DNA from: Actinomycetota bacterium
GTDB lineage: Bacteria > Actinomycetota > Actinomycetes > S36-B12 > UBA5976
Length of the DNA stretch: 64,000 bases
NCBI GenBank assembly: GCA_009923495.1
Contig: RFTJ01000001.1
Location: forward strand, 12,879-76,878
Direction of reading: 5' to 3'
Positions 1-64,000 of this stretch are shown in pieces (position 1 is the stretch's first letter; every line of letters starts with the position of its first letter). Below the pieces are notes generated by a model. That model was not told the DNA's origin. It did not search any database and saw only the letters and a list, made by a program, of their open reading frames with translations. Position numbers and translations under genes: made by a program.

Positions 1-1351
1 AAAAGTCGGCTATTACTGGCTTCGACTGTGGAGCTGTGGAAAATTCGACCTCTACAGTGGTATCTGAAGTCATCATGAATGTACAGGTTGGTGAGATTCC
101 GCAAGCAGGTATTGACCAACCAGCAATGTGACTACCCTTATCCGGAAGTGCAGTCAAAGTCACGCTTGCTCCGGCAGGAAACGCTCCGCTGCAAAGATCG
201 CCACAACCGATGCCATTGCCATCAGTAACGATGCCCGTTCCGTCGCCAAATTTGGTTACAGCGAGAATGGGAGTTTGGATTCCAACTAGGGCTAAGTTGG
301 CAGCAACCATCTGTGCCCCCTGATAAGCACCGAGATCAGCATTTGGAGCCGGCAATTGCGCACCGGAGCAAGTGAGTTTGAATGGGTCCTCATCGCAAAG
401 CGGCAAGGCTTCATGATTTCCACCATCTGTGTCATCGTATGCACCTGTGTAATCGAAGAACTCGTAGCGCCGGGTTACTGACTCAGCACCTGCACCAACT
501 GGAGCCTCGCTGACAAATTCATTGTCGGGTTGTATGGCCAGCGGAGTTCCATCTTCAGCACAGGTTGGTCGAGCCTGAATGAACTTCCACTCGGTTTCAA
601 CCTCAGCTGGCTCTTGTGGAACATTCGGATTGTCTGTGAGCAATGCGCCAAGTTGGGCTGGAGCATGTGATTCGGTCTTATAGATCTTCATCCACTTTGC
701 CGGTCCCCATAATGCGCAGTCAGGCTTGGCGGGCAAAGCAGGCACAGGAACTTGGACTGGTGCTGGCAGGGCAGCTACCACATTTCCTGCATTGTTCATA
801 CTCCAAACTGGGGCTGGAATGGCCACTGGACTATCCGCGGTAACTAGCTGTCCCGAGCTGGTTCCATCATCAACAAGCCAGTGATAGACGACATTGGTCG
901 GGTTAGTTACGGTACCTAAGCCGAAGTGTTCACATCCACTTGCATCGTATAACTGAGCCGTCGCACCTGCTGGGCCGCCCAAGTAACAGGAGTGACCATC
1001 AGTCGCCGTTGGATTTGTTGGAGCCATAGCTGTTGTATTTGCATAGCCCTTAACAGGATCATATTGAGATATCCAACGCACTTTTACTCCACTGACACCG
1101 TTGGCGCTGAAATCAGTAACTGTTGGGGTGCCATAGCGGTTGTAAGGAGCGCCAAAAAAATATTGCACATCGGCCGATGAAACTCCATCGAGTTCTATCT
1201 CAAAACCATGAGATTCTTTGCCGGTGTCATTGAAAGTATCAAAATTGCTTAGTGCACCATTTATGTTTGCTTGAACGGCCTGGACAGGAGCGCCCTGAAA
1301 ACCAACCAGCAAAAGAGTAGTCGCAAATACATACTTAATAATCGATTTCAT
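1..1351 (-). CDS. Secreted protein, partial (C-terminus lies beyond the left edge); N-terminal signal peptide; distal divergent InlB B-repeat-like module
   Basis: Absent from the ORF track because it runs off the edge. Hand translation of the minus strand from ATG 1351..1349 gives MKSIIKYVFATTLLLVGFQGAPVQAVQANINGALSNFDTF..., open without a stop down to position 2 (450 codons). The n-h-c signal peptide has an AVQA cleavage motif. The last ~65 aa in the window (GIVTDGNGIGCGDLCSGAFPAGASVTLTALPDKGSHIAGWSIPACGISPTCTFMMTSDTTVEVEF) fit the G.V...C-G..C....G..VTLTA.P..G..GW...C.....C.F.M pattern of divergent InlB B-repeat domains. Confidence 0.75.
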   Translation of the reverse strand, partial: MKSIIKYVFATTLLLVGFQGAPVQAVQANINGALSNFDTFNDTGKESHGFEIELDGVSSADVQYFFGAPYNRYGTPTVTDFSANGVSGVKVRWISQYDPVKGYANTTAMAPTNPTATDGHSCYLGGPAGATAQLYDASGCEHFGLGTVTNPTNVVYHWLVDDGTSSGQLVTADSPVAIPAPVWSMNNAGNVVAALPAPVQVPVPALPAKPDCALWGPAKWMKIYKTESHAPAQLGALLTDNPNVPQEPAEVETEWKFIQARPTCAEDGTPLAIQPDNEFVSEAPVGAGAESVTRRYEFFDYTGAYDDTDGGNHEALPLCDEDPFKLTCSGAQLPAPNADLGAYQGAQMVAANLALVGIQTPILAVTKFGDGTGIVTDGNGIGCGDLCSGAFPAGASVTLTALPDKGSHIAGWSIPACGISPTCTFMMTSDTTVEVEFSTAPQSKPVIADF

Positions 1352-1582
1352 CTAGATTCCTCATCCGCGTAATAATTGGATGCTAGTCCCCTGAAGTTGA
1401 GCAAAATGCGCACTTTGACGCACCTGTGATAACTCTTGGAATAAATTTGGAAATATATTTTCTTAACAAATTTCCTTTGTATCCCTTGCGCTAGCACCGC
1501 ACTAGCAGGGCCAGACCGGCTTTAAAGTAAAGTTTGATTTGCTAAATATTTCTAAGTTCCGCAAATAATCTGGAGTACAAGG

Positions 1583-2485
1583 ATGACCGTCGTAGAGACA
1601 AACTGGCTTAAATCACCAGGGCCACACAAACTAAGTGGCAAGCAATGGGGTGGCATTTTTGCCGCAAGTATCATCTTTGTTGGATTGTGGCTGGCGGCCT
1701 TGAGCACCTACTCAGATCAGCCCAAGGGTTTAACCGCAGCTCCAATCGCTGGCAGCGAAGGTCTCCAGATAACCACCCGAGCGAGCACTTTTAACAGCAC
1801 TACTGAAGACCTGGGAGTTTTACTTTACCTCCGTGCGATAGGCGGACTCACAGATAGTCGCGGACTGCTATTGGATAACATTTCAATTCGAATTGTTGAT
1901 GATGAAAATACGCAGGTAATCCGGCTAGTTAAGGGCGACCCAATCAGTTCGAAGTCAATTAGTTTGCAACTAGAAGGTGACATTTCGGCCTACCCCTTTG
2001 ATAAATACTCAGGTCAATTCGCAATTGATGTTCAGAAAGTAGCAGCAAACGGTGTCTCCCAGCCCCTGGAGATTTCAGTAGGAACTAAGCGAGCAGAAAC
2101 CGGCTGGTACACACCATTTGAAATCTCGAAAATTGCAAGTAATGAAGCAAGGGTTTCAATTTCATCTATGCACCGCGAACGCTTCCACATAATGTTTGCA
2201 ATCATGATGACATTATTGTTGCTTTTGCTGGCAACTATTTCGGTGGTGGTTGGATTTTTGTGTATTACTAATCGCCGCGCCAGTGAACCGAGCCTGATCA
2301 GTTGGCTTGGCGGCATCATGATTGCGATGACATTGACCAGAAGGCTAATGCCAGGCGATCCACCTCTTGGCTGCGCTTTGGATGTTCAGCTCTTTTCCTG
2401 GGCGCTAATTTTCGGCATTTCTGCAATTGCACTAGCGATGGTGTCGTGGATTCGGCAAAGTCGAGCAAAACTTCTAGAGGATTAA
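1583..2485 (+). CDS. Hypothetical membrane protein (N-terminal TM, extracytoplasmic domain, C-terminal TM bundle)
   Basis: 300-aa ORF with GGAG 8 nt upstream of the ATG. Hydrophobic stretches are GGIFAASIIFVGLWLAALS and, at the C-terminus, IMFAIMMTLLLLLLATISVVVGFLCI, ISWLGGIMIAMTL and LFSWALIFGISAIALAMV. I could not assign a family motif. Confidence 0.6.
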   Translation: MTVVETNWLKSPGPHKLSGKQWGGIFAASIIFVGLWLAALSTYSDQPKGLTAAPIAGSEGLQITTRASTFNSTTEDLGVLLYLRAIGGLTDSRGLLLDNISIRIVDDENTQVIRLVKGDPISSKSISLQLEGDISAYPFDKYSGQFAIDVQKVAANGVSQPLEISVGTKRAETGWYTPFEISKIASNEARVSISSMHRERFHIMFAIMMTLLLLLLATISVVVGFLCITNRRASEPSLISWLGGIMIAMTLTRRLMPGDPPLGCALDVQLFSWALIFGISAIALAMVSWIRQSRAKLLED

Positions 2486-2516
2486 CCTCTCTAATTCTTG
2501 GTTACTTCATTCTCGA

Positions 2517-2777
2517 TTAGATACTGAGCAGTTCTAATTCGCGCAATTTATCAAGCATCGCTGGATTTGATGGTTCCACCAAAAAACTGCCATCAGGGAA
2601 AATAACTACAGGAATGGATTTGACGCCAGCAACTTGTAACGCCTGCTCCCGCAATGCTTCGTCATGTTCAACATCGAGATACTCAAACTCGATTCCCAAT
2701 TCAGACAGCTGTCGCTTAGATCTGATGCAATCTGCGCACCAGTCGGCTCCGTACATTTGGATAACATTTTGTGACAT
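2517..2777 (-). CDS. Glutaredoxin/NrdH/mycoredoxin-like small thiol-disulfide oxidoreductase
   Basis: The track ORF is 2517..2912. The internal ATG at 2777 is preceded by AAGGAG (rc of ctccttg) at good spacing and yields 86 aa: MSQNVIQMYGADWCADCIRSKRQL... This has the CxxC motif (WCADC) and a cis-Pro region (IPVVIFPDG) typical of the glutaredoxin fold. Confidence 0.75.
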   Translation of the reverse strand: MSQNVIQMYGADWCADCIRSKRQLSELGIEFEYLDVEHDEALREQALQVAGVKSIPVVIFPDGSFLVEPSNPAMLDKLRELELLSI

Positions 2778-3077
2778 TAAGACTCCTTGCAACGGGCTTT
2801 TGCTGCTGAGCCTACACGGATAAATTTGTCGGCATTTGATGGCAGGTTCAAGATACTTGCAAAAGTTGAGTCGCACAGGCGGAATTGGAAAGAGCGGTGG
2901 GAATTTCCCCAAACCAATGAAGTTTTATTGGTACTTCCAAAGATAACAGATCCGTTATTTCCTTAGAGAATAGTAAAGATTTAGCCAAATAAGTGCTGCA
3001 AAACTTCTAGGAACAAATTCGCTTGTATGGTTTAGTTAAAGAGGTCTAGCCTCTTCAAATCTGTGCGGAGTAATCGT

Positions 3078-5162
3078 ATGAAAAAGCGAGTAATTGGCTT
3101 ACTAATAAGCGTCGCCTTGCTGGCCACGGGAGCGGTAATTGGCAATGCGGAAGCTGCTCCTGCTCCGACAAAGAGCGAAATGATTTACTTTGTAATGCTT
3201 GACCGTTTTGCCAATGGCAATACGAGCAATGATCGAGGCACTGCACCTACTACATCTTCAGCTAGCCAGAGCGGATTTCTGCCAACAGATTCAGGCTACT
3301 ATCACGGCGGCGACATCAAAGGATTAAACAATCAAATTCCATACATAAAAGGTTTGGGCTTCACTGCAATCTGGGTCACCCCAATAGTTCGCCAGAACAC
3401 CGTGCAGGGCGGAAGTTCCGCCTACCACGGTTACTGGGGCTTGGGCTTTGATCAAGTAGATGCCCATCTAGGCTCGCTGCAGGATTGGAAAGATTTTGTA
3501 AATGCTGCCCACGCAAATGGCCTCAAAGTAATCCTAGATATCGTGGTTAACCATACTGGCGACATCATTAAATACGGCACTGGAAATTATTCATACGAAT
3601 CTTCTGCAACTGCTCCGTATAAGACTTCGACCGGTGTGATTTTCAATCCCACGACAGTTGCTGGCTTGAATACTTTTCCAACCTTGAGCCCAACGGTCTC
3701 CTTCACCAAGAAGCCGTATGTTGATTCTGGTCAAACAAGTGCCAAGAGCCCGTCATGGTTAAACAATGTGGTCAACTATCACAACCGCGGTGACTCTACT
3801 TGGAGCGGTGAATCAGTTCAGTGGGGCGATTTCTACGGATTAGACGACTTGTTCACTGAGTCACCAACGGTTGTAAATGGCTGGATTTCGGTTTACCAAA
3901 ACTGGATTTCCAGCACCGGTGTAGATGGATTCCGCATTGATACGGCAAAGCATGTGAACGAGGCATTTTGGCGATCATTCTTGCCTGCAATGCGCGCCAC
4001 GGCAGCCGCCAATGGGAATTCTAGTTTCCCAATGTGGGGCGAAGTTTATGACGGCAATCCATTGAACACCTCCTATTGGATTAAGAATGCAGGCTGGAAC
4101 GAAGTTCTTGACTTCCCTTTCCAAGGTAAAGCTCTAGATTTCATTCGAAACAAGAATTCGAGTGCGATGAGTTCACTGCTAAATGATGACGACCTTTATG
4201 TCACTGCGAATTCAGGACCCGACAATTTAGGAACTTTCCTTGGCAATCATGACATGGGTCGAATTGGCTCATTTATCGCACAAGGAATTACCAGTACAAC
4301 AACCATGCTTTCACAAGATAAGTTGATTCATGCACTTATGTTCGGCATTCGTGGCAATCCCATCGTCTACTACGGTGACGAGTTTGGGCTTCGTGGTGGC
4401 AACGATAAAGCAGCTCGTCAAGACCTTTTTGCAACGCAGGTTTCCGCTTGGCGTACTGAACCAAGAATTGGTGGCACAGCAATTGGTACTAAGAGCAGCT
4501 TTGAAACCACAAACCCATTGCAAACCACTTTGCGCTCACTAACTTCGCTTCGAGCAAACAACCCAGCGTTCTCAACGGGTCCGCAGGTGGTTCGAATTGC
4601 TGATGCCGGATTATTAATAATCAGCAGCCTCGATCCAAGCACCAACATTGAACACATAGCGATGTTTAACACCAACCCAACTACTGCAACTGCAACTGCA
4701 GTCACCTCAACTTCAGGGGCAAAGTGGCAGTTGCTCACTGGAACGGGCACGGTGACTTCGGCACTCAAGGTTGCGACGATGAAACCAACGGGCTACGGCT
4801 ATGGATTCTTCAAGTCTTCGATCCCAGTTCCCACCCCATCGAGTATTTCCGTTGCGATGAACGTGCCAACGAGTTACTCAGCGGATTCGTCATTGATTGG
4901 ACTTTCCGCAAGGGTGACTGGCTGTGAATACAACACTGTTGAATTTTTTGTGCAATCATCTCCTAACGGCACTTGGCAATCGCTGGGTAGTGATGACACC
5001 CCAACGACATCGAATTCACAAGGTATCGCTTCGGGGCTTTACCGCGCGATGCCGCTGAAATCTCAGTTCGCCAAAGGCGCTACTTTGAATTTCCGAGCTG
5101 TAGTAACAGGTGTTGGTGGAGTTACTGCGACATCGCCAGTCGTTACTTTTGTGAACAATTAA
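3078..5162 (+). CDS. Secreted alpha-amylase family glycoside hydrolase (GH13) with C-terminal beta-rich extension
   Basis: All four GH13 conserved regions are readable: DIVVNHTG, GFRIDTAKHV, GEVYD, FLGNHD. Signal peptide is MKKRVIGLLISVALLATGAVIGNAEA. I prefer the ATG at 3078 (GGAG 7 nt upstream) over the GTG at 3063. Confidence 0.9.
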   Translation: MKKRVIGLLISVALLATGAVIGNAEAAPAPTKSEMIYFVMLDRFANGNTSNDRGTAPTTSSASQSGFLPTDSGYYHGGDIKGLNNQIPYIKGLGFTAIWVTPIVRQNTVQGGSSAYHGYWGLGFDQVDAHLGSLQDWKDFVNAAHANGLKVILDIVVNHTGDIIKYGTGNYSYESSATAPYKTSTGVIFNPTTVAGLNTFPTLSPTVSFTKKPYVDSGQTSAKSPSWLNNVVNYHNRGDSTWSGESVQWGDFYGLDDLFTESPTVVNGWISVYQNWISSTGVDGFRIDTAKHVNEAFWRSFLPAMRATAAANGNSSFPMWGEVYDGNPLNTSYWIKNAGWNEVLDFPFQGKALDFIRNKNSSAMSSLLNDDDLYVTANSGPDNLGTFLGNHDMGRIGSFIAQGITSTTTMLSQDKLIHALMFGIRGNPIVYYGDEFGLRGGNDKAARQDLFATQVSAWRTEPRIGGTAIGTKSSFETTNPLQTTLRSLTSLRANNPAFSTGPQVVRIADAGLLIISSLDPSTNIEHIAMFNTNPTTATATAVTSTSGAKWQLLTGTGTVTSALKVATMKPTGYGYGFFKSSIPVPTPSSISVAMNVPTSYSADSSLIGLSARVTGCEYNTVEFFVQSSPNGTWQSLGSDDTPTTSNSQGIASGLYRAMPLKSQFAKGATLNFRAVVTGVGGVTATSPVVTFVNN

Positions 5163-5221
5163 CCGAATCTAGAATTGGTGCTTGGCGTGCTAGTCGCATG
5201 GAAGTCTGACACACTTGTGCC

Positions 5222-6094
5222 ATGCGACAGGACTTCATAACTACCGACCAAGGTTTTCGCCTTGACTACTTTGATTCAGAAACCGGATCAGACCTACTTA
5301 TCTATCACCATGGGACGCCAGCTGCTGGTCCGATAGATGCTGACTTACTGAAGGCAGCACTTGAAAACGATCTTCGAGTGATTGAGCTAGTTAGACCTGG
5401 GTACGGTCAATCGACCAGGGTTCCGGGCCGATCAGTTGCTGACATTTCGCAGTTGGCTGCCCAGCTAGCCGATCATTTTGGCTTCGACCGATTTGTAACT
5501 CTTGGCTGGTCAGGTGGTGGCCCTCACGCACTTGCCACGGTGGCCCTGCAACCGAGTCGTTGTGTTGCAGGCCTGAGTTTGGCCGGCGTCGGAGCGTATG
5601 GTCAGAATGACCTAGATTTTCTTGCGGGAATGGGACAAGACAATATTGAAGAATTTGGTGCCAGTGCGGCCGGTGAAGAAGTATTGCGCTCCATGTTAAC
5701 CGAAATGGGAATTGCCATGAAAGACATCACTGGCGCCCAAATTGTGGACATGATGAGCTCATTATTACCTGCAGTGGATCAAGCAGTGCTAACGGGTGAA
5801 CTTGGCGAAGAAACAGCTGCCATTTTCCGGTGGGCGGTTTCAACTGGCATAGATGGCTGGCTTGATGATGATCTTGCATTCATCCAAGATTGGGGTTTTG
5901 ACTTGGCTAGCATTCAAAATCCCGTAGCGCTTTGGCAAGGCAGTGAAGACTTGATGGTTCCATTTGCCCATGGCAAGTGGCTGGCGACGAAAATTCCAAG
6001 TGCACAATCTTTCCTACTTGAAGGTGAGGGTCACCTATCAATCGGAAAACGGGCTTTTGCCGAAGGTTTGCCGTGGCTGAAGCACAAATTGTAG
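5222..6094 (+). CDS. Alpha/beta-fold hydrolase
   Basis: 290 aa with nucleophile-elbow motif GWSGGG, an HG-type oxyanion region (IYHHGTPAAG) and a C-terminal EGEGH catalytic His region. Confidence 0.75.
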   Translation: MRQDFITTDQGFRLDYFDSETGSDLLIYHHGTPAAGPIDADLLKAALENDLRVIELVRPGYGQSTRVPGRSVADISQLAAQLADHFGFDRFVTLGWSGGGPHALATVALQPSRCVAGLSLAGVGAYGQNDLDFLAGMGQDNIEEFGASAAGEEVLRSMLTEMGIAMKDITGAQIVDMMSSLLPAVDQAVLTGELGEETAAIFRWAVSTGIDGWLDDDLAFIQDWGFDLASIQNPVALWQGSEDLMVPFAHGKWLATKIPSAQSFLLEGEGHLSIGKRAFAEGLPWLKHKL

Positions 6095-6180
6095 TAATTG
6101 TAAAACCATAAGGTTGCGTTTTCATCCGATTTTTGCGGATCTGAAGTGACGAAGTCTTGATTCAGTAGGGTTAAGGTGTC

Positions 6181-7104
6181 ATGAATATTTCACTGAAAAA
6201 TCGTAAGGCAGAGTCAGAGCTTAGCCAAGGTTTAACTTACGGAATTCTGGCTTACTTTATTTGGGGCGTTGTGCCGATTTACTGGCCGCACCTCCAGCCC
6301 GCCACACCACTAGAAATATTGGCTCATCGGATTGTGTGGAGTCTGCTTTTTTTGGCAATACTTTGTCGCAGAAAAATTCCAAAAATAAAAGCGATTTTTC
6401 AAGATTCTAGGACCGCAAAATTGCTTGTGTTGGCATCTTGTTTGATTTCTGTTAACTGGGGACTATTTATTTGGGCTAGCGTAACCAAACATCTTCTAGA
6501 TTCGTCACTGGGATACTTCATAACTCCGTTGTTAAGCGTTGGTCTCGGTGTATTTTTCCTAAAAGAGCGACTGCGCAATCTCCAATGGGTAGCAATTGCT
6601 ATCGCTGCCAGTGCGGTGATCTACTTAACCGTTTCGGTTGGCGCTCCTCCGTGGTTAGCGTTAGCTCTGGCATTCTCTTTCGGCATTTATGGATATGTGA
6701 AGAAGTTGGCGAATGTTCCGGCCATTGAAAGTCTTGCAATAGAGACCTTGATTCTTGCCCCCGTCGCGCTGAGCTATTTGGTCTGGCTCGAAGTTACCGG
6801 CTCCGGAACTTTTGGTCATCGCGGTCTAAGTCACACAGTTTGGCTGGCGACCTCAGGAATAGTTACGGCTGTCCCACTTATGTTGTTCGGGGCGGCCACG
6901 ATTCGAGTTCCACTGAGCACTATGGGAATGTTGCAATACCTCGGGCCAAGTTTGCAGTACTTAATAGGACTTCAGGTATTCCACGAAGCGATGCCAGACT
7001 CACGATTTGTGAGCTTTGTCGTGACTTGGTTAGCGATTGCAATTTTTACTTTTGATGCAATACAAAATCGGCGAATACAAGCCCAGTTCACTGAGCAACA
7101 CTAG
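6181..7104 (+). CDS. rarD: EamA/DMT-family transporter, RarD-like
   Basis: 307 aa with about 10 TM segments. The N-terminal LSQGLTYGILAYFIWGVVPIYW matches the RarD signature region as I remember it. Confidence 0.7.
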   Translation: MNISLKNRKAESELSQGLTYGILAYFIWGVVPIYWPHLQPATPLEILAHRIVWSLLFLAILCRRKIPKIKAIFQDSRTAKLLVLASCLISVNWGLFIWASVTKHLLDSSLGYFITPLLSVGLGVFFLKERLRNLQWVAIAIAASAVIYLTVSVGAPPWLALALAFSFGIYGYVKKLANVPAIESLAIETLILAPVALSYLVWLEVTGSGTFGHRGLSHTVWLATSGIVTAVPLMLFGAATIRVPLSTMGMLQYLGPSLQYLIGLQVFHEAMPDSRFVSFVVTWLAIAIFTFDAIQNRRIQAQFTEQH

Positions 7105-7128
7105 GGCAACTTCTCTAGACTTAGAATC

Positions 7129-8064
7129 ATGCCTGAACATGAGTCACAAATGATTGTGGCCAAAAATCTGACCAAAATTTACGGGGACTTTACTGCAGTC
7201 AACGGTATCGATTTTTCGGTGGCAAAGGGTGAATCATTCGGCCTGCTTGGACCCAATGGTGCTGGCAAATCCACAACGATGCGGATGATAACCGCTACCT
7301 TGCAGCGTAGCGCTGGTGAGTTATCAATCTTGGGCAAAGATCCAGAAAAAGCCGGTCCTGAAATCAGAGCTCACCTGGGCGTTGTCCCGCAAGCAGATAA
7401 TCTTGACACCGAACTTAAGGTTTTTGAGAATCTGTATATTTATGGCCGCTATTTCGGCCTAACCAAAAAATACTTAACACCGAAAATTGAAGAGTTAATT
7501 GCATTCGCCCAATTAGAAGAAAAGCGAAACGCAAAAGTTGAGCAGCTCAGCGGTGGAATGAAGCGCAGATTAACCATTGCTAGAGCACTCGTAAACGAGC
7601 CCGAGATTCTGTTGCTAGATGAACCGACAACTGGCTTAGACCCGCAAGCAAGGCACGTACTTTGGGATCGCTTATTCCGACTCAAGGAACAAGGTGTCAC
7701 TCTTGTCATCACGACTCACTACATGGATGAAGCAGAGCAGCTGTGTGATCGACTGATTGTGATGGATGAGGGCAAGATTATGGCTGAAGGTTCGCCTGCA
7801 AGTCTGATTTCCCAGCATTCGAGCCCGGAAGTAGTTGAAGTTCGATTTGGTTCAAATAGAAATGCTGAAGTTGCCAACCAAATATCTAATTTGGGTGACC
7901 GAATGGATGTGCTCCCTGATCGCATATTGATTTACGCCCAAGATGGTGAAGCCGTGTTAGCTCAGATAATTGCGGCCGGTCATCACCCGCTCACATCACT
8001 AGTTCGCCGCAGCAGCCTTGAAGACGTCTTCCTTCGTTTAACCGGCCGCACTTTGGTGGACTAA
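7129..8064 (+). CDS. ABC transporter ATP-binding protein (ABC-2/DrrA-like exporter ATPase)
   Basis: Walker A GPNGAGKST, signature LSGGMKRRL, Walker B LLLDEPTTGLD, H-loop TTHYMDEA. Confidence 0.9.
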   Translation: MPEHESQMIVAKNLTKIYGDFTAVNGIDFSVAKGESFGLLGPNGAGKSTTMRMITATLQRSAGELSILGKDPEKAGPEIRAHLGVVPQADNLDTELKVFENLYIYGRYFGLTKKYLTPKIEELIAFAQLEEKRNAKVEQLSGGMKRRLTIARALVNEPEILLLDEPTTGLDPQARHVLWDRLFRLKEQGVTLVITTHYMDEAEQLCDRLIVMDEGKIMAEGSPASLISQHSSPEVVEVRFGSNRNAEVANQISNLGDRMDVLPDRILIYAQDGEAVLAQIIAAGHHPLTSLVRRSSLEDVFLRLTGRTLVD

Positions 8065-8900
8065 TGAAAAATCAGACTTGGCGTGGTGCCAGCGTTGTTG
8101 TGGACGCAAATAAAGTTTCGCGATTCGGAGCGTTGTACGCAGCCGAGTATCGAATCAGAAACATGCTCAAATGGTGGCAAGCGATTCTGGCTTTTGACAT
8201 CGGCAATCCGGTGCTTTTCCTTACCTCAATCGGGATCGGGGTGGGTTCACTTGTCGATAAACATACTGCTGGCTCAGGACCCGATGGCGTCAAGTATCTG
8301 ACCTTTCTAGCACCGGCCCTTTTAGCCACCGCAGCAATTCAAAGCACAATGGAAGAGGTAACTTTTCCGGTAATGCATGGATTTGAATGGCGCAAAATCT
8401 TTCATGGAATGTATGCGGCTGGACTGACTGGCAAGCAGATCGCCCAAGGAGTGCTAATTTCGGCAATCACCAAGGGCACATTCGCGGTAATAATTTACTG
8501 GGTTGTACTTTGGATTTTTCATGCATTTGATAGTTTGCGCTCACTTTGGCTAATCCCTATTCAGATCTATTTCGGGGCTTGTTTCGGCTGTATCATCATG
8601 GCCGTCGCAGCTTATGTTAAAAAAGATGACAACTGGTTTGCGATGTTAAATCGCTTCGTGGTTGCGCCAATGTTTTTGTTCTCGGGAACTTTTTATGCTC
8701 TTTCCACTTTGCCTTTGACCGTACGCTGGGTTGGTTGGATTTCTCCACTGTGGCATGCAACGGAAGTCGGTCGTTATTTTGCCTATCGCTCTGAGATGCC
8801 TTTGCAAATGCTGCTAGTTCATTTCGGTTACCTAACATTTCTGGGGCTGATTGGCCTTTTCATTGCTCATCGGAAATTTGCCCAAAGGCTGGCCCAATGA
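8064..8900 (+). CDS. ABC-2 type transporter permease (first of two)
   Basis: 278 aa and polytopic. Its start overlaps the ATPase stop (TAATG). The six-TM layout is typical of ABC-2 permeases. Confidence 0.8.
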   Translation: MKNQTWRGASVVVDANKVSRFGALYAAEYRIRNMLKWWQAILAFDIGNPVLFLTSIGIGVGSLVDKHTAGSGPDGVKYLTFLAPALLATAAIQSTMEEVTFPVMHGFEWRKIFHGMYAAGLTGKQIAQGVLISAITKGTFAVIIYWVVLWIFHAFDSLRSLWLIPIQIYFGACFGCIIMAVAAYVKKDDNWFAMLNRFVVAPMFLFSGTFYALSTLPLTVRWVGWISPLWHATEVGRYFAYRSEMPLQMLLVHFGYLTFLGLIGLFIAHRKFAQRLAQ

Positions 8901-9742
8901 CATACAGTGCCAACATAAAAAATGCTGCCGTTATCCTCGCTGAGCAGAGAAGCCGAAAATCTTGGGCGAATGTTTATGCAGGGCGGGCTCGAGTACTACT
9001 TGAACGCAGTTTCAGAGTTGTCAAAAGTTCAACCTGGCCTGTGGTCTTATCTGGCTTCATTGAACCCGTTTTCTATCTGGCAGCATTTGGCTATGGGGTG
9101 GGTCCACTAATTGGTGATCTAAATGACGGTTTCGGTCACATGGTTTCCTACCCCACTTATGTTGCTCCGGCGCTGCTGGCAACCAGTGCCATGAACGGTG
9201 CTTTCTATGATTCGACATGGAATGTATTTTTCAAGATGCATTTTGGAAAAACATATCAAGCCATGATGGCCACATCAATTGGCCCGTTAGATGTTGCATT
9301 GGGTGAAATTAGCTGGGCGCTTATCCGTGGTCTTGCCTACGCCATTGGATTTATGGTCATCGTTAGCTGCGCCGGCTTGGTGGTCAGTCCCTGGGCCATA
9401 TTGGCCATCCCAGCGGCTGTATTAATAGCCTTTGGGTTCGCTGCGGTTGGCATGGCAATTACGTCCTATCTGAAGTCATTTCAGCAAATGGACTGGGTCA
9501 CCTTCTGGCTCCTGCCAATGTTTCTTTTTTCTGGCACGTTTTATCCAGTTTCTGTTTACCCAGACTGGCTAACGCACATAGTTCGGGCACTGCCACTTTG
9601 GCAAGCAGCAGATTTAGTTCGAGGTTTAATGCTTGGGAATGTATCAATGGTGCTGGTTTGGCATGTGCTCTATTTCGCAGCCATGATTGCGATTGGTCTT
9701 ACCATGACAACAAAGCGCCTAACCAGTTTATTTATGCGTTAA
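8897..9742 (+). CDS. ABC-2 type transporter permease (second of two)
   Basis: 281 aa with a 4-nt overlap with the preceding permease. It looks paralogous to it: both carry LLPMFLFSGTFYP / VAPMFLFSGTFYA and PLWQA / PLWHA motifs. Confidence 0.8.
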   Translation: MTYSANIKNAAVILAEQRSRKSWANVYAGRARVLLERSFRVVKSSTWPVVLSGFIEPVFYLAAFGYGVGPLIGDLNDGFGHMVSYPTYVAPALLATSAMNGAFYDSTWNVFFKMHFGKTYQAMMATSIGPLDVALGEISWALIRGLAYAIGFMVIVSCAGLVVSPWAILAIPAAVLIAFGFAAVGMAITSYLKSFQQMDWVTFWLLPMFLFSGTFYPVSVYPDWLTHIVRALPLWQAADLVRGLMLGNVSMVLVWHVLYFAAMIAIGLTMTTKRLTSLFMR

Positions 9743-9761
9743 CTAAGTTGGGCGCGGCCAG

Positions 9762-16896: not shown

Positions 16897-17994
16897 ATGT
16901 TAACTCTTGTCACTGAATTGATTGAGAAATGCTTCAGTTACACTTTCGGTATGGATAATGTGCGAATCCTTGGTCATAGCGCCGTGCGCGCTGCCCTTCG
17001 AGATACCGAGACATACTCCTCGGATCTTCAAGGCGATGCCGATGTCAGAAACTACCGACAAATTCCGTTAGAGGTTGACCCTCCCCGACACCACTTGTAC
17101 CGAAGTGCACTTGCGCCAATCTTTGTCCGACCAAAGATTCAGTCGCTTGAATCTAATTTTGCGCAACTGGCTCAGAAAATACTTGGCGACTTCAGCAAAA
17201 ATGGCGGTGGCGATTTCATCGGTGAAGTTGCTCTTAAATATGTAATTGGTTGCCTCGGTGAGATTTACGACAGGCAGCAAGATGTGGCTGAATGGCTGAG
17301 TTGGGGACCTGATGTCTGGACTGCGGACAAGCATGGGCGTTCGGGTGAGAAATTACACTCCTATTTAGATCGCGTTTACGAAGAGGTTCAGAATACCGAT
17401 ACATCTGATGTTTGGAATTTTGTCGCAAATCTAGAAATAGGGGGGCAGAAAATTGGCTACGAAGAATTCAAAGGTATCGCTGGGGTGCTGTTGGCTGGTG
17501 GCCGCGATACAGTCGTAAAACTTTTGACGGGTTGTGCTTGGCACTTTGTCCGCAATCCACAAGACGGAAAAGCCATTTTGAGCGGCGAAGCTAGTTTAGA
17601 AAATGCCATCCAAGAAATCTTGCGGGTGTTTACTCCACTGCCCGCGATGCTCAGGGTCACTGAAGACCAAAAACATTTGTCGGACACTGAACGCGATCCA
17701 GCAAAGTTTATTGCGGTCGATTTTGCATCGGCGAATTATGATTCAGAAGTATTCGAGAATCCAGAACAGATAGATATTTACCGAAAACGGATTCCACATT
17801 TGTCTTTCGGATTCGGTCCGCACACTTGCATCGGCAGTCACATAGCTGAAACTGAAGCAAAGGTCCTATTGGGCCAAATTCTGCCAATCATAGAAACTTG
17901 GCATTTTGACCACGAACCAGAAATTGCCTGGCAAGAGGTTGGCACAACCAATTTCCCAGAGCGATTTTTAACTATGCAGATTTCGGTTAACTAA
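16897..17994 (+). CDS. Cytochrome P450 (compact, short N-terminus)
   Basis: Heme-thiolate loop FGFGPHTCIGSHIAE, ExxR (EILR) and I-helix LLAGGRDTV. The start is ambiguous among TTG 16858, ATG 16897 and ATG 16951; the reading frame opens at 16840. Confidence 0.85.
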   Translation: MLTLVTELIEKCFSYTFGMDNVRILGHSAVRAALRDTETYSSDLQGDADVRNYRQIPLEVDPPRHHLYRSALAPIFVRPKIQSLESNFAQLAQKILGDFSKNGGGDFIGEVALKYVIGCLGEIYDRQQDVAEWLSWGPDVWTADKHGRSGEKLHSYLDRVYEEVQNTDTSDVWNFVANLEIGGQKIGYEEFKGIAGVLLAGGRDTVVKLLTGCAWHFVRNPQDGKAILSGEASLENAIQEILRVFTPLPAMLRVTEDQKHLSDTERDPAKFIAVDFASANYDSEVFENPEQIDIYRKRIPHLSFGFGPHTCIGSHIAETEAKVLLGQILPIIETWHFDHEPEIAWQEVGTTNFPERFLTMQISVN

Positions 17995-18004
17995 GTAGAG
18001 CTAA

Positions 18005-19924
18005 CTAAGTAATTTCAGTTTCATCAACGAACTGTCTTGCATACAAGTCGGCATACAGCCCACCGCTGGCAAGTAGTTCATCATGAGTTCCTTGCTGCAC
18101 GACTGTTCCATTCTCCACGACTAAAATCTGACTTGCTTGTCGAATTGTTGAGAGCCGATGGGCAATTACAATTGAAGTTCGTGCTGATAACGCCTTGGTT
18201 AGCGCCAACTGAACCGCGGCCTCATTCTCGCTATCAAGATGCGCTGTTGCCTCGTCAAGTACAACAACTGCTGGCGCTTTGAGTAGCAGACGTGCAATAG
18301 CCAACCGCTGTTTCTCGCCACCAGAGAGTCGGTATCCACGATCGCCAACTACGGTGTCCAGACCATCAGGAAGACTTCGAAGCATTTCAGCAATTTGAGC
18401 ATCCTCACAGGCCTGCCAAAGTTCAGATTCAGTAGCGTCATTGCGGGCATAAAGCAGATTAGCCCTGATGGTGTCGTGATACATGTGTGCATCCTGGGAA
18501 ACTACACCTACTACATCATGTAAGGATTGCTGGGATGCATCTCGCACATCAACGCCATTTACTTTGACTGTTCCTGAAATTGGATCATATAGCCGAGAAA
18601 CTAGGGCGGTGATTGTCGTCTTGCCTGCGCCGGAAGGTCCCACCAGTGCCACTAATTCACCAGGACGCGCAGTAAATGAAATGTTGCTCAGCACCAATGC
18701 TTCGGAGGTACTTGTCTCGGGCCTAGCTACTCCCTCAAGGCTGGCCAAAGAAACTTCATGTGATGCAGGATATCTAAAACTCACGTCTGCGAATTCAACC
18801 GTAGCTGGTCCTTTGTCCAGTGCGGTTGCATCTGGCTTATCGCGAACCATGGGTTGCAAATCAAGTACTTCAAAGACGCGTTCAAATGAAACGAGTGAAG
18901 TCATGATGTCCACTCGAACATTCGCCAGCGCAGTAAGCGGACCATAGAGTCTGAAAATCAGCGCTACTAGAGTCAGTAGTGTGCCTAGGGTCATTGACTT
19001 GTTTATTACCGCGTAGCCACCCACACCGTAAACAGCCGCCGTAGCTAGTGAACCCACAAGTGCAAGTGCGGACATAAAAACACTATTGGCTACCGCGATC
19101 TTGATGCCCACATCTCGGACTTTCATTGCTTTGTCCGAAAACTGATTTGTCTCGGTTTTTGGATTGCCGAAAAACTTCATCAGCAACGCCCCGGAGACAT
19201 TGAACCGCTCGGCCATCTGGGCACTAAGTTCAGAATTCATATTGGCTTGATCGCGGGTTAGCACCTGAAGTTGTCGACCAATAATCCGAGCAGGAATGAT
19301 AAAAACAGGTAAGAGAAGTAAGGCGGCAACCGTGATTTGCCACGACAAAATTGCCATCGTACCGATAACTACGACCAGGCTAATCACATTCCCAACAACG
19401 CCACCAAGAGTTGAAGTGAAGGCGCGTTGGGCACCCATTACATCCGAATTCAGTCGAGAGATCAATGCGCCTGTTTGTGCCTTAGTAAAGAAAGCAATTG
19501 ACTGACGCTGCACGTGGTCAAACACTTCGGTGCGAAGATTGAAAATCAAGCCTTCGCCAATATCGGCTTGGACCTTGCGGGAAAAAATTCCAAGTGCCAA
19601 TTCAATGAGCGCTAACCCTGCAATAGCAAGCGCCATATACAGGACCGCACGCTTGTCCTGGGCAGGAATAGCGTGGTCAACGATTTGTCGAAAAAGTAAC
19701 GGCTGGGCAATTACCAGCAATGAACTCACCACAAGTACACCAAGATAAATAGCGATACCCAGCTTGAATGGCTGTGAATAGCTAACGACCCGGCGAAGTG
19801 TGCCCTTGGCTAATTTCTGTTGTTTAACTGAAGAATCGGAGGTAAATGATCGATATGCCATCCATGGTCCACCTGCATGCATACTCATTTTTGTGAAAAG
19901 GCTCCTTCTAGCTATTAACGACAT
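18005..19924 (-). CDS. ABC exporter, fused permease/ATPase (MsbA/multidrug-type, type I exporter half-transporter)
   Basis: 639 aa with an N-terminal 6-TM domain. Walker A GPSGAGKTT, signature LSGGEKQRLAIAR, Walker B VVVLDEATAHLD. The start could instead be a downstream Met (M13, M15 or M22). Confidence 0.9.
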   Translation of the reverse strand: MSLIARRSLFTKMSMHAGGPWMAYRSFTSDSSVKQQKLAKGTLRRVVSYSQPFKLGIAIYLGVLVVSSLLVIAQPLLFRQIVDHAIPAQDKRAVLYMALAIAGLALIELALGIFSRKVQADIGEGLIFNLRTEVFDHVQRQSIAFFTKAQTGALISRLNSDVMGAQRAFTSTLGGVVGNVISLVVVIGTMAILSWQITVAALLLLPVFIIPARIIGRQLQVLTRDQANMNSELSAQMAERFNVSGALLMKFFGNPKTETNQFSDKAMKVRDVGIKIAVANSVFMSALALVGSLATAAVYGVGGYAVINKSMTLGTLLTLVALIFRLYGPLTALANVRVDIMTSLVSFERVFEVLDLQPMVRDKPDATALDKGPATVEFADVSFRYPASHEVSLASLEGVARPETSTSEALVLSNISFTARPGELVALVGPSGAGKTTITALVSRLYDPISGTVKVNGVDVRDASQQSLHDVVGVVSQDAHMYHDTIRANLLYARNDATESELWQACEDAQIAEMLRSLPDGLDTVVGDRGYRLSGGEKQRLAIARLLLKAPAVVVLDEATAHLDSENEAAVQLALTKALSARTSIVIAHRLSTIRQASQILVVENGTVVQQGTHDELLASGGLYADLYARQFVDETEIT

Positions 19925-19986
19925 TAGACGAAATCGAAATTCGCAACAGATTAATTTCTTAATTAAAAATCTAATTAGTACTAATC

Positions 19987-20055
19987 GTCTAGCCGCTGTT
20001 ACAGTTGTCTAACCGTATTTGTTGGTTCGTCTAACATTCTATGCAGATTGTCTAA
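19987..20055. promoter_or_regulatory. Four phased direct repeats of (T/C)GTCTA(A/G) in the ABC exporter / LuxR intergenic region
   Basis: The four boxes are ctaatCGTCTAGccg (19987), acagtTGTCTAAccg (20007), tggttCGTCTAAcat (20029) and cagatTGTCTAAtct (20050). Spacings are 20, 22 and 21 bp, about two helical turns. An inverted TTAGAC at 19924..19929 abuts the ABC start codon. Confidence 0.4.
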
Positions 20056-20088
20056 TCTTTATCTGAATCCAAGGCATCACTCCAGCGC

Positions 20089-20105
20089 GGTCACCTAATG
20101 TGACC
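20089..20105. promoter_or_regulatory. Perfect inverted repeat GGTCAC-N5-GTGACC immediately upstream of the LuxR-type gene RBS
   Basis: The sequence ggtcacctaatgtgacc is read directly and ends 6 nt before the AAAGG SD. Confidence 0.3.
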
Positions 20106-20127
20106 TAAAGAAAGGTGAGTGATTCTC

Positions 20128-20418
20128 ATGGTAACAATCCCCACAATCACCCGTGAATTAACTCCATTTGAGCACGCCGTGCTTAAGTTGGTATGCGACG
20201 GGTTAACAAACGCTGCGATAGCTCAAGAGATCCATCACAGCGAAAAAGTAATCGAAAATACGGTCAGCCGAGCAGCACAGGCATTTGTTATTGAGCAGCG
20301 TCAGCAGCACAACCTTCGTGTTCTGATTTCTCTGGCTTACCGTGCCCATTTTGGCGACACTGCGCTACGAAAACTAGAACCAGTTCAGCAGGAACAGGAA
20401 CTTTTGGCTTCTGCCTAG
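20128..20418 (+). CDS. Stand-alone LuxR/GerE-family helix-turn-helix regulator (no receiver or ligand domain)
   Basis: LTPFEHAVLKLVCDGLTNAAIAQEIHHSEKVIENTVSRA matches the GerE HTH consensus (LT.RE.EVL.L...G.sN.eIA..L..S.kTV..H). I prefer the ATG at 20128, with AAAGGTGAG upstream, over the GTG at 20119. Confidence 0.8.
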   Translation: MVTIPTITRELTPFEHAVLKLVCDGLTNAAIAQEIHHSEKVIENTVSRAAQAFVIEQRQQHNLRVLISLAYRAHFGDTALRKLEPVQQEQELLASA

Positions 20419-20431
20419 TTTAAACGCTACT

Positions 20432-20471
20432 AAAAACGGCGATCGCCAGAAATCTGGAAGTCGCCGTTTTT
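20432..20471. terminator. Bidirectional Rho-independent terminator between convergent LuxR-type and collagen-like genes
   Basis: The structure is AAAAACGGCGA-tcg-CCAGA-aa-TCTGG-aag-TCGCCGTTTTT. It is an interrupted long stem flanked by an A-run and a T-run, so it could work on both strands. Confidence 0.6.
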
Positions 20472-20502
20472 AATTTGCGGAATTTCATCTCGCTTGCAAG
20501 GC

Positions 20503-21795
20503 CTACTGCACCTGATTGACTGTGAGAATGATAGATGGAACAGCAGGGCGCGTTGGCACCGTATCAGCCGGTACGGCTTGTAACTGAATTGATGTTTCTG
20601 GCGAAGACCAAACTAGTTCGTAATAATCACCAGGAGCAGTCACTGTTACATACCAGTTCCAGGCGGCAACTAGATGGCCAGAGTTGGCCACCAGGGTCAG
20701 TTTGGTATTGCTTTGCGAAACATTAACGCCGTTGTTGCGAAGCCAGATGTCAATATCTTCGGCCGTTCCGCCACTAGTTCTATCTAGCTGGGCTGAGAAT
20801 TGCACGTTGTATATGCCTGGGTTAGCAAATGTTATTTGTGATCCAGCAACTACCGAAACACCATTGGAAATATCCGTTGTATTGAAAGTCATTAAGTTCG
20901 CTGTTGAGGCCACTGGGTTGGTCTGAGTGGTGGTATCAAAAAATGAACCGAGGTATCCAAAGCCACTGATGCCAGGTGGTCCACTCGGTCCTGGATCTCC
21001 CTGAGGTCCAGGTGGTCCACTCGGTCCTGGATCTCCTGGCAAGCCAGGCAAACCGGGCACACCAGCAATACCCTGCGGACCTGGCGATCCAGTCGGACCT
21101 GGTTCACCTTGAATGCCTTGAATTCCTGGTTCACCTTGTGGTCCAGCAGGACCTATCTCGCCTTGTAGTCCCTGAATGCCTGGTAAGCCTTGCTCACCTT
21201 GTGGTCCAGCAGGACCTATCTCGCCTTGCTCACCTTGTAGACCAGGCGAGCCAGTTGGACCTGGTGCTCCTTGTACTCCGGCAGTGCCTGAAGGTCCCGG
21301 CGAGCCACTTGGGCCAGGAGCGCCTGAAGGTCCGGGTTGTCCAGCAGGCCCACGTTTGCCAATTAGTCCACGCGGCCCGACTGAACCTGGCTCCCCCTGT
21401 ACGCCATCGTTACCATCCAGTCCTGCTTGGCCATCGATGCCGTCAATTCCATCGGTTCCTGATATTCCAGGTTCACCTACCAGCGAATTAAGGAAGTCTT
21501 GCATTGAACCGTCATTACCCGCAGCTAGCCACAAGTCATACGCGCTAGCGCCTTCGCAAATCTGGTTATCTGATGCCGATTCGTTTTTGCTAAAGGCAAC
21601 AGGCTTGGCTGCATTTGAGCTGCTCGGACACGCAGACTTGTCGCTTATTTTTTGATAGTCGTCAAGGGAGCAAAAGCGCAAAAGGAAATAGAGGGCGATC
21701 GCCAATCCGGCTAAGAGCAAACTGCTTATCGAAGTATTGCGTATGCCTCGATGGGTGTGATTTTTTACAGATTCAGTTGTTTTTTCTTCACTCAT
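20503..21795 (-). CDS. Membrane-anchored collagen-like triple-helix repeat protein with globular C-terminal domain
   Basis: 430 aa. The N-terminal TM anchor is [19 protein letters not shown] pre-collagen motif [28 protein letters not shown] follows. There are 57 uninterrupted Gly-X-Y triplets (aa 107-278; nt 20962..21477). The ~150-aa beta-rich C-terminal domain includes [17 protein letters not shown]. Confidence 0.85.
20972..21036. repeat. Intragenic direct repeat: 29-nt unit duplicated at 36-bp offset inside the collagen-like gene
   Basis: ccaggtggtccactcggtcctggatctcc occurs at 20972..21000 and again at 21008..21036. It encodes the duplicated [10 protein letters not shown]. Confidence 0.9.
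21131..21228. repeat. Intragenic direct repeat: 35-nt unit duplicated at 63-bp offset inside the collagen-like gene
   Basis: tcaccttgtggtccagcaggacctatctcgccttg occurs at 21131..21165 and again at 21194..21228. It encodes the duplicated [11 protein letters not shown]. Confidence 0.9.
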
Positions 21796-21905
21796 ACCTT
21801 CAGTTCTAATTTCAAAACTGTGAAATTTTCATTTTTTATTCGTCAGCAGAGTGGTAACTCCGGCAGGAAACACTACATTTCGGCACTGCATGTTGCCAAC
21901 AGGCT

Positions 21906-23384
21906 GTGCCTACCGACCTAAACTTGATTGTGGTTGCTAAGACTAGAACTCGTGAGCCAAGATTTGGAGAAAACTTGAGCATCGAACTAAATGGCGTAAA
22001 TTTCATTTCGGAAAACGAACGGCACGGAAATCCGCGCAATCTATTTTGGCCGTGGTGCGCTGCCAATGTTTCCTTCCTTGCGATTTCATACGGATCTTTC
22101 TTTTTGGGATTTGGAATCACAATTTGGCAAGTTGTTGTTACGGCGGTGATCGGAACCGTTGGCGCATTTACCCTCGTGGCGGTCAGCTCGCTAGCTGGCA
22201 AGAAATCAAATGCTCCCACCATGATCTTGTCGCGCGCTTCTTTTGGGGTTAAAGGGAATTTGGTACCAGGTCTACTTTCCTATCTGACCTTTGTCGGTTG
22301 GGAGACGGTATTAGTTTCCCTGGCGACTTTGGCTACCGAAACAGTGTTTACTCGGCTAGGAGATATGTCGGCCAACTCTTCACGAATCTTAGGCTTCACA
22401 GTGGCCGCTAGCTTAACAATTTTCTGCGGAATCCTGGGCTTTGAAGTCATTATGCGGCTGCAGCGTTGGCTGACGATTGCCACATTGGTATTAACTCTCG
22501 GCTATTTCATTCTGATGTTTTCCAAGATTGACTGGAGTGCGCTAAGCAAACTACCTACAGGTAACTTGCAGTCCATGATTGGGGCAACTGTCTTGGCCAT
22601 GACTGGCATCGGGTTGGGTTGGGTAAATTCAGCAGCAGACTATTCTCGGTACCTGCCCCGCAATTCCTCGAGTACTGGCGTAATTGGTTGGACCATATTC
22701 GGCTCATCGCTTGTGCCAATCTTGATGGTTATATTCGGAGCGCTTTTGGCAGGCAGTAGCTCAACGCTCAACGAGAGTATCGCTGGCGATCCGGTGGGAG
22801 CGCTCACTTCGGCACTACCCACGTGGTATTTGATTCCGTTTGCAATTGTTGCCGTACTAGGTCTAGTGGGCGGAGCAATTCTTGATCTGTATTCATCTGG
22901 ATTGACCTTGGTTTCAATTGGACTGCCCGTAAAGCGACACCTAGCCGCCGCAATCGACGGAGGCATTATGGCATTAGGAACTATTTACTTTGTTTGGATT
23001 GCCAGCAGCTTTTTTGGCGCCTTCCAGGGATTTTTGATTACGTTAGGTGTGCCACTGGCTGCCTGGTCAGGAATTTTTGTCACCGATGTTGTCCTTCGGA
23101 AAAAGAACTACGCTGAGGCCGATTTGTTCAACCCTGAGGGAATCTACGGAAGTTGGAATTTGCGAAGCATTGGCGTGTTGTCAGTTGCCACTTTTTTGGG
23201 CTTTGGATTGGTGACCAATAGTTTTGCCGGGTGGCTCTCCTGGCAAGGTTACTTACTGGGACCTCTTGGTGGGAAGTCAGGCTCATGGGCCTCTACGAAC
23301 ATTGGCGTAATCATCGCGCTAATAGTTGGTGCTGGCGGGTATGCACTGACAAACCGCAGACAAATTGCACAACAAGAGGCCTGA
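21906..23384 (+). CDS. NCS1-family nucleobase permease (purine-cytosine/allantoin permease type)
   Basis: 492 aa with about 12 TM segments. The N-terminal LSIELNGVNFISENERHGNPRNLFWPWCAANVS resembles the NCS1 entry motif. The start is GTG and is uncertain. Confidence 0.8.
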   Translation: MPTDLNLIVVAKTRTREPRFGENLSIELNGVNFISENERHGNPRNLFWPWCAANVSFLAISYGSFFLGFGITIWQVVVTAVIGTVGAFTLVAVSSLAGKKSNAPTMILSRASFGVKGNLVPGLLSYLTFVGWETVLVSLATLATETVFTRLGDMSANSSRILGFTVAASLTIFCGILGFEVIMRLQRWLTIATLVLTLGYFILMFSKIDWSALSKLPTGNLQSMIGATVLAMTGIGLGWVNSAADYSRYLPRNSSSTGVIGWTIFGSSLVPILMVIFGALLAGSSSTLNESIAGDPVGALTSALPTWYLIPFAIVAVLGLVGGAILDLYSSGLTLVSIGLPVKRHLAAAIDGGIMALGTIYFVWIASSFFGAFQGFLITLGVPLAAWSGIFVTDVVLRKKNYAEADLFNPEGIYGSWNLRSIGVLSVATFLGFGLVTNSFAGWLSWQGYLLGPLGGKSGSWASTNIGVIIALIVGAGGYALTNRRQIAQQEA

Positions 23385-23452
23385 GAAAGCACGCAAATCA
23401 ATAGACTTGTCTCAGACAAAAGAATTTTGCTCTATTCAAGGCTAGGTGAATA

Positions 23453-24265
23453 ATGCGTTTTACTGCCAAAATTTTTCTCTCAGTGATTGCTTTTGTTAGC
23501 ATCCTTATGGCACTAGGCACTTATGCGGTAAATCAAAAACTTGGCTCAGCCCAGAACACAACAGCAACAGTTAACTCCATGTTGCAAAATGATGGAGTTG
23601 CTTTGGCGGTTGGAACTGCTGTGGTGGACCAGTTACTCAAGGATGCAAAACCTAAAGATGTGGCGGCGATTAATTCGCCTAGATCTGTGTTAAACAAAGC
23701 GGCGGCTAAAGCAGTGCAAAGGTACAGCGACCCAATTTCGGTTGCGGCTGGAAAAACCTACGATGCAGTTCTCAATAACGAATCCGCCCGAATCAACGTT
23801 CGGCCATTTTTAGTGGCTACCGCTCGGGCACTTCATGCTGTTGAACCGAAAATACCTGGCAAAATTGGTTCAGGTGATGCTGGAATTATTGTCATCAAGA
23901 AAGACACGTCTCGAAATCACCTAGCGATGGTCAAGGCGCTCACCAAGATTAAGCAATTGGTCAACATGTGGTGGCTATTCCTGCTGGTTGCCTTGGGGTT
24001 ATTTATTGGCATTTCAGTCGTGGACAAGCGCAGTGGTGTTGGCGCTTGGCGCTGGCCAGGCTACATCCTTTTTGTAACTGGCGGACTTTGGCTTCTGCTC
24101 GCTTCAATCTTGCCCAAACTTGCAAGCCAGAAAGTGGCATTAGATAAACAAGATGTCTTCAACACCGCTACTGGCGCGCTGGATGGTGGACTCATGGCAG
24201 CAGCGACCGGGGCAATACTCGTGGGTGCAATTTTGATTGTTGTTTCGTTCGTTGTGCGAAATTAA
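23453..24265 (+). CDS. Hypothetical membrane protein
   Basis: 270 aa with an N-terminal TM (IFLSVIAFVSILMALGTYAV), a ~150-aa soluble region and three C-terminal TM segments. I recognised no family motif. Confidence 0.55.
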   Translation: MRFTAKIFLSVIAFVSILMALGTYAVNQKLGSAQNTTATVNSMLQNDGVALAVGTAVVDQLLKDAKPKDVAAINSPRSVLNKAAAKAVQRYSDPISVAAGKTYDAVLNNESARINVRPFLVATARALHAVEPKIPGKIGSGDAGIIVIKKDTSRNHLAMVKALTKIKQLVNMWWLFLLVALGLFIGISVVDKRSGVGAWRWPGYILFVTGGLWLLLASILPKLASQKVALDKQDVFNTATGALDGGLMAAATGAILVGAILIVVSFVVRN

Positions 24266-24311
24266 CCGGAAATCTGTTTAATCCATTGACTCTTTGAAGT
24301 AGGTTCAAACT

Positions 24312-25010
24312 ATGACAGTACACATCGGCGCTAATCGTGGCGACGTAGCCGAAACAATTCTCTTACCCGGTGATCCCTTGCGCGCTCAATGGATAGCGCA
24401 AAATTTTCTCACTGATGCCAAGCAGTACAACACTGTTCGCAACATGTTCGGTTTTACTGGCAACTACCTGGGTCATCGCGTTTCTGTTCAAGGAACAGGG
24501 ATGGGAGTTCCCTCGCTTTCGATCTATGTTCACGAACTCTTTAATGATTTTGATGTCCAAACCGCAATTCGAGTGGGCACTTGTGGCGGCATCGGGAGCT
24601 CCAAATTGCACGACATCATTATTGCGATGGCGGCCTCTACTGACTCCGGAATTAATCGCAGACTAACGGGCGGCTTGGACTTTGCGCCGATAGCTGACTT
24701 CGATTTGTTGGCAAATGCAGTTCAAGTAGCGAAGGCTAAAGGTCTTCCCTATCACGTAGGAGGCATTGCCACAATGGATCGGTTTTACGACAACTCGAAC
24801 GCTGTTGATGTGCTTGAGAGTCTTGGGGTACTTGGCCTTGAAATGGAGACTAGCGGTCTCTACACCATTGCGGCCCAATTCAACCGCAGAGCACTAACTA
24901 TCTGCACAGTCAGTGATGTAATTAGAACGCACGAGGCCACCACTGCACAAGAGCGTGAAACTACTTTTAGTTCAATGATTGAGTTGGCGTTGGAAGCAGC
25001 CTTTCAATAG
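24312..25010 (+). CDS. deoD: Purine nucleoside phosphorylase, DeoD type
   Basis: It aligns by eye with E. coli DeoD: LLPGDPLRAQWIAQNFL, NMFGFTGNY.G..VSVQGTGMGVPSLSIY, RVGTCGG, EMETSGLY. Confidence 0.9.
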   Translation: MTVHIGANRGDVAETILLPGDPLRAQWIAQNFLTDAKQYNTVRNMFGFTGNYLGHRVSVQGTGMGVPSLSIYVHELFNDFDVQTAIRVGTCGGIGSSKLHDIIIAMAASTDSGINRRLTGGLDFAPIADFDLLANAVQVAKAKGLPYHVGGIATMDRFYDNSNAVDVLESLGVLGLEMETSGLYTIAAQFNRRALTICTVSDVIRTHEATTAQERETTFSSMIELALEAAFQ

Positions 25011-25013
25011 CTG

Positions 25014-25086
25014 CTCCCCCGGTTGGACTCGAACCAACAACCTGCCGGTTAACAGCCGGCTGCTCTGCCAATTGAGCTACAGGGGA
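25014..25086 (-). tRNA. tRNA-Asn (anticodon GTT)
   Basis: The full cloverleaf folds by hand: acceptor TCCCCTG/CGGGGGA, D arm GCTC-AATTGGCA-GAGC, anticodon arm GCCGG-CTGTTAA-CCGGC, T arm GTTGG-TTCGAGT-CCAAC, discriminator G. CCA is not encoded. Confidence 0.95.
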
Positions 25087-25155
25087 TTGACCCGATAAAT
25101 ACTAACAGTGACCCCTAGTCTGATGCACATTTGGCTGGGAATCAGGGCACTGCTC

Positions 25156-25641
25156 TTAAATGCCTAAAGTAGAGCGAAGTGAAGATAAGGCTTCCTTTAT
25201 GCGACTCTGACTCACACCTGAAGAAACTAGATCACCACCGGGAAGTGTTGTCCATTGAATGCCGCTGGCAGTGCGTCGCGCGATAAACCTGACTTTCCCG
25301 ACCTCAGCAACATCAAGATAGCGGTCGATGACAATTATCGAAGTGACTCGATCTCGGACTGCAGTTGGCACCAAACCCGGGTCAGTAAGCTCGTAACTTA
25401 CAGTTTTTGGTTCACCGTTGTGCAGGAAAATCACGTGCAGATCTGGCGCTTCCCAACGAGCCGATAGCGCATCTGACCAAAACCAATCTTGTAATTCTTG
25501 GTCAATCGATACCAGTAGACGCTGATCTGTGACTGTCAATATTCCGGTTCTATGTAGACCCCAAGCCAACAAAAACTCACCCTGAGCAAAATGGGATCGA
25601 ATCTCTTTAGGCAGTGGCTGGGGGCGTTGAAATAATTTCAC
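25156..25641 (-). CDS. Hypothetical protein downstream of dnaG
   Basis: 161-aa ORF whose start overlaps the dnaG stop by 1 nt, suggesting an operon. I recognised no motif. Confidence 0.5.
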   Translation of the reverse strand: MKLFQRPQPLPKEIRSHFAQGEFLLAWGLHRTGILTVTDQRLLVSIDQELQDWFWSDALSARWEAPDLHVIFLHNGEPKTVSYELTDPGLVPTAVRDRVTSIIVIDRYLDVAEVGKVRFIARRTASGIQWTTLPGGDLVSSGVSQSRIKEALSSLRSTLGI

Positions 25642-27488
25642 TACTGATCACCAACGGCAAATTCACGCATCGCTCGGCGATATTGTTCAAGTGCCAACAA
25701 GTCACCAAGTAATCGTTCTTGCTCCTTGGTGTCATCCTGCATTTCATTTCGCTGCAGTGCACCTTTAATTTCATCAATTCGCCGGCCAGCATCCATTTCG
25801 AGAACTCTAGCTAAGATAGCCTGCACGTAGCGCTCATCAGGTTGATCAACCGGCATCGGCTCAACAGCAAGGGAACGGACATGATTGGCAGTCTCATCAT
25901 CTGCAACTTCTAAAACAGCTTGAACCCATTTAGTGGCATCTGGAAAGTCCAGCGGATTTCCCGCCTGCACACAAGCGGAGTAAACAGAGGCGGCAGCCGG
26001 CACGGTAAACACCGACTCCTCGAGCGAACCGAACCACTCACCTACCAGAGCTGGTGCTTGAAGCACACACTTGAGTGCCGCTCGTTCAATCGCACCAACA
26101 TTTGCACTGGCTGGGCTGCTGGCTATAGACGCACTAATCGCAGCTACCGGCTGTCTAGAACTGGCTGATTTTCCGCCACCAACTTCTTTACGGATTGTGG
26201 CTTCATCAATAGATAACCAGCCGGCAACCATTCGAATGTACTCTGGTCGTATCGCTGAGTCTTTTATGCTAGCCAAGATTGGCGCTACTGCTCGCATCGC
26301 TAACACTCGACCTTCAGGCCCTTGTAGGTCATAGTCATTAATGGTTGCCCGCATTACGAATTCAAACAATGGAACTCGGGCGGCGATCAATTCCTTAACG
26401 GCCACAGCTCCACCCTTAAGTCGCAAGTCGCAAGGATCAAGGCCGTGTGGCTCAACAGCAACATATGTTGAGGCAACAAAATGCTGGTCTTCATTGAATG
26501 CCTTGAGTGCGGCCTTACGGCCTGCTTCGTCACCATCAAAAGTAAATACGATTTGGGCTTGGGCGACATCATCGTCAAGCAGAATTCGTCGCAGAATTCG
26601 CACATGATCGGTGCCGAATGCAGTGCCGCAGGTTGCCACGGCGGTGGTGATTCCAGCCAAATGACACGCCATCACATCGGTGTAGCCTTCAACAACAACA
26701 GCCTGATGAGTTTTGGCCATCTCGCGCCGAGCAAGATCTAGACCATAAAGAACCTGCGACTTTCGATAAATCGGAGTCTCAGGTGTATTCAGATATTTGG
26801 GACCTTGGTCAGACTCTGAAAGTTTGCGGGCACCAAAGCCAATCGGGTCACCACCTGCATCTCGAATCGGCCACATTAACCGATCGCGAAACCGATCGTA
26901 GGCCCCGCGCTGTCCAGCAACAGCCAAACCTGCAGTAACCATTTCTTCTTGGCTAAAGCCCTTTTGTCGCAGCAAATTGGTCAGCCCGTCCCACCCAGCT
27001 GGTGAATAGCCAACTGCAAATGTCGCCCAAGAATCTTGGTCAAAACCGCGCTGGGTCAAAAATTCGCGGGCATGGGCAGCATCAGCACCTAGCAACTGGT
27101 GCTGATAGTAAGTCATAGCTATGCGATGCGCCTCTAGTAATCTGATGCGCTGTCCGTGCTGGGTTGCACTTTGATTAGCGCCCTCTTCATAGCGCAAAGC
27201 AATGTTGTATTTGTCGGCTAGGCGTTCAACGGCCTCAGTGAAACTCAGGGCATCAATCTTGCGAACATAAGTGATTACATCCCCACCTTCCCCGCAGGAA
27301 AAGCAGTGATACAAGCCTTTACTGGGAGTGACATGGAATGATGCCGTGCGCTCATCGTGAAAAGGACAGAGTCCTTTGAAGCTTCCTCCGCCGGCTGGCT
27401 TAAGCGTTACAGTTTCGCGAACCACTTCATCAATTTGGGCACGTTCGCGAACGATGTTTACATCCTCTTCACGAATTCGACCGGCCAT
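25641..27488 (-). CDS. dnaG: DNA primase
   Basis: Zinc ribbon CPFHDERTASFHV...YHCFSCGEGGD, TOPRIM VVVEGYTDVMA, 615 aa. Confidence 0.95.
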   Translation of the reverse strand: MAGRIREEDVNIVRERAQIDEVVRETVTLKPAGGGSFKGLCPFHDERTASFHVTPSKGLYHCFSCGEGGDVITYVRKIDALSFTEAVERLADKYNIALRYEEGANQSATQHGQRIRLLEAHRIAMTYYQHQLLGADAAHAREFLTQRGFDQDSWATFAVGYSPAGWDGLTNLLRQKGFSQEEMVTAGLAVAGQRGAYDRFRDRLMWPIRDAGGDPIGFGARKLSESDQGPKYLNTPETPIYRKSQVLYGLDLARREMAKTHQAVVVEGYTDVMACHLAGITTAVATCGTAFGTDHVRILRRILLDDDVAQAQIVFTFDGDEAGRKAALKAFNEDQHFVASTYVAVEPHGLDPCDLRLKGGAVAVKELIAARVPLFEFVMRATINDYDLQGPEGRVLAMRAVAPILASIKDSAIRPEYIRMVAGWLSIDEATIRKEVGGGKSASSRQPVAAISASIASSPASANVGAIERAALKCVLQAPALVGEWFGSLEESVFTVPAAASVYSACVQAGNPLDFPDATKWVQAVLEVADDETANHVRSLAVEPMPVDQPDERYVQAILARVLEMDAGRRIDEIKGALQRNEMQDDTKEQERLLGDLLALEQYRRAMREFAVGDQ

Positions 27489-27497
27489 AAGTCAATG

Positions 27498-28754
27498 CTA
27501 CGCGCACAACGTTGTGTGCCACTGCTGGGCGCTGACATCAGTTAGCGAGGCCACTTGATCAATAATGCACCGAGATTTTGCTACGTCGGATTCGGCAGTT
27601 AGCCAGAGGTCACGATGTATTGAATCTAACCGAGCGATGGGATCATCTGAGATTGCCGAGACCAGATCAGCGATCTGCTGGCGTTGGTGGGCATAAATTG
27701 CATCGATTCCGGAACGACTCATGACAAATCTGGCTGCCAGCGCTTTAAGGGCTGTTACTTCATATCGAGCAGCCTCGGGAACTATCAAGTCAGCGCCGTA
27801 CCGAGTCAAATTTCCTGAACCAAATTTATCCCGAGTGGCAATCGCTGCCGCTTTACAGAACCGGCCAACCAGTGTGCTTGTGGTATTTTTCAATGCTGCC
27901 ATTGATCTGGTTGTGCCATCAAAAGTTTGTGGCCAACATGGCAGCCCGTGCAATCTTTTCAGAGCATCATCTAAACCGGCAGCCGAGAAATGCTCGCCAT
28001 ACCAACTGCGAGCGATTTCGATAACTTCGCTTCGGCCAGTTTCTGAAGCCAGAATGCCTACGGTCAAATGTCCCCCATGAATTGCGTCTTCTACATCATG
28101 AACGCTGTATGAAACATCATCTGACCAGTCCATAACTTGAGCTTCAAAGCAAGTCATAGTGTCAGTGCGACCATCGCGCATCCAATTAAATGCATCGAGA
28201 TCCTCGTCGTACACGCCAAACTTATTTGACTCTGGTTTACGAATCCATGGATATTTGGAAGCCGCATCTAAAGTAGCTCGGGTTAAATTAAGGCCGATGC
28301 TTTTGCCGGGACGAATATTTTTATCATCAGAGATCGACTTAGGTTCTAGCCTGGTTAGTAATCTGAACGACTGAGCATTTCCTTCAAACCCCCCAATTTT
28401 GCTAGCAAGTTCATTGAGGGCCGTCTCACCATTATGTCCAAAGGGTGGGTGGCCTAAATCGTGAGACAAACAAGCTGCGTCAACTAAATCAGGGTTGCAG
28501 CCAAGGGAGGCTCCGAGTTCTCTGCCAACCTGAGCACACTCTAGCGAGTGGGTTAAGCGCGTGCGGGGAAAATCAGCCTGCCCCGCGACCATAACCTGTG
28601 TTTTGACGCCAAGGCGACGAAGTGCTGAAGAGTGCATTACACGCGCGCGATCGCGGGCAAATTCGGTGCGATCTACACCTTTGTTGGGCTCAATGACCCA
28701 ACGCTGAACATCAGCATCTGTATATCCTTCTGGAATATTCACGATATCTACCAT
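27498..28754 (-). CDS. dgt: dGTPase-like deoxynucleoside triphosphate triphosphohydrolase
   Basis: HD-domain motifs RLTHSLECAQVGRELG and SHDLGHPPFGH. It sits next to dnaG, as in the conserved actinobacterial order. Confidence 0.9.
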   Translation of the reverse strand: MVDIVNIPEGYTDADVQRWVIEPNKGVDRTEFARDRARVMHSSALRRLGVKTQVMVAGQADFPRTRLTHSLECAQVGRELGASLGCNPDLVDAACLSHDLGHPPFGHNGETALNELASKIGGFEGNAQSFRLLTRLEPKSISDDKNIRPGKSIGLNLTRATLDAASKYPWIRKPESNKFGVYDEDLDAFNWMRDGRTDTMTCFEAQVMDWSDDVSYSVHDVEDAIHGGHLTVGILASETGRSEVIEIARSWYGEHFSAAGLDDALKRLHGLPCWPQTFDGTTRSMAALKNTTSTLVGRFCKAAAIATRDKFGSGNLTRYGADLIVPEAARYEVTALKALAARFVMSRSGIDAIYAHQRQQIADLVSAISDDPIARLDSIHRDLWLTAESDVAKSRCIIDQVASLTDVSAQQWHTTLCA

Positions 28755-28768
28755 GCCATACCGCTACG

Positions 28769-29934
28769 TCATCCACCGCTGACGTTGAGTTCAGCAGCGC
28801 GAACTTGCGCCTGGTCAAGGACTGAAAGGTGTTGTGAATTCAGCCAACCATCAGGGAGGGCAACTCGCCGATTCGGGGTTGTCCGCCCGCGTGGCGAGTG
28901 GGCGATTTCAGTTCCTAACTGTTGGTTGCCATCAATAGTGGCAAGTAGGTCATCTAATTCGGAAAGTGACTCAATTAACGCTAGAGCACCTCTGACTTCA
29001 CTGCCAACGATTAAACCTTTGAGATACCAGGCCATATGTTTGCGCATTTCTCGGCACCCATAGAATTCATCACCGTGCATTGCTACTAGCAATTCGGCGT
29101 GCCTGCGCAAAAGTCCAACGATCACCTCGGCCGTTGGTTCGGGTGGAACTGGCAGTTGCGCAAAAGCCGAACGAATTTGACCAAATAGCCAAGGTCGGCC
29201 AAGACAGCCGCGCCCAACTACTACTCCACGGGCTCCGGTTTGGTTCAGCATATTTTCTGCATCCGCAGCGCTCCAAATATCACCGTTACCCAGCACCGGA
29301 GTGTTTGGCAAGTGTTCGACTAACTGGGCGATTGCCTGCCAGTTTGCTGTACCGCCGTAGTACTGCGCGGCCGTCCGACCATGCAGTGCGACCCAAAAAA
29401 CGCCAGCTTCAGCCGCTATTCGACCAGCATCTAAAAAGGTTTCATGTTCGTCATCAATACCGATGCGCATTTTTACCGTAACTGGAACTTTTCCTCTTGC
29501 ATACTTCACGGCAGCTTGAACGATGTCTGTAAATAGATCTCGCTTCCAGGGCAATGCGCTGCCGCCACCTTTTCGAGTCACTTTCGGAACCGGGCAACCG
29601 AAATTCAAATCAATGTGATCTGCCAAATCTTGATCAACAACCATGGCAACTGCGCGGCCAACTATGTCTGGGTCTACACCGTAAAGTTGAATGCTTCGTG
29701 GCGACTCATCTGAATCAAAAGTAATTAAATCTAAAGTTTCTTGGTTGCCCATCAAGAGGGCAATCGAGGTGGTCATTTCGGCAACATAAATGGTGCCATC
29801 CTGGTCAGTCTGACCTGCAGCCAACCGAATGTCGCGTGATGCTTCGCGACATACCCGCCTAAAAGCGCGGTTGGTAATTCCGGCCATTGGCGCTAGTTCG
29901 ATAACTGGCTCACCAGCCAACAAGTCCGCAAACA

Positions 29935-29935
<1 letters not shown>
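28769..29935 (-). CDS. dusB: tRNA-dihydrouridine synthase
   Basis: LAPMAGITNRAFR and DLNFGCP motifs with a TIM-barrel flavoenzyme pattern. I prefer the start at Met11 (29935) because it forms a TGATG stop/start overlap with glyQS; the longest ORF reaches 29965. Confidence 0.85.
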
Positions 29936-31311
<1,376 letters not shown>

Positions 31312-31386
31312 GAACTCTCATCATTCATTCGTGTCGCCGACTGGTTGCCGGCGCCCGGACTTTCTATTCTAGCGGGCTTGCCTAAA

Positions 31387-31737
31387 TTAACTTTGGTGCA
31401 CGCTACTGGGGTATTCAATCGAGCTGTCTTTAGAGCGCTCGAGCAATGTTTCAAAAGTGCTTGGCAGATCAAGCATGGGTGCAATAAACGGCCAGACCAC
31501 CAGTTTGGCTGGCGTTGCCGAGAGTGCTCGGCGATATGAACCAACATCTTGCCAGGTGGATTGCACCAGATATCTATTCGGCTCGTCTGGACTATGTAGT
31601 AGTTGCAATGAGACAAAGCCGATTGAACTGGAAAGGACTTCAATTACTTTTTCGAGTTGCGAGCGCCACTGGGAATATTCCGAAACATCAAAGGACCAGT
31701 GCGAGCAAAACGGCTGACTTTCCATGTAATTAGTCAA
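31387..31737 (-). CDS. ABM (antibiotic biosynthesis monooxygenase-like) domain protein
   Basis: The segment GFVSLQLLHSPDEPNRYLVQSTWQDVGSYRRAL fits the ferredoxin-like ABM pattern. Several overlapping alternative ORFs exist in this region, and this one has the most protein-like sequence. Confidence 0.5.
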   Translation of the reverse strand: MTNYMESQPFCSHWSFDVSEYSQWRSQLEKVIEVLSSSIGFVSLQLLHSPDEPNRYLVQSTWQDVGSYRRALSATPAKLVVWPFIAPMLDLPSTFETLLERSKDSSIEYPSSVHQS

Positions 31738-31796
31738 CCAGAGTTGTGCAAAGTTACCAATTCAGAGAAATACAAAACTTCCACTACGATTTCACT

Positions 31797-32558
31797 ATGT
31801 CCCAAGACATTAACTACGCAGGAATTGCTGTTGCGGTGGTAACCGTTCTCGGCACTGCTTTTGGTGGATCGTTAGCTCTTCGCACGCGAGACAAAATGCA
31901 TTTGCTCTTGGGGTTCTCCGGCGGATTGCTTCTCGGACTAGCTGCTTTTGACCTGATCCCAGAAGTTTTTGATCTGAGTGATGACGAGATTTTTCACATT
32001 CCGACTGTGATGATTTGTTTGGTTGTTGGCTTTTTACTCTTACACATCATTGAACGAATCTCTGGCGCTCATGAGCCAGTGGAAACCGAGTATGTTCACG
32101 ATCACCAACACAGTCACGGCATCACTGCTGGCTATGTTGGCGCCGCTGCCATGGTTATCCATGTTTTCTTAGATGGCGTGGCCATCGGACTTTCCTTCCA
32201 AGTAAGTAATGCGCTGGGGGTGGCAGTGGCAATTGCTGTTGTCGCCCACGCTTTTACGGACGGACTAAATACTGTTGCGTTACTGGTAGATTCTGGAAAC
32301 TGGCGCAAGCAGTCGGTGTACTTGCTTGGCGTCGATGGTGTAGCTAGGCTCAGCGGAGCCGCACTTGGAACCTACATTTTAATTAGCGAACGCTTTGTTT
32401 CACTTTACCTAGCCCTGTTTGCCGGCATGATTATTTACTTGGCCACATCACATATTCTGCCTGAGGCGCATAGTAAGCATCCATCTCGCCTAACTCTGAT
32501 TAGCACAATTGCTGGCGTATTGGTGATGTTCGCCATTATCAATGTGGCTCACCAATAA
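31797..32558 (+). CDS. zupT: ZIP-family divalent metal (zinc) transporter, ZupT-like
   Basis: A His-rich loop (EYVHDHQHSHG) lies between TM bundles, with HVFLDGVAIG and AHAFTDG metal-site motifs. I prefer ATG 31797, but GTG 31746 is possible. Confidence 0.8.
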   Translation: MSQDINYAGIAVAVVTVLGTAFGGSLALRTRDKMHLLLGFSGGLLLGLAAFDLIPEVFDLSDDEIFHIPTVMICLVVGFLLLHIIERISGAHEPVETEYVHDHQHSHGITAGYVGAAAMVIHVFLDGVAIGLSFQVSNALGVAVAIAVVAHAFTDGLNTVALLVDSGNWRKQSVYLLGVDGVARLSGAALGTYILISERFVSLYLALFAGMIIYLATSHILPEAHSKHPSRLTLISTIAGVLVMFAIINVAHQ

Positions 32559-32559
32559 T

Positions 32560-33330
32560 TCAGACTTGATTCGGGAGAGCACCGCCGAAGCGACGATCCC
32601 GACTGGCGAAAATTTCACAGGCTTGCCAGAGTTGTCTGCGGTCAAAATCTGGCCATAGATCTGGCAGAAATACCATTTCAGCGTAAGCGCTCTGCCAAAG
32701 CAAGAAGTTGCTGGTGCGCTGTTCGCCACTGGATCGAACAAAAAGATCTACATCAGGCATGTCTGGTTCGTCTAGATAGCGACCAAGGGTTTTCTCGTTG
32801 ACTTTTGCCGGATCTATCCGCCCTGCCGCAACTTCCACGGCAATTCTTGAAACCGCATCGACGATTTCAGCTCGGCCACCATAGTTAACACACATGTAAA
32901 GAGTTAAGTTTCGATTCCGTTTGGTTAACTCTTCGGCTGTCTCGAGCTCTTGAATAACAGATTTCCATAACTTCGGACGCCGGCCAACCCACCTTATCCG
33001 CACGCCTAAATCATTCATCTCGTCTCGACGCCTGCGGATTACTTCTCGATTGAAATTCATAAGAAAGCGCACTTCCTCTGGCGTTCGACGCCAATTTTCG
33101 GTCGAGAATGCATACGCCGAAATATGTTTGATGCCAAGTTCTAGTGCTCCGTGCACACAGTCGAGCAGACTTGCTTCACCTGCTTCATGTCCTGCAGTTC
33201 TGGGTAAGCCGCGCTCTTTGGCCCAACGCCCGTTACCATCCATAACTATGGCCACATGATTTGGGACAAACTGAATAGGAATTTTCGGTGCCTTAACCCC
33301 GCTTGGATGGGCAGTTGGCTTTTTCACCAT
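32560..33330 (-). CDS. uppS: Isoprenyl (undecaprenyl/decaprenyl) diphosphate synthase, cis-prenyltransferase
   Basis: [21 protein letters not shown] and a C-terminal RRFG motif. Confidence 0.95.
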
Positions 33331-33355
33331 GAGTTACATCTTGCCATGCTGTGGA

Positions 33356-34087
33356 CTACTGCCGGTCTACGAGTGGCAAAGATCGAAGTCCGCGCTCCAG
33401 ATGCCACTGCGTGTAGGCGGCCACTAATCCTGATGCTTCTCGAACTATTGGCTCACCTGCTGCATCAGCAATTGGCCAATCGCCTTGCAGTAAGGCCAAA
33501 AGCAGTCTGATAGTTTCAGGCTTTGGCGCCACACTTCCTGGCTGGCGGTGATCGGCACAAAGCGCGCCACCAGTAGCGACATTAAAAAATGGCTGACTTC
33601 CAGAAACTCCACATACTGCGCACTCAAGTAATACCGGAGCGTAGCCAGCCATTGACAAAGCTCGCAGTAAATAGGCATTTAGGACAAGGAGCCCATCGTG
33701 TTCTTTTTCGGTCAGCGACTTCAAGGCACCAACTAGAAGTAAGTACTGAGTTTCTGCTGGCACAGATTCCTCGGAAGCAATCCGGTCAGCTGTTTCCAAA
33801 ATTGTTTGTCCGATGGTCCAGCGGGGATAATCCAGGGCAAGTGCTTCACCATACACCGATAAGGTCTCAGCCTGAGTGATGATGTCTAAATTTTTGCCAG
33901 GTGCGATAAATAGTTCGACTCGACTAAATGGCTCTAAGCGTGCACCAAATTTGCTACGAGTTCGCCTTACCCCTTTTGCAACAGCCCTTATTTTTCCCTT
34001 TTCCCGAGTCAGCAGCGTAATTATGCGATCGGCTTCCCCTAATTTGTGCGTGCGCAGGACCACAGCCTCAACCCGATAACTTCGCAC
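33356..34087 (-). CDS. recO: DNA repair protein RecO
   Basis: 243 aa with an N-terminal OB-fold region (VVLRTHKLGEADRIITLLT), a Cys-containing zinc motif CAVCG...CADH, and the conserved position next to uppS and era. Confidence 0.9.
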   Translation of the reverse strand: MRSYRVEAVVLRTHKLGEADRIITLLTREKGKIRAVAKGVRRTRSKFGARLEPFSRVELFIAPGKNLDIITQAETLSVYGEALALDYPRWTIGQTILETADRIASEESVPAETQYLLLVGALKSLTEKEHDGLLVLNAYLLRALSMAGYAPVLLECAVCGVSGSQPFFNVATGGALCADHRQPGSVAPKPETIRLLLALLQGDWPIADAAGEPIVREASGLVAAYTQWHLERGLRSLPLVDRQ

Positions 34088-34150
34088 ACACCTATCGTGT
34101 CATGTGTTTGCTACAAACTCTGACAGGCCTGATGCATTAGCGTTACAGGT

Positions 34151-35308
34151 ATGGCAGTAGAAGGCACGACCAGTTCCAGTAAACCAGCCGATGATGGTCA
34201 TTCACATATCATGAGCATCTCACTTGATCGCAATGGGCTTACTCGCTCCCTACGAACAATTACCATTTGGCTCGCATTAGCCTCGGTGGGTCTATGGGTT
34301 TTTCGCAGTAACGGCAATTTCCTGTTTCTCCTGTTGCTGGCTTGGCTATTTTCAATCGCCATGGAGCCGCCCGTTAGTGCGCTCGCCGCCAAAGGTTGGA
34401 AGCGCGGTACTGCCACAGGATTGGTGATGTTCCTGGTGCTTTTGGTTTTCAGTGCCTTTATCGGTGTGTTCGGTGGCATCTTCTTTAACCAAGCGGTCCA
34501 GTTCATAAATGCTTTGCCAACTGTGATTGTTGACGCCGTTAACTGGCTCAACTCAACATTCAATTTGGATTTGAAGGCACAAGATGTAATCAGCTCGTTG
34601 AATGTAACTCCAAGTCAAATTGCCACCTGGACGGCAAATTTCTCAGGCGGCGTAGTCGGCTTCTTGACCTCAATTATCGGTGGAGTTTTTCAGGTAATGA
34701 CTGGTCTACTGTTTGCGTTCTACTTTTGTGCCGATGGTCCAAGATTGCGCAGAGTTATCGGCTCTTGGTTATCACCATCGGCCCAGCAAGTGTTTGTTAC
34801 CACCTGGGATTTAGCCGTACAAAAGACTGGCGGCTTTGTTATGTCTAAAGTGATTCTGGCCGTGATTTCATTTGCGGTGCATGCGGCAGTCTTTGCCGGT
34901 ATTGGCGTTCCATATTGGTTAGCCATGGCATTAATTACCGGCTTAGTCAGCCAATTCGTGCCAACAATTGGAACGTACATCGCAATCTTGATTCCGCTAC
35001 TAGTTGCCTTCTTCAATCAGCCACTTGATGCACTTTGGGTGGTGTTATTCGCCAGCTTCTGGCAGCAGGTTGAAAACTATGTCATTAGTCCAAGAATTAG
35101 CAAGATGACTATGAATATTCATCCAGCTATTGCATTTGGTTCAGTGATAGTTTTTGCTAACCTCTTTGGCCCGATGGGTGCAGTAATTTCTGTGCCACTA
35201 GCCGCGGTGCTAGTGGCTGCTGTTGACACTTACGGAAACCGCTACGAGCTGATTCCACAATTACGGGAAACTGAAGTGCAAGAATCCTTAAAATCCCAGC
35301 CGATGTAA
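34151..35308 (+). CDS. AI-2E family transporter (PerM/UPF0118)
   Basis: 385 aa with about 8 TM segments. The layout and the C-terminal region FGPMGAVISVPLAA are typical of the family. Confidence 0.85.
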   Translation: MAVEGTTSSSKPADDGHSHIMSISLDRNGLTRSLRTITIWLALASVGLWVFRSNGNFLFLLLLAWLFSIAMEPPVSALAAKGWKRGTATGLVMFLVLLVFSAFIGVFGGIFFNQAVQFINALPTVIVDAVNWLNSTFNLDLKAQDVISSLNVTPSQIATWTANFSGGVVGFLTSIIGGVFQVMTGLLFAFYFCADGPRLRRVIGSWLSPSAQQVFVTTWDLAVQKTGGFVMSKVILAVISFAVHAAVFAGIGVPYWLAMALITGLVSQFVPTIGTYIAILIPLLVAFFNQPLDALWVVLFASFWQQVENYVISPRISKMTMNIHPAIAFGSVIVFANLFGPMGAVISVPLAAVLVAAVDTYGNRYELIPQLRETEVQESLKSQPM

Positions 35309-36205
35309 TTGCTTTGGATCGCGCTGCCAGTCCTTGGCGACTTTGACTCGTAAATCCAAATGAACCTGAACACCTAACAGTTTGCTGATGGCAGTTCGTG
35401 CACTAATGCCAACTTCCTTTAATCGGCTGCCGCCTTTGCCAATGACAATATGTTTTTGGCTTTCGCGTTCAACGTAGAGGTGAACATAGATGTCCATTAA
35501 TGGATTATCGTTCGAGCGTCCTTCGCGCAGAGCCATCTCTTCCACTACAACCGCAATGGAGTGTGGCAGTTCATCGCGAACTCCGGCCAGGGCCGCTTCA
35601 CGTACCAATTCTGCAATCATTACTTGCTCCGGTTCGTCCGTCAGTTCACCATCTGGATAAAGTGCGGAACCAATGGGCAATTCTTCAATAAGTAAATCGG
35701 CTAACAGTTCTACTTGATCTCCTGCAACTGCACTAACAGGAACGAGATGAAGCCAATCAATGCCAAGTTCTTGGCCAAGGTTAGCAACTGCCACCAACTG
35801 ATCACCAACTTGTTGTTTGGTCGCCTTATCAGTTTTTGTTACTACGGCAATTTTTCTGACCTTCGGCACACTAGCTAGCTCCGTAGCAATGAATTGATCG
35901 CCTGGGCCTATGGGCTCATCGGCAGGAAAGCACATAACGACTAGGTCAACTTCCGACCACGTGTCAGAGACTAGTGCGTTTAACCGTTCGCCAAGCAATG
36001 TCCTTGGCTTGTGTACACCCGGAGTATCAATAATCACTAGTTGCGCATTGGTTCGGTGCACAATACCCCGAATCACATGGCGAGTGGTTTGCGGCTTATC
36101 GGATGTGATTGCGACCTTTTGGCCAATTATTGCGTTGGTTAAAGTTGATTTTCCAACATTTGGGCGCCCAACTATGCAGGCAAAACCACTTTGAAATTCG
36201 GTCAT
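35288..36205 (-). CDS. era: GTPase Era
   Basis: G1 GRPNVGKSTL, G3 DTPG, G4 TKTD and a C-terminal KH domain (VIGKGGSRLKEVG). Confidence 0.95.
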   Translation of the reverse strand: MTEFQSGFACIVGRPNVGKSTLTNAIIGQKVAITSDKPQTTRHVIRGIVHRTNAQLVIIDTPGVHKPRTLLGERLNALVSDTWSEVDLVVMCFPADEPIGPGDQFIATELASVPKVRKIAVVTKTDKATKQQVGDQLVAVANLGQELGIDWLHLVPVSAVAGDQVELLADLLIEELPIGSALYPDGELTDEPEQVMIAELVREAALAGVRDELPHSIAVVVEEMALREGRSNDNPLMDIYVHLYVERESQKHIVIGKGGSRLKEVGISARTAISKLLGVQVHLDLRVKVAKDWQRDPKQLHRLGF

Positions 36206-36543
36206 GAATATAGTGTCCGAAGTAAGGTTCCTGAGTTATCAAATACGTGCACGGGTACACCGACGCCACCAGCAGCTTCAATTACATCTATATCTTTAGC
36301 GGTTACCAATACGTCATCAGCCACAATTACCACTGCTTCAATCCCAGTTGAGCCGCTAGAAAGGGCCACACCGGTAACCAGTTCAATTGCCGTCATTTCC
36401 AGCGGTCCGCGACTGACATTTGTCGCTGAATAGGTCCGCCCAGTTGAGTCACGCAGGGCAGCGCCACTGCTAGCAGCCACTCGGGCACGCGCTCCGCGAG
36501 CCAAGGTTACCAACTTGTCATCTTCTTCGGTCCACTCACTCAT
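36202..36543 (-). CDS. Conserved small protein of the era operon, cytidine-deaminase-like fold candidate lacking zinc ligands
   Basis: 113 aa with 4-nt and 8-nt overlaps with its neighbours. Its position matches the conserved hypothetical gene between era and the CNNM/CBS gene in other actinobacteria. There is no H/CAE or PCxxC motif. Confidence 0.55.
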   Translation of the reverse strand: MSEWTEEDDKLVTLARGARARVAASSGAALRDSTGRTYSATNVSRGPLEMTAIELVTGVALSSGSTGIEAVVIVADDVLVTAKDIDVIEAAGGVGVPVHVFDNSGTLLRTLYS

Positions 36544-37828
36544 TTTCTGGCTCCTGTGTGCTACCTAAATATTCATCACGGACTACCAACAAGGTGCCGA
36601 TTCGATGACGCCTGCCTGCGGCTGATTCGGCAGTCAAGATCCAGTCGTTAATTCGCACATGTGCTCCAGGTATTGGAACAATCCCAAGTCGTTTGGCCAA
36701 CAGGCCCGCGGCCGTATCGACGCCGTCGTCGGTAATTTTTTCGCCAATCAATTCCGCCAAATCATCTACATGCAATCTTGAACTGATTCGAAATTCAGTA
36801 GGCGAAATCTCTACAATCTCAGGACCACCGTGGTCGAATTCATCGGAGATATCTCCCACAATCTCTTCCAATACATCCTCAATCGTGACTAAGCCAGCGG
36901 TTCCCCCATATTCATCAACCAAAATCACCAAATGAGTGCGAGCAGATTGCATGTCACTCAAAAGCTCATCGACAGGCCGGCTATCGGGAACCATAAAGGC
37001 CGGTCGCATCAGGTCGAGAACCCGTTCAGTGTTTTGCGCTTCTTGGTGCTCAAAAACGCGTGCGGCTATGTCTTTGACGTAAATCACGCCTACGATGTCG
37101 TCTACACTTTCACCAATTACTGGAATTCGGGAATATCCTGAACGTAGTCCAAGTGACATCGCCTGACGCAAGGTTTTGTGCTGTTCAATCCATACCATTT
37201 CGGTGCGCGGAACCATAACTTCGCGGGCAACGGTGTCGCCTAACTCAAATACCGAGTGAATCATGGCGCGTTCATCGTCTTCAATCACGAGATCTGCGCC
37301 CGCTAGGTCAACCAACTCGCGTAATTCAGCTTGGGTGGCAAATGGTCCCTCGCGGAAACCTTTACCCGGCGTAATTGCATTACCGACCAGAATTAGTAGT
37401 CGAGTTAGTGGGCTCAAGAATACTGAGAGGGCTACAGTAATTCGAGATAAAAAGAAAGTGATTCCGACTGCGCGCTGTCTGCCAATGGTCTGGGCGGCAA
37501 CGCCAAGAACTATGTAGCCAATAAATACCATCACTACAGATGCCAGCGCTAGAGCAACAGAGCGCTCTGGGGTAGCAAATAAAAATCCCGCTGCAACAAG
37601 TACCACGGAGAGAGTTGACAGTGTCAAGTTCACAAAGAGCAGAACATTTACATACCGTGCTCGATCTTCGAGTAGCTGTAGCACTCGTTCATTGCTTCTG
37701 CCGGCCTTTCGCTTTGCTTGCTCAATGCTCGATTTACTGACTCGAGCTAAGGCAGTTTCCCCAGCGACAAAAATTGCGGCCAGCGTGACACAAATAGTTG
37801 CCAAAATAAATAAATAGGTTGAAGTCAC
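36536..37828 (-). CDS. CNNM/DUF21-CBS-CorC_HlyC hemolysin-family membrane protein
   Basis: 430 aa with an N-terminal 4-TM DUF21 domain, a tandem CBS pair (VREVMVPRTEMV..., VKDIAARV) and a C-terminal CorC_HlyC-like domain. Confidence 0.9.
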   Translation of the reverse strand: MTSTYLFILATICVTLAAIFVAGETALARVSKSSIEQAKRKAGRSNERVLQLLEDRARYVNVLLFVNLTLSTLSVVLVAAGFLFATPERSVALALASVVMVFIGYIVLGVAAQTIGRQRAVGITFFLSRITVALSVFLSPLTRLLILVGNAITPGKGFREGPFATQAELRELVDLAGADLVIEDDERAMIHSVFELGDTVAREVMVPRTEMVWIEQHKTLRQAMSLGLRSGYSRIPVIGESVDDIVGVIYVKDIAARVFEHQEAQNTERVLDLMRPAFMVPDSRPVDELLSDMQSARTHLVILVDEYGGTAGLVTIEDVLEEIVGDISDEFDHGGPEIVEISPTEFRISSRLHVDDLAELIGEKITDDGVDTAAGLLAKRLGIVPIPGAHVRINDWILTAESAAGRRHRIGTLLVVRDEYLGSTQEPENE

Positions 37829-38298
37829 TTGGTTAGCCCTCGTTCATTGCGTTCGCCTTCCCATTGGGCTAGCAACTGCGCCTGCAGGCTAAACATGACT
37901 TTATGTTCCTCGGGTTCGGCATGGTCATGTCCTAGCAAATGCAAAATGCCGTGAGTAAGCAGTAACCGAAATTCAGCTTCAAAACTGTGGCCCGCAACTT
38001 CTGCTTGTCGGGCTGCAACTTCTGGGCACAAAACAATGTCCCCTAACATGCCTTCGGCACTGTCTTGGCCTTCAGCACCGGCACGAATTTCATCCATTGG
38101 GAAACTTAGGACATCGGTAGAACCTGGCTCATCCATGTATTTCTCATGCAGGACAGCCATTTCAATTTCGTCAACAATCAAGATGGACAGTTCGGCGGCT
38201 GGATTGATGTGCAGTTTGCGAAGTATGAATTCAGCCTGGTACACAAGTTCCAGCTCATTAATTTCCACGCCAGACTCATTGGAAACGTCGATACTCAT
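37825..38298 (-). CDS. ybeY: rRNA maturation endoribonuclease YbeY
   Basis: Zinc motif HGILHLLGHDH, 157 aa. Confidence 0.95.
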   Translation of the reverse strand: MSIDVSNESGVEINELELVYQAEFILRKLHINPAAELSILIVDEIEMAVLHEKYMDEPGSTDVLSFPMDEIRAGAEGQDSAEGMLGDIVLCPEVAARQAEVAGHSFEAEFRLLLTHGILHLLGHDHAEPEEHKVMFSLQAQLLAQWEGERNERGLTK

Positions 38299-39309
38299 TT
38301 AACGCTTCCCTTTTTCGGACTTTTCTTTTTCGCGTTTCTGCACTTTTGCCTCATCATGTCTGGCATAGGCGTCAACAATTTGTCCAACAAGTCGGTGCCG
38401 AACCACATCGCTTGAGGTCAACTCACAGAAGTCAACATCATCGATGCCAGCGAGAATTTCCCGCACAATGCGTAGCCCGCTTGTGGTGCCGGAGGGAAGA
38501 TCTACTTGAGTGATGTCGCCAGTGATTACCATGGTGGAACCAAAGCCAAGACGGGTTAGGAACATCTTCATCTGTTCAGCTGAAGTATTTTGGGCCTCGT
38601 CCAGAATGATGAAGGCATCGTTCAAAGTACGCCCACGCATGTACGCTAACGGCGCTACTTCAATAGTCCCACTAGTTATGAGCCTTGGAATCGAATCAGG
38701 GTCAATCATGTCGTGCAATGCGTCATAAAGTGGTCGAAGATAAGGGTCGATTTTCTCACTTAGTGTTCCTGGCAAAAATCCCAGGCGCTCTCCTGCTTCA
38801 ACTGCCGGACGGGTAAGAATGATTCGACTGATTTTCTTGCTTTGTAATGCCTGTACGGCTTTTGCCACTGCAAGATAGGTTTTACCAGTTCCGGCTGGGC
38901 CAATCCCAAACACCACAGTGTTCTGGTCGATTGCATCAACGTACTTTTTTTGATTGAGCGTTTTCGCCCGAATAGATTTGCCACGATTTGAAAGAATGTT
39001 TGCCGTCAAGATCTCTGCTGGTTTTACATCCGAGCGAACCATCGAGATCGACCGTTCGATTACATCTGGTGTTAACCCTTGACCTGTCCGCAAGACCACT
39101 ATCAATTCAGCAATCAAATTTTCAATTTCGCCGACTTGGCTGTCTGAGCCCACCAATGATATTTCGTTACCCCGGACCAAGATGTCCACCTGCGGGTAAC
39201 TTTTCTCGACAACACGAATTAATTCGTCGCGAGTACCAACGAGAGAAACCATTGGAATCGAAGTCGGTATTACAACCGTGCGATGCGCCGAACTCGGTGA
39301 AACTGTCAT
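38299..39309 (-). CDS. phoH: PhoH-like ATPase (YbeZ)
   Basis: Walker A GPAGTGKTYLAV, Walker B FIILDEAQN, and the conserved pairing with ybeY. Confidence 0.9.
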   Translation of the reverse strand: MTVSPSSAHRTVVIPTSIPMVSLVGTRDELIRVVEKSYPQVDILVRGNEISLVGSDSQVGEIENLIAELIVVLRTGQGLTPDVIERSISMVRSDVKPAEILTANILSNRGKSIRAKTLNQKKYVDAIDQNTVVFGIGPAGTGKTYLAVAKAVQALQSKKISRIILTRPAVEAGERLGFLPGTLSEKIDPYLRPLYDALHDMIDPDSIPRLITSGTIEVAPLAYMRGRTLNDAFIILDEAQNTSAEQMKMFLTRLGFGSTMVITGDITQVDLPSGTTSGLRIVREILAGIDDVDFCELTSSDVVRHRLVGQIVDAYARHDEAKVQKREKEKSEKGKR

Positions 39310-39336
39310 TAAGGCAACTCTAATCTATTTCGCAGG

Positions 39337-39678
39337 TTATCCGGGTGGCCAAGTTAGTTCCCGGCCACCAAGGATGTGAAAGTGCACATGATCAACAGAT
39401 TGACCAGCATTTGGACCGGTGTTGGCGACTAAGCGATAGCCGTGAATCAAGGCCTCCTGCTGGATAACTTGCGTCACCACATCTAAGAGGGCTCCGGCTA
39501 ACGCTACATCTGCGCGCGTTAACTCAGTTATGTTGTCGTAATGCTTGCGGGGAATCACCAAAATGTGGGTCGGCGCTTTTGGATCAATGTCTCTAAAAGC
39601 AATAGCTTGATCTGTCTCAAATACTATTTCAGCGGGTATTTCACCAGCCACAATTTTGCAAAAAAGGCATTCAGTCAT
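39337..39678 (-). CDS. HIT-family (histidine triad) nucleotide hydrolase
   Basis: Histidine triad HVHFHILGG, with the N-terminal CLFCKI zinc-like motif. Confidence 0.9.
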   Translation of the reverse strand: MTECLFCKIVAGEIPAEIVFETDQAIAFRDIDPKAPTHILVIPRKHYDNITELTRADVALAGALLDVVTQVIQQEALIHGYRLVANTGPNAGQSVDHVHFHILGGRELTWPPG

Positions 39679-39691
39679 GATGCTTAGTCTG

Positions 39692-40435
39692 TCACTCCCC
39701 TGACTTGATTGACCAGCGTTTTGTTCGGGAAATCAAGCAAGCCAAGCCAGCACCACCAGCAGTGGAGGTGCGCATTACTGAATTGCCCATTCGCACAACA
39801 TTTGCGCCAGATTCGCGAAACTTCATCAGTTCATCAGATGAAATTCCGCCTTCGGGGCCAATTACCAAAACGACGCGGCCAGCCGCAGGTACATTTATGT
39901 CCGTGATTGAGGCATCAGCAGTTTCATGAAGGACGATGGCCAAATCGGCAGTAGCAATTAGTTCGGCTACCTCTTCCAAATTCTTCAACGCCTCAACTTG
40001 TGGAAATCTAGTCCGACGCGATTGCTTACAGGCCTCTTGCACTGTACGTCGCCACTTGGCTAGACCTTTTTCTGGATCATCCCATTTCGCAATACTATGA
40101 GTCGCAGCCCATGGCACTAATACATCTATGCCGACTTCAGTGAGAATTTCGAGAGCAAGATCAGCTCGATCGCCCTTAGCTAAAGCTTGAACTGCAATAA
40201 AGGAAACTTCTGGTTTGGGCTCGAGAGTAATTGATTCGATTTTCGCACTTAGGGAATTCTTTTTAACTTCCAGAACAGTGCAAGTTGCACGAACACCTCG
40301 GCCATCAGTTAGCTCTATCCGTTCGCCAACTCGGATTCGTCGAACCGAGACCGCATGCCTACCCTCGTTACCATCAAGAGTTACAACTTGATTGGCAATC
40401 AGAGTTTCGCTCGAAATAAAAAGTGGGAGCGTCAT
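39692..40435 (-). CDS. rsmE: 16S rRNA (uracil1498-N3)-methyltransferase
   Basis: An N-terminal PUA-like region (GNEGRHAVSVRRIRVGERIELTDG) and a SPOUT knot with IGPEGGIS. Confidence 0.9.
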   Translation of the reverse strand: MTLPLFISSETLIANQVVTLDGNEGRHAVSVRRIRVGERIELTDGRGVRATCTVLEVKKNSLSAKIESITLEPKPEVSFIAVQALAKGDRADLALEILTEVGIDVLVPWAATHSIAKWDDPEKGLAKWRRTVQEACKQSRRTRFPQVEALKNLEEVAELIATADLAIVLHETADASITDINVPAAGRVVLVIGPEGGISSDELMKFRESGANVVRMGNSVMRTSTAGGAGLACLISRTKRWSIKSGE

Positions 40436-41547
40436 CGGCCAGTGAACACATCTTTGATCTTGCCGAAAAGCCCATTGGAGTGCTCATGCAAAGTGGCATC
40501 CGGCTTCTCTTCATCGCGCAAAGTCGCCAATTGCCGCAGTAGTGCTTCTTGTTCTGAAGTGAGTGCGGTAGGAGTTTGTACTGCAAGGTGAATAATTAAA
40601 TCTCCACGACCACTGCGGCCTAATCGCGGCATACCGTGTCCGGCGAGGGTGATTGCAGTTCCACTTTGAGTTCCAGGTTTTATGTTGACACTGACCGGTC
40701 CATCTAAAGTCTCGACTTCCATAGTTGCGCCTAGCGCTGCTGCAGTCATAGGAAGCGGCAAGGTGGCATGAAGTTGATCCCCTCGGCGCTGGAACACGGG
40801 ATGTTCCTTTTGAACAAACTCAACGTACAGGTCGCCTTTTGGTCCACCACCTGGACCAACTTCTCCGTGTCCAGTCATTTGCATCCGCGAGCCATCTTCA
40901 ACACCAGGTGGAATCTTGATTGCGATGTTGACCCGGGTGCGAACGCGTCCATCACCAACACATTCAAGGCATGGGTGTGGCAACAAATTTCCAAAACCAT
41001 TACATTGTGGGCAGCGGTGCGCGGTCATTACCTGTCCGATAAATGAACGCTGTACCTGTTGAACTTCTCCTCGCCCACGACACATCGAACACTCGACAAC
41101 TGAGGTATTTGCAGCAGTTCCTGCCCCATTACATACGCCACATTCAATTGCGGTGTCAATGTTTAAATCGCGCGTCGCTCCAAATGCGGCCTCCTCCAGC
41201 GTGATGTTCACTCTGATGAGTGCATCTTGACCTCTTCGTCTACGCGGGATTGGGCCGCGCTGCCCACCGCCACCAAAGAAGGCATCGACAATGTCACCAA
41301 AGCCGAAACCAGCTGCCCCATTGAAGCCAGTTCCACTGAAAGGATCTGCGCCTAAGTCATACATCTGTCTTTTTTCGGCATCTGATAAGACTTCGTATGC
41401 CGTCGAGACTTCCTTGAATCGCTCTTCGGCCGATGGGTCTGGATTTACATCAGGATGTAATTCGCGAGCAAGCTTGCGATAGGCCCGCTTAATTTCGTCA
41501 ACAGTTGCATCTCGAGAGACTCCTAGTGCTGCGTAATGATCAGCCAC
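40432..41547 (-). CDS. dnaJ: Molecular chaperone DnaJ
   Basis: J-domain HPD (ELHPDVNP), a G/F-rich linker and four CxxCxGxG zinc repeats ([32 protein letters not shown]). Confidence 0.95.
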
Positions 41548-42565
41548 CGGTTTGCTCCTTTAAAATTTGTCCCACGTACCCAGCAACTGCATGCACCGCG
41601 GCCATTGAAGCGGGATAGTCCATGCGAGTAGGCCCGACAACACCTAAATGAGCAACTACCTGATCGCCTTTTCCATAGCCGGCACTAACTACAGAGGCGC
41701 TTCGCAATTCTTGGACCGGATTTTCATGTCCGATATGTACCGTTAAGTTCTCTATTGAGCTAGCAGTTTCAAAAAGCTTAAGCAAAATTACTTGCTCTTC
41801 GAGTGCCTCAAGAACAGAAGCCGGTCCGCCACCAAAATCAAGAGTCCCTCTTGCCAAATTTGCTGTGCCACTAATCATTACTCGCTCATCTGGTTTTGCT
41901 ACCACGGATTCGAGCAAGGTAGCCAACACGCATGTGATGATTGGCCGAACTGTCTGCTCGAATCGGTCAACAAACCCATTGAGCAAGTCCGGGACTTCGG
42001 AAAACAATTTTCCAACCAGAACAGCGTTAAGTCCCAATCGGATATCAGTCAAAGTTTGTTCGGTGACGCTGGCCGGGATCTCAAAGCTTCGTTGCTCAAT
42101 GCGCCCAGTATCGGCAATTACAACCAACAGCAATCGACTCGATGATGTTGCAATGAGTTCGATGTGTCGAACGGAGCTTCTGCCCAGAGTTGGATATTGC
42201 ACTAAAGCCACCTGCTTGGTCAGTTGAGCCAATAGGCGCACAGTGCGACCCATGACATCATCTAGATCCACAGAAGCGTCAAGGAATGATTCGATCGCGC
42301 GCCGTTCGGCACTTGAAAGCGGCTTGAGGGTACTTAACCGATCAACAAAAAGTCGGTAGCCCTTGTCCGTTGGAATTCGACCAGCACTAGTGTGTGGGGC
42401 GCTGAGATAGCCCTCGTCTTCAAGGGCCGCCATATCGTTTCTAATTGTTGCCGATGAGACACCAAGAGCATGTCGATCTACCAGAACTTTGGAACCGACT
42501 GGTTCGTTAGTTTGTACATAGTCTTCGACAATGGCACGCAAAACCGCGAGTTTACGGTCTTCCAT
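41540..42565 (-). CDS. hrcA: Heat-inducible transcription repressor HrcA
   Basis: N-terminal winged helix [20 protein letters not shown], 341 aa, with a CIRCE element directly upstream. Confidence 0.95.
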
Positions 42566-42574
42566 CTGTGACTC

Positions 42575-42601
42575 CTAGCACTCTAATCTCCTGAGTGCTA
42601 G
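42575..42601. promoter_or_regulatory. CIRCE operator (HrcA binding site) upstream of hrcA-dnaJ
   Basis: CTAGCACTC-taatctcct-GAGTGCTAG matches the consensus TTAGCACTC-N9-GAGTGCTAA. It lies 10 nt upstream of the hrcA start codon. Confidence 0.85.
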
Positions 42602-42612
42602 TGTACCGCCGA

Positions 42613-43767
42613 TTAATCCCACAGGCGCGCGACTAAACCATCAGCCAAGAGCCGTCCCTGATAAGTAAGGACAAGTGCTCCATTAGAGAACTCGTTAGGC
42701 TCTAGCAGGCCTTCGGCCAATGCCTGATTGGCAACCAATACCCCAGAATCAGTAAGCGAATCGATGGGTATCCCCGTTTTTAACCGAAGGCCTAACATTA
42801 TGTTTTCCCTAAAAATGTCTGCTGGCGTTAACGCCTCGGTGTCCCCAATCGGCAGTTCATGTTCATCAACGCTATTGGCCCAGGCTGCTGGATGCTTCAC
42901 ATTCCACCGCCGTAAGCCGTTGAAGTGTGCATGAGCTCCAGGTCCAAGGCCAAGCCAGTCCTGATTCTGCCAATAGCCGATATTGTGTTGACATTGTGCA
43001 CCTGGCAATGACCAATTGCTGACTTCATACCAAGACATGCCGATTTGGGTCAGGGCATCATCAATAAGTCCGTATCGATGTGCAGCGACATCGTCACTTG
43101 GCATCGGCAATTCTCCGCGCTTGATACTCGCAGCTAACCGAGTGCCTGGCTCAACGATTAAGGAATACGCACTCACATGGTCTACCGGTGCACTGGAAAC
43201 CTCGGCTAAGGTCTGCAATAAGTCAGCGTCAGTTTCGTGTGGCGTGCCATATATCAGATCTACATTTATGTGCTCAAACCCAGCATCGCGAGCCCAGTTA
43301 ATCGCCTGCCACGTACGACCAGCAGTGTGAGTTCGATCCAAAATCTGCAGTACTCGAGAACTGCTTGATTGATGGCCGAATGAAATTCGGTTGAACCCAC
43401 CTTGCTTCAATTGCGCTAGGTAAGTTTGATCTACCGAATCTGGGTTAGCCTCAATCGTCACTTCACAATCTGGACTTAGACCGTAAGTATTCGCAAGTTC
43501 GGCAAGAATTGCGCACAAATCCTGTGTGGCCAAAAGTGTTGGTGTTCCACCGCCAAAAAAAACTGAAGAAAGCGGTTGAACAAAATCGTGGTTCACCTCG
43601 GCGGTTAACCTGATCTCGGAAATAAGTCTCGGTGAAAAGGTTGCTGGTGAAACTGTTGTCGAATCCCGAGTTAATTCTGCTGCGGTGTAAGTGTTGAAGT
43701 CGCAGTAGCCACATCTGGATGCACAAAAAGGAACATGCACATATGCGCCGAGCGTGCGATCAGTCAT
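42613..43767 (-). CDS. hemW: Radical SAM heme chaperone HemW (coproporphyrinogen III oxidase-like)
   Basis: Radical SAM cluster motif CASRCGYCDF, 384 aa, adjacent to lepA as is conserved. Confidence 0.9.
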   Translation of the reverse strand: MTDRTLGAYVHVPFCASRCGYCDFNTYTAAELTRDSTTVSPATFSPRLISEIRLTAEVNHDFVQPLSSVFFGGGTPTLLATQDLCAILAELANTYGLSPDCEVTIEANPDSVDQTYLAQLKQGGFNRISFGHQSSSSRVLQILDRTHTAGRTWQAINWARDAGFEHINVDLIYGTPHETDADLLQTLAEVSSAPVDHVSAYSLIVEPGTRLAASIKRGELPMPSDDVAAHRYGLIDDALTQIGMSWYEVSNWSLPGAQCQHNIGYWQNQDWLGLGPGAHAHFNGLRRWNVKHPAAWANSVDEHELPIGDTEALTPADIFRENIMLGLRLKTGIPIDSLTDSGVLVANQALAEGLLEPNEFSNGALVLTYQGRLLADGLVARLWD

Positions 43768-43769
43768 AC

Positions 43770-45620
43770 TTACTTTGATTTGTCTTTGGCTGCCGAGTCG
43801 TCTGTAGATAGTGCGGCAATGAAAGCTTCTTGCGGAACCTCAACGCGTCCCACAACTTTCATTCGCTTCTTTCCTTCCTTCTGCTTCTCCAGAAGTTTGC
43901 GCTTGCGGGTGATGTCACCGCCATAACACTTTGCCAATACATCCTTGCGAATTGCTCGAATGGTTTCTCGAGCTATAACTCGTGAACCGATTGCCGCCTG
44001 AATGGGAACTTCAAACTGCTGGCGTGGGATTAGCTCTTTGAGTTTGGCTGCCATCATCACTCCATATGCATACGCCTTATCCTTGTGGACAATTGAACTA
44101 AAGGCATCAACCGCATCGCCGTGGAGCAAGATATCAACTTTGACTAGCTCGGCTATCTGCTCGCCCGTTGGTTCGTAATCCAATGAGGCAAAACCGCGAG
44201 TTCGAGACTTTAGCTGATCAAAGAAGTCAAAAACAATCTCAGCCAATGGGAGTGTGTACCGCATTTCTACTCGATCCTCAGAAAGATAGTCCATCCCCAA
44301 TAATGCCCCGCGTCGTTGCTGACAAAGTTCCATCACTGTTCCAATGAACTCACTTGGTAGGAGGATTGTGGCTCGCACAATTGGCTCTTGCACCTGGGCA
44401 ATTTTCCCATTCGGAAATTCGCTTGGATTGGTAACCACATGTTTAGAACCATCATCCATCTGCACATCGTAAACAACATTGGGCGCTGTGGAGATCAGGT
44501 CAAGATTGAATTCGCGCTCAAGGCGTTCGCGGACAATCTCCAAATGCAGCAGGCCCAAAAATCCACACCGAAAACCAAAGCCGAGCGCGACTGAAGTTTC
44601 TGGCTCGTAAACCAAGGCCGCATCATTTAATTTCAACTTATCTAACGCATCGCGAAGAAGCGGATAGTCTGAACCATCAAGTGGGTAAAGTCCAGAAAAG
44701 ACCATCGGCTTCGGGTCGCGGTAGCCACCGAGCGCCGACTCAGCAGGTCGAGCAGCTAAAGTCACGGTGTCGCCAACTCGAGACTGGCGCACATCTTTCA
44801 CGCCGGTAATCAAGTAACCCACCTCGCCAACACCGAGTGCATCTGATGCAACTGGCTCTGGCGAAATGACACCTACTTCCAAAGTTTCATGAGTTTGCGC
44901 AGTGCTCATCATCTTTATTTTGTCGCGCATTGGAATCCGGCCATCAACTACTCGCACATATGTGACGACACCTCGATAAGTGTCATAGACCGAATCAAAA
45001 ATCAAAGCTCGAGCTGGCGCAGTCGCATCGCCGACTGGAGCCGGAACCAAGCGCACAACTTCGTTTAGCAGCTCGGTTACACCCTGGCCAGTTTTAGCGC
45101 TGACTTGCAGAACATCGTCTGGACTACAACCAATAATGTGCGCCAATTCTGCAGCATACTTTTCTGGCTGGGCTGCGGGCAGGTCTATCTTGTTAAGTAC
45201 TGGAATTATTACTAGATCGTTTTCCAGAGCAAGGTAAAGATTTGCCAAGGTCTGAGCTTCAATACCTTGCGCTGCATCAACCAGCAGAATTGCACCCTCA
45301 CATGCTGCCAAACTACGACTAACTTCGTAGGTAAAGTCAACGTGTCCCGGAGTGTCAATCAAATTAAGAACATATTGCTGCTTATCTTCAGCTGTAAACG
45401 GCAAGCGCACTGCTTGACTTTTAATTGTGATGCCCCGCTCACGCTCAATGTCCATTCGATCTAGGTACTGCGCTCGCATATTCCGGGCATCAACAACCCC
45501 AGTAATTTGTAACATCCGATCGGCCAGGGTGGATTTGCCATGATCAATGTGGGCAATGATGCAAAAATTCCGGATGATGGCGGGGTCAGTTGCACCCGGT
45601 TTAGGTGTTGCCGATGCCAT
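43770..45620 (-). CDS. lepA: Translation elongation factor 4 (LepA)
   Basis: G1 [27 protein letters not shown] and the unique LepA C-terminal domain. 616 aa. Confidence 0.97.
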
Positions 45621-45813
45621 AAGTGTCCTTAGCGGTGCGGAGTCTGCAGTTACCCTGAAATTCTCCAGAAGCAGAAAGTGCCGAAAAATCGTGGATTACC
45701 GCCCCTATTTTCGCACATTTCGCCTGAATTTGAGCAATCGGTGCCTACACAGGTAACCTAGAGGCTGCACATCGGTCTTTAGACCGTGGTACAAAACGAA
45801 AGAGGCAAAGCCC

Positions 45814-46074
45814 GTGGCCAACATTAAGTCGCAAAAGAAGCGTATTCTGCAGAATGCTGCTGCCCAAGAACGAAATAAGTCTGTTCGCAGTGCTCTAAAG
45901 ACAAAGATACGTCGCTTCCGTGAGGCTGTTGCAACAGGCGACCAGGCCGCCGCAAGCGTGGCACTTGCTGATGCTTCCCGCGCACTTGATAAAGCTGTAT
46001 CAAAGGGTGTCATCCATAAGAATCAGGCTGCTAACCGCAAGTCTGCCCTTGCGTCAGCTCTAAATAAGGCCTAG
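45814..46074 (+). CDS. rpsT: 30S ribosomal protein S20
   Basis: [26 protein letters not shown]..., 86 aa, basic, GTG start. Confidence 0.95.
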
Positions 46075-47093
46075 TCAATCTTTGGCGCTCGCATCGCCAA
46101 AATATTTTTCTCAATTTCGTAGAGAGTTTGCGCGCGCTCTAAACTGACTCCCCCAGGAATCCCGACCTGATAAGTGGTTCCTTTACTTGCCCGATCGGCT
46201 TGGGCTAATAACCTTGTCGCTTTAGCTAAATCTTCTGGGAGCCATGACTTTTTCTGCGTGCGCAGAAACCGCAAGCGAAACGGGTGCACACCAACGTGTG
46301 TGGCAAGTTCGGCTTCACTCATCCCTGCTGGGGCGCTAGCAAATTTAACCAGAGTTCTAAGGCCTTTGGCCATTGCCGCAATAATCGCTGGCGCGGATGC
46401 TGAATCTTGTTCGATTGCCCACCGGAACTGTTCCAATACTTCCTTTGGCTTAGCGTTCCACATCGCATCACTGATATCCCAACTCTTTATGTCTGACATC
46501 CCTGAGTAGTACTGCCGAACTGCAGCAGCATCAATGGGATCGGATTCAATGTCAACACACAATTGCGAAATTGCCGCTAACAGCTCACCCAAATCTGAGC
46601 CGACTGATTCACGCAGGGCCTCGAGTGCCTCAACCGTGGTTCGCCGCTTGTGCTTGTTAAACTCCGCAACCAACGCCGAATCCAATTTGTCATTTTTGAG
46701 TTCGGCACAATCAGCTTCAAGAATTCCAGTCTTTCGGATTGCCTCGAGGGCCTTCTTTCCTTTCACGCCACCTGGATGCCAAAGCACAAGCATTAAATGT
46801 TCAGGTAAGGTCGCCAAGTTTTGCAGGAGCAAGGCTGTTGAATCTTCGGTTAGTTCAGAAATGTTCTGCACTATGAGTAAGGTAAATTCGCCGAATAAAG
46901 ATGGAGCCAATGCCTGACCCAACTCCGCTACTTGATTTTCTAAGTTGGTCAAGTCAAGTTCTACTTTTAAAAACTGTGGGTCAATCTCTTGCGCAATTGT
47001 CGACATTCGGGCGATCACTTGATTGAAAAGCGCGGTTTCTCTGCCAACTGCTAGTACGACCCGGTTTTGGCCAATTGCATCTTTTTTCGCCAC
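46071..47093 (-). CDS. holA: DNA polymerase III subunit delta
   Basis: 340 aa at the conserved position downstream of comEC and convergent with rpsT. It has the AAA+-like helical pattern of delta subunits. The call rests mainly on context and length. Confidence 0.8.
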
Positions 47094-47107
47094 AGTACGA
47101 GTATGCC

Positions 47108-49474
47108 TTACCGGGCAGTCAAAACCTCAAGGCTGCCTGCAGATTTCCAGATAGCGATAGCGCCATTGGTGTCAGTTCTAAATATCCTTGTGCCAAGCAG
47201 CTCGTAAAGAAGCAAAGTCTCATGGGCGGGGTGCCCGTAAGTGTTATTCGCACCGACTGAAATGACTCCGATTCGAGGTCTGAGCAACCGAGCAAACTGC
47301 TCATCCTGATTTCTAGATCCGTGGTGAGCGACTTTTAGTACATCGATTTCAGTGAGCATCGAGTATTGGCGGATGGCGCGCTGTGCTGGGGCTTCGACAT
47401 CGCCGGCAAAGACCATAGTTAACCCATGACTTTTGACTTGCAAAACTAAACTTGAATTATTGGCATCACTTCCCTGTCCCAAAATTAACTTGGCCGGCCA
47501 GATGCATTTAATACTCACTTGTGCAACCTGTAATTGGTCACCAGCAACTAGTTTCTTTGTTAACACTTTTTTATCTGCCAGAAAATTAAAAACATACTTA
47601 CTAGTAATAAATGGTTCGGAAAAGGTAGTTACCCGCACTTCACCAACTCTCCGATGCTTGAATACGCCACTTAACCCAGCTACATGGTCAGCATGGAAAT
47701 GGGTTAGCACTAATAGCGGAATATTTTTAATTCCTAAATCTCGCAAACAACTGTCAACCAGGTTTGGGTCAGGGCCTGCATCAATCACGATCGCCTGTCC
47801 TTTGGCGATTTTGATTACCGTTGCATCACCTTGACCAACATCGCAGACAATAACCTGCCATTTCCGAGGTGGCCAATTTTTTAACGAGACACTTGGTCTA
47901 GTCCAGACAAAGAGGGCGACGAGTACCAGCATCGCAACAACTAGATTGCGCCGATCTTGGTCGCCGAAATTCCAGAAGCGAAAAGCACAAATTAGTAGAG
48001 CAACGAGAATCACAGCAAAGACCGCGCCAAAAATCCCGGTAGGCAGCGGTAGTTCAAGCAGAGTTGCCCGCGTTGCAAGTTTGGCAATCTGCGCAATACC
48101 CTGTGCCGGAACGGCTACCAACCAGGCGAGAATCTGGGCCAGGGGCAGCCATACCAAAGCCAGACAAGTAAGTATTAATCCCGAAATCATCACATAGCCA
48201 GCAAGCGGCACTGCCAGTAAATTTGCTGGTATCGCCACCAAAGAAATTTTGGCACCGAGCAGAATCAAGATAGGCAGAACGGCCAATTGAGCACAAATAG
48301 TCACCACGATGCCATCTACTAGCCATTGTGGAATTGAATTAGGAAGTGCGGCTGATAACTTTTGCCCAACTGGCTTTGACCAAATCAACAATCCGGCGGT
48401 AGCTAGAACGGACAGCGCGAAACCAAAGGTGGCACTGAGCAGTGGGTCTATGACAACGAGTACGGCGACTGAAACAGCTAATACATTTATCGCTGCGGTC
48501 TTTCGCTGTAGAACAAAGGCAAGTAACATGACAAAACCCATGGCTGCAGCCCTAAGCACACTAGGCTGTGGACGGACCAGTACGACGAAACTGGCAAGAG
48601 TCAAAATGGCCACAATAAATCTCGTGGACCGAGATGTTCGGGCCAACACTAGAAACACTAACGACAGCAAAATTGTGACATTTGCCCCAGAGACGGAGAC
48701 TAGGTGTGTCAGTCCAGCGGAGCGCATTGAAGTATTCAGGTCTTTGGTTAGGTTTCGAGTATCTCCCAGGGTTAAACCTGGGATGAGTGCTTTTGCGTCG
48801 CTCGGTACATTCACTAGTGCCGAAGATAGTTTGACTCTTACTAAACTCGCCCACCATTGATAGTGCGGTGGTCCAGTAACGACAATTGGTGGCGAAAGTG
48901 CCTCACTGTATGCAACATAAGCAGACCCAACGCGCGGTGGAAACAACTTTGCCTCCACTGAAACTGTTGCGCCAGGCACCAACTGAGCAAAATCGCTTGG
49001 ATTCTGGTCGGCAAAGAGCAAAATGGGGGCACTTAATCGCCAAAGCTGCCCTGCATGCTCAATAGTCAAAACTTTCAAACGCACTGAGGTTTGGGTAGAG
49101 CTATGCCAATCTTGACCATCAAGTTTTTCTGTTGCTATTGGATCAGAACTCACGATGGCGGTCAGCTGCACTCGACTGTGCTGGTTCGCTAACGCAATGA
49201 TTGGGCTACTCAATATCGGAAAAAGTCGACTGGCGGCGAGTAGGAAGCCGAGAATGCAGCTTGCTACTACCAATCTAATTGAGTCGGGTCTTTGCCAATG
49301 ATATTTTCGAATTCGGCTAAAAGTTAATGCAAATAGGCAGAAAATGAAGCCGCCACTGAGAGTGGCAATAACTAAACTTCGTTGCAGTCCAACAAGTACC
49401 GTTACAGCGGCTGATAGCCAGACTGACACTGCAATCGGAACAAAGCGGGCATCGATGACTTGAACAGTTTTCAC
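47108..49474 (-). CDS. comEC: DNA internalization competence protein ComEC/Rec2 (with metallo-beta-lactamase domain)
   Basis: 788 aa with an N-terminal OB/DUF4131 region, a polytopic competence domain and a C-terminal HFHADHVAG (HxHxDH) motif. Confidence 0.9.
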   Translation of the reverse strand: MKTVQVIDARFVPIAVSVWLSAAVTVLVGLQRSLVIATLSGGFIFCLFALTFSRIRKYHWQRPDSIRLVVASCILGFLLAASRLFPILSSPIIALANQHSRVQLTAIVSSDPIATEKLDGQDWHSSTQTSVRLKVLTIEHAGQLWRLSAPILLFADQNPSDFAQLVPGATVSVEAKLFPPRVGSAYVAYSEALSPPIVVTGPPHYQWWASLVRVKLSSALVNVPSDAKALIPGLTLGDTRNLTKDLNTSMRSAGLTHLVSVSGANVTILLSLVFLVLARTSRSTRFIVAILTLASFVVLVRPQPSVLRAAAMGFVMLLAFVLQRKTAAINVLAVSVAVLVVIDPLLSATFGFALSVLATAGLLIWSKPVGQKLSAALPNSIPQWLVDGIVVTICAQLAVLPILILLGAKISLVAIPANLLAVPLAGYVMISGLILTCLALVWLPLAQILAWLVAVPAQGIAQIAKLATRATLLELPLPTGIFGAVFAVILVALLICAFRFWNFGDQDRRNLVVAMLVLVALFVWTRPSVSLKNWPPRKWQVIVCDVGQGDATVIKIAKGQAIVIDAGPDPNLVDSCLRDLGIKNIPLLVLTHFHADHVAGLSGVFKHRRVGEVRVTTFSEPFITSKYVFNFLADKKVLTKKLVAGDQLQVAQVSIKCIWPAKLILGQGSDANNSSLVLQVKSHGLTMVFAGDVEAPAQRAIRQYSMLTEIDVLKVAHHGSRNQDEQFARLLRPRIGVISVGANNTYGHPAHETLLLYELLGTRIFRTDTNGAIAIWKSAGSLEVLTAR

Positions 49475-50133
49475 AGGGTGAGGTATGACACCAGGTTTGC
49501 AAACACTTTCTCGCCAATGCCCGGTACATCTTTTAGTTGATCCAGAGATTTAAACGCACCGTGCTCAGTTCGCCAGGAAAGTATTCTCTGCGCCAAAACT
49601 GGACCTACACCTGGCAAGGATTCAAACTGCGCCTGACTGGAACTGTTCAGGCTGATTCGACTGGTCGAATCAGCCTCAGGCGCCGCCGCTGCGCCTTGCC
49701 CGTTTGGCACTTCGCCGATAAGAAGTAATTGACCGTCTACTAATCGAGCAGCTAAATTCACACTTCCCTTGCGGTAATTGGGAAGAAAGCCACCAGCGGC
49801 TTTTATTGCATCCGCTACTCGTGCTGAGTCTGTCAGCCAATACAAACCGGGGCGACGAACTCGGCCTTCTACGTCAACGACAATCTTTGGCGAGGGCGCA
49901 GCCGAGGAGATCAAAGCAGTTCCGCTGGCTAGCACTTCTGGGGAGCCGACAGTTTGTGGCCGGTTTGCCCACACAAATAACGCGGTTACAGCCAGGATCA
50001 AAATTGCCACTTTTATAAGCGCATGCCGAGTATGTTTTGATGAATTGAATGTGTAATCGGGCGACACAAATTCTAGATGTTCATCTTCGCGGGCAGACCA
50101 TAAGGCCCTTATGCGCTCTTCTGCGGAAGCCAT
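49471..50133 (-). CDS. comEA: ComEA-family DNA receptor (SLBB + tandem helix-hairpin-helix)
   Basis: A TM anchor followed by two HhH motifs (LPGVGPVLAQRILSWR and DVPGIGEKVFANL). There is a 4-nt overlap with comEC. Confidence 0.85.
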   Translation of the reverse strand: MASAEERIRALWSAREDEHLEFVSPDYTFNSSKHTRHALIKVAILILAVTALFVWANRPQTVGSPEVLASGTALISSAAPSPKIVVDVEGRVRRPGLYWLTDSARVADAIKAAGGFLPNYRKGSVNLAARLVDGQLLLIGEVPNGQGAAAAPEADSTSRISLNSSSQAQFESLPGVGPVLAQRILSWRTEHGAFKSLDQLKDVPGIGEKVFANLVSYLTL

Positions 50134-50247
50134 CTGGCAAGCGTAGTTTTCGAATATGAGAATTTTCTTTTTGGCAAAGTTCTGTGAATCGGATCGGGTT
50201 GTGAAATTGTGGCAATCCGATAAACCCAGGACATCTGGGTCTTTTAG

Positions 50248-51084
50248 TTAAATCTGCCTACTTAGCACCAATGCGATGGCGCCAGGTCCTAAGTGGGTTG
50301 CCACTACTGCACCTGCGGGATAAACATGAACCTGCTTGCCATCTAGTTTTTTGCTAATTTGGCTAGCTAGTTTTTCAGCTTTTGCTTGGGTCGCAACATG
50401 TAACACTGCGATATCGCAATCAACATCTTTAACGGTCACAGCGATCTCAACCATCTTTAAAAATGCCCGTTCGGAATTTCGAACCAGTTCTTGCTGCACA
50501 ATTTTCCCATCTGCAACAGCCAGAATGGGCTTAAGTGATAGCGCTGTTCCTAATCGCAGTTGCACGCTACTGATTCGTCCACCTCGTTGAAGATAATCCA
50601 AAGTGTCCACGAAGAACAGCGTTCGGGTTAATTCACATCGATTGCGAATGTAGTCTTCAACGTCATCAATACTGGCCCCGGTTGCTGCCAGCCTTGCCCC
50701 ACCAACAACTGCAAAGCCCACCGCGGAAGCGATATTATGTGAATTTATTACCCGAACTGGAAGTTCTGATTTTGCCACGGCAAGTAAGGCTGATTCGTAT
50801 GTTCCAGACAATTCAGCAGATAAGTGAACGCTGATAATTTCATCAAAACCTCTATCTAGTAACCCTTGATAGGTTTCGATGAAATCATTCGAACTAGGCC
50901 TTGAGGTGGTGACTGCTTTTCCATCTCCAAATGCAGCGATTACATCAGAAACCGAAACATCTATTCCCTCGCTGTGAGCAGCTCCAGAAATAATTACTTT
51001 GACAGGGACCACTTGAATGTTAAATTGCTCAAGCAATTCGTCGGGTATGTAAGCAGTCGAATCGGTAACGAAACCAATTTTCAT
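50248..51084 (-). CDS. DegV-family fatty-acid-binding protein
   Basis: MKIGFVTDSTAYIPDELLEQFNIQVVPVKV is the typical DegV N-terminus. 278 aa. Confidence 0.85.
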   Translation of the reverse strand: MKIGFVTDSTAYIPDELLEQFNIQVVPVKVIISGAAHSEGIDVSVSDVIAAFGDGKAVTTSRPSSNDFIETYQGLLDRGFDEIISVHLSAELSGTYESALLAVAKSELPVRVINSHNIASAVGFAVVGGARLAATGASIDDVEDYIRNRCELTRTLFFVDTLDYLQRGGRISSVQLRLGTALSLKPILAVADGKIVQQELVRNSERAFLKMVEIAVTVKDVDCDIAVLHVATQAKAEKLASQISKKLDGKQVHVYPAGAVVATHLGPGAIALVLSRQI

Positions 51085-51090
51085 GATTTG

Positions 51091-53565
51091 TTACCCAAGT
51101 ACTATGTTCACAATTTTAGGCGGGCGCACAATAATAACTTTCGGTTCTCGGCCCGCAATTTCAGCGATTACATTTTCCTGGGCTAGTGCTAAGTCGCGTA
51201 ATTGAGCTTCCGTTATTGCAGGTGGAACTTGCAATCGCTTGCGAATTTTGCCATTGACCTGCACAACACATTCGACTTCGTCAGCCACTAGTAATTCCGG
51301 ATCAACAGTTGGCCATGGAGCTAAAGCTACCGAAGGTTGGTGGCCTAGTTTGAACCACATTTCCTCTGCTGTGTACGGAGCCACAAGTGAGAGCAGGATC
51401 GCCACCGTTTCAGCAGCCTCGCGAACCGCTGAGTCGGCACCGCCAGGACCCGAGTCAATCGCCTTGCGGGTTGCGTTGACTAACTCCATAGCGCGGGCAA
51501 CCACAACATTGAACCGGTAGCTCTCAAGTGCCAGTTCGCTGTCGGCGATAACCTTATGCGTTACTTTACGCAGTGCTACATCACCTTCTGCAGGATCCGC
51601 TCCAACTGGACTTGTTACATCGCCGGAAAGGCGCCAAGCACGGGCCAAGAACTTCTTAGCGCCACTGGGTGAAACATCTGCCCAATCAATGTCATCCTCT
51701 GGTGGACCAGCAAAGACCATAGTTAAGCGAACTGCGTCTACACCGTGTGCGTCCAACTCATCGGATAGCCGTACCAGGTTGCCACGGCTCTTGCTCATGG
51801 CCGAACCGTCCATAACCACCATGCCTTGGTTGAGTAATCTCGTGAATGGCTCTTTGAAATCAACCAGTCCCATGTCGAACAGAACCTTGGTGAAGAATCG
51901 ACTGTAAAGCAGGTGCAAGATAGCATGTGTGACGCCACCAACATATTGATCAATTGGCAGCCAACGGCTTGCTTCACTGGGTTCAAAAGGCGCACTATCA
52001 AGGTGTGGGTTTAAATACCTTAGGTAATACCAAGATGAATCAACAAAGGTGTCCATCGTGTCGGCATCACGACGAGCCGGCCTGGCACAGTTTGGACATG
52101 GCACAACTGCCCAGTCATCAGCAGCCCCAAGTGGTGAGGTGCCTTTAGGTGAAAGGTCCAACTCTGCAGCATCAGGCAAAGTAACTGGAAGTTGCTCGAG
52201 TGGAACTGGCACTTCTGAACAAGTTGGGCAGTGGATGATTGGGATTGGTGTTCCCCAATACCGTTGACGACTGATTAGCCAGTCCCGGAGGCGATAATTT
52301 GTAGCAGCCTTACCTCGGTTTTGATCTTGCAGAATCTGAATCATCTTGGCGATTGCCTCGGCCTTGCCCATTCCATCGAGCGGTCCAGAATTGATGTGCG
52401 CACCATCATCAGCGGTGGCCTGCCCAGTTTCTGCTGGATCGGTTTCTGACTCAACAACAACTCGAACAGGCAGGTTAAAGGCGCGAGCAAAATCCAAATC
52501 TCGCTGATCATGGGCAGGTACCGCCATTATGGCGCCAGTTCCATAATCAGCGAGCACGTAATCGCTGGCCCAGATTGGTAAACGTTCGCCATTTACTGGA
52601 TTGATGGCATAGCGGTTCAAGAAAACGCCAGTCTTAGGGCGATCAGTAGCTAGTCGATCCATCTCGCTAGTGGACTTAACCTGTTCAAGATAGGCCGTGA
52701 AGTCGTCCTCACTCTCGGTTCCAGAGGCAAGTCTGGTTGCTAATTCGGAGTCTGCTGCCACAACGAAGAAAGTTGCACCGAATAACGTATCTGGTCGAGT
52801 TGTGTAGACCACGACAGTCTCGTCACTGCCCTCAATCTCGAAACTAACTTCAGCTCCAGTTGAGCGACCGATCCAGTTGCGTTGCATGAGTAGAACTTTT
52901 TCCGGCCAATTGCCTTCAAGTTCGGACATGTCATCCAATAGTCGGTCAGCGTAGTCGGTGATTTTGAAATACCACTGATTGAGTTTCTTTTTTGTGACCT
53001 GTGAATCGCAACGCTCACATAGTCCGCCAACAACTTGTTCGTTTGCCAGTACTGTCTGGCAAGAAGGGCACCAATTGACTGCAGAATCTTTGCGGTACGC
53101 CAGACCGCGTTCATACATCTGCAGGAATAGCCACTGGTTCCATTTGTAGTACTCAGGGTCACAAGTATTTAATACCCGATCCCAATCAAACGAGCAGGCA
53201 TACCTACGCATAGATGACTTCTGCATCGCAATGTTTTCGTAGGTCCATGACTTGGGGTCGGCACCACGTTTAATTGCCGCGTTTTCGGCAGGAAGTCCAA
53301 ATGCGTCCCAGCCAATAGGGTGCAGCACATTAAATCCTTTGTGTACCCAATAGCGAGCAATCACATCGCCAAGTGCGTATGCCTCGGCGTGGCCCATGTG
53401 TAGATCGCCTGATGGATACGGAAACATGTCCAGCACGTACTTAGTTGGCCGATTATCGTTTGCACGACCACTTCGAAATGGGGCTAATTCATCCCAAATC
53501 GGTAACCATTTGTCTTGGACTGCATGAACATCGTAAACATTCGGGTCAATAGGCGCTTCGCTCAT
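51091..53565 (-). CDS. leuS: Leucine--tRNA ligase
   Basis: HIGH-type motif HMGHAEAY and KMSKS-type motif AMSKSRGN, plus the CP1 editing domain. I prefer ATG 53565 (GGAG upstream) over TTG 53574. Confidence 0.95.
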
Positions 53566-53613
53566 AATCTCCAAGAATACTTGAGTCTGAACAGGTAATG
53601 GAAACGCTTGGGA

Positions 53614-54678
53614 TTAGCGCAATACCCCGCGCTGGTACTGGTTTGGCCATGGGACTTCAACGCCCAAATCAGCAGCGGCCTGTAATGGCCAACGCGGATT
53701 TCCCAAAAAGGCGCGGCCGAGCATTACTGCATCTGCCTGTCCTTGCTCGACGATTGCTTGTGCTTGCTCAGCATTGTCAATCATCCCGACAGCTGAGGTT
53801 AGAATTTGTGCCTGCATTCGAATCTGGTTGGCAAATGGAACTTGGAAGCCAGGGCCTAGTGGAATCTGCGCATCAGGCGTAGTACCTGCGGATGAGCAAT
53901 CAATCAGATCAACGCCGGCTCGCTTTAACTCCTTTGCCAGAAGCACACTGTCTTCAATGGTCCAGCCACCGGCAACCCAGTCTGTGCACGAAAGTCGGAC
54001 GAAGAGTGCTCGGGCAGGAGAAATCACTACTCGAACCTCTCGAACTATTTCCAACAGCAGGCGGATTCGATTATGAAATGAGCCACCATATTCATCTGTT
54101 CGTTGATTCGAAATTGGTGACAAAAATTCATGTAAAAGATAGCCGTGGGCAACATGCAACTCAATAATGTCAAAGCCGGCGAATAAGGCTCGTTCGGCGG
54201 CCGCCACAAAATCATGACGAATTTGATCTACTTCACTTCGAGTCAATTCTTTGGGTGCTGGATAACTACCAAATGCGATTTGCGAAGGTCCTACTGTTTC
54301 CCATCCGCCATCGGTTGGCGAAAGTGGCTTTCCACCAAGCCAAGGCGAGGCACAAGATGCCTTGCGACCGGCATGGGCTAACTGAATTCCCATCTTCACG
54401 CCATGCTTGGCGGCAAAGTTTGGCAATTCGGAAAGAACTTGCGCTTGAGCATCTGACCAAATACCTAGGCAGTTTGGAGAAATCCGACCAGCTGCAGTTA
54501 CACCGGTGGCCTCCACCATAACTAATCCAGATCCACCAGTAATTAGGGAGCCGTAGTGGATGGCGTGCCAATCTTGCATCAGTCCATCAATCGCCGAGTA
54601 CTGGCACATCGGGCTAACCCAGACTCGGTTCTTGATCGAGACATTGCCCACTTGGATTGGATCAAAAAGATTTGGCAT
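53614..54678 (-). CDS. NADH:flavin oxidoreductase, Old Yellow Enzyme family
   Basis: GIQLAHAGRKAS (OYE QLxHxGR motif), an N-terminal PMCQYS segment and a TIM-barrel pattern. 354 aa. Confidence 0.85.
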   Translation of the reverse strand: MPNLFDPIQVGNVSIKNRVWVSPMCQYSAIDGLMQDWHAIHYGSLITGGSGLVMVEATGVTAAGRISPNCLGIWSDAQAQVLSELPNFAAKHGVKMGIQLAHAGRKASCASPWLGGKPLSPTDGGWETVGPSQIAFGSYPAPKELTRSEVDQIRHDFVAAAERALFAGFDIIELHVAHGYLLHEFLSPISNQRTDEYGGSFHNRIRLLLEIVREVRVVISPARALFVRLSCTDWVAGGWTIEDSVLLAKELKRAGVDLIDCSSAGTTPDAQIPLGPGFQVPFANQIRMQAQILTSAVGMIDNAEQAQAIVEQGQADAVMLGRAFLGNPRWPLQAAADLGVEVPWPNQYQRGVLR

Positions 54679-55682
54679 CAGTTTCCGATTGTTGCAACCA
54701 TTATTGCTTTAATCGTGTGCATTCGATTTTCGGCCTGATCAAAAACAACACTGAGTTCTGACTCAAATACATCGTGGGTAACTTCAAGGCCCTGGTGCAT
54801 GCCAGTCTGACTAGCAATCTCAAAACCAATTGTCGTTTGCTCGTTATGAAAGCCGGGCAAACAATGCATAAATTTCACGTCAGCCACGCCAGTTTTGGCA
54901 AGTGCCTCACGATTTATTTGGTAAGGAGAAAGTAATTTGACTCGCTCATTCCAAATTTCTGGAGATTCACCCATTGACACCCAGACATCGGTGTGTACAA
55001 ATTGTGCGCCAACTAGCGCGACATCCATGTCATCGGTCAAAGTAATTCTGGCACCGCTCTTTTTGGCAGCGTCTTGCGCGATCTTTCTAATCTCGGGTGC
55101 TGGCAATAATTCAGCTGGACCAGCTATTCGCACATCGCAACCCATAATTGCCCCCATGACTAAGAGCGAGTGGCCCATGTTGTTGCGGGCATCTCCCACA
55201 TAAGCAAAACTTAGGTCGCTTAAGTTCTTGCCAGAATGTTCAATCATGGTCTGAAAGTCGGCAAGCATCTGGGTCGGGTGCCATTCGTCCGTTAAGCCGT
55301 TGTAAACCGGAACATCTGAATACCGCGCGAGCTCTTCGACCATCTCCTGAGACTTACCACGGAATTGAATCGCGTCGTAATACCGAGATAGAACTCTAGC
55401 TGTATCTGCGATAGATTCCTTGTGACCAACCTGCGAAGACTGACCATCTAGGTAAGTGGTGTGTGCACCTTGATCAAACGCGGCAACCTCAAACGCACAG
55501 CGAGTTCTGGTCGATGTCTTTTCAAATATGAGCGCAATGTTTCGATCTTGCAGGTGTTTAACTTCGCGCCGTTCACGTTTAGCGGCTTTCAGCTCTATTG
55601 CAAGGTCGATTAGATACTGCAATTCATCCGCATTGAAATCGATTTCTTTCAGGAAATCTCGATTTTTTAAGTTCATTTGCAC
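54678..55682 (-). CDS. argF: Ornithine carbamoyltransferase (long ArgI/ArcB-type)
   Basis: [21 protein letters not shown] and HCLPGFH motifs. The C-terminus [22 protein letters not shown] is nearly identical in pattern to E. coli ArgI ([23 protein letters not shown]). Confidence 0.9.
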
Positions 55683-55719
55683 TCCGGGGAAGTTTGCCAG
55701 ACACCTAGCCTACCGAAGA

Positions 55720-57219
55720 TTAACCGTTTGTTGGGAAGCCCAAATTCAACCCACCATGGCTTGGGTCTAGCCAACGGCTCGTTACAACTTTGCCGCGCGT
55801 AAAGAAATGCACGCCTTCAGTGCCATGGGCGTGGGTATCACCGTACAAAGAAGCTTTCCAACCGCCGAATGAGTAGTAGGCCATCGGTACTGGGATTGGC
55901 ACGTTGATACCAACCATGCCAACTTGAACTTCGTGCTGGAATCGGCGAGCTGCTCCACCGTCATTTGTGAAGATCGCTGTGCCATTGCCGTAGGGATGCT
56001 CATTTACCAGTTTGAGTGCTTCCGCATAACTCGAAACTCTTATTACTGCCAAAACTGGGCCAAAGATTTCTTCTTGGTAAATGCTCATGTCGGTTGTGAC
56101 ATTGTCAAACAATGTTGGACCTAGGAAATATCCTCCAGTCAAAGCTTTGTCCGAAATTTCAGGTTTGCGTCCATCAACAACCAAAGTTGCCCCAGCCTCA
56201 ATGCCGGCGTCTATGTAGCCACGGACCTTATCTCGATGAACCGCGCTAATAAGCGGTCCCATGTCTGAGTTGGTTACTCCAGCACCCAAAGTGAGCGTGC
56301 TTATGCGCTGGGAAATCTTGGCAATCAATTCATCAGCAACTGGTTCAACGGCGATAAGCGCCGAAATGGCCATGCAACGCTCGCCTGCTGAGCCAAATCC
56401 AGCATTCACTGCACCATCAGCCGCTAAGTCAAGATCGGCATCAGGTAGTACCACCATGTGGTTCTTTGCGCCTCCAAGTGCCTGCACCCGCTTGCCATGC
56501 GCGGTGCCAGTTTCGTAAATGTATTTAGCAATCGGGGTTGAGCCAACAAAACTGATGGCTTTGACATCTGGATGAGTCAGTAAGCGATCAACCGCTTCCT
56601 TGTCACCGTGAACAACATTAAATACGCCTTTAGGTAAGCCGGCTTCTTTCCAAAGTTCTGCGATGTAGTTAACCACACTTGGATCTTTTTCACTCGGCTT
56701 GACGATTACAGTGTTGCCTGTTGCAATCGCAATTGGGAAGAACCACATAGGCACCATCGCCGGAAAGTTAAACGGCGAGATGATTCCAACAACGCCAAGT
56801 GGTTGGCGGATACTGTAAACATCAACCCCAGTTGAAACGCCTTCAGAATACGAACCCTTCATCAGATGTGGAATGCCGCAAGCAAATTCAACTGCTTCTT
56901 GACCGCGGGCAAGTTCGCCCTTTGCATCTTCGAGCGTTTTGCCATGTTCAGCGGTGATGAGTGCGATGACTTCATCCTTGCGAGCATTTAAGAGTTCGCG
57001 GAATTCAAACATCACAGCGACCCGCTTAGTCAGCGAAGTTTGGGCCCAAGATTTGCCGGCAGTAACGGCAGCAGCTACGGCAACATCGACGACTTCAGTA
57101 CTGGCTAGATCTACAGTGCCGGTTTGTTCGCCTGTTGCAGGGTTGAAAACAGGACCAGTTCGATCAGTTGGACCTGAATAAAATTTACCGTCAATCCAAT
57201 GGGTAATGCGATTACTCAT
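55720..57219 (-). CDS. mmsA: CoA-acylating methylmalonate-semialdehyde dehydrogenase
   Basis: ALDH superfamily with catalytic Cys context FGSAGERCMA and a C-terminus typical of MmsA/IolA (GDTHAHGTEGVHFFTRGKVVTSRW). 499 aa. Confidence 0.85.
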   Translation of the reverse strand: MSNRITHWIDGKFYSGPTDRTGPVFNPATGEQTGTVDLASTEVVDVAVAAAVTAGKSWAQTSLTKRVAVMFEFRELLNARKDEVIALITAEHGKTLEDAKGELARGQEAVEFACGIPHLMKGSYSEGVSTGVDVYSIRQPLGVVGIISPFNFPAMVPMWFFPIAIATGNTVIVKPSEKDPSVVNYIAELWKEAGLPKGVFNVVHGDKEAVDRLLTHPDVKAISFVGSTPIAKYIYETGTAHGKRVQALGGAKNHMVVLPDADLDLAADGAVNAGFGSAGERCMAISALIAVEPVADELIAKISQRISTLTLGAGVTNSDMGPLISAVHRDKVRGYIDAGIEAGATLVVDGRKPEISDKALTGGYFLGPTLFDNVTTDMSIYQEEIFGPVLAVIRVSSYAEALKLVNEHPYGNGTAIFTNDGGAARRFQHEVQVGMVGINVPIPVPMAYYSFGGWKASLYGDTHAHGTEGVHFFTRGKVVTSRWLDPSHGGLNLGFPTNG

Positions 57220-57240
57220 ATATCGCTCCTAGTTTGGTAT

Positions 57241-57316
57241 TGGTGGAGCTGAGGGGACTTGAACCCCTGACCCCCTGCATGCCATGCAGGTGCGCTACCA
57301 GCTGCGCCACAGCCCC
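57241..57316 (-). tRNA. tRNA-Ala (anticodon GGC), CCA encoded
   Basis: The cloverleaf folds by hand: acceptor GGGGCTG/CAGCTCC with the G3:U70 alanine identity pair, anticodon arm CCTGC-ATGGCAT-GCAGG, T arm AGGGG-TTCAAGT-CCCCT, then ACCA. Confidence 0.95.
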
Positions 57317-57361
57317 GGACTTATTAATGCTACCGCAGAACATAATTGGTCGGCGACTGGC

Positions 57362-58021
57362 TTAACGGTCATCACCCATAACAGGTTCCGGCAGCGAACC
57401 TGCGTTGTATTCGGCTAAGCGCCACTGCAATCCTGGCGGGCGGGGAATGTTTTCATCGAGCTCCTGAAGTACTGTCCATTGCGCATTTGCTAGTACCCCG
57501 AGTGCAGTCCATTGCGCTGGTTCAAGGGCTAACAATCTGCCCAGTCCTGCGCGCAGCGCTCCACCATGTGAAGCAACAACCAAAGTGCCACCGTCTGGAA
57601 CTGAAGTTAGTGCGCCATTGATCGCCCGCATTACCCGCTGGGCTACTTCCAATCGAGTCTCGCCACCACCAGGGCGCACATTTGAGTCGCCACCCCATGC
57701 GGAGTAGTCACTAGCGAAGCGTTCCATTAATTCGGTTTTTGTCAATCCTTGCCACTGACCGGCAAATGTTTCACGTAAATCTGGATCGACCTGTACTTCC
57801 AACTCGGCCAGGCGTGCTAGCGCTCGGGCCGTGTCTAGGGCGCGCGACAAATCACTGGACACGATATGAGTGGGTTGCAGGCCAACTAAAGTTTGCGCGG
57901 CTCGCCGAACCTGATCAAACCCAACTTCATCCAATGGCACATCTTCTTGTCCTTGAAATCGGCTTACCGAATTCCATGAGGTGCGCCCGTGGCGCCAGAG
58001 AACAAGTGTTCTACCAGCCAC
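57362..58021 (-). CDS. Histidine phosphatase family protein (phosphoglycerate mutase-like)
   Basis: RHG motif LWRHGRTSWN and distal SHGG. It sits downstream of rsfS, the position occupied by gpgP-like genes in other actinobacteria. Confidence 0.8.
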   Translation of the reverse strand: MAGRTLVLWRHGRTSWNSVSRFQGQEDVPLDEVGFDQVRRAAQTLVGLQPTHIVSSDLSRALDTARALARLAELEVQVDPDLRETFAGQWQGLTKTELMERFASDYSAWGGDSNVRPGGGETRLEVAQRVMRAINGALTSVPDGGTLVVASHGGALRAGLGRLLALEPAQWTALGVLANAQWTVLQELDENIPRPPGLQWRLAEYNAGSLPEPVMGDDR

Positions 58022-58023
58022 AG

Positions 58024-64000: not shown

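What the first reader, a model, noticed from the sequence alone, without database searches (positions are those of the whole stretch)
20503..21795. Membrane-anchored collagen-like fibre protein (57 uninterrupted Gly-X-Y) with phage-tail-fibre-like lead-in and globular head
Seen directly:
- a type II-like N-terminal TM anchor
- a motif [28 protein letters not shown]
- 57 perfect GXY triplets rich in GPQ, GEP and GSP
- a ~150-aa beta-rich C-terminal domain (…[22 protein letters not shown]…WLRNNG…)

From memory, the SAY(D/E)…W…(S)L.G..G lead-in is common in front of collagen repeats in phage tail fibres and in Bacillus exosporium-type proteins. The heads of those proteins (BclA-CTD) adopt a C1q/TNF-like jelly roll, and the alternating pattern here is compatible with that.

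A trimeric surface fibre in a small planktonic actinobacterium would be notable. It could act as a phage-receptor decoy, in adhesion, in grazing defence, or be a domesticated phage fibre.
Basis: partly seen in the sequence, partly recalled or inferred. Interest (0 to 1): 0.6.

Follow-up and report, generated by a model that had tools for sequence, protein, structure and literature searches.

The report
Membrane-anchored collagen fibre with BclA-like head
A freshwater actinobacterium carries an intact, conserved chromosomal gene for what is most likely a roughly 50-nm collagen-like surface fibre, held in the cell membrane at one end and tipped at the other by a knob of the anthrax-spore BclA / C1q fold that is otherwise found mostly on phage particles; it belongs to a widespread family that nobody appears to have studied.

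Summary
It encodes:
- a 22-aa N-terminal tail;
- one hydrophobic helix (aa 23-42);
- a Cys-containing linker;
- the lead-in [25 protein letters not shown];
- 58 uninterrupted Gly-X-Y triplets (aa 107-280);
- a 150-aa all-beta head.

The AlphaFold model of the head is confident (pLDDT 92.6). Its best solved-structure matches are F-BclA and BclA C-terminal domains, BxpB/ExsFA, TNF ligands and C1q, so the jelly-roll guess holds.

The head family has at least 6,000 clusters at 50% identity. In viral contigs it occurs without a membrane anchor (0 of 80), either alone or inside tail-fibre-type proteins. In bacterial genome bins, mostly freshwater Actinomycetota, 51 of 79 hits have the same architecture as here: anchor, collagen, C-terminal head.

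Charge bias across 52 members supports an N-in/C-out topology (p = 4e-8). The window is core chromosome with no phage or defence genes. A 66%-identical, syntenic orthologue shows purifying selection.

Best reading: a type II-anchored trimeric surface fibril, a BclA-like hair on vegetative cells. Its ligand and role (adhesion, protective nap or phage interference) are unknown. It is a new variant of a known kind.

The parts
20503..21795 (-). Complete CDS: 430 aa plus stop codon at 20503-20505. Single copy in the window and probably monocistronic.
   Evidence: The identical product is called on at least 10 metagenome contigs. The gene is divergent from the permease gene at 21906 (+) and convergent with the GerE gene at 20119-20418 (+). 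No other copy of the head or lead-in is in the window.
21730..21795 (-). N-terminal tail, aa 1-22 ([22 protein letters not shown]), predicted cytoplasmic.
   Evidence: There are 3 K/R in the 15 residues before the hydrophobic segment and 2 after it. Across 52 family members the means are 2.9 and 0.94, with 41 members N-biased against 3 C-biased (Wilcoxon p = 3.6e-8). HTH..IRNT is conserved in orthologue P0188.
21670..21729 (-). Single hydrophobic helix, aa 23-42 ([20 protein letters not shown]). Read as a type II signal-anchor.
   Evidence: Kyte-Doolittle maximum 2.18. AlphaFold2 single-sequence model gives helix 23-42 with block pLDDT 71-79. No AXA-type cleavage site and no canonical lipobox (L-R-F-C), read directly from the sequence. 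The segment is conserved in P0188.
21550..21669 (-). Juxtamembrane linker, aa 43-82. Ser/Ala/Pro-rich and predicted disordered. Cys56 and Cys80 lie in it, and Cys42 ends the helix.
   Evidence: pLDDT is below 50 for aa 44-52 and 54-83. Only 23% identity to the orthologue over aa 61-82, with pN 0.52. In 46 of 52 family members at least one Cys lies between the anchor and the collagen.
21478..21549 (-). Lead-in, aa 83-106 ([25 protein letters not shown]). Two short helices directly before the collagen. This is a phage-fibre-type module.
   Evidence: Helices 85-93 and 97-105 at low confidence. PHROG tail families 13286 and 15437 match at E = 3.5e-6 and 1e-5. tblastn finds 286 phage records, with tail proteins under the matches. 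The motif S[AN][YF]x[LIVAM]W is present in 20 of 52 bacterial family members. 79% identical in the orthologue, pN 0.14.
20956..21477 (-). Collagen-like stalk, aa 107-280: 58 uninterrupted Gly-X-Y triplets, 20% Pro, Gln-rich in the Y position. Expected triple helix of about 50 nm.
   Evidence: Pfam Collagen E = 1.5e-28. Internal 36- and 63-nt DNA repeats. The orthologue has 53 triplets and the indels keep the register. The length is an inference from the standard rise of 0.286 nm per residue.
20506..20955 (-). C-terminal head, aa 281-430: ten-stranded jelly roll of the BclA-CTD / C1q / TNF type.
   Evidence: AlphaFold2 pLDDT 92.6, pTM 0.86. Foldseek against PDB and BFVD. Pfam BclA_C is sub-threshold for this protein (E = 0.025, 14.9 bits against a cutoff of 38), but 73 of 101 relatives hit it. 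77% identical in the orthologue, pN 0.15.
21796..21905 (.). 110-bp divergent intergenic region between the fibre gene and the cytosine/purine permease gene. Presumed promoter region, with GAAGG just upstream of the ATG.
   Evidence: Sequence read. No consensus sigma-70 promoter or terminator was found here above shuffle expectation, so the assignment rests on position only.

Best explanation
The gene encodes a type II (N-in, C-out) membrane-anchored, homotrimeric collagen-like fibril displayed on the surface of vegetative cells of an uncultured freshwater actinobacterium.

Proposed mechanism:
1. The single N-terminal hydrophobic helix acts as an uncleaved signal-anchor. The roughly 390-residue remainder is exported.
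2. The C-terminal BclA/C1q/TNF-like jelly-roll domains associate into a trimer. This nucleates zipper-like folding of the 58-triplet collagen helix from C to N, as is established for BclA.
3. The two-helix SAYDLW...DFLNSLVG lead-in and the juxtamembrane cysteines clamp the membrane-proximal end.
4. The resulting rod of about 50 nm spans the cell wall and presents the head beyond it as the ligand-binding or contact surface.

The gene is a resident chromosomal gene under purifying selection, not a prophage gene. It is one member of a large family with this architecture in freshwater Actinomycetota. The lead-in and head modules are shared with virion-surface proteins of freshwater phages.

Shown here: the architecture, the head fold, the topology bias, the chromosomal context, conservation, and distribution.

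Inferred: trimerisation, folding order, wall-spanning display and function. My preferred role is a BclA-like surface nap or adhesin that sets how the cell surface meets particles, grazers and phages.
For: - Architecture is read directly from the sequence.
- Head fold: confident model. Best PDB matches are F-BclA 9h38, BclA 1wck/3tyj/2r6q, BxpB 8d02, ExsFA 7r5i, 4-1BBL and C1q 6z6v. Of 101 relatives, 73 hit Pfam BclA_C.
- Topology: K/R are enriched on the N side of the hydrophobic segment in 41 members against 3 of 52, p = 3.6e-8. Helix 23-42 is modelled. There is no LPXTG or other C-terminal anchor (sequence).
- Family: 51 of 79 hits in GTDB species-representative genomes have anchor + collagen + C-terminal head, with 10-66 triplets. 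They include Aurantimicrobium minutum MWH-Mo2 on a 1.63-Mb contig and Rhodoluna, Ilumatobacteraceae and Nanopelagicales bins. None of 80 viral-contig homologues has an anchor.
- Context: the flanks are core genes (LepA, DnaJ, PhoH, Era, RecO, UppS, GlyRS, Dus, dGTPase, DnaG, tRNA-Asn) plus transporters and enzymes, with no phage genes.
- Orthologue P0188 is 66% identical and sits in the same PNP / 270-aa protein / permease / fibre order. pN is 0.15 in the head and 0.14 in the lead-in, against saturated pS of about 0.9. This is similar to the neighbouring permease (pN 0.16). Collagen indels are in whole triplets.
- Polarity matches BclA: N-terminus anchored, head distal (established knowledge of BclA).
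Against: - No experiment exists, and no multimer prediction could be run, so the trimer is inferred from fold and collagen content only.
- The charge bias for this particular protein is mild (3 K/R against 2).
- The hydrophobic segment could be a long signal peptide. Nine homologues carry a lipobox-like LxGC/LxSC/LxAC sequence at its end.
- A folded head trimer of about 48 kDa has to get through or be carried out with the peptidoglycan. How it does so is unexplained.
- There is no conserved partner gene and no glycosylation or assembly genes nearby, so the context gives no clue to function.
- The head's sequence link to BclA_C is below Pfam's threshold for this protein. HMM searches against PDB sequences found nothing.
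Confidence: 0.7

Rival explanations
1. Domesticated phage fibre used against phages. The host displays a phage-type knob on a membrane-anchored stalk. The knob either occupies or masks the wall receptor that related phage fibres use, or it acts as a steric or decoy layer, lowering adsorption.
For: - In raw identity the head's nearest non-orthologous relatives are phage proteins: 59.5% to P0072, which lies in a TerL-portal-protease-capsid-tail tube contig. The best match in another bacterial genome is 54-55%.
- The lead-in is a phage tail-fibre module.
- Phage collagen-like proteins with this head occur in the same lake metagenome as the host contig (L159 and L006, both from 3300022752).
- Phage tail-fibre and collagen-like genes lie in the hypervariable host-recognition island of Nanopelagicales phages (PMC10202952).
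Against: - No PADLOC hit for the protein and no defence-island neighbours.
- Purifying selection at the level of a housekeeping neighbour, rather than arms-race diversification.
- In phages the domain is not clearly a receptor-binding tip. It occurs at N-terminal, middle and C-terminal positions, in tandem copies, and as a stand-alone gene next to the capsid gene.
- The bootstrapped tree does not resolve any recent phage-to-host transfer.
Confidence: 0.1
2. Secreted or lipid-anchored protein rather than a transmembrane one. The N-terminal hydrophobic stretch is a signal peptide that is cleaved, possibly with lipidation at Cys42. The fibre is then wall-associated, lipid-tethered or released.
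For: - A positively charged n-region followed by a hydrophobic core is also the signal-peptide pattern.
- A Cys directly follows the hydrophobic stretch here (LLRFC).
- Nine of 52 homologues have LHGC, LRGC, LRSC or LHAC at that position.
- Other homologues have shorter, signal-peptide-like N-termini followed by a Cys-pair motif.
Against: - The hydrophobic core is about 20 residues, which is transmembrane length and long for a signal-peptide h-region.
- Positions -3 and -1 (L-R-F-C) do not fit signal peptidase I or II rules.
- No wall-binding or sortase motif exists elsewhere in the protein to retain a cleaved product.
- The whole tail, helix and juxtamembrane block is conserved in the orthologue.
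Confidence: 0.15
3. Prophage remnant, or phage DNA mis-assembled or mis-binned with a bacterial genome, with no cellular function.
For: - PHROG tail-fibre families give the strongest profile hits, down to 7.7e-35, mostly driven by the collagen repeat.
- The head family is predominantly viral.
Against: - The same 21-kb arrangement, 99.83-99.94% identical, was recovered on at least 6 independent contigs of 39-153 kb, all flanked by core genes.
- No integrase, no other phage gene, no att repeat at the nearby tRNA-Asn.
- Base composition is ordinary outside the Gly/Pro codons.
- A syntenic orthologue is under purifying selection.
- The anchor + collagen + head form is absent from the 80 viral homologues examined.
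Confidence: 0.03

Closest known systems
BclA-type collagen-like glycoproteins of Bacillus and Clostridioides spores (BclA exosporium nap; F-BclA and L-BclA tip fibrilla of endospore appendages)
   Same: - The three-part plan and its polarity are the same: N-terminal attachment, Gly-X-Y stalk, distal C-terminal jelly-roll head.
- The head model's best solved-structure matches are F-BclA 9h38 and BclA 1wck/3tyj/2r6q.
- Most family members give weak Pfam BclA_C hits.
   Different: - Attachment here is a transmembrane helix in the cytoplasmic membrane of a vegetative cell. BclA instead has an N-terminal peptide that docks onto BxpB/ExsFA or an ENA fibre.
- The BclA targeting motif (LVGPTLPPIPP type) is absent.
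- Only 2 GPT triplets are present, whereas BclA has a Thr-rich glycosylated repeat.
- The host is a non-sporulating actinobacterium.
- Sequence identity to BclA heads is 13-21%, below Pfam's gathering score for this protein.
Collagen-like tail-fibre and virion-surface proteins of freshwater phages carrying the same head domain (for example uncultured Caudovirales A0A6J5NHA8 and A0A6J5L8G7 'C1q domain containing protein'; Limnohabitans phages DC33/DC31; Acinetobacter phage phiAC-1 gp44)
   Same: - The head domain is truly homologous: 30-60% identity and TM-score about 0.9.
- Some phage proteins also combine it with collagen repeats.
- The SAY..W...FL.SL.G lead-in is a phage tail-protein module.
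   Different: - The phage proteins have no membrane anchor (0 of 80). They carry virion-attachment N-termini, such as gp5/Vgr OB-fold, Mtd_N-like or MPNWKK-type, or they are stand-alone 160-200-aa proteins.
- The domain can be N-terminal, internal, C-terminal or in tandem.
- They lie in phage structural modules. The window gene lies in core chromosome.
Animal type II membrane proteins with a collagen stalk (ectodysplasin-A: TM, collagen, TNF domain; also MARCO/SR-A and collagens XIII/XVII). This comparison is from general knowledge.
   Same: The order of parts and the topology are the same: short cytoplasmic N-tail, one signal-anchor helix, linker, Gly-X-Y trimerising stalk, and a C-terminal trimeric jelly roll of the TNF/C1q superfamily.
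   Different: - No sequence homology was shown beyond the shared fold class.
- The stalk is far longer here (58 triplets against about 19 in ectodysplasin-A).
- No furin-type shedding site is evident.
- The protein must cross a bacterial cell wall.
- The resemblance is most likely convergent or the result of domain shuffling, not family membership.
Other bacterial collagen-like surface adhesins: Streptococcus Scl1/Scl2 (LPXTG-anchored) and Legionella Lcl
   Same: All are surface-exposed trimeric Gly-X-Y stalks. NCBIfam models for SclB, Lcl and SclA match the collagen part.
   Different: - Scores are far below the curated cut-offs (105 against 325, 87 against 500, and 66 against 400 bits).
- Scl proteins have the opposite polarity: a globular N-terminal V domain is distal and a C-terminal LPXTG is wall-anchored.
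- There is no LPXTG here, and the head fold is different.

Membership tests
Prokaryotic collagen-like proteins (Pfam PF01391 Collagen) | Long uninterrupted Gly-X-Y repeat | tested here: met
   58 consecutive triplets, aa 107-280. PF01391 scores E = 1.5e-28 and 98.7 bits against a cut-off of 27.2.
BclA family (exosporium / ENA-tip collagen-like glycoproteins) | C-terminal BclA_C (PF18573) domain recognised by sequence | tested here: inconclusive
   The window protein scores E = 0.025 and 14.9 bits against a cut-off of 38. Scanned alone, the head gives no hit. Of 101 relatives, 73 hit at E <= 0.01, best 2.1e-6. This indicates remote homology, not membership by Pfam's rule.
BclA family (exosporium / ENA-tip collagen-like glycoproteins) | Head adopts the BclA-CTD / C1q-like jelly-roll fold | tested here: met
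   AlphaFold2 pLDDT 92.6. Foldseek's top PDB hits are F-BclA 9h38, BclA 3tyj/2r6q/1wck and BxpB 8d02, with E from 1.4e-8 to 8.5e-8 and TM-score (target-normalised) 0.69-0.77.
BclA family (exosporium / ENA-tip collagen-like glycoproteins) | N-terminal targeting peptide that docks on the exosporium basal layer (BxpB/ExsFA) or an ENA fibre | tested here: not met
   The N-terminus is a charged tail plus a 20-residue hydrophobic helix. No LVGPTLPPIPP-like motif is present (sequence). The defining motif is recalled from knowledge of BclA.
BclA family (exosporium / ENA-tip collagen-like glycoproteins) | Thr-rich (GPT) O-glycosylated collagen region; spore-forming Bacillota host | tested here: not met
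   Only 2 GPT triplets of 58. The genomic context and NCBI names indicate Actinomycetota. Glycosylation itself cannot be tested here.
C1q/TNF superfamily | Ten-strand jelly-roll protomer | tested here: met
   The model has ten strands. It matches 4-1BBL, the C1q head 6z6v and C1QL3 4qqo at E from 8e-8 to 5e-6.
C1q/TNF superfamily | Assembly into a three-fold symmetric trimer | not testable with these tools
   Only monomer prediction was available. The trimer is inferred from the fold class and from the adjoining collagen repeat, which requires three chains.
Phage collagen-like tail fibres | Encoded in a phage or prophage structural module | tested here: not met
   The flanks are core chromosomal genes with no phage genes. 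The arrangement is the same on at least 6 independent contigs, and there is a syntenic orthologue.
Phage collagen-like tail fibres | N-terminal virion-attachment domain | tested here: not met
   A membrane anchor takes its place. None of 80 viral homologues has such an anchor.
Phage collagen-like tail fibres | SAY..W...L.G lead-in before the Gly-X-Y repeat, and a shared head domain | tested here: met
   The lead-in is found in 286 phage records with tail proteins under the matches, and in PHROG families 13286 and 15437. The head is 30-60% identical to phage proteins.
LPXTG-anchored collagen-like adhesins (Scl1/Scl2) | C-terminal LPXTG sortase signal, and the NCBIfam equivalog score | tested here: not met
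   The protein ends ...[11 protein letters not shown] inside the head, with no LPXTG. NF038329 scores 105.5 bits against a cut-off of 325.
Type II (signal-anchor) membrane proteins | Single N-terminal transmembrane helix with positive-inside charge bias and no cleavage site | tested here: met
   Kyte-Doolittle 2.18 and a modelled helix at aa 23-42. Family K/R bias is 2.9 against 0.94, p = 3.6e-8. No AXA site or canonical lipobox is present (sequence). No dedicated topology predictor was available, so this is met at the level of simple rules.

The most novel reading that the evidence does not exclude
These fibres may be the unidentified proteinaceous surface structures behind the size-independent grazing resistance reported for freshwater Actinobacteria. 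Because their heads are homologous to knobs on the virions of co-occurring phages, they may also govern phage adsorption, by masking or mimicking receptors. That would make them a single family of host-encoded, phage-related surface fibres that shapes both main sources of mortality for some of the most abundant freshwater bacteria.
Probability: 0.12. Interest if true: 0.8.

Novelty: new variant of a known kind. Interest (0 to 1): 0.5.

Why it matters
Freshwater Actinomycetota (acI/Nanopelagicales, Luna-type Microbacteriaceae, acIV/Ilumatobacteraceae) are among the most abundant lake bacteria. Their success is attributed partly to escaping grazers and phages through cell-surface properties, and the molecules responsible are unknown (PMC12817590, PMC7669872, PMC11577799).

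This finding defines a concrete, widespread and uncharacterised candidate surface structure. It has a testable architecture: a BclA-like hair on a vegetative cell, anchored in the membrane rather than on a spore layer.

It also shows that a domain family of at least 6,000 clusters, with no Pfam family of its own, links host surface proteins to phage virion proteins.

Relatives of the gene occur in cultured genera. Genome editing has been shown to work in Rhodoluna lacicola and Aurantimicrobium photophilum (PMC11577799), so the question can be addressed experimentally.

If the protein is simply one more bacterial collagen-like adhesin, the result is a useful annotation and a new anchoring mode, not a new principle.

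Tried and rejected
- The homology search with the N-terminal 116 aa found nothing. The orthologue was found only later, through the head profile.
- Sequence searches of the head (single sequence and profile) against PDB chains gave only chance-level hits: IgGFc-binding protein, neuroplastin, cellulase. The link to BclA is therefore by fold and weak profile only.
- My first NJ tree suggested about 20 separate bacterial clades, with the window sequence alone among phage sequences. I reject that reading. With a better alignment, fewer redundant phage sequences and 200 bootstraps, the bacterial heads fall into 4 pure clades (31, 20, 9 and 4 members) plus 4 singletons. Deep support is only 0-0.16, and only the window + P0188 pair is solid at 0.945. 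The direction and number of phage-host transfers are unresolved.
- I looked for conserved neighbours or operon partners across 66 bacterial loci. There are none beyond lineage-specific synteny.
- I looked for an island boundary as a repeat of the tRNA-Asn 3' end. None was found.
- I scanned for defence-system membership. There is none; only generic HTH and ABC-ATPase hits appear in neighbours.
- I tried to use population variation. The six metagenome contigs are 99.83-99.94% identical over 21 kb, so the gene's 100% identity carries no information.
- The sigma-70 promoter and intrinsic-terminator scans were at shuffle expectation.
- Single-sequence AlphaFold2 of aa 1-125 was low-confidence (pLDDT 52.6). 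I use it only for helix positions.
- dS between the orthologues is saturated, so I report only pN and pS, not dN/dS.
Full report
**1. Observation**

The finding's coordinates hold one 430-aa ORF, but it is on the minus strand (20503-21795). Translating the plus strand gives only stop-ridden sequence.

The protein reads, in order:
- a 22-aa polar N-terminus;
- a hydrophobic stretch, with Kyte-Doolittle windows above 1.4 starting at aa 20-28 and a peak of 2.18;
- a Ser/Ala/Pro-rich linker with cysteines at 56 and 80 (Cys42 ends the hydrophobic stretch);
- the exact motif [28 protein letters not shown] at aa 83-110;
- a 150-aa C-terminal domain containing the quoted strings.

GPS, GEP and GPQ are the commonest triplets. 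It is the only long Gly-X-Y run in any frame of the window. Pfam Collagen scores 1.5e-28. Two plus-strand ORFs inside the gene are repeat artefacts.

**2. The head**

A search with aa 274-430 found 1,147 relatives. From 100 of them and the window sequence I built alignment A1.

AlphaFold2 on A1 gave a confident ten-strand all-beta model (pLDDT 92.6, pTM 0.86). Foldseek against the PDB returned these best matches, with E from 1e-8 to 5e-6 and TM-scores of 0.6-0.77:
- the F-BclA tip-fibrillum head (9h38);
- B. anthracis BclA (1wck, 3tyj, 2r6q, 2z5w);
- BxpB and ExsFA;
- the TNF ligand 4-1BBL;
- C1q and C1QL3;
- phage parts: the cyanophage A4 portal-tail complex, the phi812 spike knob and the A-1(L) short tail-fibre CBD.

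By sequence the link is weak. The window protein hits Pfam BclA_C at E = 0.025, which is 14.9 bits against a cut-off of 38. However, 73 of 101 family members hit it at E <= 0.01. Searches against PDB sequences gave nothing meaningful.

**3. Where else the head occurs**

A profile search of 1.84 billion cluster representatives found 7,388 proteins at E <= 1e-3 and 6,038 at E <= 1e-10. This is a large family without a Pfam model of its own.

In IMG/VR at least 568 stretches encode it. Among the 80 best viral loci, none has an N-terminal hydrophobic anchor. About half are stand-alone proteins of 166-196 aa. The rest are proteins of 350-1,900 aa in which the domain sits at the N-terminus, in the middle or at the C-terminus, sometimes alongside collagen repeats.

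BFVD matches have TM-scores of about 0.9 and 30-49% identity. Their annotations include collagen triple helix, lambda Stf repeat, peptidase S74, gp5/Vgr OB-fold and 'C1q domain'.

Cultured or complete phages carrying the head include Limnohabitans phages DC33 and DC31, Acinetobacter phage phiAC-1, and Manatee Spring phages.

Genomic position in phages varies:
- In L087 the gene lies downstream of tail-spike and tail-fibre genes.
- P0072, the nearest relative of the window head other than its orthologue P0188 (59.5% identity), lies directly after the major capsid gene.
- The phiAC-1 homologue also lies directly after the capsid gene.

In phages it is thus a general virion-surface knob, not demonstrably a receptor-binding tip.

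**4. The bacterial version**

A scan of one genome per GTDB species returned 80 loci. Nearly all come from freshwater bins:
- Rhodoluna, Aurantimicrobium minutum MWH-Mo2 and other Microbacteriaceae/Micrococcales;
- Ilumatobacteraceae and other Acidimicrobiia;
- Nanopelagicales;
- a few Bacteroidota and Proteobacteria.

Of 79 usable hits, 51 have the window's architecture: an N-terminal hydrophobic segment, a collagen repeat and a C-terminal head. Another 14 have collagen and a C-terminal head but are truncated at contig ends or have weaker N-terminal hydrophobicity.

Across the 52 anchored proteins, counting the window:
- The collagen part has 10-66 triplets, median 32.5.
- K/R average 2.9 in the 15 residues before the hydrophobic segment and 0.94 after it. 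Forty-one proteins are N-biased and 3 are C-biased (Wilcoxon p = 3.6e-8).
- 46 have at least one Cys between the anchor and the collagen.
- 20 carry the SAY.LW lead-in.
- 9 have a lipobox-like LxGC/LxSC/LxAC at the end of the hydrophobic stretch.

The charge bias is the classic signature of N-in/C-out signal-anchors.

The lead-in is a phage module. It matches PHROG tail families 13286 and 15437. tblastn finds it in 286 phage records under features such as Twort 'tail protein', Klebsiella 'tail needle knob' and Enterobacter 'tail fiber protein'.

Single-sequence AlphaFold2 of aa 1-125 places helices at 23-42, 85-93 and 97-105, with a disordered linker between them. Confidence is low.

**5. Genomic setting and conservation**

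The identical protein is encoded on at least 10 metagenome contigs. Six of them, 39-153 kb long, share the window's gene order and are 99.83-99.94% identical to it over 21 kb. NCBI calls fragments of it 'hypothetical protein' or 'collagen-like protein' from Actinobacteria-bacterium MAGs.

The window is core chromosome. It carries LepA, a radical-SAM protein, DnaJ, PhoH, a CorC-type transporter, Era, RecO, UppS, GlyRS, Dus, dGTPase, DnaG and tRNA-Asn. These are followed by PNP, a 270-aa membrane protein, a cytosine/purine permease, the fibre gene, a GerE-type regulator, an ABC exporter, a P450, GH125 and a CotH-LTD protein.

There are no phage genes, no att-like repeat, no unusual base composition outside the Gly/Pro codons, and no defence-system hits.

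The gene is divergent from the permease and convergent with the GerE gene, so it is probably monocistronic. Consensus promoter and terminator scans were uninformative.

The profile search also recovered a true orthologue, P0188 (415 aa, 66% identity), in the same PNP / 270-aa protein / permease / fibre order.

| Region | Identity to P0188 |
|---|---|
| Head | 77% |
| Lead-in | 79% |
| Tail, helix and juxtamembrane block (aa 1-60) | 65% |
| Collagen | 66% |
| Linker (aa 61-82) | 23% |

The orthologue has 53 triplets against 58, and the indels preserve the triplet register. Non-synonymous divergence is 0.15 in the head and 0.14 in the lead-in, against saturated synonymous divergence of about 0.9. 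The neighbouring permease has a similar value, 0.16. The gene is therefore resident, vertically inherited over at least this distance, and under purifying selection.

**6. Mechanism**

Putting this together, I read the protein as a type II membrane-anchored, homotrimeric collagen-like fibril.

Shown:
- the order of parts;
- the head fold;
- the family-wide topology bias;
- the absence of any C-terminal anchor;
- chromosomal residence;
- conservation.

Inferred from established knowledge of BclA and of collagen:
- The heads trimerise and nucleate C-to-N zippering of the triple helix.
- The lead-in helices and the cysteines clamp the membrane-proximal end.
- 174 residues at 0.286 nm per residue give a rod of about 50 nm, long enough to cross a Gram-positive wall and expose the head.

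The polarity (anchored N-terminus, distal head) is that of BclA. The overall plan also parallels animal ectodysplasin-A (TM, collagen, TNF domain).

The function of the head is not established. I favour a surface nap or adhesin role. The literature attributes grazing resistance of freshwater Actinobacteria partly to unidentified cell-surface structures (Tarao et al. 2009, as cited in PMC7669872 and PMC11577799), but nothing here links this protein to that phenotype.

An open difficulty is how a folded head trimer of about 48 kDa reaches the outside of the peptidoglycan.

**7. Rivals**

- *Anti-phage decoy or receptor mask built from phage modules.* This is attractive because both the lead-in and the head are shared with phage virion proteins. 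Against it are the lack of any defence context, the purifying rather than diversifying selection, and the lack of evidence that the phage domain is a receptor-binding tip.
- *Cleaved signal peptide or lipoprotein.* This cannot be excluded. Some homologues have lipobox-like sequences, but the window sequence (L-R-F-C after about 20 hydrophobic residues) fits neither peptidase rule.
- *Prophage remnant or mis-binned phage DNA.* This is effectively excluded by context, synteny and selection.

Phylogeny does not settle the history. An early NJ tree looked highly polyphyletic. A cleaner, bootstrapped analysis put 64 of 68 bacterial heads into four pure clades with deep support of 0-0.16. I make no claim about the number or direction of transfers.

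**8. Comparison and novelty**

The protein works like BclA but is not a member of the BclA family. The N-terminal targeting feature and the Thr-rich repeat were tested and not met, and Pfam membership is sub-threshold.

It shares true homology of the head and the lead-in with phage fibre proteins, but it is not a phage gene.

Full-text searches found no paper describing this family. The nearest mention is of collagen-like proteins in the variable host-recognition island of Nanopelagicales phages (PMC10202952).

I rate it a new variant of a known kind: a BclA-like fibre with a new anchoring mode, on vegetative cells, in a new and ecologically dominant host group. Interest is moderate (0.5). The structure is well supported and the family is widespread and experimentally accessible, but the function is unknown and the basic parts are familiar.

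Noticed in passing
window 13669-15564 (-): A 631-aa protein with a lamin-tail domain, a CotH kinase domain and a C-terminal Ig-like region lies 5 kb from the fibre gene. CotH homologues (30-32% identity) also lie 1.5-3 kb from the fibre genes of L008, L033 and L053. In Bacillus, CotH is a spore-coat kinase and BclA is an exosporium protein, so a functional link between a secreted kinase and a surface fibre is conceivable. It is seen in only 4 loci.
   Followed up: partly
window 25013-25086 (-): A tRNA-Asn gene sits exactly at the junction between the conserved DnaG-side core block and the more variable block (PNP, permease, fibre gene, GerE, ABC, P450, GH125, CotH). No repeat of its 3' end was found within 16 kb, so there is no evidence for an integrated island.
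   Followed up: yes
window 20119-20418 (+): A 99-aa GerE/LuxR-type HTH protein is convergent with the fibre gene, 84 bp from its stop codon. A 58%-identical homologue lies 7 kb from the fibre gene of L051. Whether it regulates the fibre gene is unknown.
   Followed up: no
L012, L023, L011, L043, L015, L050, L052, L020, L027 (N-termini of fibre homologues): Nine homologues, including several from Ilumatobacteraceae/Acidimicrobiia bins, end their hydrophobic segment with ...ALLL(H/R)(G/S/A)C. This is lipobox-like except for a charged residue at position -2. They may be lipoproteins rather than transmembrane proteins. The window protein has LLRFC at this position.
   Followed up: partly
L049, L061, L063, L064, L077, L081, L073, L031, L035 (pre-collagen regions): Homologues from Nanopelagicales bins and some Rhodoluna bins replace the SAY..W lead-in with a different conserved module before the collagen. 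It has the pattern C-x-[DEK]-[RK]-x3-G-x-[VM]-[RY]-x6-10-C-x3-E-[KR]-x-[LV], for example IRACVDRKNGDVRIFRNGQCRDGEKLVTW. This is a Cys-pair motif of unknown structure.
   Followed up: no
L167 7387-7875; L168 4395-5444 (phiAC-1_0044): In two unrelated phages the head-domain gene lies immediately downstream of the major capsid gene rather than in the tail module. This suggests use as a head fibre or capsid decoration protein.
   Followed up: partly
P0126 (1000 aa), P0127, P0128, P0130: Some metagenomic proteins carry two or three tandem copies of the head domain in one chain. That is odd for a domain expected to form a homotrimer from three chains. It could mean pseudo-trimers within a single chain.
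   Followed up: no
L039 7283-10450; L059 5702-10480; L072 7355-10396; L062 8453-10495: Sediminibacterium, Chitinophagaceae and other Bacteroidota bins encode proteins of 680-1,590 aa with a signal-peptide-like N-terminus and this head at the C-terminus, without collagen. This appears to be a second, different cellular use of the domain.
   Followed up: no
L010 and L047 (same Rhodoluna bin); L074 and L080 (same Planktophila bin); L083 9464-10498 and 14810-16051: Some genomes carry two fibre paralogues, or a second collagen-like gene a few kb away. The window has a single copy.
   Followed up: no
L159 (IMGVR_UViG_3300022752_000445) and L006 (3300022752): A phage contig encoding a 676-aa collagen-containing protein with this head (about 49% identity) comes from the same lake metagenome as one of the host contigs carrying the window's exact gene. 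This is co-occurrence only; no host assignment was possible.
   Followed up: no
window 20976-21491 (+) and 21176-21655 (+): Two long ORFs (171 and 159 aa) lie on the strand opposite the collagen repeat. They are Pro/Gly/Leu-rich by-products of the repeat and should not be annotated as genes.
   Followed up: yes
output: The word-indexed homology search with the head did not return the window's own protein or its 77%-identical orthologue, although both are in the collection. Absence of close hits in that tool is not evidence of absence.
   Followed up: yes
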